From NCBI GenBank assembly GCA_000708835.1, contig DF237203.1, forward strand, positions 1-64,000: 64,000 nucleotides of DNA, written 5' to 3'. How positions within the stretch are numbered: the first letter of the stretch is position 1; the number at the start of each line of letters is the position of its first letter. The notes beneath the pieces are model-generated. The model was not told where the DNA came from. It saw only the letters and a program-made list of their open reading frames with translations, and ran no database searches. Below are positions 1 through 64,000 of this stretch, piece after piece. This DNA comes from Klebsormidium nitens. Its lineage: Eukaryota > Plantae > Klebsormidiophyceae. A program made the position numbers and the translations under genes.

Positions 1-428
1 CTGTGGGTTTGAGCGGTTAGACTTAACCATAGCCCAAACGTCACATTCATAGTTAGGAATGCTCGGTGAGAGCTAGGGCGCTTCTGTTGTAAAGGCGCTT
101 GTGTGTAAGGGTGGTTGAACTCCTTGTAAGGATCCAAGCATAAGCGTTTGATTTCAACACTCGTTACCTGCGGGCCCATTCCAAAAGGGGTAGCCACATC
201 GGAGATACATGTACTATCTTGTCTTCACAAAAGATGGAGCAACCAGGCATCGACGCGGTTTTGATGACTGCCGCAGACTTCAGATGCTATTTTAAATCCT
301 ACGGCATCGGTGGTGAGCTCAGCAACTGATCATGAACGGGGACCCTAGTCAATAAATTGGGCAGGTAGAGCCAAGGTGACGCATTAGTTTTTCCATAACG
401 AAGGCAGTAATCTGGTGAATGCCGACCT

Positions 429-498
429 AGGTCAAGTGGCACCGTTCTTGTGTTCAGAGCCCAAGGTCAAGTGGCACCGTTCTTGTGTTCAGAGCCCA
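429..498. repeat. Perfect 35-bp tandem duplication
   Basis: AGGTCAAGTGGCACCGTTCTTGTGTTCAGAGCCCA occurs at 429-463 and again at 464-498 with no spacer. Confidence 0.95.
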
Positions 499-3400
499 TT
501 ATGGCTCGAATAGGCTACTATAAGCCGGGCTTGAACCATGGTGTCCTACGCATTTGCTAAAACAAGCGCCTTGCCTTCTTCTAGTGCTTTTGCATACTTG
601 AAAAGTTCGTCAGATTTGAACCAGATCTCTTACACTCGCATTTTGAGCTAGGTGAGTGTGAAGAACATCCCAATTTTGTTTGAATCTTAGCAAGGGGTTT
701 CCGTAACCCGGGTGCTGACGAAATACTACTCGCTAAACCTGGTGCCCTGATCGCATGATATAAGGAGGCATATTTCTGAGGTCGTGCAATATCACCTAGG
801 TGTCGCCACTTCGTCGATGATCCGTGTCTTCTACTCGACCACAATTGCGCTGGCCTAGCTAAGTTACGGACCAAGAGTACGAGCCGATCACCTCTCATCA
901 CACTTAACGTTCACGGGATAACCTAATCAAAACTCGAACTAGTATGCTATCGTTCCTTTCGTTGTTGCTGGATGACAACGTTAACGTAGCTTAGTATGCA
1001 CTAATAAGGGGTGGAGAAGGTCGAGCATCTTGTGCTAAACAAAATGAGGATATATAAACGAAAACGTTAGATTACCGTGTCTAACAATTCTTGCTCATTG
1101 CAAAGGGCATATTCAATGGCTCCGCCATATTATTAGAAATTGAAAGTAAATGTGTTGAGATACGGGCATTTAGAGACTGAATCTCTAAGTGATTCTAGGG
1201 TATTAGGATCATGAGGTCGACGGTAATTCGACGGTAACTAGACGTTACGGTTACACGGTGCGCGCAGGTTACAGCGTTACACCCGAATGACTTGGCGATC
1301 ACCGTCGAAATTGTGTGGGTTCGATAATGGCCGTCGAAGTATGGTATAGAGTGAAATTTTTTGTCTTACTAGGTGGCGGTTCACTGAGCTAGTGTGTACA
1401 CCTAGAAAATGGGCCGTGACTCGGAACACTCCATATACATTGTGTGAAGTTGATTGATTGAATCTCACTTCCAACAACACTGTGTTGTAAAGCAAATCCT
1501 CAAGATCCTCAGGGGTGCGGTGAGAGAGGATTTTAGCGGTGGATCACAGATGGCATTGAAGCTGGCAAACTTGGGTGCTAACACAATTGTAAAGTTGTGG
1601 GTGCACGAGGCATCTATCAAGGGCGAGCGTCCGGCGGAGGGTTCTAGCGGGCCGAGTCCAGGTCAAGAAGGGCAGAGACTTGGATACTGCCGCATTGTCT
1701 CTGCACGCACGCTTTTGGACAGCCCAAAAGCCATCTTCAAGGGCACTATCTCGGCTTGGAACCGTACCCTAATCTCAATTGAGGGTTGTATTCGTTTGAA
1801 GCTCAACCGGGTCGCTCCACAAGTGAGCAATAGATTCTACTCCCCACTGTCCTCTATTGTAGAATGGCGTTCAAGGACTGCAGATCGGAGCCACACAGGG
1901 GAGCCAAACAGGAGCTTCTTGATAGCATCGTAAAGATCAACAATTCGTTAATTCTGCATCCTTATTACTTTTGAAGAACAAGCTCCTTAGTCACAACCCA
2001 TATTATCGTCAAGAGTGTGTGAACTTTTAGATCATGTGAAAGCCTTGAAATTGATCTAATGAAATCCGCGGCTTTGATTCGAAGGAACATAATATATTAG
2101 CTTCCGATGGAGGCTACTTCTGATTAGGGCTACTCATCGAGGCTACTTGATCGAGCATGATCGCCTGGATATTTTGCATGAGTTTAATCTTACGTCTCCA
2201 TTGTCACGAGCAATTACCCCCAATAACCATGCGACAAGATCTCACTCCAGCATCGGCAACGCACAAGGTCGAGTTCGCCTACCACCGTACTCTGAGGACG
2301 GTCTGGGCTACGCTATCGATAGGGAACTTGGCAACAACGGGGAGCACGACGGATTCCTGAGAGCCACGAGCGACCCCGAGATGGCGGCATCTTGTTTCCG
2401 GTCTCAACAGACCAGTAATAGATAAAAAAGACTTCGGATTTCAGTCACATGCTTACACGAAGCACGATCAGCTAAGAAGAAAGAACTAGGAAAATTTGAA
2501 GCGATAGAACCAAGCGTAAGGTCCCCGTAGAGTTTTGTCGTTCAATACGGTTTGTGTATAACATAAATACAAAGTGACTCATTAAATCTAGCTTGACCAC
2601 TTGAAACGCTTTTCCAGAGATAGAGAAAAAGGTCGATATCCTCAATTCTTGCCTTCCCTTGGCGTCTTTCCATGGCCAAAGCCAGCAAAGATAAACTCTC
2701 CCAACAAATTTCGCTTCGAACGGCAACTCATGTATTGCCTTGCCTTGCAAGATGATCATGCGTTCTGCCGTCTTCCAACACAAGAATGCAGACCGTGATA
2801 TTGCACAGCATCACCAAGCTTGATGCCGGTACTCGTCTTGTTCAATTTGTGCATCGTCTTTGCAGCATGTTTGTCTCCTTCGCCCAAGGGAAAGAGCCAA
2901 ACATTTTATTCTCCTCGAACCCGGGAGATCAACCGGGAGCCACCTTTGAGGTCTGCGAATGGTTTACGATAACTACTCTGTGGGTGCAAAAGATGACCTC
3001 ACCTCCGATCCCAAATCTTGGAGCTTTGCGGTCAGTCCTAAGCACATCACATTCACTGTTCAGAAGCTCTGGTATCAGGGCACGGAGGTCGAAAAGCGGA
3101 GGTCGTTGAGCCTAGCATGCCAACCAGGTACTTGCTGCCCTTATCGCGGCGGAAGCATTACCGTACCGCCTGTCGGGGGGCGAGGGCCTCTAACCATGAT
3201 ACAAAAAGAAGGCCGACAACTCTTTTTCGATGTCCATTGAACCAGCAATGGAGAGTTGGAGGCTTCCGTTTACACGGATGGTTTTGGGACGGAGCACATA
3301 CTCAAGGCTGAAGTTGTGTTTGCTTGGATGGGTTTCATCAATGTATCGTGCGAATTGACGCTTTCAAGAAGGCTTGCGCCATTGCATTCGATCATGATGC

Positions 3401-5700
3401 GGAAGCGCAAGTCACCCCTTAAAGAATAAGTGAATCAACTTGAGCATAGCATACTCACGATCAGAACGACGTGGTTCTTGCACGAAATACGCCCATCGGT
3501 TCGGTGAGGTGCTACCAACCGAAACTTCCCTTGAAGTAAGGTGCTGTCTGTCAGAGGCAGTGGTGCGTTGACCTGAACGCACAATTTGAGCGCGCATTTG
3601 ATTGTCATTTGATTGTCTTTGGTCATCCAGCTGACTGCATGTTCTCTTTGCTCGTTCAGAAGCATTCCGAGCACATCAAGAACGTCTTCCATTCGGACCT
3701 AGTTTAGTTTGCAAATCTATCCGAATCTTACAACACATGGAACTGAGGTTGGAGACCATCAACTGTCTGATCCCAAATTGCTTAGACGTCACATCAAACG
3801 TTCTCAATGTGCTTTCGTTTAACATCCGTACTTGTAAGTCAAGTACTCTAGCAAACGACTCTTGCAAACAAGCAGGTTGAGTTGGCCATGGTACGGCCGA
3901 TCTGTTTCACCGTCCGCTTTTGGAGCTCAATCTCAAGAAACTCTTGCGGCCTTGCCCAGGGACCCGAGCATTGGGAGCCGCTTCTCCGCTTGGCCGTGTA
4001 CGTGGCGGAGTACACGCCCTTTGAAAAACGAGCTATTGTAACGGCCCAGTCGATGTTGAAGGACGTTTTGGCTTACGACGAGGCGGTCCAGAGGCTTTCG
4101 CCCGTCCCGCATCCTCAGGCGAATGGAGCGAGTGACCGCGACACTGAAGATTCTGCAACTTTTCAAAGAGGTCACCTGTTGATGGGGCACATCAAGGCAA
4201 TCAGCTACGTGGCCACGAGCGAATCCTGCAGGAGGACGAGCATTACACGCTGAGGGATCCCACGGACCGATCTCGCAAATGTCTCGAGCTCCACGACGCT
4301 GGCCACAAAAAAAAGAAGGAACCGGGGCTGAGAACTTCTTCAAAAGCAGAGCCAACAGATCAAGCATAGGTCGAACAGGCAATACTACGAAGACAAAGGC
4401 AAATTCCGCTTACGCGATTGAAGAGGTTACGACAACTGCTACGGTTGCCATTTTTGCGACACTTAGAAACGGACTATGAGGCTGCTATCATATGTGCTCG
4501 GATATGCTATACTCCTTATGCTCGAAAAGCAAAAAGTTTCTCGCTGAAGCTCGGCTTCACCAACGACGCGGAAAAGTTCTATGCGGAGTACGGGATCTCG
4601 ACACGCAAAGAGTGGGCGTGCAAGGCGGGGCCCACTCCGTAGTGGCGAGAGTATAACTGGAGGAGAGAGGATAGAGAGCGTTTGAAGCGTTTGAAAGGGC
4701 TCCCGCGCATGCAGGCCGGACCGAGAATCAAGACCAAGAGGGCCGCCCTCTAGCCGGCCACAACGGCAAAGGAATTTGGTAGAGTCGACATGACCGCCGC
4801 GCTTGATACCAACGATTGATTGTTAGCTCTCGGGGTAGCTGATCTGTGCCACAGATTGGCGTATGGGCACAATATTGATGTGACGTGATTAAGGGAGTTA
4901 ATGTTAATCACGCCGCCGAAACGTTCGTAGAGGGCAAGATAGTAAATGCTTGGTTAGCAACGTGACGTTTGCGGACAGCATGATCTTGCGAGACTATGAC
5001 ATGACCAGGGTGGCTTGGCATGGTGCATCATGCCAGCGCGAAAGCTACTCTGTGGTCGTAAGTATGCTCCCGAAGTAGCCGGACGAAGGTCTTATACGTG
5101 ACTAGATGCAGGCTTGGGCAATGCTCGAAGACCGCCTCTCTATGATGCGGAACTTCGCTGAACGCGAACAGGAGCAAGAGCTAGAATTAAACTTGCGGGG
5201 ATCCTTGGAGACAAATCCCAACCAGCAAGCAGAATTGTCTTGAGAGGAAAGACATCGTTTTTACAGAGTTGCGCCTTCGTTCAAGAACGGGCCTGCAACC
5301 ATGGTTCCCGCACATGACTGCTGTGACATATCGTGCCAGCGCTTCGCTGGCCAGACGTCACAAAGACAAAACGGGGTAGGGGCAGGGAGGCCGTCCCGCT
5401 TCCCACACCGCAGCTTGGGGCGACGCGCCGTAGGACTCACCGGGCATGACAGCCTCGTACACATCGTGCTGCAAGGTCGTCACATATCGATGATGGACAT
5501 TGGCCTTCCGGGCTGCGAAGCGATGGCGCTCCACTACCTCAGTGTCGTCCAAGGCAATGTATTGGTAAACATGTCGTCCGCCTTTATGACTGCATGACGC
5601 AGCTAGGACTTATTGACGGTATTGAGCTTGGGGCACCAGGCGCTGCTCCAGGGTTTGCTGTCACGGTCGTTGGTCTCTATCTGAGTTGGCGTTGATGTTG
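489..5700. pseudogene. Decayed coding-like region of unknown origin (possible old TE or gene relics)
   Basis: Short protein-like frames are broken by stops and frameshifts. Examples: minus 629-489 EIWFKSDELFKYAKALEEGKALVLANA*DTMVQARLIVAYSSHNGL*, and plus 2959-3240, 3882-4253 and 4418-4642. No consistent exon chain and no recognisable domain. Boundaries are approximate. Confidence 0.3.
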
Positions 5701-6191
5701 ACATTTAGGCTACCGCGCCGCCGGAATGCTCTGGACGGGCACTAACCTGAAGAATGGGGGCTCGAGTTAAGCCCACAGTGGTTATACTAGAGCTAGTCGG
5801 AATTTTGAGAGGAAAAGGGGGAAATGTTGGACAGGGTCGGGATTGAGCTCCACCGGCTTTTGGCTGCGGGCTAAGTGGGGCGTCGACACGTGATCCAAAA
5901 GCCCAGGGGACACATTTGCGGTCTCCTCCGTGATGAAATTTTCACAGCCACGGCCAGTAAATCCGGATCGAGGAACTTAAGAGGGAAAATAGCGACGCAT
6001 GTGCGGCCTGAAGTTCGGCCCGTGGTCGCCCCCTCGATAGCGGCGTCGTACAGTGACAGCGCCTATTTTGTGATCATAACTCTACGGCTGTTCGCCATTT
6101 TCAATAACACGCGACCGCTCGCGCACACACGGGGAGCGCAAAGAACAAGAACGCCAAGATCGCAATGGCATGCCAAAAACCTAACCTATAA

Positions 6192-6211
6192 NNNNNNNNN
6201 NNNNNNNNNNN
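6192..6211. other. Assembly gap (20 N)
   Basis: Run of N. Confidence 1.
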
Positions 6212-6558
6212 CGGCTCTCCTTATGCGTGGCGAGTGCGGCCGCGACACCGAGCGTCGCCGTCGGGCTCCGACGTCGGATCTCCACATTCCCACCGGACAT
6301 TGGCATGATGACGTGGAATGGGCCCATGATGGACCGGGGCAGCCTTGCCACTGCTCAAGCTTGAGGCTTGAAATTGAGCAAGGTCCGTGACCTGGTGGGA
6401 CCCTTTCCCGTTGCTCTTCGTCTCGGCAATGCTGTCCGTCAGCTGGCAGTGGTCGGGTGCCTTTGAAGGGCGAAGTGAGTGGTCGATGGTGGCTCGAACT
6501 GAGCCTGTTTAGCATCTTAGATGAGCATATTACATTGGTGGGATAGGGACCCATAGCA

Positions 6559-9232
6559 ATGGCGAGCGCTCTTCAAACTCTTGCAGGGAGCTCGTTGAGA
6601 TCTATCTGCACGGGCCTGGATAGATTTGCAAGTGAATTTACTCCGCAACAACACAGCGGATATCAGGCAAGGTGTGCTTTGTTGTATAGCGGGAAGGATG
6701 GGGACAGAGTGAGGCTTTTCAGACGCAGCAGGCTGGCCTCAGTGGGGCGCTTGAGGGCGGTAGATGGCAGTGGGCAGACTGGGGATGCGGAGAATGGGAT
6801 GCCAAAGGTGAGCGAGGCGTGAGTTTGCTGCAGGTGCGCAAGGCGAAAGAGTATGTCTCATTCGATTATTTTGTCAGAGTTGCTCAGCTCTCTCCGCAAA
6901 TAATCACTTGATTTAAGCCAACCATCAGAAAATGTTGGTTTCTTTGAGAAGATCGCTATCGTCCTGACGTGGCCGTTTTCCCTCCTTGCCCATAGGCCTC
7001 TACAAAGCATTTCAGTTGGCCCATGCTCCGTAGTCAAGGAACTTCAAGAAGAAAGAGTTGAGAGCGGCATTCTGTAGTTGATTCATCAAGAGCGGCGTTT
7101 TCTGGGTGGAGTCATTTGCTGAAGTTGCAAGCACAGACAGAACTGACCTGTGTGCTCTCAGCAGCCCTCCAGTCTTCGCTGGGTCAGCACTTCTTGTTGG
7201 TCTGCTTTCGCGAAGAAGCAACCCCAGTATACATCCTCTTTCTGCTGAACTTCCTGCTGTTGTCAGGGGTTGCAATAGGGGCCATTTGGAGCCTGCATCT
7301 CTACTTGACTCCATCAACGAACTAGCCTCGGCCTCTTCATTAACTAAAACAGCTGTTGTCCACTTGTTCTCCGTTGTCTATACATGACATTCAAGTCCGC
7401 TTGTCGTCTCCTTATCTGGGACCAAAGCATACTGATGCATCCGACAGTTTCTGACATCAGCCGACCCCTGCCTCAGGACCTCGTTCGCTCCCTCATCCCC
7501 AAGGCGAGCAGCGCCCCTAAAGACCCCTCCGCCGGTCTGTGGGTCCAATGCGAGTCCTGCCAGGCGATGCTGTACGTCAAAATCCTGAAGCAGAACAAGC
7601 GCATCTGCGACCAGTGCGGCTCGCACCTCCCGATGAGCTCTACCGAGCGCATTGACCTGCTGATCGACCCCGGCACGTGGGCGCCGCTCGATGAGAACAT
7701 GATGTCCAAGGACACGCTCGGCTTCGTTGATGAAGAGAACTACTGCGATCGGCTGATCGAGTACCAGAACCGCACCGGCATGACCGACGCCGTGCAGGTT
7801 CGTCGCGCTTGTTACTTGTTACTGCTGTTCTGTGGCGCTTCCTGTCTATGATAACTCTGTAGTTTTGTAAAATAGTCTGTCGGAATCATCCTTTCCTTTT
7901 TCTTCAGAGCCATTTACGCCATTTCTTGACGTTTTTGTGCAGACTGGCACAGGGAAGCTGTACGGGGTTCCGGTTGCGCTCGGCGTAATGGACTTCCAGT
8001 TCATGGGGGGGAGCATGGGGTCAGTGGTCGGAGAGAAGCTGACCCGCCTGATTGAGCATGCGATCCACCTCAAGCTGCCGCTGATCATTGTGTGCGCATC
8101 GGGAGGCGCGCGCATGCAGGAGGGAACGCTCTCCCTCATGCAGGTGCGCCGTTGCGCATTTGTTGGCTTTGATTCTGGTCTTAGTTCGTCCATATCAAAG
8201 TTGGCTCTTTCTTTTTCAACTCAAAAGTGCAGCTTGCTATCCGCTTAACTCCGTCACAGAATCAGAGTCAAAGCCAGTTTAGGGTGTTTCGACATCAGTC
8301 TTGGCTAGTTGGCTGGAAGTTTGAGCATGTGGACTTCGATATCAACACTCGTCGAAGTACCTAGTCTATCGCACCTGTTTACATCGATTGGAAATCGTAC
8401 GAGGTTCTTCTCGAATTTGATGTCGGGTTTGATCCTTTTCCCCTGGCGGTTGATGTCCTGTTAGATATCTAAAAGACGGGCAAGCAGATGGCCAACAGTG
8501 ATTAAGTCTGGGCGAGATTCGCGGACCAGATGCCTCGACTTTGAAGATTGAAGGTCCGATGCTTTGGCAGCAAAAAGCGAGCGCAAATCTTCTGCTCCAA
8601 GTTTCCCGATATTCCTAGCCTACAGTTAGCTTGCGCACTGCGCACACACTGCATCAAGATAGAATCGGCGGTTGATTGCGATTCTCTCAGTAACTCGATG
8701 CCAACCGTGAATCAGGTGAATGTCGGTGAGCGGATGTTCAAACTTCCCACTCTGCACGTTTGAGCACATCAAGTGAGTCATTCGAGCTTCGCCTATGACA
8801 CTGCTCCTTCAGCCTTGACCAGCCTTTCCCCAGGGTTTCCAACGAGAGTGCAACCTTGAAATGCAGATGGCCAAGATCTCGTCGGCGCTGCACATCCACC
8901 AGACAAAGATGGGCCTGCTCTACATCGCGGTGCTGACGTCACCCACCACCGGTGGTGTCACCGCCAGCTTCGGCATGCTGGGTGACCTCATCCTCGCGGA
9001 GCCGGAGAGCTACATTGCGTTTGCAGGCAAGCGCGTGATTGAGCAGACGCTGAACCAGGAGGTTCCTGAGGGCTTCCAGTCCGCCGAGTCGCTGTTCAAG
9101 CACGGCTTGTTGGACATGATTGTGCCGCGCCCCATCATGAAGGGCGTCCTCGGGGAGCTGCTGCAGCTGTACTCGCTCGCGCCCAAGCGGCGGAAGGAGG
9201 CCGCAATCCCGTACCCGGTGATCTCGCACTAA
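6559..9232 (+). CDS. accD: Acetyl-CoA carboxylase carboxyltransferase beta subunit, plastid-type but nuclear-encoded, with predicted transit peptide
   Basis: Exons 6559-6807, 7477-7797, 7943-8143, 8867-9232; all introns GT-AG and phase 0; about 378 aa. Motifs: zinc finger LWVQCESC...[56 protein letters not shown]. Linking exon 1 ([12 protein letters not shown]...RLRA) to this gene is inferred and less certain than the core. Confidence 0.93.
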
Positions 9233-10031
9233 GCGCATACTTGGGGATCCCATTGGGCGTGGGTGAATGATAATCCATCATTAGCAAGGCCGAAGCGTTT
9301 TGCGTGGAAGGACTTCTTTAAGACGAATCTGTTTCACACCGGTCAGTTGTGACATTGTTTTGGATGCTTTTGGGAAAGGAGACTGGTACAGCATAGTAGG
9401 ACTTCAAAATCTGTAAAATTCATCAAACCGCAATGTGTTGAAGATTGTGTAGCTTGGCTAGAGTCATTCTCGTCAAACATGATTGCGTCGACATGTTGTA
9501 CCAGAGTCTCACGCAGTCACCCCATTGATTGAAGGCCAAATATTCGTAATCGGAGCTCGTGGAAGTGAACCTGAGTACTGTAGTATTGCGGGTCCCATGC
9601 TTGCTGCAGCCTCCCAGACGGCTCGCCTTGGGCACTTGCACAGTGCACGTATGCAATTCATGCCTGCAGCATGTAAGTGGCGCGATGGCTCATTGGGGAC
9701 AGAGCTGCATGGTGGCGGGAGACCCCGGCGGCTGCCGGGAATCCGCGGTATGCAGCTCGTGTCGAATTGATTGCAGGCCACCATCTCATCATGCAAAGTA
9801 CGACGTCTCTGGATCCTCTCCCATCACGACATCAACGTTCGGTTTGATTGGAGTAGACATACGCGTCAACCTTGCGGGCCCGCGCAACATGTTTCGGTTC
9901 TGGTAGCTACAGCTCAAATTAATGCCCTACATAGAGCTGGGCATTGACACCACTCCCGGAATCCGCATGCCGGTAGCGCCTGGTTCCACAATCCCATCGA
10001 ATTCAGCATGCATGTGAGTCCATGAATGATG

Positions 10032-10729
10032 NNNNNNNNNNNNNNNNNNNNNNNNNNNNNNNNNNNNNNNNNNNNNNNNNNNNNNNNNNNNNNNNNNNNN
10101 NNNNNNNNNNNNNNNNNNNNNNNNNNNNNNNNNNNNNNNNNNNNNNNNNNNNNNNNNNNNNNNNNNNNNNNNNNNNNNNNNNNNNNNNNNNNNNNNNNNN
10201 NNNNNNNNNNNNNNNNNNNNNNNNNNNNNNNNNNNNNNNNNNNNNNNNNNNNNNNNNNNNNNNNNNNNNNNNNNNNNNNNNNNNNNNNNNNNNNNNNNNN
10301 NNNNNNNNNNNNNNNNNNNNNNNNNNNNNNNNNNNNNNNNNNNNNNNNNNNNNNNNNNNNNNNNNNNNNNNNNNNNNNNNNNNNNNNNNNNNNNNNNNNN
10401 NNNNNNNNNNNNNNNNNNNNNNNNNNNNNNNNNNNNNNNNNNNNNNNNNNNNNNNNNNNNNNNNNNNNNNNNNNNNNNNNNNNNNNNNNNNNNNNNNNNN
10501 NNNNNNNNNNNNNNNNNNNNNNNNNNNNNNNNNNNNNNNNNNNNNNNNNNNNNNNNNNNNNNNNNNNNNNNNNNNNNNNNNNNNNNNNNNNNNNNNNNNN
10601 NNNNNNNNNNNNNNNNNNNNNNNNNNNNNNNNNNNNNNNNNNNNNNNNNNNNNNNNNNNNNNNNNNNNNNNNNNNNNNNNNNNNNNNNNNNNNNNNNNNN
10701 NNNNNNNNNNNNNNNNNNNNNNNNNNNNN
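10032..10729. other. Assembly gap (698 N)
   Basis: Run of N that hides the 3' end of the retroelement. Confidence 1.
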
Positions 10730-12146
10730 AGAAAAGGTAACGTTCAGCAGAGTTACAGTTCTTGAGTCGAAGATAATGTTCGCGCGCGGAAAGACCAGAC
10801 TGCGGGGCAGAGGGTTTTCGAAGAGCCTGTAACCATTCTTCCTGGTCTAAGTTAGATACTCTGCGTTTACACTCGCGTTTCAGAGCATAAGGGAACTGCA
10901 TCAATGCTAGAGGCAAGCCGTGGGTCCACCAGGACTCCGCACCCAATTCAACGAGAGTTTCGTAAGTTTCTTTACACCAGCAGGATGGAGTAGAGGTCGG
11001 GGGAAATACCGAAGTACTGGAGGCATCGAAGTGGGCGACTGCACGGATGAACACTTTTTTAGCAAGGCGATCATCAGGAAGGCGGAGAAGACGGGCAAAA
11101 AACCGAAGTTTGGCAAGGCGCAAATGCGATTGGACGGACAACCACCCAAGATCGCCATAGACAGCTTCACGAATGACGTTAGAGTCACCAGATTTGCCAA
11201 GTATTTGACGACCTGCAGAAGTTTGTGCTACTTCCAGAGACTCTAAGGCGGATGCACTAGGGGCGGACCAGACCTCCGAGCCGTATAACAAGCGAGAGCG
11301 GGCGAAAAGACCCCAGAGAGTAGACAAGTGCCCGACAGTGAGCCCTTGTTCGGGGTTGTCGGTGAAAGAGTACAGGTGTCCCATGCTGTGGCGACACTTT
11401 TCGATGTTATTCCGGATTGCATTCAACCAATTGCCTGACTTGTCAAACTCAATCCCAAGATACGTGTAGGAGGCAACGTCCTTGATAATACGACCTCCCA
11501 AATGCCAGGAGCGGTCTTTCAACGTTCGGGTCTCGCAATGGCCAAGGCTCACGACTTTCGACTTGGTGGCAGAAACTGTGAAGCGCCATTTACCAAAAAA
11601 TTGGGTGGCAATATCCATCATCGCTTGCAAGTTAGCTTCCGAGTCAGCAATGAGAACAATATCGTCAGCGAAGAGAAGACAACCAATTCGAAGCCCAAAG
11701 AAATCAACGCCCATGTTTACAGCATGTAGTGCATCCACCAACGGGGATATCAGGAGGGAGAAAAGGAACGGTGACAATACAGCTCCCTGCCGAGTACCAG
11801 CTTCAACGGGAAACCAGTCTGACAAACCGGAGTTAGTGAGAAGGGCTGAGGAGCAGTCAATGTAAAGCGATTGAATGAGGCGAAACATTTTGCCAGTGAC
11901 GTTTGCTTCGTGAAGTCGTCGCCACATTCCTTCCCGCCAAGAGGAAGGGAAAGCAGATTCCAAGTCAATGAAGCTTAAAAATGTGGTGGTCTGTTTCATT
12001 TGTTTTCGAGCATCTAAGATCTCACGAAGGATGTAGGCTTGTTCCAAGGGTGAACGGCCTTTTCGAAAGCCAGCTTGCTCATCGGGGAACAGTTCGGACT
12101 CATCTGCGTAGCAATCGAGGCGTGTGAGCATAATCTTTTCGAAGAC
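10730..12146 (-). mobile_element. 5'-truncated non-LTR retrotransposon (LINE), reverse transcriptase ORF
   Basis: Uninterrupted intronless frame with RT motifs QAGFRKGRS, FIDLESAF, GTRQGAVLSPFLF, LLFADD, YTYLG and LLYGSEVW. Similarity starts abruptly at VFEKIMLTRL (about 12146) and no endonuclease lies upstream. Clade (RTE/RTEX/L2-like) is uncertain. Confidence 0.93.
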
Positions 12147-12840
12147 ATGAATGATCGTTCAATATAGCATCTCACATGAAGAAAAAGTGACCGTCGGATA
12201 TCCTGTACGCGTCTCAAACTCGGATACTTGAAAAGTTGCAATTTGTCGTTAATATCATGTGCAACGTGGTTGGATGCCAGCGACGAGCAGCATTCATAAG
12301 TTACGATGATTTTGAGATTTTTTGGAATCACTTGATTCGATATCAAAAGCTGCGCGAAACGGCCCAGGGTGGTAGCACACGGTTGGATGTCAGGCAGTCC
12401 CCGACTCAAGAAGCACCACACCGGCTGGCATGCTGTGATCGGGTGCTGCTGCTGAGGGCACCGGGTGGTGAGGCATGCCTCGAGCATGGAACTTCCAACC
12501 TCGCCTCGTGTGACTCAGTGTCCTCCTAAAAGCGGAGCTGAAGCCATTCCGGTCTGAGCTACTGTTACAGTCTGTGAGGGCCCCGTTCGAGAGTGTCCCT
12601 CATGGAAGAAGGATCAGAGGTGGCTGTGGTGCACTGGGCAATTGGAGCACTCCTTCTTATCAGTCTTGCACCTGAGCTCCGACGGTAGAGACTCAGAGGA
12701 TTGCTTACTGATCCTAAGAGCTTAGGCGGGTTTTTCGAATGCAGTAACGATGCAAGACTACATCTATTTTCTCTTTTCGGTCGATCATGGTCTGCGATAG
12801 GGAGATCCTGTTTGTGCGTGCTGACTGGTGGTGGAAGCGT

Positions 12841-15442
12841 CTAGTCGTCGTCCGAATCTGTACAGCCACAACGATTGGCAATCAGCGTCTTTGCGCTTGC
12901 ATACAAGGAAGCCTCCTCCAAGCCGCGATGTGAAGCTGGCAAGCAACAAGACGGGGAGGCACGCCCACTTCCGTGCTTCTGCCTCCTGCCGTGCTGATGG
13001 CGGCGGCGGCAGCGGCTGCGGCTCACCGGAGCGCACGTCGTCGACCTTGCCCCCGCTGGCGATCTGTTTGGCGGCGATGCGCAGGATGAGCAGGAACCAG
13101 TAGCAGTGCAGCACGAGCACCAGCAGGAGCGCCGTGTTGAACACGTAGTAAAACACGAGCGTCATGGGCCACGTCAGCAAGGGGCCCACCAGCGCCGGCG
13201 CCTCAAAGCTGCAGCACCGCAAACACACGCTCAGCGCACACACCGGCAACCCAAGCTGCAAAAGGGTAGAAGTACCTCGGTTGCCTCAAGTGAAGACATG
13301 AGCCGGGATCCTCAGGATGCAACAGCCGTGAGGACCCCGCGGGCTCTGTGGCGGGTGCACGCGCGGTAGGCGGGCGCACCTGGCGCTGTAGATGAGGACG
13401 GCCGGGTAGTAGACGAGGCGCAGCGCAAAGAAGCTGAGCGCGAAGGCGGCGAAGGTGAGCGAGGCGGCCAGCTCGCGGCCGGCGTACTTGGCGAGCTTGG
13501 CGCCCTCCAGCAGCACGTCGCTCAGGTCGTGCGCCAGCAGCACCAGCGCGCCAATGCGCACAAACCTGCGCGCCAGAGGGGGGGGTCACCACATGGGGCC
13601 GTCAGCAGGAGCTGCAGAAAGCGTACAACCGAGTTTACCTGCTGGTAAGTCCGACGTCCTTCTACGTCGCATGTTAGGCACAACAGTGCTTCTCCGTGAA
13701 CACAACTGCTCTTCGCACTAGGGATGCCGCTAGTGCTGAGCCGCCCTGCTCCTCGCAGCCTAGTTTGATCGTGCGAGACAAAGCGCCGCTCCTCACTGGC
13801 CCCGTTCAACATGGTGCAGACGTCCCTCCATTGAGACCCGACTCTCCGTCCACTGAGTTCGATTTCACCCATCCTGCGATCGGCCTGTTCCCTGCCCGGT
13901 GTGCCGGGCTCGTGCGGCGCGCTCACCCGTGAAGGTAGGAGTAGGCGAGCAGCAGCGTGGTGGCCAGGTGGTGCGTGAGCATGACCAGGCTGTCCTTGCG
14001 CCGCACCTCCCACGCGTGCGCGGGCGCGACGAAGGAGGCGCCCACCGCGTAGATACCAAACAGGTAGTACGACAGCTCCAGCATGTAAAACACCTTCACC
14101 CCATACCTGCACTACAACCGCATGCCACACACGTCAGGGAGGCACACCTGATAAACGGGCTTCGAGCCAAAGACAGGGCTGCTGACATGGAGTCGTGCTT
14201 GGACGAACTCAGCAGCACTGTCCCCCGTGCTCAGCCACTGCTCAGGCTCCTTCTCCTCCCTGCCGTTAAACCGCCTGGGGCGGGGCTTTCGGAGGGGTGG
14301 TATGGGTCTCACGTGACGGTGTGGTGCGGCCAGCCATCCCAGAGGGCACGAGTGTCCCTCCCGGGCCAGCCCTCCGCGAGCGTGACGGTTAAGCCGTACA
14401 GCCAGACCGCGCCGTAGAAGCAGCAGCGCCAGGCGGACTCCTTGTACTTGGTCACAGCTAGTTGGGCGCGCTCCTGCCCCACGCGGCTGGCGGGGGGCCT
14501 TTGCCGGGCCAGAGCGGACCGCGCAGCACTCTGCACGGGAGAGAAGACAGGGTGAGGGGCGCGCAGTCAGTTTCAGAAACACCAGCCGACAAGAGTGCCC
14601 CCCCCCCTCACTGCGAGGTTGGCGTAGAACAGAGAATAAGAGTGAATGGGGTCTCACCAGCAGGCAGTAGGGGGGGCACAAGAAGAGACTTTGCATTTGC
14701 TGGAGCGGGCAGCGCAATAAGCGCTTCGCCAGCTGGAGTGGGCTGCAAGGGGCAGTCTGGCCAAAGTGGGCCCCAATGTGTTGCAGAGTGGAACAAAGCG
14801 AGCCCGGGGCAAGCCAGTGACCGTGCAGGGAGCCGAAACAGGACCACACGGGCATGGGACAGAGCCTTCCATGGTGTGAGAACACAATGCCGACGGTCTT
14901 CAAAAGATGCAGACGGCTGATTGAGGCCCCACTCAAATAGAGTAAAAGGGAGCCCCCAACTCCTTGCACACACCAAGCTGTCTCTGGACTTCTCAGACTT
15001 GCTAGCACCACGTAACGGAGTGCCCCCAACAGGCGCAGCTGGAAGACGCAAGCAGCGAAAGTGGGAGGACCATAGTAGAGGGACCCCCCTTAGCTGGCAG
15101 AGGTCTGGAATACAAACAAAGCGTGCCAGCATTGTCATCCACTGGGGGCCTCGTCGGTTTGCCAGGGGGTCATGTACTCACATCAAAGACGGTACACTCC
15201 AGGGCCCACCTCAGGGCAGGGAGCAGCAGGGCGAGGAGCAGCGCCAGCTGCAGGTCAGCCACCACCGGGAGTGAGCGCTGCCGCCACCGAGCGAGCCCGT
15301 GAGGGCCCTCTGAGTCGCTGTGACCCAAGAGGCTCAGCAGCAGCTGCGCCAGCCAGTCAGACAGCTGGTTCCGCAAGTGCACAACGTTAAACGCACCCAG
15401 CTCAAACCCTGCCTCCATGGGCTGACTGCTGCTGTCGACCAT
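12841..15442 (-). CDS. LAG1: Ceramide synthase (LAG1/TLC domain)
   Basis: Exons 15442-15182, 14530-14313, 14106-13927, 13565-13380, 13208-13027, 12857-12841, frame-consistent. Contains KYKESAW, the Lag1 motif RRKD..VMLTHH...LAHDLSDVLLEGAK and the acidic C-terminus DVRSDSDDD. An alternative start is possible at 15418. Confidence 0.92.
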
Positions 15443-15640
15443 GGTGCCTGCACTACTGTTGTTAGGACCACGCAACTCCTGAAACTTAAACCTACGGTAG
15501 GGCTTAAAAAGGGCTTGCCACTGATCAGGTTGCAAAGGGTAGTAAACTTTGGAAACTCTCGAGCCCGAGGAGTACTTCTTGTGCATGCAGCATATGTACA
15601 TGTGTGCAAGGGATGAGCTGGCAAACAAGGCTCCTGGACA

Positions 15641-15677
15641 TAGGGTTTGCTGTGATTGAAGGCTGTTTTTAGGGTTT
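15641..15677. promoter_or_regulatory. Two telo-box motifs in the LAG1/PPR divergent promoter
   Basis: TAGGGTTT at 15641-15648 and TTTAGGGTTT at 15668-15677 (reverse complement of AAACCCTA). Confidence 0.5.
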
Positions 15678-15783
15678 TGGCTGCATTGCAATGGCACCAC
15701 AAAATTCAAATTCATTGCTGCCACCATGATGATCATGATGCGACTCTGACTCTGAGGACAACGACGCAGCTCAGGGGGGAACG

Positions 15784-18700
15784 ATGGGGAGCCTCGGCGG
15801 GCTTCTCCCCCCCATGTTCGCATCACGTGTTGCCTGTCGGGCAACCCTGCGGCCCCCTCTGGCGGCAATCCAGCTGCGGCCGTCCTTGGTTTGCTCCAGC
15901 TTCGTTGGGACGCGAGTGGTGCAGCCTGCCCCGCCGCGCCAGGTTGGTCGGCGCACCGCTGGGCTGAGCGTGCGTGCGCTGTACTACAAGCTGGGGCGGC
16001 CAAAGAAGCGGAAGAAGGAGTTCTGGGAGAAAAAGGACGAGCGCTACAAGACGGTGAATGAGACGCTGGTGTATTGGCCGTACCTGGACCAGGCGCATGG
16101 CAGGAAGCAGGGCGGGGAGCACGGCACCGGCAGCCGGGACAAGGGTGACCGTGGCCCGCACCCGCATGACCAGGACGGAAGCGCTCCTGTGGGCAGAGCA
16201 GCTCCAGCCAGCCTGCCTGCTGGTACCACCGTGTGGCGCCTGACGCAGACGGGGCGCAGCCTGTGGGAGAAGCTGAGGGTGTTGCCTCCGGGGGCTGTGC
16301 AGAATTTTCTTCGGGCCAAAGCGCAGGAGACTGTGGTGACAGACAGGGACATGGCATGTGTCGTCAGAAGCTTGAAGTATGACAACGACTGGGACAGACG
16401 GGCCAAGGTGAGGTAGCCTGCAAATTGGACTTGTTGCAATGCTGAGGCTTGGGGGGCAACCTTTGTGAAAGCCAGAGCTCCGCTTATGGAAATGAGTCTT
16501 GATCGAACAGGCGCAGCGTGAACCCTCTTCTGTCGCTGCCGGTTGACACGTATGGTGTTGGTGGCAGGTGCTAGAGTGGTGGCAGGCGGAGGGCGCCTGG
16601 CCCTTTGGCCCCCCCCAGTGGAGTGCGCTGGTGGAGAGCGAGTGCCGCGGCGGGCGCGTTGCGGCGGGGCTGGCAGCCTACCAGCGCATGCGCGCAGCGG
16701 GGCAGCAGCCATGCGAGGCCACCTTTGTGGCGCTCATCACTGCGCTGGGGCACCACGGCAGGGCGCACCAAGCGGAGGCGCTGTTCCAGGCCATGAAGCA
16801 GGAGGGCTTCCCCCAGGGTGCGCGCTCTTGCCCTGGCACCTGCACCGCCCTCCAGGAAGCCTGCCCGCAGCTTGGAGCGTTGAACCACCAGCCACTCCGA
16901 ATTGTGGGGAAAGCTCGGTTGGCTGCTTGCTCCCGTCTGTGTCAGCCTGCCTGTGCGCTTGAAAAATGGCTCGACGATGTATAGCCTGACCGGCTGTCGT
17001 CTGCGTTGCTGCAGGCGTGCGCACCTACACTGCTCTGTTGGCAGCGTACGCTCGGGCCGGCAACGCGGCTGCAGCGGAGCAGGTCTTCCACGACCTGCAG
17101 GTGAGCGACCCTCTCCCGCTCACCCACACACTACAGCCTTCCTGCTCTAAGAGTGGGGGCGCCATTGGGTCCCCACCTCGTCCTGCTCCCGCTGCGCCCA
17201 CTTGGCTGCCTGACCTTATGGTGCCCGCCATCGCTCTGCAGCGCGAAGCGGGCGTGCCCCCCAACGTGGTGGCCTGCAATGCGCTGATGCATGCGTACTC
17301 ACGCGCGCACCGCCCCGCGGATGCGGCCCGCGTGATGCGCGGCATGCTGGCCAACAAGGTGCGCCCCAACATGACCACCTACAACACGCTGCTCGACGCC
17401 TACGCCAGGGTGAGCCGCCCCCTCACGCCCCGCCCCTGCCGTGCCTCCTGCCCTGACTTGGCCCCACACTCGAGACTACCCCCTAATACCCCTTGTGTTT
17501 CCTTTGGCACTCCCGTTTCACTCAATCCCAATCCCACCTGACTTGCCCGCGCGTCGGGGTGGCGTGGTGCAGGTGGGCAGCGTGGCTGGTGCGGAGGCGG
17601 TGCTGGCGGCGCTGCAGGCGGCAGGCTACGGCCCCAGCGCAGTCACGTACACCACGCTGCTGGCGCTGTACGGCCGCACAGGCCAGCTGGCGCGCGCAGA
17701 AGCGGTGTTTGCCGTGATGCGCGATACTGGCTGCCGGCCTGGCCTGCCCGCCATCACAGCCCTGCTGGCAGCCTACGGCAGGGCGGGCTGCCCCGACAAG
17801 GCGGAGCACTACTTCCGTCAGATCCAGGTAGGCCCGACGGTCAACGAGCAAGGGCAAGAGTACTCGTTCTGCTTTACAAGCACGTCAATGCGCGCACGGA
17901 TTGCAGGGTGCAGCGCAGCTCGTTGGCAGGCTGTTCCCGGCTGCGCCCGGTTGCCCCTGACCTTGCAGCGGGCCAGGCAGGGCAGCAGTGACTGAGCCGC
18001 TGTTGGGTGGTGCAGGCCGAGCTGGGGGTCACTCCGGACCTGCGCGCGTACAACGCCCTCCTTGATGCATACGGCAAGGCGGGCGATGTTCGCAAGGTGG
18101 AGCGGGTCAGTGCTTGCACTCCTTGCTCTGCATCCACGTCTTCATGCCTCGTGTGTCCACACATTGGAGATGCACATCTACGAAGCGAAAATACTTTGTA
18201 ATAGACCAGTTCGTTTAAGTCTCACCGATAGCAGTCTGCCTCTTGACTTGGAATCAAGCCCACTCAGGCCAACTGCGATCCAGTCCATTGACGCAGTACT
18301 TTGCGTCCAGCTACCTGTTCGCCGCTCTTGTGCTCCTTGCCTGACCCCGCTGGTTGGCTGCCTGCCAGGTGCTGACTGGCATGCCCGCTACCGGGGTGTC
18401 TCCCTCTGCCGCCAGCTGGACGATCCTGCTGGACACGTATGGCAAGGCGGGCCGCCTTACTGAGGCTGCGGCCGTCCTGGAGCGCATGGCCGCCGCGGGC
18501 ATCACCCCCGGTGAGAATACACGGCTCGCCCACATTCGAGATGCGCTCGACTGCATGCGGCTGGCTCAACAGACAGATTGAGACCACTTAATGCAGCTCG
18601 GGCTGTCGAATCGTGTGTGGCGGTCCGTTTCTTCGATGCGGCGAACCCCTGCGTGATGGTGGCTTTCTCGGTGGCATGTGTGCAGGCGTGGTGGAGTACA

Positions 18701-19986
18701 CGGCACTGCTGGACGGGTACGTGAAGGCGGGCGACTTCACGGCGGCTGGCGCGCTGCTGGCGCAGATGCGGGCGGAGGGGCTGCCCCTCACGCAGGAGAC
18801 GGCGACCGTGCTGCTCGACATGCACGCACGCACCGGGAACTTCCAGGTGTGCAGCCGCAGACGGAAACGAATCTGAGCGCCGGCATGCCGGCAGTGGCTG
18901 CAGCTGCTCGAGCATCCATCTCTCGTGATTGGTTGACTCCAAGGGCTGGCCCATCACGTCTTTGTAAAGAATATGCCGACACGACGCCTGTCTTTACCCC
19001 CCTTTGCGCTGCGTGGTGTGCAGGCGGGCCTGCGCCTTCTGGCCAGCCTGGCTAAATCGTCCGTGCCCCCTTCTGCCGCCTGCTTCAACGCTCTCCTCAA
19101 CGGGTGAGCGCCGCAGCCTGCCCCCCTCCTCCTTCCTTGAGGCCCTTGCTCTTGCGCCACTTGCACCCACACTCTCTTTCTGGTCGCTGTCGCTGACCGT
19201 GCTAACTCTGCCCCTTCGTGCCCGCAGGTACGCTGAGACGGGCCAGGCCGATGCTGCGGAGCAGCTGGTGGTGCAAATGACAGCCGCGGGATGCCTGCCC
19301 GACGTGCGCACGTTCAACGCGCTCATCCGGGCACACATCAGGGCGGACAGGTGCGCACCGCGCTCTTGTGGAATCGACAGGATTAGGCAGAAAGTGGGTA
19401 TGCTGAGAAACAAGGGAGGTGATAAGGCCCGAGGAAGGCTCTCCGTCGCTTTGTTGGGGTTCGTAGTCGACTGCCCCAACAGCTCACTCGCGGTCTCCAT
19501 TTCCGCTCTCTCCTGCCGCCGCCTGACCCTTTCTCGTCCCCCCCTCGCCCAGGCTGGCGGACGCGGAGGTGGTGCTGGCCGTCCGCATGCGCGCCGCAGG
19601 CGTCGCCCCCGACCACCGCAGCTACAACCCGCTCATCCTGGCGTTTGCGCGCGCGGGCCAGCCCGATCACGTCGCGCGGCTGCTGCGTGCCATGCGTGCC
19701 CGGGACGGCCTCCCGCCCTGCGAGGTGCGCCACCACGCCGCGCTGCAAGCAGGCTCACCCTGCGGCTCCCAGTCGTTCTCCCTGCGTCTCCAGCTTTGTG
19801 TGCGCTTTTTTGCACGGCTATCGCCCCCGCAAGTCTGCTTCACTAACTGGAGCTTGCTGTCTCCAGGTGACGCGGTCGGCAGTGTGGGCGGGCGGCCACA
19901 CCACGCTGACCCCGGCGGTGCTCAAGGAGCTGGGTTTCACTGCGCAACAGGTCGCGGCCATGCAGCGCAGTGACACCCCTGCGTGA
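15784..19986 (+). CDS. P-class pentatricopeptide repeat protein (about 14 repeats), organelle-targeted
   Basis: Twelve exons: 15784-16407, 16568-16817, 17015-17100, 17242-17409, 17573-17827, 18016-18105, 18369-18510, 18686-18846, 19024-19103, 19228-19350, 19553-19724, 19867-19986. Tandem 35-aa units such as NMTTYNTLLDAYARVGSVAGAEAVLAALQAAGYGP. Ser/Arg-rich N-terminus. Confidence 0.92.
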
Positions 19987-22041
19987 GGCAGGCCCGCCCG
20001 GGGCATGCTCCCGTCGTCATCTTATGCGGACAGCATCCGCAGACCCGGATCGGCCGTTCACACACCGAAGCGGGGTTTCTGCGAAGGGCAGGCCCATGTT
20101 GCCCGACGGCCCCTGTACCATCGCAGCAGAGCAGCGCGCGGTGTTCCAGGGCGCACCATGGCTGGCCGCTGCCCGGACCTGGCAGCATCACCGCTGCTGG
20201 GCCATCTGCCTTACCGAACCCCTCCTCCTCTCACCTGAGGCTGGCCATCGCCGGGGTCGCTGGCATGTGGCACGAACGGCAAGGCGAGGTTGGAGTGGTT
20301 CCTACAACGGTGTTGGGGAGGCTTAGTCCGGTCCGCTCCCGAACCGTGGGACCACGCCCCGCCCGTGCCCCGGCCGGAACTGGTCCACCCCGCTTTGGTC
20401 TGCACGGGCAGATATTTGGCAAGAGTTTTCGCCAGGTCACTCAAATCCAATGCCATGACGAGGGGCGGGAAAGGCATCAGGGTTCACGAGAAGTGGCCAA
20501 GCCTCCCACTCAGCGATTGGAGGCGCTTACTGCTGATTGTAAGGACGGTACCACGATGCCTTTCTCACAACGTCGAGTCGAGCGCTAGCCCAGTGGGCTG
20601 ACTTGTGCACACCACGTTGTCCTCCGCAAGCCGAGTAGCCACCGGATACTTGGTCGAGTTAGCAACGGCAGAAAGTGGTCGAAACGACACTGTTTCGTGA
20701 AACGGCTTTCTGCCTGCAAATCTTGCCGAGTTAGTTCACTCGGCATTTAGCTGTCGCCTTCCTTTGCCCCTCGCTGCTTTGTTGGGCTCCTGTTCAACCA
20801 GTCGTCAGGGCGCCCATCATCGCATGTCTGCGTTGCAGGGCGGCCAGCGGGCGCCGTCCCCTCTCAAAGGACCAGCACAAAAAAACTTGAACCACGAAGA
20901 GAGCTATAAATATTCGAGTAGCGTTCATAGAAATCATTCGTGGCTTCTGGCATGCCGTGACACCAATAAGAGGTCCTGAATGCGAAGACGATCACAGGCT
21001 CGAGGCACTGAGTGCATTCAACAGGTTTCGGCATTGTCAATATGTGGAACTGCACGTGTCATGATATGTGCATGAGGATCTCAGGTGATTGCACACGCAA
21101 GGCTACAGTCCATGGCATCCGCGCGCGCGTGCTCCGTGGATTGCAAGTTCTTGAGCAGATCATGAAAATATGTCCTGCCGCCGCTGGCATGCACTAGCTA
21201 GCACATGATACAACGCCGTTATCGACATTTTTGCGGCCATGGTCACGTACCAGTATACATATCGATCTATAGCTCCTGATTGTCACCAATATGCCAGATT
21301 ACAGACCGCGTCATTGTTTACATTCTTGCACTGTGCACACATGATGATACAGCACAAAATATATGCTTTTGTGCAATAAACGTATGCCTACCACTCAGTT
21401 ATTCTGCACATATACATGTCCAAGCACATACTGGTAACTTCTACTTATGGATTCAACAACGAAGTCTGGCAGCTCCTAAAATCATATGTGCGGTGTGTCA
21501 GTAACAAGCCTGCTGTGGAATCCACATGTCGCGTCACTAAGGAACTTCATTTCTGCTTTTGCATACAAAGGCATAGTTCATAGTTCTCAGACAGCTGCCT
21601 GCCTGCTTATCGCATGTCCTCGAGCACACTGGATGCAGGGCAGGCCTTGGGCGGACAAGATGTCGTGACCACAAGCTGCAGAGCACGATTGGCTGTACGC
21701 TTGTTCACATGGCTTGTTCCAAGTCTCAGGTTCGTGAAAAGCCTCAGGTAGGCTGATCGAAGTTCTACCAACTTTTCAGCCGTCCACGAGTAGAGCTCCG
21801 CTGTGGACCGTAGGCCGTGATTTGATGCTAGACCGCAACCAGCGCATCTCCTCGCTTTTCTGCGCTGCCGTTAACGAGGCTCAGAGCGCAGACAGCGCTG
21901 GCTCGCACTCGTGCTTTTATACATGTTCAAGAAGCAGAGGCCCGTGAAAAGGGCAAGCCCCAGTTCGTCTGAATCAGACTCTGAAATATCCACGAACGGT
22001 GTGGTTATCGAGCCACGGGGCGTGCTCCGCTTTGTAGCGCA

Positions 22042-24382
22042 CTATTGAGCCGGCACGACCCGCAGGAGGAAGGTGTACAAGCCCCCGGACAGCAGCAGGC
22101 ACCCGCTGCACGGAGAACGGGGGGTCAGAGACGGGGAGCAGACGCGTCAATTGGATGGGGAAAAAATGATCGATCTACGGATCTACGCTATCGCCAGGAG
22201 AATCTGACCGAGAAGTGTTGCTGACATCAAAGCTCGGTGATGGGTTAGTGCGCTGGTCGGGTGCGGGCGTCACCTGGCCGGGTTGATCCAGGCGGAGAAC
22301 TTGCGCAGCTCGAGCAGCTGCTTGAGCGCGCCCGTGAAGGAGGCCGCCGCCAGCAGCGGGGCCACGTAGCCCAGCGTGTACGTGAACAGCAGCGCGCTGC
22401 CCACCACAGGGTCCTGCCAACCACCGCCACGTATCGCTCAGGTGCCGTTCGTACCACACAAAGCGCTCGGACCTCGGGAGCAGCCTCAAGTGCGGGTCTT
22501 ATTTGCTCGTTGATAGCCCCGAAAGATAGTGCAAAGGACTACGCCCTGCACACGTCCTACCTGAACGATCGAGTGGGGAGAGAAACCTCTCCTGGTCCCT
22601 ATAACATGTGTGGTCCGACTGACAGGCTGGCAAGTTGTGTCTGCTCTACTCACCTGCGTGGTGGCCACATAGGAGAGGAGCGTGGCCAGGACGGGCGTGC
22701 TGCAGGGCGATGCGGCCAGCGCAAACACGAGGCCCGCCAAGTATGCCTGCACGCTGCTGGGCAGGCCCGCCGCCAGCTCACGCGCGTCCACGTTGCCGAG
22801 GAAGGAAGGGAAGCGCAGCGGCAACACCTGCGGGGAGGAGGACGGGTAAGATGAGACGCGGGCTGGCAAAGAAGGGGCGGAAGCGACAGTCGGGAGCCAG
22901 AGGACTCTGGCCCTCGTCTATGGCCTCCGAGTGAGGCCGGGGGGCATGTGGCGGCTGACCTCGAGAAGGTTGAGGCCCATGAGCATGGCCGTGAGCGACG
23001 CCGCGATGGGCAGCCCTGCCCCGACCTGCCCGTACGCTTTGCCCGCCAGGGACGCCCCCGTGCCCAGCGCGGCCAGCGTGGTGGCCAGGCCCAGGGAGAA
23101 GGCCGCGGCGTCGCGCACCAGGGCGGCGCGCGAGCGGCCCTGGTCATAGCCACCGATGTAGCCAATGGTGAGGGGGAGCACGCTGAGGGTGCACGGGGAC
23201 AGGCTGGTCACCAGGCCAGCGCCCAGGATGACGGCACCACTGGGGGAAAGAAGGGGGGGGGGGCAAGACAACGGGTCAGGAGGAGGGGGATCAACGTCGG
23301 TTGCACTCTGAAAGAGGCGGACGGGCACAGGACCTAATGCCACAACGTCATAACTCAACATGGAAACAGCTAGACGAGAGGGGCAGCTGTCTCTCCTAGT
23401 TCGCAAGCATGTAGGCGAAGAAGAGTCCATCATGAGACAGGGCCATGCTATTGAGTGGGCCCATGGGTGGTGACGGTGGCAGCACGTTCCAGGGGCACAG
23501 TCCTCACCTGGTGAGGGTGAGCCCCCCCTGAATCTGGCCTTGCACCAGAGCGTTTGCGTTCTGGCCCAGTGCGTACAGCGCCTCCCCCACCGCGGCGGCC
23601 CATCCCGTGTCGGTTCCCCCGCCCCCGTCCGCCTGAACACCAGAGTCAACCACTGCGTCAGCCAGGCACTGGCACACCTCTGTGAGCCTTCCATTGCAGC
23701 GCTACTCAGTGCTCCCTTTTGGTTCGCCACTCAGGCGCCGCCACATGGGATAGTTTCCTACCCTCGTTGCTATCAGACAGGAAGGAGGGAGCAGGCGTAC
23801 CCATGCCGCTGGCGCCAGCAGCAGCAGCAAGCTGGCCCCCAGCACAGCCGCTTCCGGGACAACTCGTAGTGCCTTCCTGGGGCTGCCATCGTCTGCCGGC
23901 GAGCTCGATTCGACCATCAGTGGCTGATACAAGTCCGCACTGTTGGGCCGCAATTGCGAAGTTTGGGGGCTGTCCCGAGACCTACAACGACGGCAGGAGC
24001 CTGCACCACCAGTGGGGGTCCTGTCAGAGCAGCGGAGATCAGAGACAATGCCAGGGACGGCCATTGCAGAGGCTAAAAGGTCCAGGAAACTCTGCGAATG
24101 CAGAACCATGGCCGATGCACGAAGGCTTGCCAGTGTGCTCCACAAGCAGGAAAGAGGCCATACCAATGAGGGCACCACACCTCTTCTCCCTTCCCCGGGC
24201 GACTGCCACTGCCATCTTGGGACCTGCACAGCCCCTGCCTTCCTCCCCTGTTTGAGCTCTTTCCTTGGCCGCCACCAGTGCCGCGCGCTGTCCTCATTGA
24301 GCGGCACAGGCCCCCCTGCCTGGGCCTGCGGCCAGCTGGAGAGGGAAGGCAGCTGCAGGCCGGCACACTGGGAGATGGCCAT
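22042..24382 (-). CDS. ccdA: Plastid cytochrome c biogenesis protein CcdA (DsbD-like)
   Basis: Exons 24382-23801, 23632-23508, 23239-22960, 22827-22654, 22413-22274, 22105-22042. Motifs [19 protein letters not shown] and [15 protein letters not shown] carry both redox Cys. The start codon and first exon are less certain. Confidence 0.92.
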
Positions 24383-25119
24383 GAAGCATCAAGAACGCCA
24401 AGCTGCTCTCCCCCTGTCTTGGTCTGCAAAATGTCAAATGGATGCCCAGCATTGCATGGGGCCCTGTGCCAGGTCAGCAAGTCGGATCGACTGTTCAGCT
24501 GCAAATTCAATCTGCCAGTGCCGGCCAGCCAGCGACTCAACCAATGCGTGTTGAGAAAGTCTGGAGCTTCACGCCCATGCAGGAGTTCAGCTGAATCTCA
24601 ATTCGACGAGCTGGCATGAGGGAGCTGGACGTCTTCGTGCTGAACAGTTGTTCTCGAACATGTCACCTTGAAACTAAAGTTGTGGCGTCTTCTTCCTTGT
24701 TGGAGCACCACGCTGCACTTGGGATTTCAAAGGTGACGCTGCTCCAAACCTGTCACAACCACCCAGGGGCTGACCTGCAATACTCGAGGCTGGCGCCCCG
24801 CATGGGCGTTGGAATCACCAATTGAGGTGGCTGAATATGTGAGGATGCTTGTTTAGACCTTAAAGGTGGTGGAAGTATCAGGCTGCAAATCAAGGCACTG
24901 GGTTGTTACACGCGGAGCAGCGCTAGTATAGATATCAGTTGCCTCCACCACTTTGATGGTGAGCCATCCGGCCTCTCAAGGTGCCTGGGCGTGACAGGAA
25001 CTTTGCAGCAAGGCGCCCAGCTGCCCTAGTGGAGTGGTGGTACAGCGCGCTCGTTGGTTACTCCTCACTTCCAAATCACCTTTCCTGCGCCTGCGCTTGT
25101 TTGAACAGGGGGCGCCACG

Positions 25120-28100
25120 ATGCGGCTGGCCAAAGTGTCCACCTGCAACCTGAACCAATGGGCCATGGACTTTGATGGCAACTTGGCGCGCGTGGTGGCG
25201 TCCATCCGGCAGGCCAAGGCCGCGGGGGCAGTGTACCGCGTGGGGCCGGAGCTGGAGCTGACCGGCTACGGCTGCGAGGACCACTTCCTGGAGGATGACA
25301 CGCTGCAGCATGCGTGAGCTTATCGCCGGGCCCGCGCTGGCTTACTCGCAGAGATCAAGTTCTTCTCAACTGCTCAACTCAAAGCCGGTCCCCAACTGCT
25401 TCTGTCTCTGTGGAGATCTGAAACCAACCTCCACTATTTGGCAGTGACCGGATGTCTGACCTGATTCTAGCTACCACCTTCCTGGGGTGCAATGCTGTGT
25501 GGGCATCCTGTGTCCACCTGTGTCCGCCTGTGCTCCTCCCATGCTTGGGGGCTTTGGACCCCTGGCCCATCTCTTCTCACCTGACCTACTGGCCCCCTGC
25601 TGCGGTGCAGGTGGGAGATGCTGGGCGAGATCCTGGGGGATGAGTCGCTGACGCGGGACATTGTCTGCGACATCGGGCTTCCTGTGGAGTATGGCAATGT
25701 TCGGTACAACTGTCGCGCCTTCGTCCTGAACAGCCGGATCCTCATGGTCAGATTTCACACGCCCCCTCTTCGAGCCCAATGCCCGTGTTTCCAGGTCTCG
25801 AATATAGGTTGCCTGAAATCTCCTACAAGTCTCCTCGAACTTCGTGTCGCGTTGCCCCCGCAGCTACATGTCTTCTCACTTTGAGATCAGTTCTCTGAGA
25901 GGGATTGCCCCTCACACGAACCTTGTTGTGGCAGGTGCGGCCCAAGCTGTATCTGGCCAACGACGGCAACTACCGCGAGACGCGCTGGTTTGCTGGCTGG
26001 AAGCATGCAGGCCGCGTGGTGGACCTCAAGCTGCCGGATGTCATCACGCGGAAGACGGGCCAGAAGACAGCCCCCTTTGGCGACGCGGCGCTCTCGTTCA
26101 ATGACACCATGCTGGGCAGTGAGACGTGCGAGGAGTTGTTCACGCCCAATGCGGCGCACATCCCGCTGGCGCTCAACGGCGTCGAGATCATCTCCAACGG
26201 ATCTGGCTCCCACCACGAGGTCAGCGCCGCAGGATACAGCCAGTATCTCCGATGACAACCAAAGGGGCACTGCACGAAAGAACCTCTGAAGCTTGAATGT
26301 AGAGCCTCAGCCGGAGGAAGCCAGAAATGAACCTCAAAAACCTGACTATCCCTTCCTTTGCCCTTGTAGCAATGCCACCAACCATAAATACATCGTGAAC
26401 AGGCTTGAGGCTTCCTAAGCGTAGATCCGCAACCTTTCAACGCGATCTTTGCCCCATTGTAAAGTTGGGATGACACTCCATCTGACTAGTGTGCATAGCC
26501 AGTCACTCTGAGCTTCGACTGACTCATTGTTTGTGAGCCTTCTGGTACAGTTGCGCAAGCTGAACACACGGCTCGACCTCATTCGGAGCGCCACCCGCAA
26601 GGCTGGCGGGATCTACCTGTATGCCAACCAGCAGGGCTGTGATGGGGGCCGCCTCTACTACGGTGAGCGACCCCCTGCGACATCGACGAATGGCCGACCC
26701 AGGATCACGCCCTGCCTCGCCTCGCTTCTAGCTCCACGGAACTTTTGCGTGTAGTGGAGTATGCCGCAAGGCTCTCATGCTTGTCTGGTGGTGGCTATGC
26801 AGACGGGTGTGCGTGCATCGTGGTGAACGGGGACGTGGTGGCGCAGGGCTCTCAGTTCTCGTTGAAGGACGTCGAGCTCGTCACTGCCGTCGTCGACCTT
26901 GACGCCGTGAGTTCGGCCCGCACATTCTAGGCTCTATTACCTCTGGAGACTGGCCCAATAATTTTTATGGCCCCTTCCTTCCAACCGGTTCTGCTTTCCT
27001 TCTCACCCCACTCTTTGGTTGTTATTTGCTTCTTCCATTCTTGAACACCTCGACCAAAGTCTGGAAGATTTGGACATCGCACCGTTCTCGTTGCTTTCCC
27101 CGTTCTTGACTTTACGGTGCAGCGCCCGACGAACTACTTTTCTTTCGTGACGCTCCACAGTATCCCTGTGCTCATAGCGCCTCCCCAACAAACCTTGTTC
27201 TTGAGCCTCATCACCCCATTCAGAATATTGTCTTGAGAATTGCACACTTCTGCCAGCTCTAGAGTCGGTCCCAGTGGACCGTTATACAATCTCTCGTATA
27301 GTCAAGGGCTTGTTGCGTGTTGGACGCTCTGTCACCCTCGCTCAGTCCCGGTGTGTATTCCCCTGTGTAAGGCTTGCCCTGCTCCTCCTTGTCCCCTTCA
27401 CGCCTTACCGCCGCTCCCCCGCTATTCTGCAGGTGGCGAGTTACCGCGGCGCCATCAGCAGCATGCGCGAGCAGGCCAGCCTGGAGCCGCGCGTGCCGTT
27501 GGTGTCCGTCGACTTCCGCCTCTCCGCCGCCATGGACGGCCTCGACCTCTACCCCTCCCTGCCCATCCAGGTCAGCCCCCCGCATACCCGCCCGCCCACT
27601 CCCACTGAAAACCCCGTCTGGCACCTTCTGCGATTAACTGTTGTCACTTCGTCTGCCCCGTTCATCTCTAAGCTCTGTATCCTTGTAGCGAGCCCCTGCT
27701 GATGGCTGTGTGGTGTGCGTGCTGTGGCTTTAGCCCCGGCTGCACCGGCCGGAGGAGGAGATCGCGAACGGCCCCGCGTGCTGGCTGTGGGACTACCTGG
27801 TGCGCTCCGGCGCGGGCGGCTACCTGCTGCCGCTCTCAGGCGGCGCCGACAGCTCCTCCACCGCCGCCATCACCGGCAACATGTGCCAGCTCGTCATCAA
27901 AGGTGCGCAACCCCGCTCGATGGCTGGCAGCTCGACCATGCCAGTCACGTGAGAGGGCACGGCGCAGAAGGCTAGGCCAAACAGGGAGTCCTTCGCGTTG
28001 GTTAGTGAAGGCTGTCCTGTTCAAACGTACTAGCGTGAATGGGATCTAACTTGTTGTCGACCTCAATAGACCCTTCTCTATTGTATCGTGCCAGCAGAGA

Positions 28101-30055
28101 CGAGACCTCGAGACGAGGCCTGCAATGACTGCCTGGATTAGGCGGACACGGAGCGTTAATTAACTGTCTTCTACCTGCAGAGATCGAGGCGGGCAACGCG
28201 GACGTGCTGGCTGCTGCGCGGCGCGTGGGCCACTACCCGGAGGACGAGACGCCCAAGGACGCCAAGGAGCTGGCGGGCCGCCTCTTCTACACCGTCTACA
28301 TGGGCACCGAAAACAGGTGCGCGCCTCGCCAGCCGCAATACTTCTGTCGAATCTGGCACTCCTTACCAGCGCTGTCTTCAATGCATCCTTCACTCGAAGC
28401 TTGTGGTGTGCTAGCCCTTCCGCGGCCTTCCCTTGCCCCGTGACGAAGCGTGTTGTCTTCACGGGCCTGACTTGTTGCACTGTGAGGTGCAGTTCCGCCG
28501 CGACCAAGAAGCGCGCTGCGAAGCTGGCCGCGGAGATCGGCGCGACGCACCACGCGGTGGTCATCGACACCGTCGTGTCCGCGCTCACCACGCTCTTCCA
28601 GGTCATGACCGGCAAGCGGCCGCGCTACAAGGTGCGCACGGCCGCACTGCTTTGCCGCGTGCCCTGACCGCAGTCACTAACTGTTCGCCTCATGAACCTT
28701 CGAAGCATCGCGTTGCTGAATGTGGCCGCTCTGCTGAGGTATGTTTCGTTTCGTTTTGTTTTGTTTTCGCTCCCCTCTTGGAGCGTGTCCCCTGTGCGTG
28801 ACGCCTCGGCTGCGCGCGCGCAGGTGGACGGCGGGAGCGTGACGGAGAACCTGGCGCTGCAGAACATCCAGGCGCGGCTGCGCATGGTGCTGGCGTTTTT
28901 GCTGGCGCAACTGCTGCCGTGGGTGTACTCCCGCCCCGGCTTCCTGCTCGTGCTGGGCAGCGCCAACGTGGACGAGGGCCTGCGCGGCTACCTCACCAAG
29001 TACGACTGCAGCAGCGCGGACGTGAACCCCATCGGCGGCATCTCCAAGCAGGACCTGCGCCGCTTCCTGCAGTGGGGCGCGGTCCACCTGGGCTACCCCG
29101 CGCTCGCGGAGGTGGAGGCCGCGCCGCCCACCGCGGAGCTGGAGCCCATCCGCGAGAACTACGTGCAGACGGACGAGGCCGACATGGGCATGACGTACGA
29201 GGAGCTCAGCCTGTACGGCCGCCTGCGCAAGATCTACCGCTGCGGGCCCGTCTCCATGTTCCAGCACCTCTGCCACCGCTGGCAAGGTGAGCGCACCCCG
29301 GCCGAGCCGGCACGTTGCCCGGGGACATGTTCCGACGTGATTTGGAGGGGCGAGGACATATTGGCAAAGGCTAACTCTGCTTATCAATGCCTTGCTGCAT
29401 TTCTCGGTGATACTTTTTACGTTGCCCTCTATGAGGCTGCTCGATTCGGCCCTGCCCCATCTGACGCCTGAGCCGTGTGGTTGGGTGCGCGTGCAGGCAA
29501 GCTGTCGCCTGCGGAGGTGGCGGGCAAGGTGAAGGACTTCTTCCGTTTCTACTCCATCAACCGCCACAAAATGACCACGCTCACGCCCTCTTACCACGCC
29601 GAGGTGAGCCCCCCAGCCCGCACAATCCTGTAATCTGCTGGGAACCCTCTTTCCGGACTCTCTTTTGAGCTCTTTTGCTTTTTCCACGGTGCTTCTTTGT
29701 ACGCTCACCTTTTTGCTGGCCTTTGCATTCGCAGAACTACAGCCCCGAGGACAACCGGTTCGACCTGCGCCAGTTCCTGTACAACGTGCGCTGGCCGTGG
29801 CAGTTCCGCAAAATTGACGAGCTCGTAGCGCGCTCGGCCGCCGCCAGCGGGGGCCCCGCCACCGCGCAGCACACCGCGCTGCCGCCGTCCCTGCTGGGCG
29901 AGCTCACCAATGCGGAGCGCGCGGGGGTGGACGTGGACAGCGCGGGGGGCGTCCCGGCCGCGGGGGCAGGACCGCCTCAAACAGTGGAGGCAGTGCACCC
30001 GTCGCGGGCTGCACGGAGCCACCCAGGGGTAGCGAGCAATCACAGCAGGAATTGA
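25120..30055 (+). CDS. QNS1: Glutamine-dependent NAD+ synthetase
   Basis: Twelve exons: 25120-25313, 25611-25746, 25935-26219, 26551-26662, 26803-26906, 27433-27570, 27734-27902, 28181-28316, 28493-28631, 28824-29286, 29497-29603, 29735-30055. Nitrilase triad GPELE / RPKL / ETCEE, PP-loop [24 protein letters not shown] and [16 protein letters not shown]. Confidence 0.97.
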
Positions 30056-30996
30056 AATAAGTAGGACTCACAGCCCAAGTCAAGTGTACTTTGAGAGATG
30101 TATAGCAGAGATTCGAAAATAACAGTCCGTGCTTCCATGCTCTTTACTCATTGTATGCCTCGAAGTGAGTAAAGGCATACAATCTGCCTGGCATGCAAAA
30201 ATCCATCGCTCAGTATAGGTTGATTTCAGAACCTGAGAACTTATACTTTAGGCAAGCGCGTAGAAGTTGATAGTCCCGGTCGCACATGTACATCTCAAAA
30301 CATGTAAGTAGGTTTTCTGAGTGCCTGAACGACCAGCTACAAATCATTGTTTGGGCTTCTGAACCAACGATCGTGGGGACGTTAAGACGGTTGCACTGCA
30401 GCCGGGATCATTGGCGCATGCAGCAAATGAGTTCGTGCATGTAATGCATATATGTGGCGCAGCAAGTGTCAATTTGTCGATCTTATACGCACAAGCCCAT
30501 GATTAATGTCACCGCAGGGTTCAGATTTACTGCAGACACAGCTCGATCGGATGATGTTCGCTTTTCAAACGCCGTAGCCACATGGGCCATATAGGCTTCC
30601 ATGGCATACAATGGGAATCAAGTTAAGTAATTCGACACTTGAACACCTAGCTACCCCACCGCATCTGGGTGGCCGACGTTGCCATGATCATTTGGCAACT
30701 GTACCTGCCATGGCATACGTTATAAGCAGACCGAATATTATATAATGCATAGGCTCGCGATGGGCCCACTGATTAGATATATAACCCATGTATGCAGCTA
30801 GGAAATGTATCGTGTAGCATGCAATCAATGCGGCCGCTCACCAAGATTTGTCGCATCAATGAAGACATGCCAGATTCTCTCTCGACGATGACGAGTCTAC
30901 AAAAGCCCAGTTCAAGTATGATGCTGTACGAAGTCGATACACTGTCACAATTTCCCCGTCTTTCGAGAGTGCATGGCGAGGTTGACCTTAACCTGA

Positions 30997-33281
30997 TCAG
31001 GCCGCTGCCTGCTCAAGTACGTCAACTTCTTTCGACTCCCCCATCTCGTACTTTGTCCTTCCGGGATGCGCCAACAAGCCACCCCCTAAACATACATCAC
31101 CATCGTATAGCACCAAAGCCTGCCGTGGCGTCAACGCCCGCTCGCTCTCCTTGAACCTCACGAGCAGACGTTTGTGGACGGCCCCCTCCTTTTCGGCCAG
31201 CTCCGGAATGTCGACTCGGCTGAAGCTACTCTTCTCGAACCCCCGGCAACTCCGCATCCCTGCTCGCCCCTCCACCAGCCTGACTGTGCACTCCCCCATC
31301 CGTTGCACGTACCTTGCCTTGTACGAGCACACCATCTCTCGCCCGTCCAGCAGTTCCCGTGGTGGCCGCCCCGTGACCCAGAACAGCGGCGCCACCAGTG
31401 CTGTGTCCGAGTATAGCGCAGGGTGGTCCTCCCCGCGGGCCACAAACACAGCATTGTCGCCCACAGATTTCCCGACCACGAACCAGGGCAGAGCCGAACC
31501 TCCGATGCGTGCACGCTGCCCGTTGGTGTACGCCGCAAGCCCGCCATGCGTGCCGACCGGGCGCCCGTCCCCGACGTTCACAAACGGGCCTGGCTGCAGC
31601 GGCACGTACTGCGCAATGAAGCGCTCAAAGCGGCGCTTGCCCAAGAAGCAGATGCCGCGGCTGCTGCGCTTGTTCGCAACCAGCAGGCCTGCATCTGTCG
31701 CCAGCTGGCGCACTTCGCTCTTGAGGGAGCCACCCACCGGGAATAGCACACGCTCCAAAGGGGCGCTCTCCTGCAGAGAAGACAGCCTGGTGAGCAACTG
31801 CAGCTGTGTCGAGCTTTATCACCTGGTGGATTATCGGGAGCCGTGGCACAGACAGCCGCTCGAACTGCTCGATAATCTCTAAGAACTCGGAAGTCAAAAG
31901 CGATATTTGTTGAACACATTTACTTTTTTGAAAGATCTATAGGAAGCGTTACCTTCAGGATGGGGGGCCCTCGCGTCTCAGCTTTCTTTTCGCAGGCTCG
32001 TGATTGCGGGGCTGCTCTGTAGCTGGCTTACCACTTGTGCCAGGAAGTAGCTCTGGTCCTTGGTCGGGTCCTTGCCCCGCAGCAGGCGCCGCGCCCCGCC
32101 CTCCCCCTCCGAGTCGAGGCGTGCGTAGTGGCCGGTGGCCAGCAGGTCGGCCCCCTGGGCGAGCGCGTGGTGCAGCAGGGCGTCGAACTTGATGTGGCGG
32201 TTGCAGGGCAGGTCCGGGTTGGGGGTCAGGCCGCGCGCACACTCGGCCACAAATTGCTCAAACACGTCCGTCCAGTAGCGCCGCACAAAGTCCACCTCGT
32301 GCAGCGGGATGCCTGCGATGGAAGGAGGGGGGTGGAACAGGGAACGGGAACTCAAGCAACCACGGCGAGCTGTGTCCCAAACCCGCCAGGTTTGGTCCCA
32401 GAACCGTCATCTCCGAAGCGAGTCTCATTCTTGAAAACTTCAACGCCGTGCAAAAGCGCTCAGCTTCGGTTGAATGAGTGCTTTCCACGAATGACAGAAG
32501 ATGACAAATGGATATTTGGTAGATCACGCCAATATGTCCAGTTTTGTTTCTTGCACGGCCCCAGAATCTCGCAAGATCCAGGATCTAGGATGCACCACTT
32601 CACTTCTGCAGTATCTTGGCCACTGACTATAAGTCGACCCTTGGCTTAATAAAGAGGAGGCCAGCGAGCAAAATATCGCTTGCTTAGAACATCAAAAGCA
32701 ACTGGGCACATGGAGATGGCCTCACCAAGATGCGCGCACGCTTGTTTGGCGTCCTTGAGGTCCTGGTCCGCCGAGCACTGCCCCGCGTCGTCCTCCTCCT
32801 GTGCATCCCAGTTGCGCATAAACAGCCCCACCACCTCGTACCCTGCCCGCTGCAGCAGCAGTGCGCTCACCGCTGAGTCCACGCCCCCCGACATGCCCAC
32901 CGCCACCACCGGCCGACGCTTGCCAGGCGAGGCGACAGGGAAGGACGTGGGGCCAGGAGGGGGGGAGGTTTGGACGCCCCTGGTGGCCAAGGGTACATAA
33001 TTTGGACTGAAAGAAGGGCGGAAAGCAGCAGCGCACCTGCTGCCCCAGGCTCCAACAAGGGCTTCACTCCGGGTGGGGAGAGCGAGGGGGCCGTGAGATG
33101 AATCCTTGGCGCTGTGCCACAGAATATTGGCAGCTGATGAGAACAGGCCCTGGAGCGAGGGGCTCTTGGGACTAAGCACTGTCGCCCCATTGACTTGCAG
33201 GTTTGGCGGGAGCTTCTGTTCCAAACGTTTGCTCAAAAGGTTGCGGAGCAGAGACGCTGAGCGGGGCGCCAATGACTTCAT
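30997..33281 (-). CDS. mnmA: tRNA-specific 2-thiouridylase MnmA/TRMU, organelle-targeted
   Basis: Exons 33281-32726, 32312-32032, 31770-30997. Motifs [43 protein letters not shown] and SRGICFLG. The start is the first in-frame ATG (MKSLAPRS...). Confidence 0.95.
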
Positions 33282-33347
33282 TTCAATATGCGCCCCTGTT
33301 CCCACCACCACTTGGTGCCTTAATATGGTGTCTAACACAGCCACCAC

Positions 33348-34005
33348 TCAACCCTGCTTCTTGTCTTCTGGCAAAGGCTGGGGAGGTCCCACATCGGTGG
33401 CTCCAGGGGTCTCAAAGAGGGCCTTGGCCTGCTCTTCCGCTGAAACGAGCCCTGTCTCAGCAATGAACCTGCACAACGGGCATGGAAAGATGAAAAGATT
33501 GCCTGCCAAGGAACGAATTTTTTTTCGAAGTAGCCATCACAACAACCGGTAGGAAGCGTAAGAGGAGGACCAGAACACATAGTTTTTGCCAAACTTTACA
33601 TCACCAACAGGTAGATGATCTACTGCATGAGCGAGGACGAGGTCTCTGACGAGGTCTCCAATCATGCTTCATAACGAAGCAAACAGCCATTTTTTTGTAC
33701 CACCGAGTCTCCTTCAAGCAGATTTACACTGACCACAGCAAAGGATGCGCTACAGGCATTGCAGCACCACCTCACCAGTTGAGCAGGCCAAGTAGCGCCA
33801 CCGCACACAGGACCAGGACGATGACGTGAATGACCAAAAACACGTCGTACCCTTGCGCCACCACCGCAAGAAAAGCCAGCACGATGACAAGGGCCACCCC
33901 GGCAACATTCAAAAGGATAAAAGTCGAATGATTAACACCCTCGGAGACAGCTCCTATAAGAACGTCCTCAAACCAGGAGCTTCTGTTTGGGCGCTGCGAG
34001 GCCAT
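33348..34005 (-). CDS. Small ER membrane protein, Pkr1-like (V-ATPase assembly factor family), 116 aa
   Basis: Exons 34005-33776 and 33468-33348 with a GT-AG intron. The protein MASQRP...SEGVNHSTFILLNVAGVALVIVLAFLAVV...VIHVIVLVLCAVALLGLLNWFIAETGLVS... has two hydrophobic helices followed by W-F-I-x-E, as in Pkr1. The family call is recalled similarity. Confidence 0.75.
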
Positions 34006-34113
34006 CTTCTCACAATGCCCTTTCAAGTTTCAAACTTTTTACAGGAGAATGCTGAAAAATGTCGGAGTTTTGCAGTGCTCCCACATTTCCAATTTAGGGC
34101 TTCAGCTTCAAGA

Positions 34114-34158
34114 TTAGGGTTTAGGGTTTGCTTCCCAGGACTTGAAAAATTAGGGTTC
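34114..34158. promoter_or_regulatory. Telo-box cluster in the Pkr1-like/unknown-gene divergent promoter
   Basis: TTAGGGTTTAGGGTTT at 34114-34129 and TTAGGGTTC near 34150-34158. Confidence 0.6.
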
Positions 34159-34447
34159 CCCTCGCAGTCAACGTGGTCGTCGATGAGGTATGTGCATCAG
34201 ATGCTTAAGGCATTGTGCAGCAGAAGCTGGCGCCCCTTTTACTCGTCTGGTTTACTTCGCAGGAGCTGCATTCCTGTCCCTGTAGGCATTCTGCAAACTC
34301 CATCGAATCTGCTCCACGGTTACATAACTGAAGATTTCCAATCTGCAAGAAAGGGAACCTCATTGGTGGTTTCGGCAAGCCGCAAGACCTATCTTTGGTC
34401 CGGATTCTGCAATCTACTGCCATTTACTGTTTTAGCATTCTGTGAAC

Positions 34448-36630
34448 ATGGCAGCCGCAGGAGCGCTGGCGAAGAAGGGCATGCTGGGCCTTTGGTGAGC
34501 ATATTGTGGATTTGCTTCAATTATTGAGCAAGGCTGGTGGTAGGTTTCTTGGAGCAAGACGAATGCCAATGATTGTGAAGATACATCTGTACCATCTGAG
34601 TGCCTGCGTTTTCTTGCTGGGCTGCTGTGCTGAGGTCCACTTCAATGTGCCATCTTGTATAATTCCTGATCTACATACAATCCCCAACCGTTGCAGGTCG
34701 GCAACAAAGAGTGGAGTCAGCGCAGGTAACCTGTTGTAAACATGTAGCATGCCTGGTGGGCTTGAGATCTGCTTATGCATTATGGGCCTTGATTGACGAT
34801 GTGCAATTGGTGGAGTTTCACTTGAATAACAAGCCCCAAATGGTCAGGTTCAATTTGCCAACTGTACCTGTTGATTAATCAAGCTGCTTCTGCTGCAGTG
34901 ACTGAGGCCACCAAGAAAACTAGAGATGCTTACAATACCTATCAGGTGAGAATGCGTTCGGGCTTTCCTGTGTAAGCAATGATCGGATAGGATTTTGTGT
35001 CTATGGGGCAAAGGGATGGTTGCTGTGCATGTGCCTCAGTGACTGAAGCCAACCACCTTTGCCTGAGACAGTGTCATTTGGTGTTTTGATGCAGGAGAAA
35101 GATGTCCTGGCTGGCCTGAAGAAGTCCGGCGTGGAGCCTGTGGATTTGCTGGTGGCATCGTTGCAGGTGCCTTCCTTAGTTCCTTTCTCAATGAAAGCTG
35201 AGGAAGCAACCAAGGTTCAAGTCCTCCGAGAATTCTGGGTGCCTTCTCGAACATTGAACGGCGAAGTTGTGGCTCTGCCTCCGTTCTGATTATGCATGTT
35301 AGAGAGCCTTCAAAGGGGCTCCGCTGCCTACTCGGACTCCCCTTATTCAGTCCTTTCACTGACTGTGACTGCGCTGCTGCTTCTTATGCAGAAATTCTTT
35401 TACCTGAGTGCTGCTGGATACAAGCACGAGTTGGTGGCGGCAGCCCAGGCTGCTGCCTCTCGGCTGCTGGCAGAAGGCAGCAGTGTCCAGCTGGACACGG
35501 TCTTGATTGCGGGCAGAATCCTGGAGGAGGAGACGCTCAAGCGGGGCAGCTTTGAGAAGAGTGAGGCGTTTCTCCATGTATGCCTCAGCTCTGACCACGA
35601 ACACACGCATCGCTTTGCAATCTATTCATTGCCAGAATTGATGTCTCACCTAAACCTGACAGGGGCATGTTTCGCTGTGCAGGTGGCTTCAAGGCCAAGT
35701 TGAACGAGCTTTTGAAGACTGGGCGCGCATCCAAAGAGCACTATGACCGGGATCAGCTGGCACACGACGTGTGAGTCTGTCCAGCGACTTTCCAAGCAAC
35801 GATGCTGTCACAGTTCCCGGGGCTTCCAACCTGATCAGCGGTGATGGTCGAAACTTCCTCCTTGGATGGGCCGCAGCTCCTGTGTATGTAATCCTAAAAC
35901 GTCAAGGTCTCAGGGTCTGAATCTCTGCGTCCTGCAGGTATTACGCCCTGCTGCTGATGAGTGAGGTGGCAGGAGCGAAGGGTGCACAGCTGGCCCACGC
36001 GGTGCGCGCCTGCGCCCTCCGCCTGGTGGAGAGCCCCACTCCGTTCGCTCCCGCCGCCTCAGGCATCTCCATCCCCTCTTTTGACAAGTCGACCTCAGCG
36101 GCAGGCGATGCAGCGGCCGCGGCAATCGCGGCAGTCAACGTCTCTGCCCACTCTGCTCCCCCGAGCGCCCCAGCCATGAGTGGCGCCATCGCTCATGGTG
36201 GACTTCCAGAGACAGTCACTCCGACGGACGAGCAAGCAGATCCCCTCAGGTAGGATGATCAACATCGTGACACACTGATGTGTCAAGCACTTCGAGACTC
36301 AACTGCGCCTATCGATTCTGCCTAGGAAGTGAAGGCTCGCAGAGCTAAAATGAGGACTGCAGAGCATATCAAATCTCAAAGCCAGGGTAAATCGTGGTTC
36401 CAGTTTTGTGCAACCTGAGCGCTCCGAGCCCTGACTAACAAGCATTGATCAATCCTGCTATATGTCCTTGATCATCTCTTTCCAGGTACAAGCTCGTGAA
36501 AGCAATCTACATGGTGGCTTCGGTTTTGAGGAAGGAGGCCGAAGCTGCAGAGGAGAGGCGAGCGAAGAAATTGAGAGATGCAGAAGAGCTGCTGCGAAAA
36601 GAGCAAGCAAGGATGCATGGCGGCATATAA
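34448..36630 (+). CDS. Unidentified protein, 302 aa, with charged coiled-coil-like C-terminus
   Basis: Eight exons (34448-34494, 34697-34725, 34899-34945, 35095-35166, 35392-35560, 35683-35770, 35938-36249, 36486-36630) join into one open frame from MAAAGALAKKGMLGLW... to ...KEAEAAEERRAKKLRDAEELLRKEQARMHGGI. All introns are GT-AG. No family recognised. Confidence 0.8.
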
Positions 36631-37741
36631 CTCTTTCGAAGCAAGTTGCTGCCCCCTCTTGACAATTATTAGTAAGGTCATTTTCAGAGGCTCTGTCAAA
36701 TAGATTCCAACAATATTCGGCCGGATAAGTACGAAGTAAAGACAGCTTGCTTTGGTAAGTCCGAGCTGGTTGTTAGGTAGAGATCATCTTTCTGGCACAG
36801 CCAAAAACGTTTACAGGGTGTACACAGCGAACACAAATCTAAGCAAATGGGATAATACTGCAACTCTTTTCGAAAGGTGCCAAGACGTTGAGCCATATGC
36901 AAGCTAGGTCGAAAAGGACGACACGATGTGGCCGCCCGGTCGGATGCGCCTTATTGCGAGCCGAAAGTGGAAAACCAATGATGCGACTGTACACCGCCTA
37001 GCACACATGTGTGATGCAATGGTTGGTGCATGGATAAAACGGTACACAGCGCTGCAATAACGCACGCGTACGGCATGACGTGATCATTGCTCTTTAGCGC
37101 GCACATGCATGGAGCTGCATAGCATCATCATCATCAAACTAGTCCATTGTAAAAGTCTAATTTGTACGATGAGCTTCAAGTCATGGTTGCCGATCAACTT
37201 GCAAGCTTGATTGAAATTCGGGGACGGTATATATAGCTGTTCGCCATCCACGCTCATGTACTTGTTCTTTTGAAGCACAATTCGGCAATTGCCCCCATGC
37301 AAGCTGCCACTTTGCAAATAAGGACCAGACTGTGATACTTTACTTGATGCAAACTCTATTATTCTCCAAGTCTAAGCGAAGCTAAAAAATTTAGCATCTA
37401 TCTACAAGGGCATTAACCTGAGAAACAGTCAGCAGATGACTACTTACGCAGGTCCGAAAGCCAGACATAGACTAAGCTTCTGCGAGTCTCCTGCAGCTCC
37501 TGTACATAACTGATGCTTCCGTCTAATCAAACGGACATCGTCCCACACAAGATAGGCTAAAATGAGCAACCCAAGCTACTGTACCCAACTCTAAGCTACG
37601 TCCTTGCCTTGTGTCCCTACCTTCTACTTTACGTCTACCAATTCTACAACCTGCCTAGACTTCCGTTCCTCGACGTTGCAATATCAGTAACAATACATCT
37701 CCTGTATGCTTTTCGAATTAAGGCTTCAAATCACTGTTACA

Positions 37742-40084
37742 CTAAGGACGACTTCCGTATGTTGCTGGTAGGCAAGAATCCCTATCGAGCAACCCGTCCT
37801 TGGACAGGAAATATTGCCGGAACCTCTGCCGCGAGTACTCCGCATAATCAAACTCAATGTTGGATGAAGCGCTGAAAATAACGCCCCACAGCCCCCACTG
37901 CAGGTGGCTCACCAGAGTGAAGCGGTCCGCCTCCTTTACTAACGAGGCAACATCCTCCGCCGAAGGGTTGTCACCTGTTCAGACGCCAAAACAAGTTTGA
38001 GCTCCTTGTTCAAACGTGCATGCAAGAGCCATTGCCTTCCACTATAAAAGTCCACTAACTGATGTCAAAATGCAGCGCCAGCCGATCCATTTGACTCAAC
38101 CGCATAGTAGATAGCCGCTTAATGGCAGGCTACCAGACTTTGTAAGGCCCTGGTATAGGCTCTCGCATCAACTGTTCCCAGTGCACAATCTGACCCGAGA
38201 GGGCTGCAACACATTGCCCGCAAATGTCCAAGAGCCCTAACCCTCACCACTACGTAAAATCGACGACCTTTCAATCGCCCATTGGGGTCATTGAAACTGA
38301 ATGCACTAGGCCATTTAACCGTGAAAGCGGCTGCTATCTGCACGCCTTCCTCAGCTCTTTCCCTCACCTAATGCGGAGAGGTATGCTTGACAGAAGCGCA
38401 GGCGCTGCTCCAGAGAGGGGTAGCGGGAGTAGTCGAGAATGTGGGGGGTGTCAGAGTGGTAGTCAGCGGCAAACTCGCAAAAGTGATTGGCGATGTCGAA
38501 CGCGATCGGGTTGTAGCCTGCGTACTCGTAATCCTGCAAGCCAGGGCCCCTTGTATCAACACCGCACACTTCGCAGACAGACCCCTTCACGCCGATGCGT
38601 GGGCTGTTTTGGGGGGACTTCTCAAATCTGGTCGAAAGCAGAGCAAACCGGAAGATCACCCAGAAAATCGCACTGCGCACCAAGGCTGTGAGGGAGCCTT
38701 ACAGAGCTTGTAAAGGCCAGACCCGCATCTTTGCAAAGAGCAGATTCGCATGACACCCCTGTTGACAGGGTGTACATCAGGACCCTGTCTTTCTTTACTA
38801 AGGCCTGCCTCAGGTGTGGTCAACAGATGCCGCAGCATTATGTTAGGCAAGCGTCAGCCCGAGATTTTTGGTGCTTGTTTGCTCTGCACTGCAATGCGGG
38901 TGTGACGACTCACAATAATTGTGATGGCCCCCGTGCGCTCATCTGCCATGAGGTTGCCATACTGCAAGTCGTTGTGGCAGAAACCAATGCCCCATCTAGA
39001 GCGCCCTGCCGCCTGCAGCTTGTCTTGAGCCGCAGCTCTGCTGACCCCCGTGCAGTGCCCCTTTCCACCCTCATCTCCACTCCCCACTTCCGTCACTGTC
39101 CGTTCCGCAAAACTTCCAGTAGCCGCCTCGCCCCCTTCCTCATTGTGCCCCCCCAGCTTTGCCTCCATCTCCGCAATCTCCTCCTCCAGCTCTGCCAGGC
39201 AAAATTCCGCTGCTGCCAGGGGTGAGGCCACCTCCAGGGCCGTGAGCAGCCAGGCACGCATGCGCGGCCACACAACGGCGCTACGTGGGGCGCCCATGTC
39301 AAGGCGGTGAAAGACGGCCAGCTTGGCAGCAATGCGGGCGGAGCACACAGGGTCCCGCAAGTCCGGCGACGTCAGCGTCTGCAAGGAAGTGCTCCAGGCT
39401 CAGGCGCGCGGCTGGCACTCTGCTGTAAGAAGACGGAGTAGCACAAGCAGTTGCAAATGCCTCACCTTTCTTCAATTAGAATGCGGGCACCCTGGAACCG
39501 GAAGACGAAATAGGAAAGACCTTCTCGAGCCCAAACAGAAGTTTCCAGCATCCCCTGCGGAAGTACTTCAGACAGATATTACAAAGGGCCGAGCTTTTAC
39601 CGTCAAGAAAAGCAAAACCCTTGGCCAAATGCTCACGAAAGGTGCTAAATAACAAGAAAGTTGTACGCACCCTCGCATGCAGCCACTCCTCAACTCTGCC
39701 CGCAGGAAAATGTGCCAAAAGCTGGGGGCCGTAGCCATGCCGGGACAGCCGTTCGAACGTCTCTACTTCTTGCTCTCTGCTAAAGATGGCGTCCACTTCA
39801 CTGCCGTACAGCCGCACGAGGACCCGCCGGCTCTTCCCGCTCGGTTCTCGCCACTTGCACTCAAACACCTTATTGGTCAGAGCACCACTCAGCCGCTTCA
39901 CAGAGATCTCCCCCACGTCGCGCAGGGCTTCCTGCCACTCCTGGGAGGAAATCTTTTGCAAAGCGGGCAGGGCCACTTGTGCGACCTCCGCCAGGTCAAC
40001 CTCGTCAGAGGAAAACAAGGGCAATGATGGGGGCCCCGTAGGAAACGACTGCAAACTCGGGTGGAGGGTCTCAATCCCCCCCAT
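37742..40084 (-). CDS. Choline/ethanolamine kinase
   Basis: Exons 40084-39671, 39378-38914, 38533-38368, 37974-37742. Motifs LSGALTN, VLVRLYG, Brenner motif [42 protein letters not shown] and EFDYAEY. The start could lie further upstream. Confidence 0.93.
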
Positions 40085-40221
40085 GCTGCTTCCCAACCCT
40101 CCTACCTGCTACCTTGAGGGTTCTAGACACCCTTTGACACACTACCTAGCCTGCTGACTAGCGCCAGGCGCCCTGATTTCTACCCTGCACGGCTCAAGAG
40201 TCAATGGCGCCTCTCTCCCTG

Positions 40222-40248
40222 CTCTGAGTCTGAGTCTGACTCTGACTC
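40222..40248. repeat. Short hexamer microsatellite (TCTGAG/TCTGAC)
   Basis: CTCTGAGTCTGAGTCTGACTCTGACTC upstream of the kinase start. Confidence 0.7.
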
Positions 40249-40945
40249 TTGATGAGTCTTGGGTGTAGTCTCTACCGTCTTGAGAACCTTGAACAGGTCA
40301 CGTGGGTCGTTCGATACCCTGAAGTGTGGGTTACCACCTGACCCCCCCTGTCTTAACCTTTAAAGTTTATACCTGTTTACCGCTCTTAACCGGATGGCTT
40401 ACTGCAACCCGTGTCTCATACCACTACGTGCACAGTGATCAACATGGTGTTCACCGTGAACACGGTGTCCCTGTGACAGTGTAAGGCAGGAAGAGGCTGC
40501 GGAAGTACGAGAATGTAGGTAGGTTGGTGTGGCGGACCCACTTGCCTTCATTGCTTCAACTTCAAGTCAGCAAGTGCCAATTCAGAATAACTTCAGATTT
40601 AAGGCGTTTACCTTCGTCTCACGTCTCTCTGAGCTGGAGGAGTCAGTTTGTCACGGACTGGTTCAAAGTGGATCCAATCAAACAAGGAAACGTCTGTCGT
40701 AGTTTGTGGCGAGAGTGCGGCTTGGTGGCATCAAGCAGGGGAGCTGACGGTTTTGTCTGCAGTTGAGGCGGAGCTTTGCTAGCTACCAATAGATGCACTG
40801 ACATGATTGGTCGATTAGAGAAGCTGCTAGAGGGAGCACCACGGGTGGCGCATCTGCAGGCATAGGAGCTGATCCAGCATCACCCGACAGTGCCGGCAAG
40901 GGAGCGGGTGCAGTTGCTGCTGGGGACGCTGGTGGTGGGGCAATC

Positions 40946-43819
40946 ATGAAGACGTCCAGCAGCAGGGAGCAGCTGCTGCCGGTGACGCAGGAGAAGGACC
41001 ACAAGGATAAGAGAATGCAGGGCAAGGGCATAGCGGCAGCGCTGGGCTACATGGGCTGCGCAGGTAGGGGACCTCATGAAACTGTTGGTTAGAGGAAGAG
41101 ATGCATACTGCATCCTGAACTGATCAGATTGGATCCTTGACTATCAAGTGGAGCTGAGAAAAGGGCCGGAGATGCATCAAGCCTGTCGTGGTTTGAAGAG
41201 ACCCCAATTGCAAGAAATCAAGTAAGGGTGCGGCGCCGGCCGTCCTTGATGCAAATACCTCGATGGTGCAGCTGCATAATCTGGCTGTAGGCACCTTGCT
41301 GTGATCATTAAGCTCGTAGCCCTCAACTGAAGGAATCACATCCTCAGATGTGAGCTCAGAGGAGAAGGTGGCAACTTGCTTAAGATTGGAGGAGCTGGGA
41401 TGCCGCCAGTGGCAACTTTGAAGCAGCCGTTTCGAGGCTTGTGCAAGGGCGCCCTTATTGACGATCCGCCCCTTCGCTTCTTCCAGTGTTGCTCGTCATG
41501 TTCAACAAGGCGGCGCTCTCGTCTTACAAATTCCCATATGCCAACATCATCACACTGCTGCAGGTAAATTGTCACTTCTGGTTGGTTTTACACTACTCTG
41601 CTTCAAGAGTTTGGACATAGCACTGTCAATACCCGTCCTCCATGACCCTAGCCTGATGTTGGAACATTACGATGTTTCTGGATTAATCGCAACCGATTGC
41701 CCATAAGGACAAGCGCCCCTAGTTTTCTTCTGTTTCCTCTAGCTCAGGATCTCTTCCTTTTTTCCTTTGTGGGTTGCAGGTCAGCTGCTCCAACCTGCTC
41801 CTTGCCGTCCTGCGCTACTTCCGCGTCATCAGCTTCACTGCCGACGGCCACTCCGCCCTGGAGAACACACGCAGCGGCTTCATCGGCCTCAAGACCATCC
41901 GCGTGGCTGCCCCGCTGTCCGTCTCTTATCTAATCTACATGGTCAGGCCCCCTTTCATGTAGAGCCCGCATGACGTCACACTGGCCACAGATGTTGCTCT
42001 GTCAATCTGCACATGCAGAGTATTGAGCTAAGGCTGGGTCCAACACAGACTGCATTCCCCGGTGGCTGTCAGGGTTGTGGCATGATTTGTTGAGCGTGGG
42101 CGGTGCAGGTGGTAGGCATGGCGAGTATCCGCGGGGTGAGCGTGCCCATGTACACCGCACTGCGCCGCACCACCGTGGCCTTCACCATGGCCATGGAGTT
42201 CCTCATCGCGCGCCAGACCTACCCCCCCGAAATCATCTTCAGGTACTGGCGTGAACACCCCTCCACGTTGCTGCTACAACTCCGCATTGCGTCCCCCATC
42301 TCTCATGCGTTTCCCCGCGCATTCCCTTCGGGCTTGCCTCAGAACTTGTATGAGCGCCCATTGCTGTTCTTGAACTCGGTTCTGTTTCCCAATGGTCCTA
42401 ATTCTGCCCCTCTCCTGACGATCTTGCCTCTCCGCTGTCCAGTGTGAGCGTCATTGTGGGGGGCGCCCTCTTAGCGGGCATGCGCGACCTGACGTTTGAT
42501 GTTTGGGGCTACTCGCTTGTGTTTGCGTCCAACCTGACCACCGCCGTCTACCTCGCCACGATAGCCAGGCTCGGCAAGACGACAGGCCTCAACAGCTTCG
42601 GCCTGATGTGGTGCAACGGTGTGCCCACCCCTCTCAATCTTGTCCTCGATGTCCCCATCTCTTCTCCTCGCTTGCAACGATTTCCGTCGCTCCATATGAT
42701 GCGCAGCTGCCCGCCTTATGTGTACGTCCAGCTCTGCTCCTCGCTTCTTGGACGCATTCTCATAGAATCTGGCGCCACTTCCAGCGTGTGACGTCCCCAG
42801 GTGCGTTGCCCCCTGCAGGTATCATCTGCGCACCCCTGCTTTTTTGTTGGACGTTTTTGACCGGCGAGCTCTCATCTGCGCTCGCCTTCCCTGCTATCCA
42901 CTCCCCGGGCTTCCAGGCAAGCGCCCCTTCATCCGCCCACTCCCTGTTCCCTGCCTGCTTCTTTCTCTGCTCGCTGCCTAGCTCGGCCTACTTGATAAAT
43001 TGCCCGTGCCCGGTCTTCTCACGGCCGTGCCTGCTGGGCTGCAGCTGGTGACAATGGCGTCGTGCTCGCTTGCGTTCCTGCTCAACTACACCATCTTCCT
43101 CAACACCGCCCTCAACTCCGCCGTCACGCAGACCATCTGCGGTAACCTCAAGGTCAGCCTCCCTTGTTTGCGTCGTGGCCCGTCTCGGTTGCCTATGAAC
43201 GACAGCTTGCGTTATACCGCCTTCGTTCTTACAGGGGCGTCGAAACCCGACTTCGTTGCGAGATGTCGCGTGCAGGCTCCTTAAACGTCTCGCCACGAAA
43301 GAGCACGAATGTCCCGAACGGGTGTTGCCACCCGCTTCGCATTGGGCACAGCCGTTGACAACTTGATTGAAGAGATACATTTTGCAGACGATCCCCGGAA
43401 GCTGCCCGAAAACTTAGCGACGCTCGGCTTCTCGAAAACGCTCTCTGCTGGTACTCTGGCACGAGTGGGTTGTGGCTGACGACTGTTTTGGTGTGTACCC
43501 CTGCAGGACCTTGGAACGGTCACCATTGGCTGGCTCTGGTTCAACGACCTGCCCTTTGATTTTGTAAGGCCCTTCTTTCGCCCCTGCCGCTTGCCTAACA
43601 TTTGTGCACATGATGTGTCCAAATGCTGCAACCATGCCTTCTGTTCTGTTGTGTTCTGTTCACATTCGGGGTTGACTCAGGATGAGTGGACCATGCTTGA
43701 TTGTGACCTTCTTCTGTTCGCAGATGAATTTAGTTGGGCAAGGCATGGGGTTCGCGGGCTCCGGCTTCTATGCGTATTGCAAGTTAAGAGGGACAGCAAC
43801 GCAGGCTGCAAAACAGTAG
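40946..43819 (+). CDS. Nucleotide-sugar transporter, UGNT1/SLC35D-like (probably UDP-GlcNAc)
   Basis: Exons 40946-41063, 41487-41563, 41780-41941, 42109-42242, 42443-42618, 42819-42916, 43045-43152, 43507-43563, 43724-43819. Motifs VMFNKAALSSY, VPMYTALRRTT, GLNSFGLMWCNG, FLLNYTIFLNT and TICGNLKD. The frame is also open upstream of 40946, so an extra 5' exon is possible. Intron 6 is GC-AG. Confidence 0.92.
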
Positions 43820-45173
43820 TGTCCTAACCCAGACTACTTCGAAGTTGCCCTCCGGCTTATGTTCGTGTGTACCATAGAGAGCCCTGTATTCAGGTTTGTG
43901 ACAGATTGAGTATTAGCTACTCCAGGAGGAGTGGACTAGGAAATGATGTGAAGGCACAGCGCAACTTACAGTGCATGCAATAGACAACCTTTCCAGACCA
44001 ATGAAGTGTTGTCGGGTGTTGAAAATGCCCACGACACTCTTTAGAGCTCGGCGCCATATGACCGGTGTTGGAGAAGTGCACAATCTGGAGAGCATCAATG
44101 TTCCTAGGGCGATCCGACAATTGAATGATTGACATATGGTCCGATCAACTGACTTGCGCAAGTGTTAGGCGATGCCGCTCGGTCATCAATGATGCCGATA
44201 ATGCACTGGCGCGAGTGAAAGAATGCTGCTGGCCACATGACTTAGTATATCTCATATCTCATATACTGGGCCAAAGTTATTGTTATCTGCAATATGATAT
44301 ACATGGATGGCTGCTTGCTTGATGGTAAGAGCTGTTTGTTGTATTGTTTCACTTTGTTTGAGCTATCAGTGCGCATAAAGAGGATTCCTGTGAGACACTA
44401 TGTAAAAGAAAGTCACCTCACATAAGTTACGACTACAGCTGACAACTGTCAACACATGTAGGTACTTAACTTAAGTTCGGTCTGTCGACCAACTTTCTTG
44501 AGCTGCCCTTCTGTAGAGATAGCTTACATGGCATGTGAGCGTTTCCATCCATCAAGGCTTCAGAGGAATCCATCGCACAAAGAAAAGCAGAAAACTCTTG
44601 TGACTTGAAGACAAATAAGCCTGTGAAAGATTGGGGCTCGATAAGTGACTCCAAGTAAGAAGGAAATAGACTGATGAGGTCACTTGGCCAGCCAACTCAA
44701 ATCTCCGAGTTTCCTTGTACCATCAAGCAGATGTGAATGTCCTCCCTATAGCAACTCGGCCAATCAGCAATGTTGGGCAACTTATCCCGTTCAGTGATCC
44801 AACCGCATGCAGGTCATTAAGGTCCTCAAGTCAATTCAGAGCTCGCTTTACGATCCGTGATCTCTTGCATTTTGTGCTTTGATGAAAGCATGATAATAGT
44901 ACAATCAACTCATGTAGTCTGCACTATTGCTTTGAGAATGCACTTAAAAGCCACTTCAGCCCTGTTTGTGAAGCGCCACCACTGCATCGGGGGTCAGAGA
45001 CAGCGACTCAGCAAAAGAGAGCGCCAAGGGTCTGCCGTCGTGCATAACTTACCAAGTGATGCAGCACAGCATGCCTAAATCTGGATAGGTGCATGAAAGG
45101 ATGCAGATTTCCGGCTTCCCAAAGCCGCAGAACTTTGTAAAGAGTGAATGAGTACCACCACCACTTCAATCGC

Positions 45174-45672
45174 TCAATACAGGAATCTTGGATCCTTGTG
45201 CTTCTGCAAACTCACAAGAAGGCCGCAGCCCACCATAGTTGCTATCGAGGATGTACAAGGGCTGACGTCAAATCTGAGGCGACAATCTTTGAAGAAACAG
45301 TGGCCCCACAGGTTCAATGCCAAGTTCAAGTCGCACCCGCCGTTCATAGACCATAACAAGCAAGCTGAGTGGTCAGGAAACTATGCAGGATGTCCCGAGT
45401 TCTTCCACAATGAGGGGCACCAAATGAGGCTGACCTTCGTAAGAGATCACTGCTTACCTTGCCGCTGTGCCTGCCTGCGCAGATCCCGACAGCACCAACT
45501 TCTGGGCTTCCTTCTTCTCAATCACACCGCTCGCTTCGGCTACCGCCTGTGTACAATAGCCTTGCCGCTGCTTGTGCTTTTGATCCTTCGTGCAGGTGAC
45601 ATAGACGTTGTTACCCCGCCTCACCAGCCGGCAGTACTCGCATAACTTTTTTATTGACGATCGGACCTTCAT
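45174..45672 (-). CDS. rpl36: Ribosomal protein L36, plant mitochondrial-type with C-terminal extension, 104 aa
   Basis: Exons 45672-45458 and 45273-45174. The sequence [38 protein letters not shown] has an intact CCCH zinc ribbon. Confidence 0.93.
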
Positions 45673-45830
45673 CTTAAAAGGCAAACAGCGGCACGGAGAT
45701 GGTGGTAAGGCAAAAGGAGAAAAAGTAGAGCTCAAAGGCGCCTCTGCAATGACGAGTATACTACTGTTCAAGGGCGCGAAAGGACGTTGCCAGTAGGCAA
45801 CGATTCAGACACAATAGAGTGCAGAGCTGC

Positions 45831-45853
45831 TAAACCCTAAAGTGGAACCCTAA
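45831..45853. promoter_or_regulatory. Telo-boxes in the rpl36/RPI4 divergent promoter
   Basis: TAAACCCTAAA at 45831-45841 and AACCCTAA at 45846-45853. Telo-boxes are typical of plant ribosomal-protein promoters. Confidence 0.65.
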
Positions 45854-45955
45854 TGCCGGTATCATGTACCCCTGCGAAACGCAGAGCTTCTGCTTCAAAG
45901 GCTACCTGTCATGCGTGCATTTGGCTGCCATTCTCTCTTTCAGTAGATCCACAAC

Positions 45956-48900
45956 ATGGCGCTATCCCATGTTGTACAGTTCCCTCCGCAGCCTTTCTGC
46001 TCGCCCTCCGCCGCATTGCCTTTCCAACCTGATGGAGTCAAAATAGAAACATATAGAATTGCTCCGATAAACCCAGCTGGTAGGAGTACTCAATCTTCAA
46101 ATAAGCGGCGCTGTAGATACGCTAAACACGGAGCTGCACAGCAGCATGCCAATGCCACCCCGGCAAACAGGCGATGCTGCTTCCCTCGACAATCTGGTTT
46201 GAGGAACATAGGGAGCCAGTTTTCAGTGCGACGCTCAGACTCTTCATGCGATGGAAGGAAAGTTTCAAAGGTTGCAAGGGCAATGGCAGGACCCTATGCC
46301 ACCAAGGCCGCCCGGGTTGAAGAGGCAGCCAAGCAGGTGGTGAGTGGCAGGGACAGCAAACTGGTGCACATGAACCAACCAGAAATGGTGTCACTGGTCC
46401 TATTGAGAAGTTTTTCCCCCTTTTCAACAAACGTGTTGCCCCATGAGTGGTACTGAGCGATATCCTTGAGGGAACAAATTCTGGACAAAAGGCCCCACAA
46501 GTCTGACCGCAACCTATCACCTCCCGTGCTGATGCTGACCACCAGTTGGCATCGATCATCACTCTCCAGCTTCCAAGGTGTCTTGTTGTCGTTTGCAGAA
46601 GGAAGGTAGCTGGTCAGATCACTGTGCTTTTGAACATTCCAAAGATGTGTCATTATCTTTCACTTGCCCCCTCGGCGGACCTGACCTTTTGGTGTCATCA
46701 GGTGGACTTGTTCATCGGGCCCAACCAGGTGATTGGGCTTGGGACGGGCCCTGGGTGCGAGTACGCTATCCAACATCTGGGCTTAAAACTAAAGGAAGGG
46801 AAGCTGTGGAACATCAAAGCAATCCCAGCGTGAGTGGTGGTCGCAGCCGGACCTTGCAGGGTGGGCAGCTTGGAAGGGTGGTGCGCTGGATGAAAAAGTC
46901 CCAATCTGGAAAACCAAAAAGTTCACTATAGTTATTGGTTATTGCTGCACTCTTGCCCCTGTCTTCGTCACTTAAACCGAGGCATTCCATCAAAGATACG
47001 TTGGATTACATTGTGAATGATGTGTCCTGGTTCTGCAGTTCAGCGTTCAGCGGTCTGGCTGCTGGCCATCTCCCCGCGCATTGCCCTCATGATGCACCCT
47101 GACCCTACTTTTCCTTGCAGCTCAGCAGAGACTGCAGCCGCAGCTGCCCAGGCAGGGATTCCCCTCAGCACAGCTGAAGATCATGTCAAGGTAAGGGTTA
47201 CCCCGTACATTGCAGAGTCGGGGAAATGTTCACCACGTCAGAACCACAGGTACTGACAACCCCCAACCTTGCAGCCAATCCTTGAGAAATCAAGGACCTA
47301 CGATTTGTAGGCAGAACAGACATAGGTACTTTCCCAGTCCAGTAAGTACTTACATGAGTATGTAGTCGGGTCCCTTCTCGTGAGGCCACCCAGACCCAAC
47401 CCACCCAGCTGGTTTTGGCGTACTCTGCTGTCAACACGTTTGGGTACGTGGGAGGCGTCAAATGCCCCCGCTCTCGTGGCCGTGTCCCTTATTGACTGCC
47501 GGCTGCCCCATACGCTGCTGTGGGTGCAGGTAGACGTGGTCCTCGAGGACCCCGACCTGGTGCAGGAGGGCACGCTCAGCTTCATCATTGGCCGAAGGGG
47601 CGCCCCGGGGGGCTGGGGGGACAAGTCATTAGTCAAGGAGAAGGTGCGGCAGGCGCTGGCCAGGGATACAGTACATTTCTTCGTGTTTGATGTCCAACAA
47701 AAAACTCGAAACGGGCAGGGTCAAGTAACAATCCCCAGTCGTTCGACCACTTCTCCTGCTCGTTCAGCTGTGCAGACCCGATGTGTCTGCCCAGCGTCAA
47801 GTCAGCGGATTTTCCCAGGCCCCCTACGAATACGCGCTTGTCGCTCATGCCAATCACCATAGCCGAATCCCGTGAGGGCCTGGTCGTTGTCCAAGCGCAT
47901 GGTGTGAGTTCCGGTCAACGACGTCCCTGAAATTTCAACGCCTGCAAGTCGCTCCGCCACTGGCCCCAAGTCCGCGAAGTCCGCGCCACTTACGATTGCC
48001 AGCCCCGCAGCCAATGCGGGCCGAGCTTACGAGTCCCCGTTCCGATGTCTGAGGGTGCTGCGTGGGTGGTGCAGGCGTTGGCGCATCTGGCGGCGCAGTA
48101 CATCCTCATCGCTGACAGCAGCATCTTCGTGGACAAGCTGCAAGGGGCCGTCCCTGTCATCATTCGAACGGTGAGGCAGCCAGGCTCGAAGCCTGTGCCG
48201 CCGTACAGGCTGAGACTGTCTTTCTCGAGAGTCTACGAATCGCGTTTCGTTTGATAAGCCTCATAGGGCGGTCACATATGAGTTCTCGGGGAAGTGGCGA
48301 GTGTTCCCTGAAGGAGCGCATGCTCCCCGCAAATCGGCTTTGGTCATATTTCCCTCAGGGATGAATCGCGCGAAGACTTAAAGCTTCCCGGATTACGCGG
48401 CTGTGCAGACTGTCCAGGGAGGCCAACCGTCCCTTAATATTTTTACCGGCGTCCCTGAGGGGCGCACTGTCCCCCAGAATATTGAGTCGAAATTCTGGGG
48501 GACAAAATCGCCGGTTTTCGGTCCCTGAGGGACGAAAATTTGGTCCCTGAGGGACGGGTGCACCCCGAAAATGTTCATATGTGACCGCCCTATCAGAGAA
48601 GGAAACGAAAGCACAGGGTAGAATTGGTGTCATGCGGCCCAGGCACGCGCGCCCTGAGCTGTACTTCTCAGTCCGTTGGTCGCAAGGGGATGTGTGAGAA
48701 GTAAACGGACATTCACCGTTCTTCTGATGCTGCAGGAAGATTGGGAGGACACTGCGGAAGAGATCGACGACTTGTTCCTAGGCGATGCTGAGGTTAGCCT
48801 CCTCTCTGCCTGACCTTTGATTGCCCGAAAACTAGGCCATGCTTGAACGGCCGCCAAGTTCGCAACCCTCAGGCCCCTCCGAAACTTGTGAAGCTAGCTT

Positions 48901-49876
48901 TTCGTTGCCTCCTTCGCCAACAAGCCGACAACAAACAGGATCAAACATCGACATGTAACGGGCGCTATAGGGCGCTGTAAACCAGTCTCATCGCTTACAA
49001 TGCACTTTCTTTTGATGATTGCAGAGAAAGATAGAGCATTGTCAAAAACTGAAGTGTGTGCTCACCTGCTACATCCTTTCCGATGAACACGTTCTTTGCG
49101 GCTAAGGACCCTACTGATCTCCGGCCCACTCACTCCAGATTTGGCGGCGCCCAAGCTCTGGCGAGGCGGGCCCTCTTGGAGGCGACCGCCCTTTGGTGAC
49201 GGACGGGGGCCACTTCGTGCTGGACGTCCTCTTCACGGAGCCCATCCGGGACCCAGGTGCGGCTGCGCCGCAATTTTCTGGCCAATGTCCCGTATCTGTT
49301 GGCTTGCCTGCGCCGTTGACGTCTTTATGACCGTGGCAGCGCCCTTTTGTCTGTCGAAGCTGATGTTGTTGTCGATAGCAGACACGAGTGGATTTCTTTC
49401 CGGCCCGGTCTGCGGGCCCGATCCGGGGAAAGATTCCTGCTTGTAGTTGCAGAAACGTCTCAAGTGGCGGCTTTGCAGAGCAAGTTGCGCGAGACCTGCA
49501 GTCTGTCGCCGGGGTGGTCGAGCACGGCCTTGTGGTCAATACAGCGTGAGTGTCACTGCAAAAGACAGCGCCGGCTGTGCAGCGCGCCAGCCGTCCGCCT
49601 CATTGAGAAGCTGATTTGACTAGCTCACTCTTTATGCGTGCAATGAGTATGACAGAGGCACAATGCCAACATAGCGTGCGCTATTTCATCGAAGTGTCAA
49701 GCGTGCGATGGGAATGACTGGTACGAAGAAACGAAGGGCGTGAGAAGTCTTGAGTGCACGAATGATGGCTTTCTGGATCCCTTTGCAGGTACGCGGTAGC
49801 AGTAGGCAGGGAAGATGGTGTGAAGATTAGGACGTCCCTTTTTAAAGAAGCGTTTCGGGAGAGCGTCACGCAGTGA
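45956..49876 (+). CDS. RPI4: Ribose-5-phosphate isomerase A-like protein (divergent plastid RPI4 type)
   Basis: Nine frame-consistent exons: 45956-46339, 46702-46829, 47121-47190, 47530-47643, 48075-48170, 48736-48792, 49139-49256, 49479-49545, 49789-49876. Motifs [47 protein letters not shown] and GVVEHGL. Transit-peptide-like N-terminus. Confidence 0.88.
48266..48590. mobile_element. MITE-like element (325 bp) in RPI4 intron 5
   Basis: Terminal inverted repeat GGGCGGTCACATATGA (48266-48281) / TCATATGTGACCGCCC (48575-48590), flanked by TA on both sides (48264-48265 and 48591-48592). No coding capacity. Internal palindromic repeats. Confidence 0.85.
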
Positions 49877-51482
49877 TCCCCTCGGATTCATTTTGTAACT
49901 TGTTATGAGATCAGGTAAACCTTCGTCGGAGTTGAGCGTCTCCAAACGTAAAAGCGTTGAGAAAACATTTACCAACATGGAGTATACTGGCGGCAGTGCC
50001 GGGCTTTGCGCGGCTGCTGGCAAATATCCCATGTACGAAAGTCAGGTGCGCCGCCTTTCACTGCAAACATATCTTTAAGTTACTTTGATGGGTGACGAGT
50101 GCAGACCATGGTTGGTGTGAAAGACGCACGCGAATTTCTCTCTGCGACGTGTTCCAACTTTTGCATTTGTAAATGACCGCCGACTTCAAACGCCCCCGGT
50201 TTCACGTAAGCCGTATGTGAATTGACCTTTCTTTTTCTATGATGCCCTGGACACAGAGGTATTGGGCCGATAGGACCAGCACGGCGTCGGTCTCCAATAG
50301 AGGACAACCGTCTTTTGCTAGGTGATCCTGCAATTGTGGGTGTCGAGTCCGGCCAAGAAGGACGAAGTCTTGAACACCAGCAACATGCACATCCTATTAA
50401 ACATACTTATGTTCATTGTCAGAATTCGATACTCCCGGCATGACCCGGCAGACACATGTAAGCACGCGTGTGCAACAGCTGGTTATTTAACCATGTCATA
50501 CGTCGTACATGTCACATGACGTTGCCAGGCCAAGGCATACCATATGATATGATCTAACCTTCTTGTTTTTTTGCATTGCGATGATATCTTCGACGTTGGC
50601 AACCAAAGCACTGATGCGCTCAGTCGTGATGTCCCGATTTGACCATTTGAAAATGGTCACTTCCTTTTCAAATTACTGCTCGGCGGGCCCGAGCTCCAAC
50701 TCACTGAGTTGGAAAGGTTCGATTCAAGACCGGCTGACCTGGCCGTGGTGAGGATATCGCAATGACAGCCATGATGACGGTCGAAATTGAGCCTGCGCAG
50801 GTCATGCTCGCACCCTATACAGCTGTAGCTCACTCTCTTCAACGATCACGCCATTCCTACCATTCCCGCTCGAGTAGAGGATTGATGTACGTCATGCGAA
50901 CCAGCAGTTGGGTACGAACATGTGCCACCATGAACTCGGGCGTCCATTCAGTGCACAATTAGATCCAACTGATTGGCTTAAGACGGCTACCATGCTAATT
51001 GTTCCACGACATACTTGATGGATGCACTTCCTTATTGTGCGCCGAGGGCCACCATTATTCAGTCAGTAAAACGGCCGAGCTAGACTAACGTATGCCACTC
51101 TCAGCTATATGCAAAACTGCCACCCAGACGGTTCGATTATATACTACATCAAGGAGAGGCAAACTTTGCTTATTCTAATATAAGAGACGTGTTCAGAAGA
51201 TGATGGTCCTTTCAGCTCGTGCGTTACGTCTGCGTCACGTCTCGAGCGATTGAGTAAACATCAACCTCAATAATGATTTAAAATCAACTCTGCCTCTCTC
51301 AGCGCACCGCAGGAGGTAGTCGCGGGTGGTTGACTTCTTGGTTCATCTCGACGTTCGTATTCCAGGCGAGCTATCAATATGTGTGACCTACATTTCGAGG
51401 CCCGCTCATGAACTCTATGCTACAAAAAGACGAAAAAGACGACGCTATATCATCTTTTCCGTTAAATACCACCCCTTGTCGA

Positions 51483-54400
51483 TCAATCCCGCACGCTCCC
51501 AAAAATGCAGGCTTCCACCTCCTCCCACCCCGACGTCTCGTACAACACCCCGTTCCACCGCCCGCTCCAGCTGTCCCGCGCCGTCAGCCGCGACATCTCG
51601 ACCGACGCCGCCACGAGTGGCCGCAGCGTGACCCCGTACGCCGCGCAAATCTTGCGGAGCGAGAAGCTGTGCCCAACCACAATACCCAGGTCCGCGGCTA
51701 GTAGAGCCAGCAGATCCGTGATCCCGTCACCCAAATAGATGGTGAAAGGCCGGCGCCCACTGTGTCCAACCTCCGAGTGCGCAAACGGCAGCGCTTCTCG
51801 GCTTTGAAAGGCCGGGTCGGAAGCAAACGTGCCGGCGACGAGGCCCTCAAGGACGCGCAGCTTGTCAGGGGCCGAGACGACTGCGCGGCGCATCATCCCA
51901 CTGGAAACACCGTGGGCGTCGAAGGCCAGGTTGTTGGAGTGCACCAGGAGGGCCTGCTCAGCTCCGCCCGCAGCCGCAATGGACGACGAGAGCGCGCCCT
52001 TGATGAGGTCAGCAGACCAGTTCGCAGACAGCGCGTGGATGGGCTGGCCCGTCTCGCGCTGGACACGCGTCAGGAGACTGCCTACGTGAGGGCGGACCTT
52101 CACCTGGGGCAGACGAAAGACAGGGATAAGTTGGAAGCGTGATCTTGGGCAGATCCTGTTGAGCTTGACCAATCGAAGCAATTGGAAGGAGCCATGGGGA
52201 AATGCAGATCCACCTTGCATCGCACCACGGACCTTGCGGGGTTTTACATTGTGCCCTAGCTAATCACCAAGGACTCCCCTCAAAAGAGAGTCGCTGGGTG
52301 AGACAACGAACGGCCATCATTGCAGGAACATTCCTGCTCCTTAGACAAGACTCTCGTGACTTGGTCCCAACTGCGGCTCACCTCCTGCGCAGCGGCTGCA
52401 AACACCTTGTCTGCTGTGACCCCCCGCAGCACCCCCGCTGCCTCCACCTCCGTGTTGGTCGACCCTTCAAGAGCCCCCAGCCGCTCCAGTGCTGCGCGCA
52501 GCCCCTCAGGGTCGAACGGCCGCTTCTCGCCGCTCATGCCAGGGACTGCCGCCCCGCTGTCAATGTCAAACGCACGCGAAGGCGCCTTGAGCCTTTGCCC
52601 CAGCTCAGACGGCTCCGATGGGCTGCGGGCAATGGGGTTTCGCTGCGAGGCTCCGAAAGAAGCCAAGTTGGGCTGGCTAGCGGCCTGGTGTAGGCTGGGG
52701 AATCGCGGGGACTCTGACGGTTCTGAAGAGGTGGATGGGGAGGGCAACTCGATCTGCATCATGGGGGCTGCGAATGGAACCGGCACATCGATGGGTGCAG
52801 GAAGGCCGAGGGAGCTGGGCTCTGGAAGGGTGATGTCCATGGCAGCGGGGGGCAGTTTGGCGGCTTTTCCTTCCCCCATGGGATTGAGAATGTCCTCGAT
52901 CACGGCCTGCAGGTTCTTGCTGTAGCGCTCCAGGACGTGGTCCCATCGGCTGCGCACCCCCATTGCCGCCTCCTCCCAGGCTACCGCGCACTCATCAGCA
53001 CTGCCCCCCGTCTCCCGACACGCCTGTTCAGCCTGCGCCCCTGCGGCCGCCGCAGCCAAGTGCATCAGGGTTTCGCTGGAGTCCTCCAGCGTGCAAGTGA
53101 CGTCGAAGTCGGTTGCAAACACGACAGGAACGGGGCCGGGGGCGGGCTCAGAAAAGAAGGGGGCCGGGCCGGGCTGAGGGGCAGCACAGTAAAGGGCCTG
53201 GGTGTCGGTCAAGAGGTCGAACTCCAGAGACAGGGCGCCGGCATAGGCCTCCTTGATGGCGCCGATGTCGGAGGGCAATGCGCCGCTGGCGTGGGTGTCC
53301 AAGTAGGCCTCGAGTCCAACCACAGCACTCTGCAGATGGAAGACCACTTGTTTTTTCACAGACTAAAACGACGGGATGACATTGGAACACAGCCTTCAGG
53401 AGTGGCTTGGACGGCCAGCCGAGATGGGTTCTTAACCCTTCTCCTTACCTTCAAAAACTTCTTTTACCTCAACAATATCAGAGACGAGGATTTGCGCTTT
53501 GACAGAAAAAGCCTGGCCCACAAGGTATTGCCTTGTCCATTTCAACCTACACAACATCCACGCTGCAAGGCCTCTCAAACCTGTGCCAACAAACCTGGAC
53601 AGCACTGGTGGCTGACCTGCACGTCCTCTGCAGCAAAGGCGGCCACGTAGGTATGGAAAGTACAGCCGTCCTTGTGCTCCCCCCACGCCTTGCTCAGGTT
53701 CGCTGCGGCCCAAGCCCTGACCTTGAGAACTGCCAGACCTGACGCGAGGGACGGGGCAGATGGGGCGCAAAAGGTGGCAGCAATAGCCTGAGCCCCCCGG
53801 CTGGGCTCAGCCTGGAGCTGCAAGGAGCGATCGACCTGATTGGAGTGTGTGAGAGGCCGTAAAGCGCTTGGCGTTACACGCAACTGGGGCATGTGAATCA
53901 TTGCTCATTGCTTGTCACCACGGAGGTGCACGGCAGGACACAGATGAACTGACTTTGGAAGAAGGCTGAAAATGGCCTGTCCTAACAATCTGCTGCAAGG
54001 AAGGGAGGGTAACAGGGACATCCATCAATGCAGTCAAACTCCGAAATCCATTGCACTCGTTTTCAGCGCCAGGGTTAGAAGCTGCTTAGAGCTTACCATG
54101 ATCATTCCTTGCAACTTGGACTGCAACTGTATGAGAGCCCCTCTTTCTGCTGTGAGCTGTCCATCCTCCAGCCTGCAGCACAGAAGTGTGGCTGCTGAGT
54201 GCCTTTGAACCTGTTCTGGTCAATCTTAATCCGAGTCACACAGAGGATGCCGCATCACATCAAGCACAAAACAAACAGCCTGTGTTTAGTCTGTCTTGTC
54301 AACCAGCCCCTCTAAGTTTCTTAAAAATGGCAACCGTTTGTGAAACAGTGATAAATGCTGTAGACTTCGTGCACCTCAAGACAGCCCTCTGGTAAGACTC

Positions 54401-55525
54401 TTCCTACCAATCCATCACACACCTTGTCAAAGAAGTAAGGGGGAAAAAGAGCCCTTACATTGCTGTCAGCTGGCGCAGCACAAACATCTGGTCCGCAATG
54501 AACGCCTGGAACGCCAACTGGGAGAGACTGGCGGTGGCGGTGCACAGCATGAGGGGGTGGTACAGAATCTGTGCCACTAACTTCATTGACGTCCCCCACA
54601 GTGTCTCCGACAGTGACTTGTCTGCCGTGCCACTCTGCTCTACCTCCAGCATGGTCAGGGCCTCTAGGCTGGCTGCCGACGGCAGTGGCCGCACCGGCAT
54701 GGACAGAGTGCCCTCTGATGACTCTGAGAACAGCGACTCTTGACCGTCTGAGCTGCTGTCGGTGTCGTACTCAGAAGACTCATCATGGAACTCGTTGATC
54801 TTTTCTAAGCGCGCACCGGGTCCACGAATCTGGGGCTGGACCCCTGACGAGAATGTGAAGTCTGAGCTGCTAGAGTCGGAGGTGGGGAACTGGAAAAGAG
54901 AAGCAGGGAGGCTTGTCGGCCTTTCGGCAGGCGGCATGGGGAATGAGACGGGCAGCCACAGCTGCTGGTCTGAAGCGTGGGACGCCTGAAAAGAAGCCAT
55001 GCTCAGCGGGGGGTTTGATTCCAACGTCCATGAATGCCGAAGGGCATGAACAGAAGGACCAATGCGCATTGGCCCCTCCATTGAAGCCCAATGATTGATT
55101 CGTGAGCGACCAAAACTACTTTCGCAGCTAATGCCGGTCTCGATCAGGTACTCAATTGGATTGAGCCTTGCAGAATTTACGATTTTCCACTCGAGAGGCT
55201 TGTGTACAAGACCGATTGCAGACTCTAATCTTGAAGTGAAGTGGAATTGGTCTCTTTTCAAACCCTGTGGCATACCCCTAATCTCCTTGCAGCCTCCCTT
55301 CAATAAAGGGCAGCGAGACAGCACGGAAAGAGACGCACGAACTGGCACACCGAACTCCACAACCCATAGATCAACGCCGCAGAAAGCAATGCTGTGTCTG
55401 CATTGATCGGTGAATGCTGGCTTTCGTGCCTCCCCTTTTGCCCCTCGATCGTGGGTGAAAGCGTGGTGAAGCTGGCCCTGGAGGCCACCAGCCAAAGACG
55501 ACCAGGCCCCACTTGTGACCAGCAT
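51483..55525 (-). CDS. TH2-like protein: degenerate TenA domain fused to a HAD phosphatase (putative thiamine-monophosphate phosphatase), about 976 aa
   Basis: Exons 55525-54459, 54172-54097, 53835-53617, 53329-52382, 52103-51483. HAD motif I TDFDVTCTLEDSS, LSANWS, and IYLGDGITDLLALLAADLGIVV, with C-terminal GVLYETSGWEEV, as in plant TH2. TenA-like FQAFIADQMFVLRQL. The 5' end is uncertain. Confidence 0.85.
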
Positions 55526-56085
55526 CTTCAGCAGTGCTGAACGTGTTGCAAGGAATATTTCTGGAGCAAGCAGATCTCGAGAGCAAGCAGTGCGGACCGC
55601 GGTTGTCTGTTGGAAGCTTGGAAGGTGCTTTTGATTCTCGGACTAGGGGAATCTGGAGAATCCTCTGCTTGATAAAATTCTTCAGTTCCTCATCCCTGCG
55701 CGCTGGTGAGGACACTAGCAAATGCACGAAGAGGACGGATCGCGCGGCCGCTTTTGTCGTGATGACGTAGGTAATGTTAAGAGAGAATGGCAGGGCGCCA
55801 CGTAGGCCCGAATGACGCGCAAACGCCAAAGTTTACTTACCATAAGCTATACATTGAAGCAATACCTTATAGAGCAATAACATCCTTTCTTGACGCGGGC
55901 AGTGAGCGCAGAGAAGCTGATCGAGAACCACAGCCTGCTGGCCTTGCAATTCAGAAGCTTGTTCAGCAGTCTGATCGAGCAGATCAATGCGGATGGCGTT
56001 CCTTGCAATCTGCAAGCTTCACTGCGGGAATTGAGAGTTTTCTACCGATTGCTGGCACTCCGGGAAGTTGTGCCTCTCAAGAAGC

Positions 56086-59000
56086 ATGCCGTCCTCTTAT
56101 TGCAGCAGGGCGCTGACAAGCAGTGGCACCCAGCTCCCAGACCTGGTGGCCCGTCTGCGGTCGCCCCGGGGCGACAAAGTGAACAGACAACCTTTTAGAG
56201 TCTGCATTGCTGGCAATTCGCCTACATATACTCCAAGAGGGGATGCTTTTGAGCTGTTGCTTTGTCCAAGACAATTGCCTGGGCCAATGCTGCGCAGCTG
56301 CCCCCAGCGTCTCCACTCTCAGCGCCGCGCCATACATGCAAGAAGCACGAGCCTGGATCGTGCACCTGCGCAGGGTCAGAAAGCGGCGCAGTCCGTTGAG
56401 AAGGAGAGCATAATAGAGGGCCACACGTGGGAGTGGCGCCACCGGTGGCATGTCTACTACGAAACAGCGGGCACGCAAGGGCCACCGCTGGTGTTTCTTC
56501 CCGGGTTCGGGGTGGGCTGCTTCCACTTCCGGGACCAGCTGCGCGACCTCGGCAGCGACCACCGCGTGTGGGTCATGGACCTGCTGGGGCAGGTGAGGCA
56601 CAGCAATGGAGACTCCCCGCAGTACACTCATTTTTCAGAGAGAGACACTATCCAAACTACTTGCGGGCGTGCATTCAAGATATGGTCTGAATAGACTCTC
56701 TAGACTTGCTTAGCGAGTGGGTCTTGGAGCGCCTTGACGTTACTTGTTGATTGTTGAGTGTGGGCCCAACGACCAGGTTCAGCCCGTGGCCTCGGCTGAC
56801 TGCAGGGCAACTCGTGGCCGTCGCATGACCCTGCCCCCCATGCGGACGGGGACTTCAAGTACTGGGGGTTTGGGCCAGCGGCAGAGGAGTGGGCCGGGGA
56901 TCTTATTTACAGCGTGGATACATGGACCAGCCAGGTGGCGCTCTCCACCCTCGCTTTCCTGGACCGATGGGGTATCAATCTTGCACCTCCTTTCGAGACA
57001 GCTCCATTTGGCTATCCATGTTCAATTGGGGCACTCGTCGCGCGTCTTTCTATCACAACGGCCATAAGCTCTTTTAGTGCAAGTTCGAATGAGGAAGTGG
57101 AGCTCGGAAACGAGGGGTATTTAGAAACAATCCATGTGATGTGCCCAAGCGCTTGCCAACACGGCCCGTCCGGGCGCCTTGCCTGGCGTGCAGATTGAGG
57201 CGTTTCTGGCGACCGTAGTGAAGGAGCCGGTATACCTCCTGGGGAACTCTCTGGGGGGCTATCTGGCCGTCTCACTTGCTGCGCGCCGGCCCGACCTCGT
57301 CAAGGGCGTGTGCCTGGTCAACGGTGAGAGGGCAGGCGCTGCACCAACATTTGTCTGGGGCAGAAGTCTGTAACACGCACCTTCTGCAGTTCTTCACACC
57401 AAATGTGTTCGATGGTGGACTACGAAATCACCTGCTCTTTTTGGAACTTCCTTGCACTCGCCCACTTGTGAGGCACCTCACTTATTGCAAAAGCCTAGCA
57501 TGCCAACATTGGTGAGGACAGGAACATAGGCCAGACCTGGTGAGCAGACCCCACGTCTTTTCACAGGGATATCGAACATGGCAACCAGTTCACTCGATGA
57601 GGTTGGGGGTGTCAAGTTAACCAGTTATGCGGATCTGAAACGCCAATCATGGTCTTACAGTGTCAAGTAAGAGCAAAAGTCACCACACAGCAACCAGCGC
57701 AGTCACTGGAGGCCCTCACTGTCCTTTGCGTGCTTGCAGCCACCCCGTTCTGGGCGTTCATCCCCAGCCCCAAGTCCAAGAACTGGTTCTCCAGACAGAT
57801 TGGCCGTGTCATCTGGGCGGGCGCCGTCCCTGTGCCGAGATGGGCGCGCTGGGCCAGCAGCCGCTGGTGGGACGCGCTGCGCAACCCCGGGGTCAGTGCC
57901 GCACCAATCCTGATCCCCAGTTCACAGGTGTCCAGTTTTCCGTGGTTACGGGTTGGTCGAGGTGGCAGCTCCGCATTCATCGTCATGCATATGGAGAACA
58001 CCTTTGAGAAACGACCAGATCCGAGCTCGGTATATGCCGAGTAGTCGAAACTGGCCGAAACTCCCTTTATTTTTCCGCTGTTCAAAGCGGCGTATCTGTA
58101 ACTTCCGGACGCAGCCGACGAAGGCGGTCTTTCGGAACTCCGCCCGATTCTGCACGTAAGTTGGGCAGAACGCTGAGGGCTTCGACGGGTGCGGGGGTCA
58201 GAAAGAATTTTGGCAGCTCCGAGACTTCAGCTTGTCTCAGAAGAACCGCGGCGTTTGTCATCCACGCTTGACTTGCTATGTGGGATAAGTTGACCTCTTC
58301 GAAGATGGTTACATCGCAATTTTACAGGCGCCGTTTGTGGCAGAACTTCGCTTTGGAGGATGGTCGGCGAGCACGTACATCCATGGTCAGTGGCCCCTTC
58401 AGCTTCCGTTTTGCAAGGCCGTTTCACCACCTCCATGCCCGGCCCAAAACCTCCCGCTCTTTCTCTGTGCGCGCAGACGATCCGCGCGCTGCTGGCCCAG
58501 GTGTACTGCAACCGCGAGCGCCTCTCCGACGAGCTAGTGGCGCAGATTGTGGAGCCGACGTCGCACCCCGCGGCCGCATCCGCGTTTGCGTCCATCATCT
58601 TCGCCCCAAAGCCCGAGAACAGCTTCAATGAGGGCCTGCACAAGCTGCGGGCACACGGCGTCCCGCTCTGCCTCATGTACGGTGAGGCGACGCTCAGCGG
58701 CGCCTCTGCCGTCCTTTGCACCTTCTGTCGATTTCGATGAAGATTGATAGCAGAGAAAGAGTTCTTCTACTATCAACCGTGCGTGGTTGTTTTGGCCTCG
58801 TTCGTCAGGGCTTCGGGATATTGATTCCGACGATGACTTGCCTCCTTTTCCCCACAAGTTTTCGGGGTCTTTGGGCGCTAAAGGGCTCGTAGGAACACGC
58901 ACTTTTGATGCACCCTCGATTTGTACAGGTCGTGAAGACCCGTGGGTCCGGCCGGTTTGGGGGCAGCAGGCGAAGCGGATAGTGCCAAACGCTCCTTACT

Positions 59001-59594
59001 TTGAGATCAGCCCCGCTGGACACTGTGAGTCGCACTGCAGTCGCCGTCCCTCGTTCACTTGACTTCACTTCATGCTGATGCTGTCCAATCGACGACAGGA
59101 TTTCAACGAATGACGTCCGCACACTGCTCGGTTGCAGAATACAATGTCCTCACTCGCAGGGGCTTGTGCTGAGCATGCGCCTCCAAGTGGCGTCACCAGA
59201 TACACCTACTTCAGTTGGTATTGGGCATCGTTACGCTCGCTTCTTCTCGCTGCAATTGGTACATGCTCGTTCTTGGGGCATCGCCGGTGTCAGTCGGCTC
59301 TCAAGCTGATGTTTGTATGTGCAACCGGCTGCCAGCACACCATTTGCTGACGGGTGCTTAATCTCGACAGGTCCTCATCACGAAGCCTATGAAGTGTTCA
59401 ACATCCTAGTTCGGAAGTGGATTGCGCATCATGAGACAGATGGAGAAGAACCCTTGCCCGAGCGACTAGACGCTGTCGAGATTGGATTGGCTAATGAGTT
59501 GGTGTGCGCGGAGCTTGTCAGCGGCGAGCCGAGGAACGCCTTCGAGAGAATTGCAAGCGGCGTTCTGGGGGGACGGCCGAGAGAGTCGGGTTAG
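56086..59594 (+). CDS. PPH: Pheophytinase-like alpha/beta hydrolase, plastid-targeted
   Basis: Exons 56086-56592, 56806-56934, 57194-57323, 57740-57891, 58477-58681, 58929-59024, 59371-59594. Motifs FLPGFGVG, YWGFG..EEWAGDLIYSVDTW, nucleophile GNSLGG, NATPFW, GREDPWVRPVWG and SPAGHCPHHE. Confidence 0.9.
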
Positions 59595-60566
59595 ATAAGC
59601 ACCCAGTGCATGTTGGAGTGTTATTCGTCGAGTCGAAGCAGGTTGCGGTGATATGCATAAGCAGGCTAGACAAATGCGAACGTTGCGAGTTGCTTCAGCA
59701 TGTGTTGCGAAGTGACCACATCAAAGTAGACAGTGTAGCTGTACATAAGAGCATGCCTTTGAAATTTGGACGGCTTCAAGTCAATTAGCACACACCAGAG
59801 TCAAGCAGACTCATGTGTATTGCAGATAGCCTGGCAGCTGATGCAATCAGAGTTCGTCTATAGGCATGTGGATCAGAAATAAAGTTTATGCATCTCGCGG
59901 ATCCATGCTCAGTAAATCATGACGTGTATGATTGATTCGACCAGGTCACGCGTCCTAGCTTCAGCTTTTTTGCCGTCCAGCTAGGCAGCTGCATGCCGAC
60001 TAGTGGACACCCATGGGTGCAGTGCGCTGTGTTATGCATGTGAACTTGCAATGATTCATATGCATGCTAGCTCTCCAATAAATAAAAGGATGCTACAGGT
60101 ACTTTTTCAATTTCAGAAACGATCCACATATACCTCTACATGCGCGTTATAAACATCATGCACATATGCGCGCAGTATATGATAATTGAGCTATAAGGCT
60201 GGTGTACATGTTGCACTCCTGGTTCGATCTCAGATATGTCAAAGTCCGCGGCGGCGGCCCTGGCGAATAAATTCAAAAAATGTCGCATGAATACCGTACA
60301 TTTCTCTGATGCATTGCATCAACACTGACAGCATACGGCATACCAAATGCCATGCAAGTGGTCTGGCATGCGCCAAACATGACAGAAGTCCTTCCCATGA
60401 CGTACCTTGTCGGAGGATCGGAAACAGCCAATGCATGGAGTTGGGCTCAAGCCGCTGATATCATCAGGCTTTCCAGATTGACCCGCGTGCAAATCAGCTT
60501 TACTTACATGTAAACATTCAATATACATGTGGAATAAGGATCTTCAAACACTGGTACTGTGAGCTG

Positions 60567-63362
60567 CTACGTCCGCATGCCACCTGGGTTCCGCCAAGCT
60601 GGCAAATCCTGCTGGACCGCCTTTGAACCCTCTTCAAGCCCTTCTTCTTCCATCCCGTACTCTTCTCCGTAGTATCTATCTACAAGGCTGTTGGCCATGT
60701 TTCTAAGCTCGTCGTTTCCGTGATACTGCAGCGACTCGAGCGCGTCTATCCCGTCCGCTTCTTCGACTAGCTTCACGCCTCTCCCGTTTGGCAGCGCCCG
60801 CAAAACGACTTCTGCGAACTGGACGCCGAGACGCGCGGCCTCCTGGTCCGGGGACCTCACGAGGGCCAGGAAGCCGGGCAAGCAACCGGCCCGCACCACG
60901 GCCTCCAGATGACTCAGCACTACTGCGCCACCACCTGCGCAGAACGAATAAGCCAGGCGGCTAAGCAACGACGCGCTTTGTGTGGTTTTCAACGGTGAAG
61001 GAGGACCGTGAACTGGTGCCCCACGGTATCCAAGACGGAGACACTGCGGGGCTGAATTGTGCAGGGGGTGGCGCCGGAATCGTAGCTGCACTCCAGAAAA
61101 ACAAGGGTCTCGTGAACGAGGTAGCAACAGAGTTGGCTCCAAACGCCTCGAGGACCATGATTGCGTCTGGGGTCGCCCTAGCCTGTGGGGGTCAGTCAGC
61201 CCGAATCGCACACTTGAAGCGTTTGCCTGTGACCGCCAGATCGATTGATGCGCCCCATTGCTACGAGTCCGGCTTTTGCTGTAAGAGCCAATTTGGTCCG
61301 GCGGCTCGGCCGTTCACCTCCAGGAGCAGCACACATGTTTGCGAGCGCAAAGCCCGCCTCCTTCTTGACGTCGAAGGCGGCCTCCTGCAGCAGGCGCGCG
61401 GCGGCCGCGATGACGTCAGGAGTGGCGACGGCCTGCTTGTGCTGCAGCGTGCCCCCCGCGATGTTGGCCACCGCCCACGCGGCCTCCTTCTGCAGCGTGC
61501 GCTCGCCGCTCTGCAAGCACCGGCACAGCGCGGCCACGACCGAACCTGGCAAACGAAAGAAGGGAGTGTCATTGCGATCCGCGGGTACAGATCGCTGTTT
61601 GGGATGCACTCCAAACAGCAGACGCGTTTATTGTAAGCGCACTTTGGTGGGACGAGAAGTTCCAGACCTGCAATGCTCCACGAAGGGGAGCCGTTCAGTT
61701 GCTGAAATGCGTGAGGCCTTTTCGTTCAATACCGGAGTGGCTTCGTTCCACTCGTCTTTAAGGGAAGCGAAGAATGTCTTTCTCTCAGGGAATTGGAGCG
61801 AAGAGCCACACTTCCAAAAGTGCAGCGGTGCAGCGTTTAGGCATTTGGCCGCTCTTTCATCCTTGTCGGGCGGACGTTGTGCACGTCGAGGCAACTAAAA
61901 CGGACTGAAACATTCTACTTTGAACCCCATATACTGGCACCCCCCTCTCCCCGCCCCTCACCTGCCCCCCCCGGCGCCGCGACAAACACGGCGTCCGTCT
62001 TGCTGTCCTGCCCACTGACCACGTTCCCCACCGCGCGCAGAACGGGAATCACCACGTGCTTCTCGGTGGCTGTCACCAGGTGCCGCACGAGCGGCGGCAG
62101 CGCGCCCAGCTTGATCAGCCGGTCGGCGTGCGCCTCGGGCCCCGCGGCCAGGTACGTCAGGATCCACGCGACCTCCGTAACTAGGGCGGGGCTGCCGCCA
62201 TCCAAGCCCGCCACTAAAGCGTTGATGAGTGGGCCGTTCTTGATGGCCTCCGACGCGGCTTTCTGGCTGGGGCCCTGCGGGACAAGACGGGGAGGGTCAG
62301 AGCACATAGGGAGCGGACGATCACTGAAGCAGAGGGGCCCATGACTGGGACTGCATCACGGACAGATAATCGTATAGCAATGGACGACTTTCGCGCCCAT
62401 TACAAGCCGCCTGCTGAAAGACAGCCGGAGTTGCCAACTCCTCTTACCAGGACGAAGGTGGTCAAAAGAAACAGAACTCCCTCCAGACCTAGTTCATCCA
62501 GACAGCCGAACGATCCTAGAGCGACGTTCAAGAAGAAAAGTGTACACTTTAAACAGTCTTAGCCCACCTTCAGGAGATTTGAGAGTGCCCACGCGGCCGT
62601 CTGTTTAAGGGTTGACCCCGGTCGCTCTGTTTCCGCCACTCGCGCAGAGAGTGGCCCCAGCGCCCCATTGGCCAGCAGCACGTCCCGCAGCTCCTGGCCC
62701 TCCCCCGCAAGATTGCCCAGCGCCCACGCAAACTGCTCCGCCACGTCGAGGGCCCGCCCTGGAAGCGACGGGCTTTCTCGTTAGCTGAACCTTGAGCAGA
62801 GTAATTATGTTCTAGAGGTCAATTTCGTAGCAAGACGTTTGGCCACTATCATCTATGACCTGTCACAAAACGACGACGTGGTGTGGGAACAGCTTCCAAT
62901 ACTGCTCGCCTCTAGCGCATATTGAAACAGAAACGAACGCGAATCGTTGGTTGCAGCTACAAATAAGCAAGCCTCTCTTCGACAAACATGAGGAGCGCCT
63001 TGAAACGGGCGCATTTCCAACTCTGAACCAGGCACGCTCGGCCTTAAACTAGAGAAATTTTCTCTTGTAAGGTCCAATTGTTTGTCATCCCTGGAGTAGG
63101 CGTGGAAATGTATCACTGATGCGGGACAGGGTACGATTGACATGCAAGTACTCAACACTGCCCACGAGCCCCGATGTGCACCTTGCAGGTGAGCGATGAG
63201 GAGCGGAGCCGTTGGCAGCACGGCCGTGGCCTGGTCCGTGTCTCCACTGGCGATGTTGGTCAGGCACCAGGCCGCCTCCAGCAGCTGCTCCGGACCACTG
63301 ACCCCAAACTGCAGCGCCTCCCCCAGGAGGGGAACAGCCCCGGCAGCCACTGCCACGTCCAC
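60567..63362 (-). CDS. Importin alpha (IMPA9-like), 3' part; 5' exons not found in the window
   Basis: Exons 63362-63182, 62758-62568, 62274-61962, 61545-61318, 60934-60567. ARM repeat signatures EAAWCLTNIASG, QFAWALGNLAGE, AAWALSNL, EVAWILTYL and KEAAWAVANI. C-terminal LVDRYYGEEYG. Confidence 0.92.
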
Positions 63363-64000
63363 CTGGGAAGAAGCGCAACCAGTCAGGGACAATGGGCGGA
63401 AACTAGACGTGAATTTAATGCCTGGCTACGTCGTTGCTTTAGAGGCCCCTGAGTGCGTTACATTTGATCTGCGCGATCTCAAAACCGGTGATACTGCTTC
63501 CTTCGGGCGTCTTCACATCGCCCCTCAAAGTTGGACGGGTCGTCCCGAATCTGCATAGGACGTCAGCTTTGTGTTTTCGGGAGGCCAGCAGTGAAGTCCT
63601 ATCAAATGGCGGGAAAAATGTATCATGGAAAGGTCGGTAGAAGGGGAATGAGATCACGGCCGTGCTGACTCGTTTCCGATTGGCTTTGTTGCAAAGAATG
63701 AAACGGGAGAAGCCTTTGGAGGTCGAGAGAAGACGTCCTCTGATAAAAAGGACAGCCGCCTGGAAGGTTTGCAATCTGCCTTCCAGATGTCGAATGAAGA
63801 AACATGGTCCTCATATGTCGAGATTCATGAAGGGGGTCCTGTCGAAGAGGGTTCACTTCATGGTCGTGTGGCACCGGACCGACAGCAAATGTTCTTCACC
63901 GGACACAGAAGGACTTCAATATCATTATCTGTCTCATGAAGAGACGATTGTGAAACTGGGCAACTCAGGTGATACGGTTGTGCTAACATTAGGCCCCCGA

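What the first reader, a model, noticed from the sequence alone, without database searches (positions are those of the whole stretch)
30997..34005. Candidate bicistronic (or obligatorily overlapping) Pkr1-like + MnmA unit with a 66-nt in-frame spacer
Seen in the sequence: the Pkr1-like stop (TGA, 33350-33348) is only 66 nt upstream of the first in-frame MnmA ATG (33281), on the same strand. The spacer contains no ATG and is an open, in-frame stretch of 22 codons. It is far too short for a 3'UTR, polyA site and promoter, given that the other convergent gene pairs here are separated by about 1-3.6 kb. ORF1 is short (116 aa) and has no internal Met. This is also the only co-oriented neighbouring host-gene pair in the window; treating it as one unit restores perfect strand alternation. 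Established: nuclear polycistronic loci with a short ORF1 and a short inter-ORF gap are known in chlorophyte algae such as Chlamydomonas and Chromochloris. Inference: this may be such a locus in a streptophyte-like alga, translated by leaky scanning or reinitiation, or by TGA readthrough giving a fusion. Against leaky scanning: the ORF1 start has a strong context (AAG ATG G) and two out-of-frame ATGs lie within ORF1.
Basis: partly seen in the sequence, partly recalled or inferred. Interest (0 to 1): 0.75.

Follow-up and report, generated by a model that had tools for sequence, protein, structure and literature searches.

The report
Ancient Pkr1-like–MnmA two-gene unit
In this Klebsormidium-type alga a small membrane-protein gene ends 66 bases before the start of a mitochondrial tRNA-modifying enzyme gene, and the same tight pairing recurs across distant green algae, so the two are most likely made from one messenger RNA, a known arrangement in green algae but barely documented in the relatives of land plants.

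Summary
On the minus strand, a 2-exon, 116-codon Pkr1-like ORF stops (TGA 33350-33348) 66 nt before the only usable ATG (33281) of a 3-exon mitochondrial-type MnmA.

The in-frame, stop-free spacer is chance. In three related Klebsormidium-type loci the gap is 76, 39 and 29 nt and is out of frame or holds stops, so a readthrough fusion is rejected.

The same oriented pair occurs in about nine further algal lineages, with gaps from -1 to 157 nt. These include the chlorophyte Monoraphidium minutum, where the stop and start overlap as TGATG. An Iso-Seq-curated Auxenochlorella bicistron has the same layout: a 96-codon ER/TM ORF1, 42 nt, then mitochondrial MnmA. Its ORF1 sequence could not be obtained to test homology.

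ORF1 is under purifying selection (dN/dS 0.10-0.31). A conserved telobox cluster lies only upstream of ORF1.

Best reading (about 0.7): one bicistronic mRNA, with MnmA translated by ribosomes that bypass ORF1. No RNA evidence for this locus could be obtained. ORF1 also has a strong start context in Klebsormidium-type algae, so the mechanism is inferred.

This is a new member of a known kind. Other agents of this scan already report about 22 bicistron candidates in this genome.

The parts
34114..34157 (-). Cluster of three telobox motifs (AACCCTAA), 109-152 nt upstream of the ORF1 ATG; the likely promoter region of the unit
   Evidence: 6 matches in the window against 0.84 expected, three of them here; the same cluster lies 109-218 nt upstream of ORF1 in L001, L002 and L013, and none lies between the ORF1 ATG and the MnmA ATG.
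33776..34005 (-). ORF1 (Pkr1-like) exon 1, from the ATG at 34005; ends in phase 2 inside a Trp codon (TG|G)
   Evidence: Pfam Pkr1 is the best hit (E = 0.0012, 19.4 bits, below the 27.7 cutoff). 92% identical to L001. dN/dS 0.10-0.22 against relatives.
33469..33775 (-). ORF1 intron (GT..AG, 307 nt)
   Evidence: The position and phase are shared with L001, L013, L002 and L003. There is no sequence block conserved across all four Klebsormidium-type introns.
33348..33468 (-). ORF1 exon 2 (39 codons plus the G that completes Trp) and the TGA stop at 33350-33348
   Evidence: 87% identical to L001 and 64-67% to L013 and L002. dN/dS 0.15-0.27.
33282..33347 (-). Inter-ORF spacer, 66 nt; in frame, with no stop and no ATG
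   Evidence: The spacer is 76, 29 and 39 nt in relatives, with stops or a frame shift. The sequence is not conserved beyond the closest relative. Fold z-score -1.5.
32726..33281 (-). MnmA exon 1: ATG 33281, about 125 residues of presequence-like N-terminus, then the start of the HUP/P-loop domain
   Evidence: PF03054, E = 3e-18, residues 126-185..
32032..32312 (-). MnmA exon 2 (HUP domain, includes the PCN cysteine motif)
   Evidence: PF03054, E = 2.6e-32.
30997..31770 (-). MnmA exon 3 (end of the HUP domain with the GICF cysteine motif, PRC-barrel and C-terminal barrel) and the TGA stop at 30999-30997
   Evidence: PF20259, PF20258 and PF03054; 8113 homologues; tree.

Best explanation
The stretch 34157-30997 (minus strand) is one transcription unit.

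1. A telobox-type promoter upstream of ORF1 drives a single spliced mRNA that carries two cistrons.
2. ORF1 encodes a 116-residue Pkr1-like small membrane protein. By homology it is an ER protein of the V-ATPase assembly-factor family.
3. After 66 nt comes ORF2, a mitochondrial MnmA/MTU1-type tRNA 2-thiouridylase with an N-terminal presequence.
4. ORF2 is reached by scanning 40S subunits that skip the ORF1 AUG and the two weak-context out-of-frame AUGs (leaky scanning), possibly with some reinitiation.
5. The result is a low MnmA output coupled to ORF1.

Shown here: the anatomy, the coding status of both ORFs, the deep conservation of the tight oriented pair, and the position of the conserved promoter-like motifs. 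Inferred: co-transcription at this locus, and the translation mechanism.
For: (1) MnmA has no other possible AUG, so its start lies 66 nt after the ORF1 stop.

(2) The same oriented pair occurs as follows:
- L001: gap 76 nt
- L013: gap 29 nt
- L002: gap 39 nt
- L003-5: gap 17 nt
- L006-8: gap 59 nt
- L011/12: gap 74 nt
- L014: gap 157 nt
- L015: gap 55 nt
- Monoraphidium minutum L016: overlapping TGATG
These are summarised.

(3) The MnmA tree puts L011 and L014 with Monoraphidium and Flechtneria (100/99) and the window in a separate Klebsormidium-type clade (100/99). The pair therefore spans Chlorophyta and Streptophyta.

(4) Duenas et al. 2024 (PMC11291117) list Auxenochlorella UTEX250_A02.02855 + UTEX250_A02.02850 among loci that Iso-Seq shows to be exclusively bicistronic. 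ORF1 is 291 nt, predicted ER/TM with no InterPro hit; the gap is 42 nt; ORF2 is mitochondrial MnmA. They also list Chlamydomonas Pkr1 (Cre03.g152505) as ORF1 of an obligatory bicistron.

(5) ORF1 dN/dS is 0.10-0.31, and Pkr1 is the best Pfam hit in 8 of 10 ORF1s.

(6) The telobox cluster is conserved upstream of ORF1 in all four Klebsormidium-type loci and absent between the two starts. No conserved block exists in the ORF1 intron.

(7) The internal ATGs of the window and its relatives all sit in weak context, and the ORF2 AUG has a purine at -3 in 8 of 9 loci.
Against: - No transcript evidence for this locus was obtained. The protein database holds no spliced product of this species, and two metagenome scans were blank.
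- The ORF1 AUG has a strong context (purine at -3, G at +4) in all four Klebsormidium-type loci, unlike the weak contexts reported for chlorophyte ORF1s and seen in L003, L006, L014 and L015.
- ATG depletion upstream of ORF2 is not significant once codon usage is kept (P = 0.66).
- L001 and L002 carry ATGs whose ORFs overlap the MnmA start. L014 has 11 upstream ATGs and L015 has 7.
- Two MnmA introns downstream of the ORF1 stop would expose such an mRNA to nonsense-mediated decay (my inference).
- Homology of the Auxenochlorella ORF1 to this ORF1 could not be tested, because no sequence was available.
Confidence: 0.7

Rival explanations
1. There are two transcription units that overlap in tandem, or the locus is only facultatively bicistronic. 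MnmA has its own start site inside the ORF1 intron or exon 2, and ORF1 mRNAs are polyadenylated inside MnmA exon 1. The tight spacing then reflects a promoter embedded in ORF1.
For: - No RNA evidence was obtained either way.
- The strong ORF1 start context would limit leaky scanning.
- Gallaher et al. report many loci with both mono- and polycistronic transcripts.
- A 20-nt block in the ORF1 intron is shared by the window and L001.
Against: - That intron block is absent from L013 and L002.
- Teloboxes occur only upstream of ORF1.
- Gaps of -1 and 17 nt in Monoraphidium and L003 leave no room for a separate leader outside ORF1.
- Keeping one orientation and a gap under 160 nt across chlorophytes and a streptophyte is hard to explain without co-transcription.
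- The Auxenochlorella locus with the same layout was curated as exclusively bicistronic.
Confidence: 0.22
2. A single fusion protein is made, either by TGA readthrough across the in-frame 22-codon spacer or by alternative splicing that removes the ORF1 stop. The product would be a membrane-anchored MnmA.
For: - The spacer is in frame and stop-free in the window.
- One database protein, P0154 (436 aa, source unknown), joins a Pkr1-like N-terminus (residues 1-72) directly to MnmA.
Against: - In relatives the spacer is out of frame (L001, L013, L003, L006, L014, L015) or holds an in-frame stop (L002).
- ORF1 exon 2 and its stop position are conserved and under purifying selection.
- MnmA keeps its own presequence-like N-terminus.
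- P0154 looks like a predicted model in which an invented intron skips the ORF1 tail.
Confidence: 0.03
3. ORF1 is only a regulatory upstream ORF of MnmA, and its peptide has no function of its own.
For: The position and size resemble a long uORF. Pfam scores are below the Pkr1 cutoff.
Against: - dN/dS is 0.10-0.31 over both exons.
- Recognisable protein homology extends to chlorophyte ORF1s (BLASTP/tblastn E from 1e-7 to 1e-19).
- Pkr1 is the best Pfam family in 8 of 10 members.
- The nearest ESM Atlas clusters carry PF08636.
Confidence: 0.05

Closest known systems
Auxenochlorella protothecoides bicistronic locus UTEX250_A02.02855.1 / UTEX250_A02.02850.1 (Duenas et al. 2024, PMC11291117, supplements)
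   Same: The order and orientation match. ORF1 is small (291 nt), predicted ER with a signal peptide or TM domain. The gap is short (42 nt). ORF2 is MnmA with a mitochondrial transit peptide. The authors curated it from Iso-Seq as exclusively bicistronic.
   Different: It is a trebouxiophyte, not a streptophyte. It has zero upstream ATGs, against two in the window. The authors found colinearity only in Prototheca cutis.
Chlamydomonas reinhardtii obligatory bicistron Cre03.g152505 (Pkr1, ORF1) / Cre03.g152500 (SET-domain protein, ORF2)
   Same: ORF1 is a Pkr1-family protein of about the same size (357 nt) with a similar gap (70 nt). It is listed as an obligatory polycistronic transcript and is conserved in Volvox by EST.
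   Different: ORF2 is a plastid SET-domain methyltransferase, not MnmA. Orthology between this Pkr1 and the window's ORF1 was not tested.
CDC26-TTM3 bicistronic transcript of plants and green algae
   Same: A small ORF1 lies upstream of an enzyme ORF2 on one mRNA, and the pair is conserved between chlorophytes and the streptophyte lineage. NMD is reported to act on the transcript (as summarised in PMC11291117).
   Different: The proteins are different, and CDC26-TTM3 has experimental RNA and protein evidence in Arabidopsis. Here there is none.
Pkr1 (PF08636), the fungal ER membrane V-ATPase assembly factor
   Same: The size is similar, with two hydrophobic segments and a conserved N-terminal motif. 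It is the best Pfam match in 8 of 10 ORF1 homologues, and the nearest ESM Atlas clusters carry PF08636.
   Different: Every score is below the Pfam gathering cutoff (best 24.5 against 27.7 bits). No functional or localisation data exist, and the conserved C-terminal tail (TG.VSA..Q...LF) is specific to the algal group.
MnmA / MTU1 (TRMU), tRNA 2-thiouridylase of bacteria and mitochondria
   Same: All three Pfam domains are present, along with the SGGxDS P-loop and both cysteine motifs (PCN and GICF).
   Different: The N-terminal extension is long and fast-evolving, about 125 residues and only 70% identical to the closest relative over exon 1. The gene sits as the second cistron.

Membership tests
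Green-algal nuclear bicistronic locus (criteria of Gallaher 2021 and Duenas 2024) | Two complete ORFs on the same strand with a short inter-ORF distance | tested here: met
   The gap is 66 nt. Published gaps for the related loci are 42 and 70 nt.
Green-algal nuclear bicistronic locus (criteria of Gallaher 2021 and Duenas 2024) | Both ORFs found on one transcript, exclusively (Iso-Seq/EST) | not testable with these tools
   No transcript-derived product or contig of this species was found, and the look-up caps are exhausted.
Green-algal nuclear bicistronic locus (criteria of Gallaher 2021 and Duenas 2024) | Colinearity of the ORF pair conserved in other species | tested here: met
   About nine further lineages keep the pair, with gaps of -1 to 157 nt, including Monoraphidium minutum.
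Green-algal nuclear bicistronic locus (criteria of Gallaher 2021 and Duenas 2024) | Weak Kozak-like context at ORF1 | tested here: not met
   The context is A/G at -3 and G at +4 in the window, L001, L013 and L002. It is weak (pyrimidine at -3, no G at +4) in L003, L006, L014 and L015. The papers describe this as a tendency, not a strict criterion.
Green-algal nuclear bicistronic locus (criteria of Gallaher 2021 and Duenas 2024) | Under-representation of ATG upstream of ORF2 | tested here: inconclusive
   The window has 2 ATGs against 6.2 expected by base shuffling (P = 0.04), but P = 0.66 by codon shuffling. Across loci the count is 0 to 11.
Pkr1 (PF08636) | Score at or above the Pfam gathering cutoff (27.7 bits) | tested here: not met
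   Scores are 16.7-24.5 bits. Pkr1 is still the best family in 8 of 10 members. The spliced full-length protein was not scanned; exons were scanned separately.
Pkr1 (PF08636) | Small ER membrane protein with two TM segments that acts in V-ATPase assembly | not tested
   Two hydrophobic stretches are visible in alignment A3. No TM predictor or localisation tool was run, and function is not testable here.
MnmA/MTU1 tRNA 2-thiouridylase | HUP (PP-loop ATPase) domain plus PRC-barrel and C-terminal barrel domains | tested here: met
   PF03054 (E = 3e-18, 2.6e-32 and 1.7e-9 on the three exons), PF20259 (7.6e-15) and PF20258 (4.6e-11), all above their cutoffs.
MnmA/MTU1 tRNA 2-thiouridylase | SGGxDS P-loop and the two catalytic cysteines | tested here: met
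   Read directly from the translations: [10 protein letters not shown] in exon 1, [12 protein letters not shown] in exon 2 and RGICFLG in exon 3. Assigning these to the E. coli catalytic cysteines rests on my knowledge of the family.
MnmA/MTU1 tRNA 2-thiouridylase | Mitochondrial targeting (for the MTU1-type eukaryotic enzyme) | not tested
   The N-terminus is basic, Ser/Leu-rich and has no acidic residue in the first 20 positions. No predictor is available. The Auxenochlorella counterpart is predicted to be mitochondrial.

The most novel reading that the evidence does not exclude
The Pkr1-like/MnmA bicistron dates back to the common ancestor of Chlorophyta and Streptophyta, roughly a billion years. 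In the Klebsormidium lineage, where ORF1 has a strong start context, MnmA would then be translated by something other than classic leaky scanning. Candidates are efficient reinitiation after a 116-codon ORF, or start-site selection coupled to ER targeting of ORF1. That would be a mode of second-cistron translation not yet described for cellular mRNAs.
Probability: 0.12. Interest if true: 0.8.

Novelty: new member of a known kind. Interest (0 to 1): 0.5.

Why it matters
Nuclear two-protein mRNAs are documented experimentally in chlorophyte algae and, for CDC26-TTM3, in plants. I found no paper on them in Klebsormidium.

This locus ties a streptophyte alga to a chlorophyte bicistron with the same layout. 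The pair has been kept with a tiny gap across the deepest split of green plants, so the linkage itself is probably under selection.

It also gives three practical results:
- It names the unannotated ORF1 of the Auxenochlorella-type locus as Pkr1-like.
- It adds unannotated ORF1 genes in Klebsormidium and Monoraphidium.
- It offers a natural contrast for testing how the second cistron is translated: strong ORF1 start contexts in Klebsormidium-type algae against weak ones in chlorophytes.

Tried and rejected
- **Readthrough fusion.** Rejected, because the frame and stop-free state of the spacer are not conserved.
- **IRES-like or structured spacer.** The fold z-score is -1.5 and the spacer sequence is not conserved.
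- **Internal promoter element in the ORF1 intron.** The only conserved block is limited to the two closest relatives.
- **Transcript evidence.** Protein searches with ORF1 exon 1, MnmA exon 1 and an ORF1 profile returned no spliced product of this species. A peptide-pattern scan and a splice-junction DNA pattern scan of metagenome contigs were both blank. A profile of all ORF1s was too divergent for the search for related loci.
- **SRA and sample identifiers.** They were not found in any paper.
- **Physcomitrium MnmA (P0123).** It had no genomic record, so the land-plant arrangement stayed untested.
- **Supplements of Gallaher 2021.** They are not held.
- **Prokaryote-type promoter/terminator scan.** Uninformative for a eukaryote.
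- **Spliced proteins.** No database search or structure prediction was run with them. The exons were searched separately by reference. Joined coding sequences were used only inside scripts, to count ATGs and to compute dN/dS.
Full report
**Observation.**

All features lie on the minus strand.
- The Pkr1-like ORF starts at ATG 34005. Its first exon ends at 33776 with a GT donor, inside a Trp codon (TG|G). A 307-nt intron follows, and exon 2 runs from 33468 to 33351 with TGA at 33350-33348.
- The next 66 nt (33347-33282) read as 22 sense codons in the same frame and hold no ATG. ATG 33281 then opens MnmA.
- MnmA has three exons: 33281-32726, 32312-32032 and 31770-31000, with the stop at 30999-30997. 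All three MnmA Pfam domains score above their cutoffs.
- The catalytic domain starts at residue 126 of exon 1. The only other in-frame Met upstream of it lies within the P-loop motif, so ATG 33281 is the only plausible AUG start.
- ORF1 has 116 codons and no internal Met. Two out-of-frame ATGs lie in weak context.

**What the spacer does and does not say.**

The in-frame, stop-free state is not a signal. I estimate it is roughly a 1-in-7 event, and it is not conserved.
- In the closest relative (L001, a Logan genomic contig; ORF1 exon 1 is 92% identical), the spacer is 76 nt, out of frame, and contains TGA and TAA.
- In L013 it is 29 nt and out of frame.
- In L002 it is 39 nt with an in-frame TGA.

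Readthrough to a fusion protein is therefore rejected. The spacer sequence is not conserved beyond L001, and its predicted fold is unremarkable (z = -1.5). What is conserved is only that the gap is very short.

**ORF1 is a real gene.**
- Among the four Klebsormidium-type loci, dN/dS is 0.10-0.31 for both exons, with dS up to about 1.7.
- Pfam's Pkr1 family (PF08636) is the best match for 8 of 10 ORF1 homologues. Every score is below the gathering cutoff (best 24.5 against 27.7 bits).
- The nearest ESM Atlas clusters are 120-137-residue proteins, mostly from Streptophyta, that partly carry PF08636.
- Neither the single-exon search nor the profile search returned any near-identical protein of this species. 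As far as this collection shows, ORF1 is unannotated.

**The pair is old.** Starting from MnmA homologues and ORF1 homologues, I fetched genomic contexts.

A Pkr1-like ORF lies immediately upstream of MnmA, on the same strand, in these loci (boundaries and counts):

| Locus | Gap (nt) | Notes |
|---|---|---|
| L001 | 76 | closest relative |
| L013 | 29 | Klebsormidium-type |
| L002 | 39 | Klebsormidium-type |
| L003-5 | 17 | ORF1 missed by the gene caller, which called an antisense ORF |
| L006-8 | 59 | marine, intronless; BLASTP E = 1e-7 to the window |
| L011/12 | 74 | three-exon ORF1 |
| L014 | 157 | |
| L015 | 55 | |
| L016 | -1 | Monoraphidium minutum GCA_025201885.1; unannotated ORF1 whose stop overlaps the annotated MnmA start as TGATG |

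- The ORF1 intron sits at the same codon and phase in the four Klebsormidium-type loci and in L003. In L011 an intron follows the same Trp.
- No pair was found upstream of MnmA in a Prasinoderma coloniale-like contig (L017) or in L009/L010.

An MnmA tree (22 rows, rooted on a fungus and a stramenopile) gives these groupings:
- The window, L001, L013 and L002 form one clade (100/99).
- L011 and L014 group with Monoraphidium and Flechtneria (100/99).
- L003, L006 and L015 are unplaced.

The pair therefore exists in both Streptophyta (Klebsormidium-type) and core Chlorophyta.

**Link to the literature.**

The supplements of Duenas et al. 2024 (PMC11291117) list two relevant loci.
- Among Auxenochlorella loci found by Iso-Seq to be exclusively bicistronic is UTEX250_A02.02855.1. 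It is ORF1: 291 nt, a 71-nt leader, no InterPro hit, predicted ER with a signal peptide or TM domain.
- It is followed after 42 nt by UTEX250_A02.02850.1, an MnmA with a mitochondrial transit peptide.
- Chlamydomonas Cre03.g152505, annotated as Pkr1, is ORF1 of an obligatory bicistron whose ORF2 is a SET-domain protein.

The Auxenochlorella layout matches the window locus point by point, but I could not obtain its sequence to test homology.

Other literature points:
- The authors' experiments support leaky scanning.
- The same paper cites CDC26-TTM3 as a bicistron conserved between plants and green algae.
- I found no paper on nuclear bicistrons in Klebsormidium.

**Where the promoter is.**
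- Three teloboxes (AACCCTAA) lie 109-152 nt upstream of the ORF1 ATG. The window holds 6 against 0.84 expected.
- The same cluster lies 109-218 nt upstream of ORF1 in L001, L002 and L013.
- No telobox lies between the ORF1 and MnmA starts in any of them.
- The ORF1 intron has no block conserved in all four.

That teloboxes mark promoters of plant genes for translation and mitochondrial functions is from my own knowledge, not tested here.

**Mechanism and its weak points.**

I take the locus as one bicistronic mRNA (about 0.7). Leaky scanning is the most likely route to MnmA, with about even odds given the bicistron.

In favour:
- Only two intervening ATGs, both with a pyrimidine at -3 and T at +4.
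- A purine at -3 of the MnmA AUG.

Against:
- The ORF1 AUG has a strong context in all four Klebsormidium-type loci, whereas L003, L006, L014 and L015 have weak ones.
- ATG depletion is not significant under codon shuffling.
- Some relatives carry ATGs whose ORFs overlap the MnmA start.
- Termination at ORF1 upstream of two introns should invite nonsense-mediated decay, as reported for CDC26-TTM3. This is my inference.

**What is missing.**

There is no direct RNA evidence at this locus.
- Protein searches returned no spliced product of this species.
- Two metagenome scans, one of them for the spliced exon junction, were blank.
- The spliced proteins were never used in a search or a structure prediction. 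The exons were searched separately by reference.

Notes from this scan name the genome Klebsormidium nitens and list about 22 other bicistron candidates in it, several said to have RNA contig support. I did not check those claims.

**Verdict.**
- The bicistron reading is well supported by comparative data but not shown by RNA.
- The readthrough option is refuted.
- This is a new member of a known kind. Its added value is that the pair is conserved across the chlorophyte-streptophyte split and that ORF1 can be named Pkr1-like.

Noticed in passing
P0154 (protein; sequence): A 436-residue database protein joins a Pkr1-like N-terminus (residues 1-72, 46% identical to the L014 ORF1) directly to MnmA and skips the ORF1 tail. 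It is either a gene-prediction artefact that fuses the two cistrons or a real spliced fusion in some chlorophyte. Its source could not be looked up.
   Followed up: partly
L016:3693-4003 (Monoraphidium minutum GCA_025201885.1, MU601503.1): An unannotated 102-codon Pkr1-like ORF ends in a TGA that shares its A with the annotated MnmA ATG (TGATG overlap).
   Followed up: yes
L003:3548-3983 (also L004 and L005): The gene caller placed a 142-residue ORF on the opposite strand (3569-3997). tblastn shows instead a two-exon Pkr1-like gene on the MnmA strand, 17 nt upstream of MnmA.
   Followed up: yes
PMC11291117 supplements (Cre03.g152505 / Cre03.g152500): In Chlamydomonas a Pkr1-family protein is also the first cistron of an obligatory bicistron, but the second cistron is a plastid SET-domain protein. 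The small ORF may have kept its upstream position while the partner changed. Orthology was not tested.
   Followed up: no
window 15669-15676 (-) and 45833-45853 (+): Further telobox motifs (AACCCTAA), the second site holding two copies 13 nt apart. They may mark promoters of other genes in the window.
   Followed up: no
window 33263-33296 (-): A 7-bp G+C-rich stem (GGGGCGC/GCGCCCC) encloses the MnmA AUG in its loop in the predicted fold. The arms are not kept in L001, so it is probably chance.
   Followed up: partly
window 28692-29468 (+) and 39479-40096 (-): The neighbouring genes are an NAD synthase-domain gene that converges on MnmA and a choline/ethanolamine kinase gene upstream of ORF1. 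Choline kinase is also upstream in L001 and L002, so local synteny is kept within the group.
   Followed up: partly
L002:16220-20762: The related metagenome contig carries ORFs with a weak Replitron_HUH hit and retrotransposon gag/pol-type hits downstream of the MnmA locus.
   Followed up: no
L014:2340-2344: A TGTAA motif, the chlorophyte poly(A) signal by my knowledge, lies about 30 nt before the end of a 2374-nt Logan contig. The contig starts 12 nt before ORF1 and holds both ORFs uninterrupted, so it may be an assembled bicistronic transcript. The run type (SRR6371230) could not be established.
   Followed up: partly
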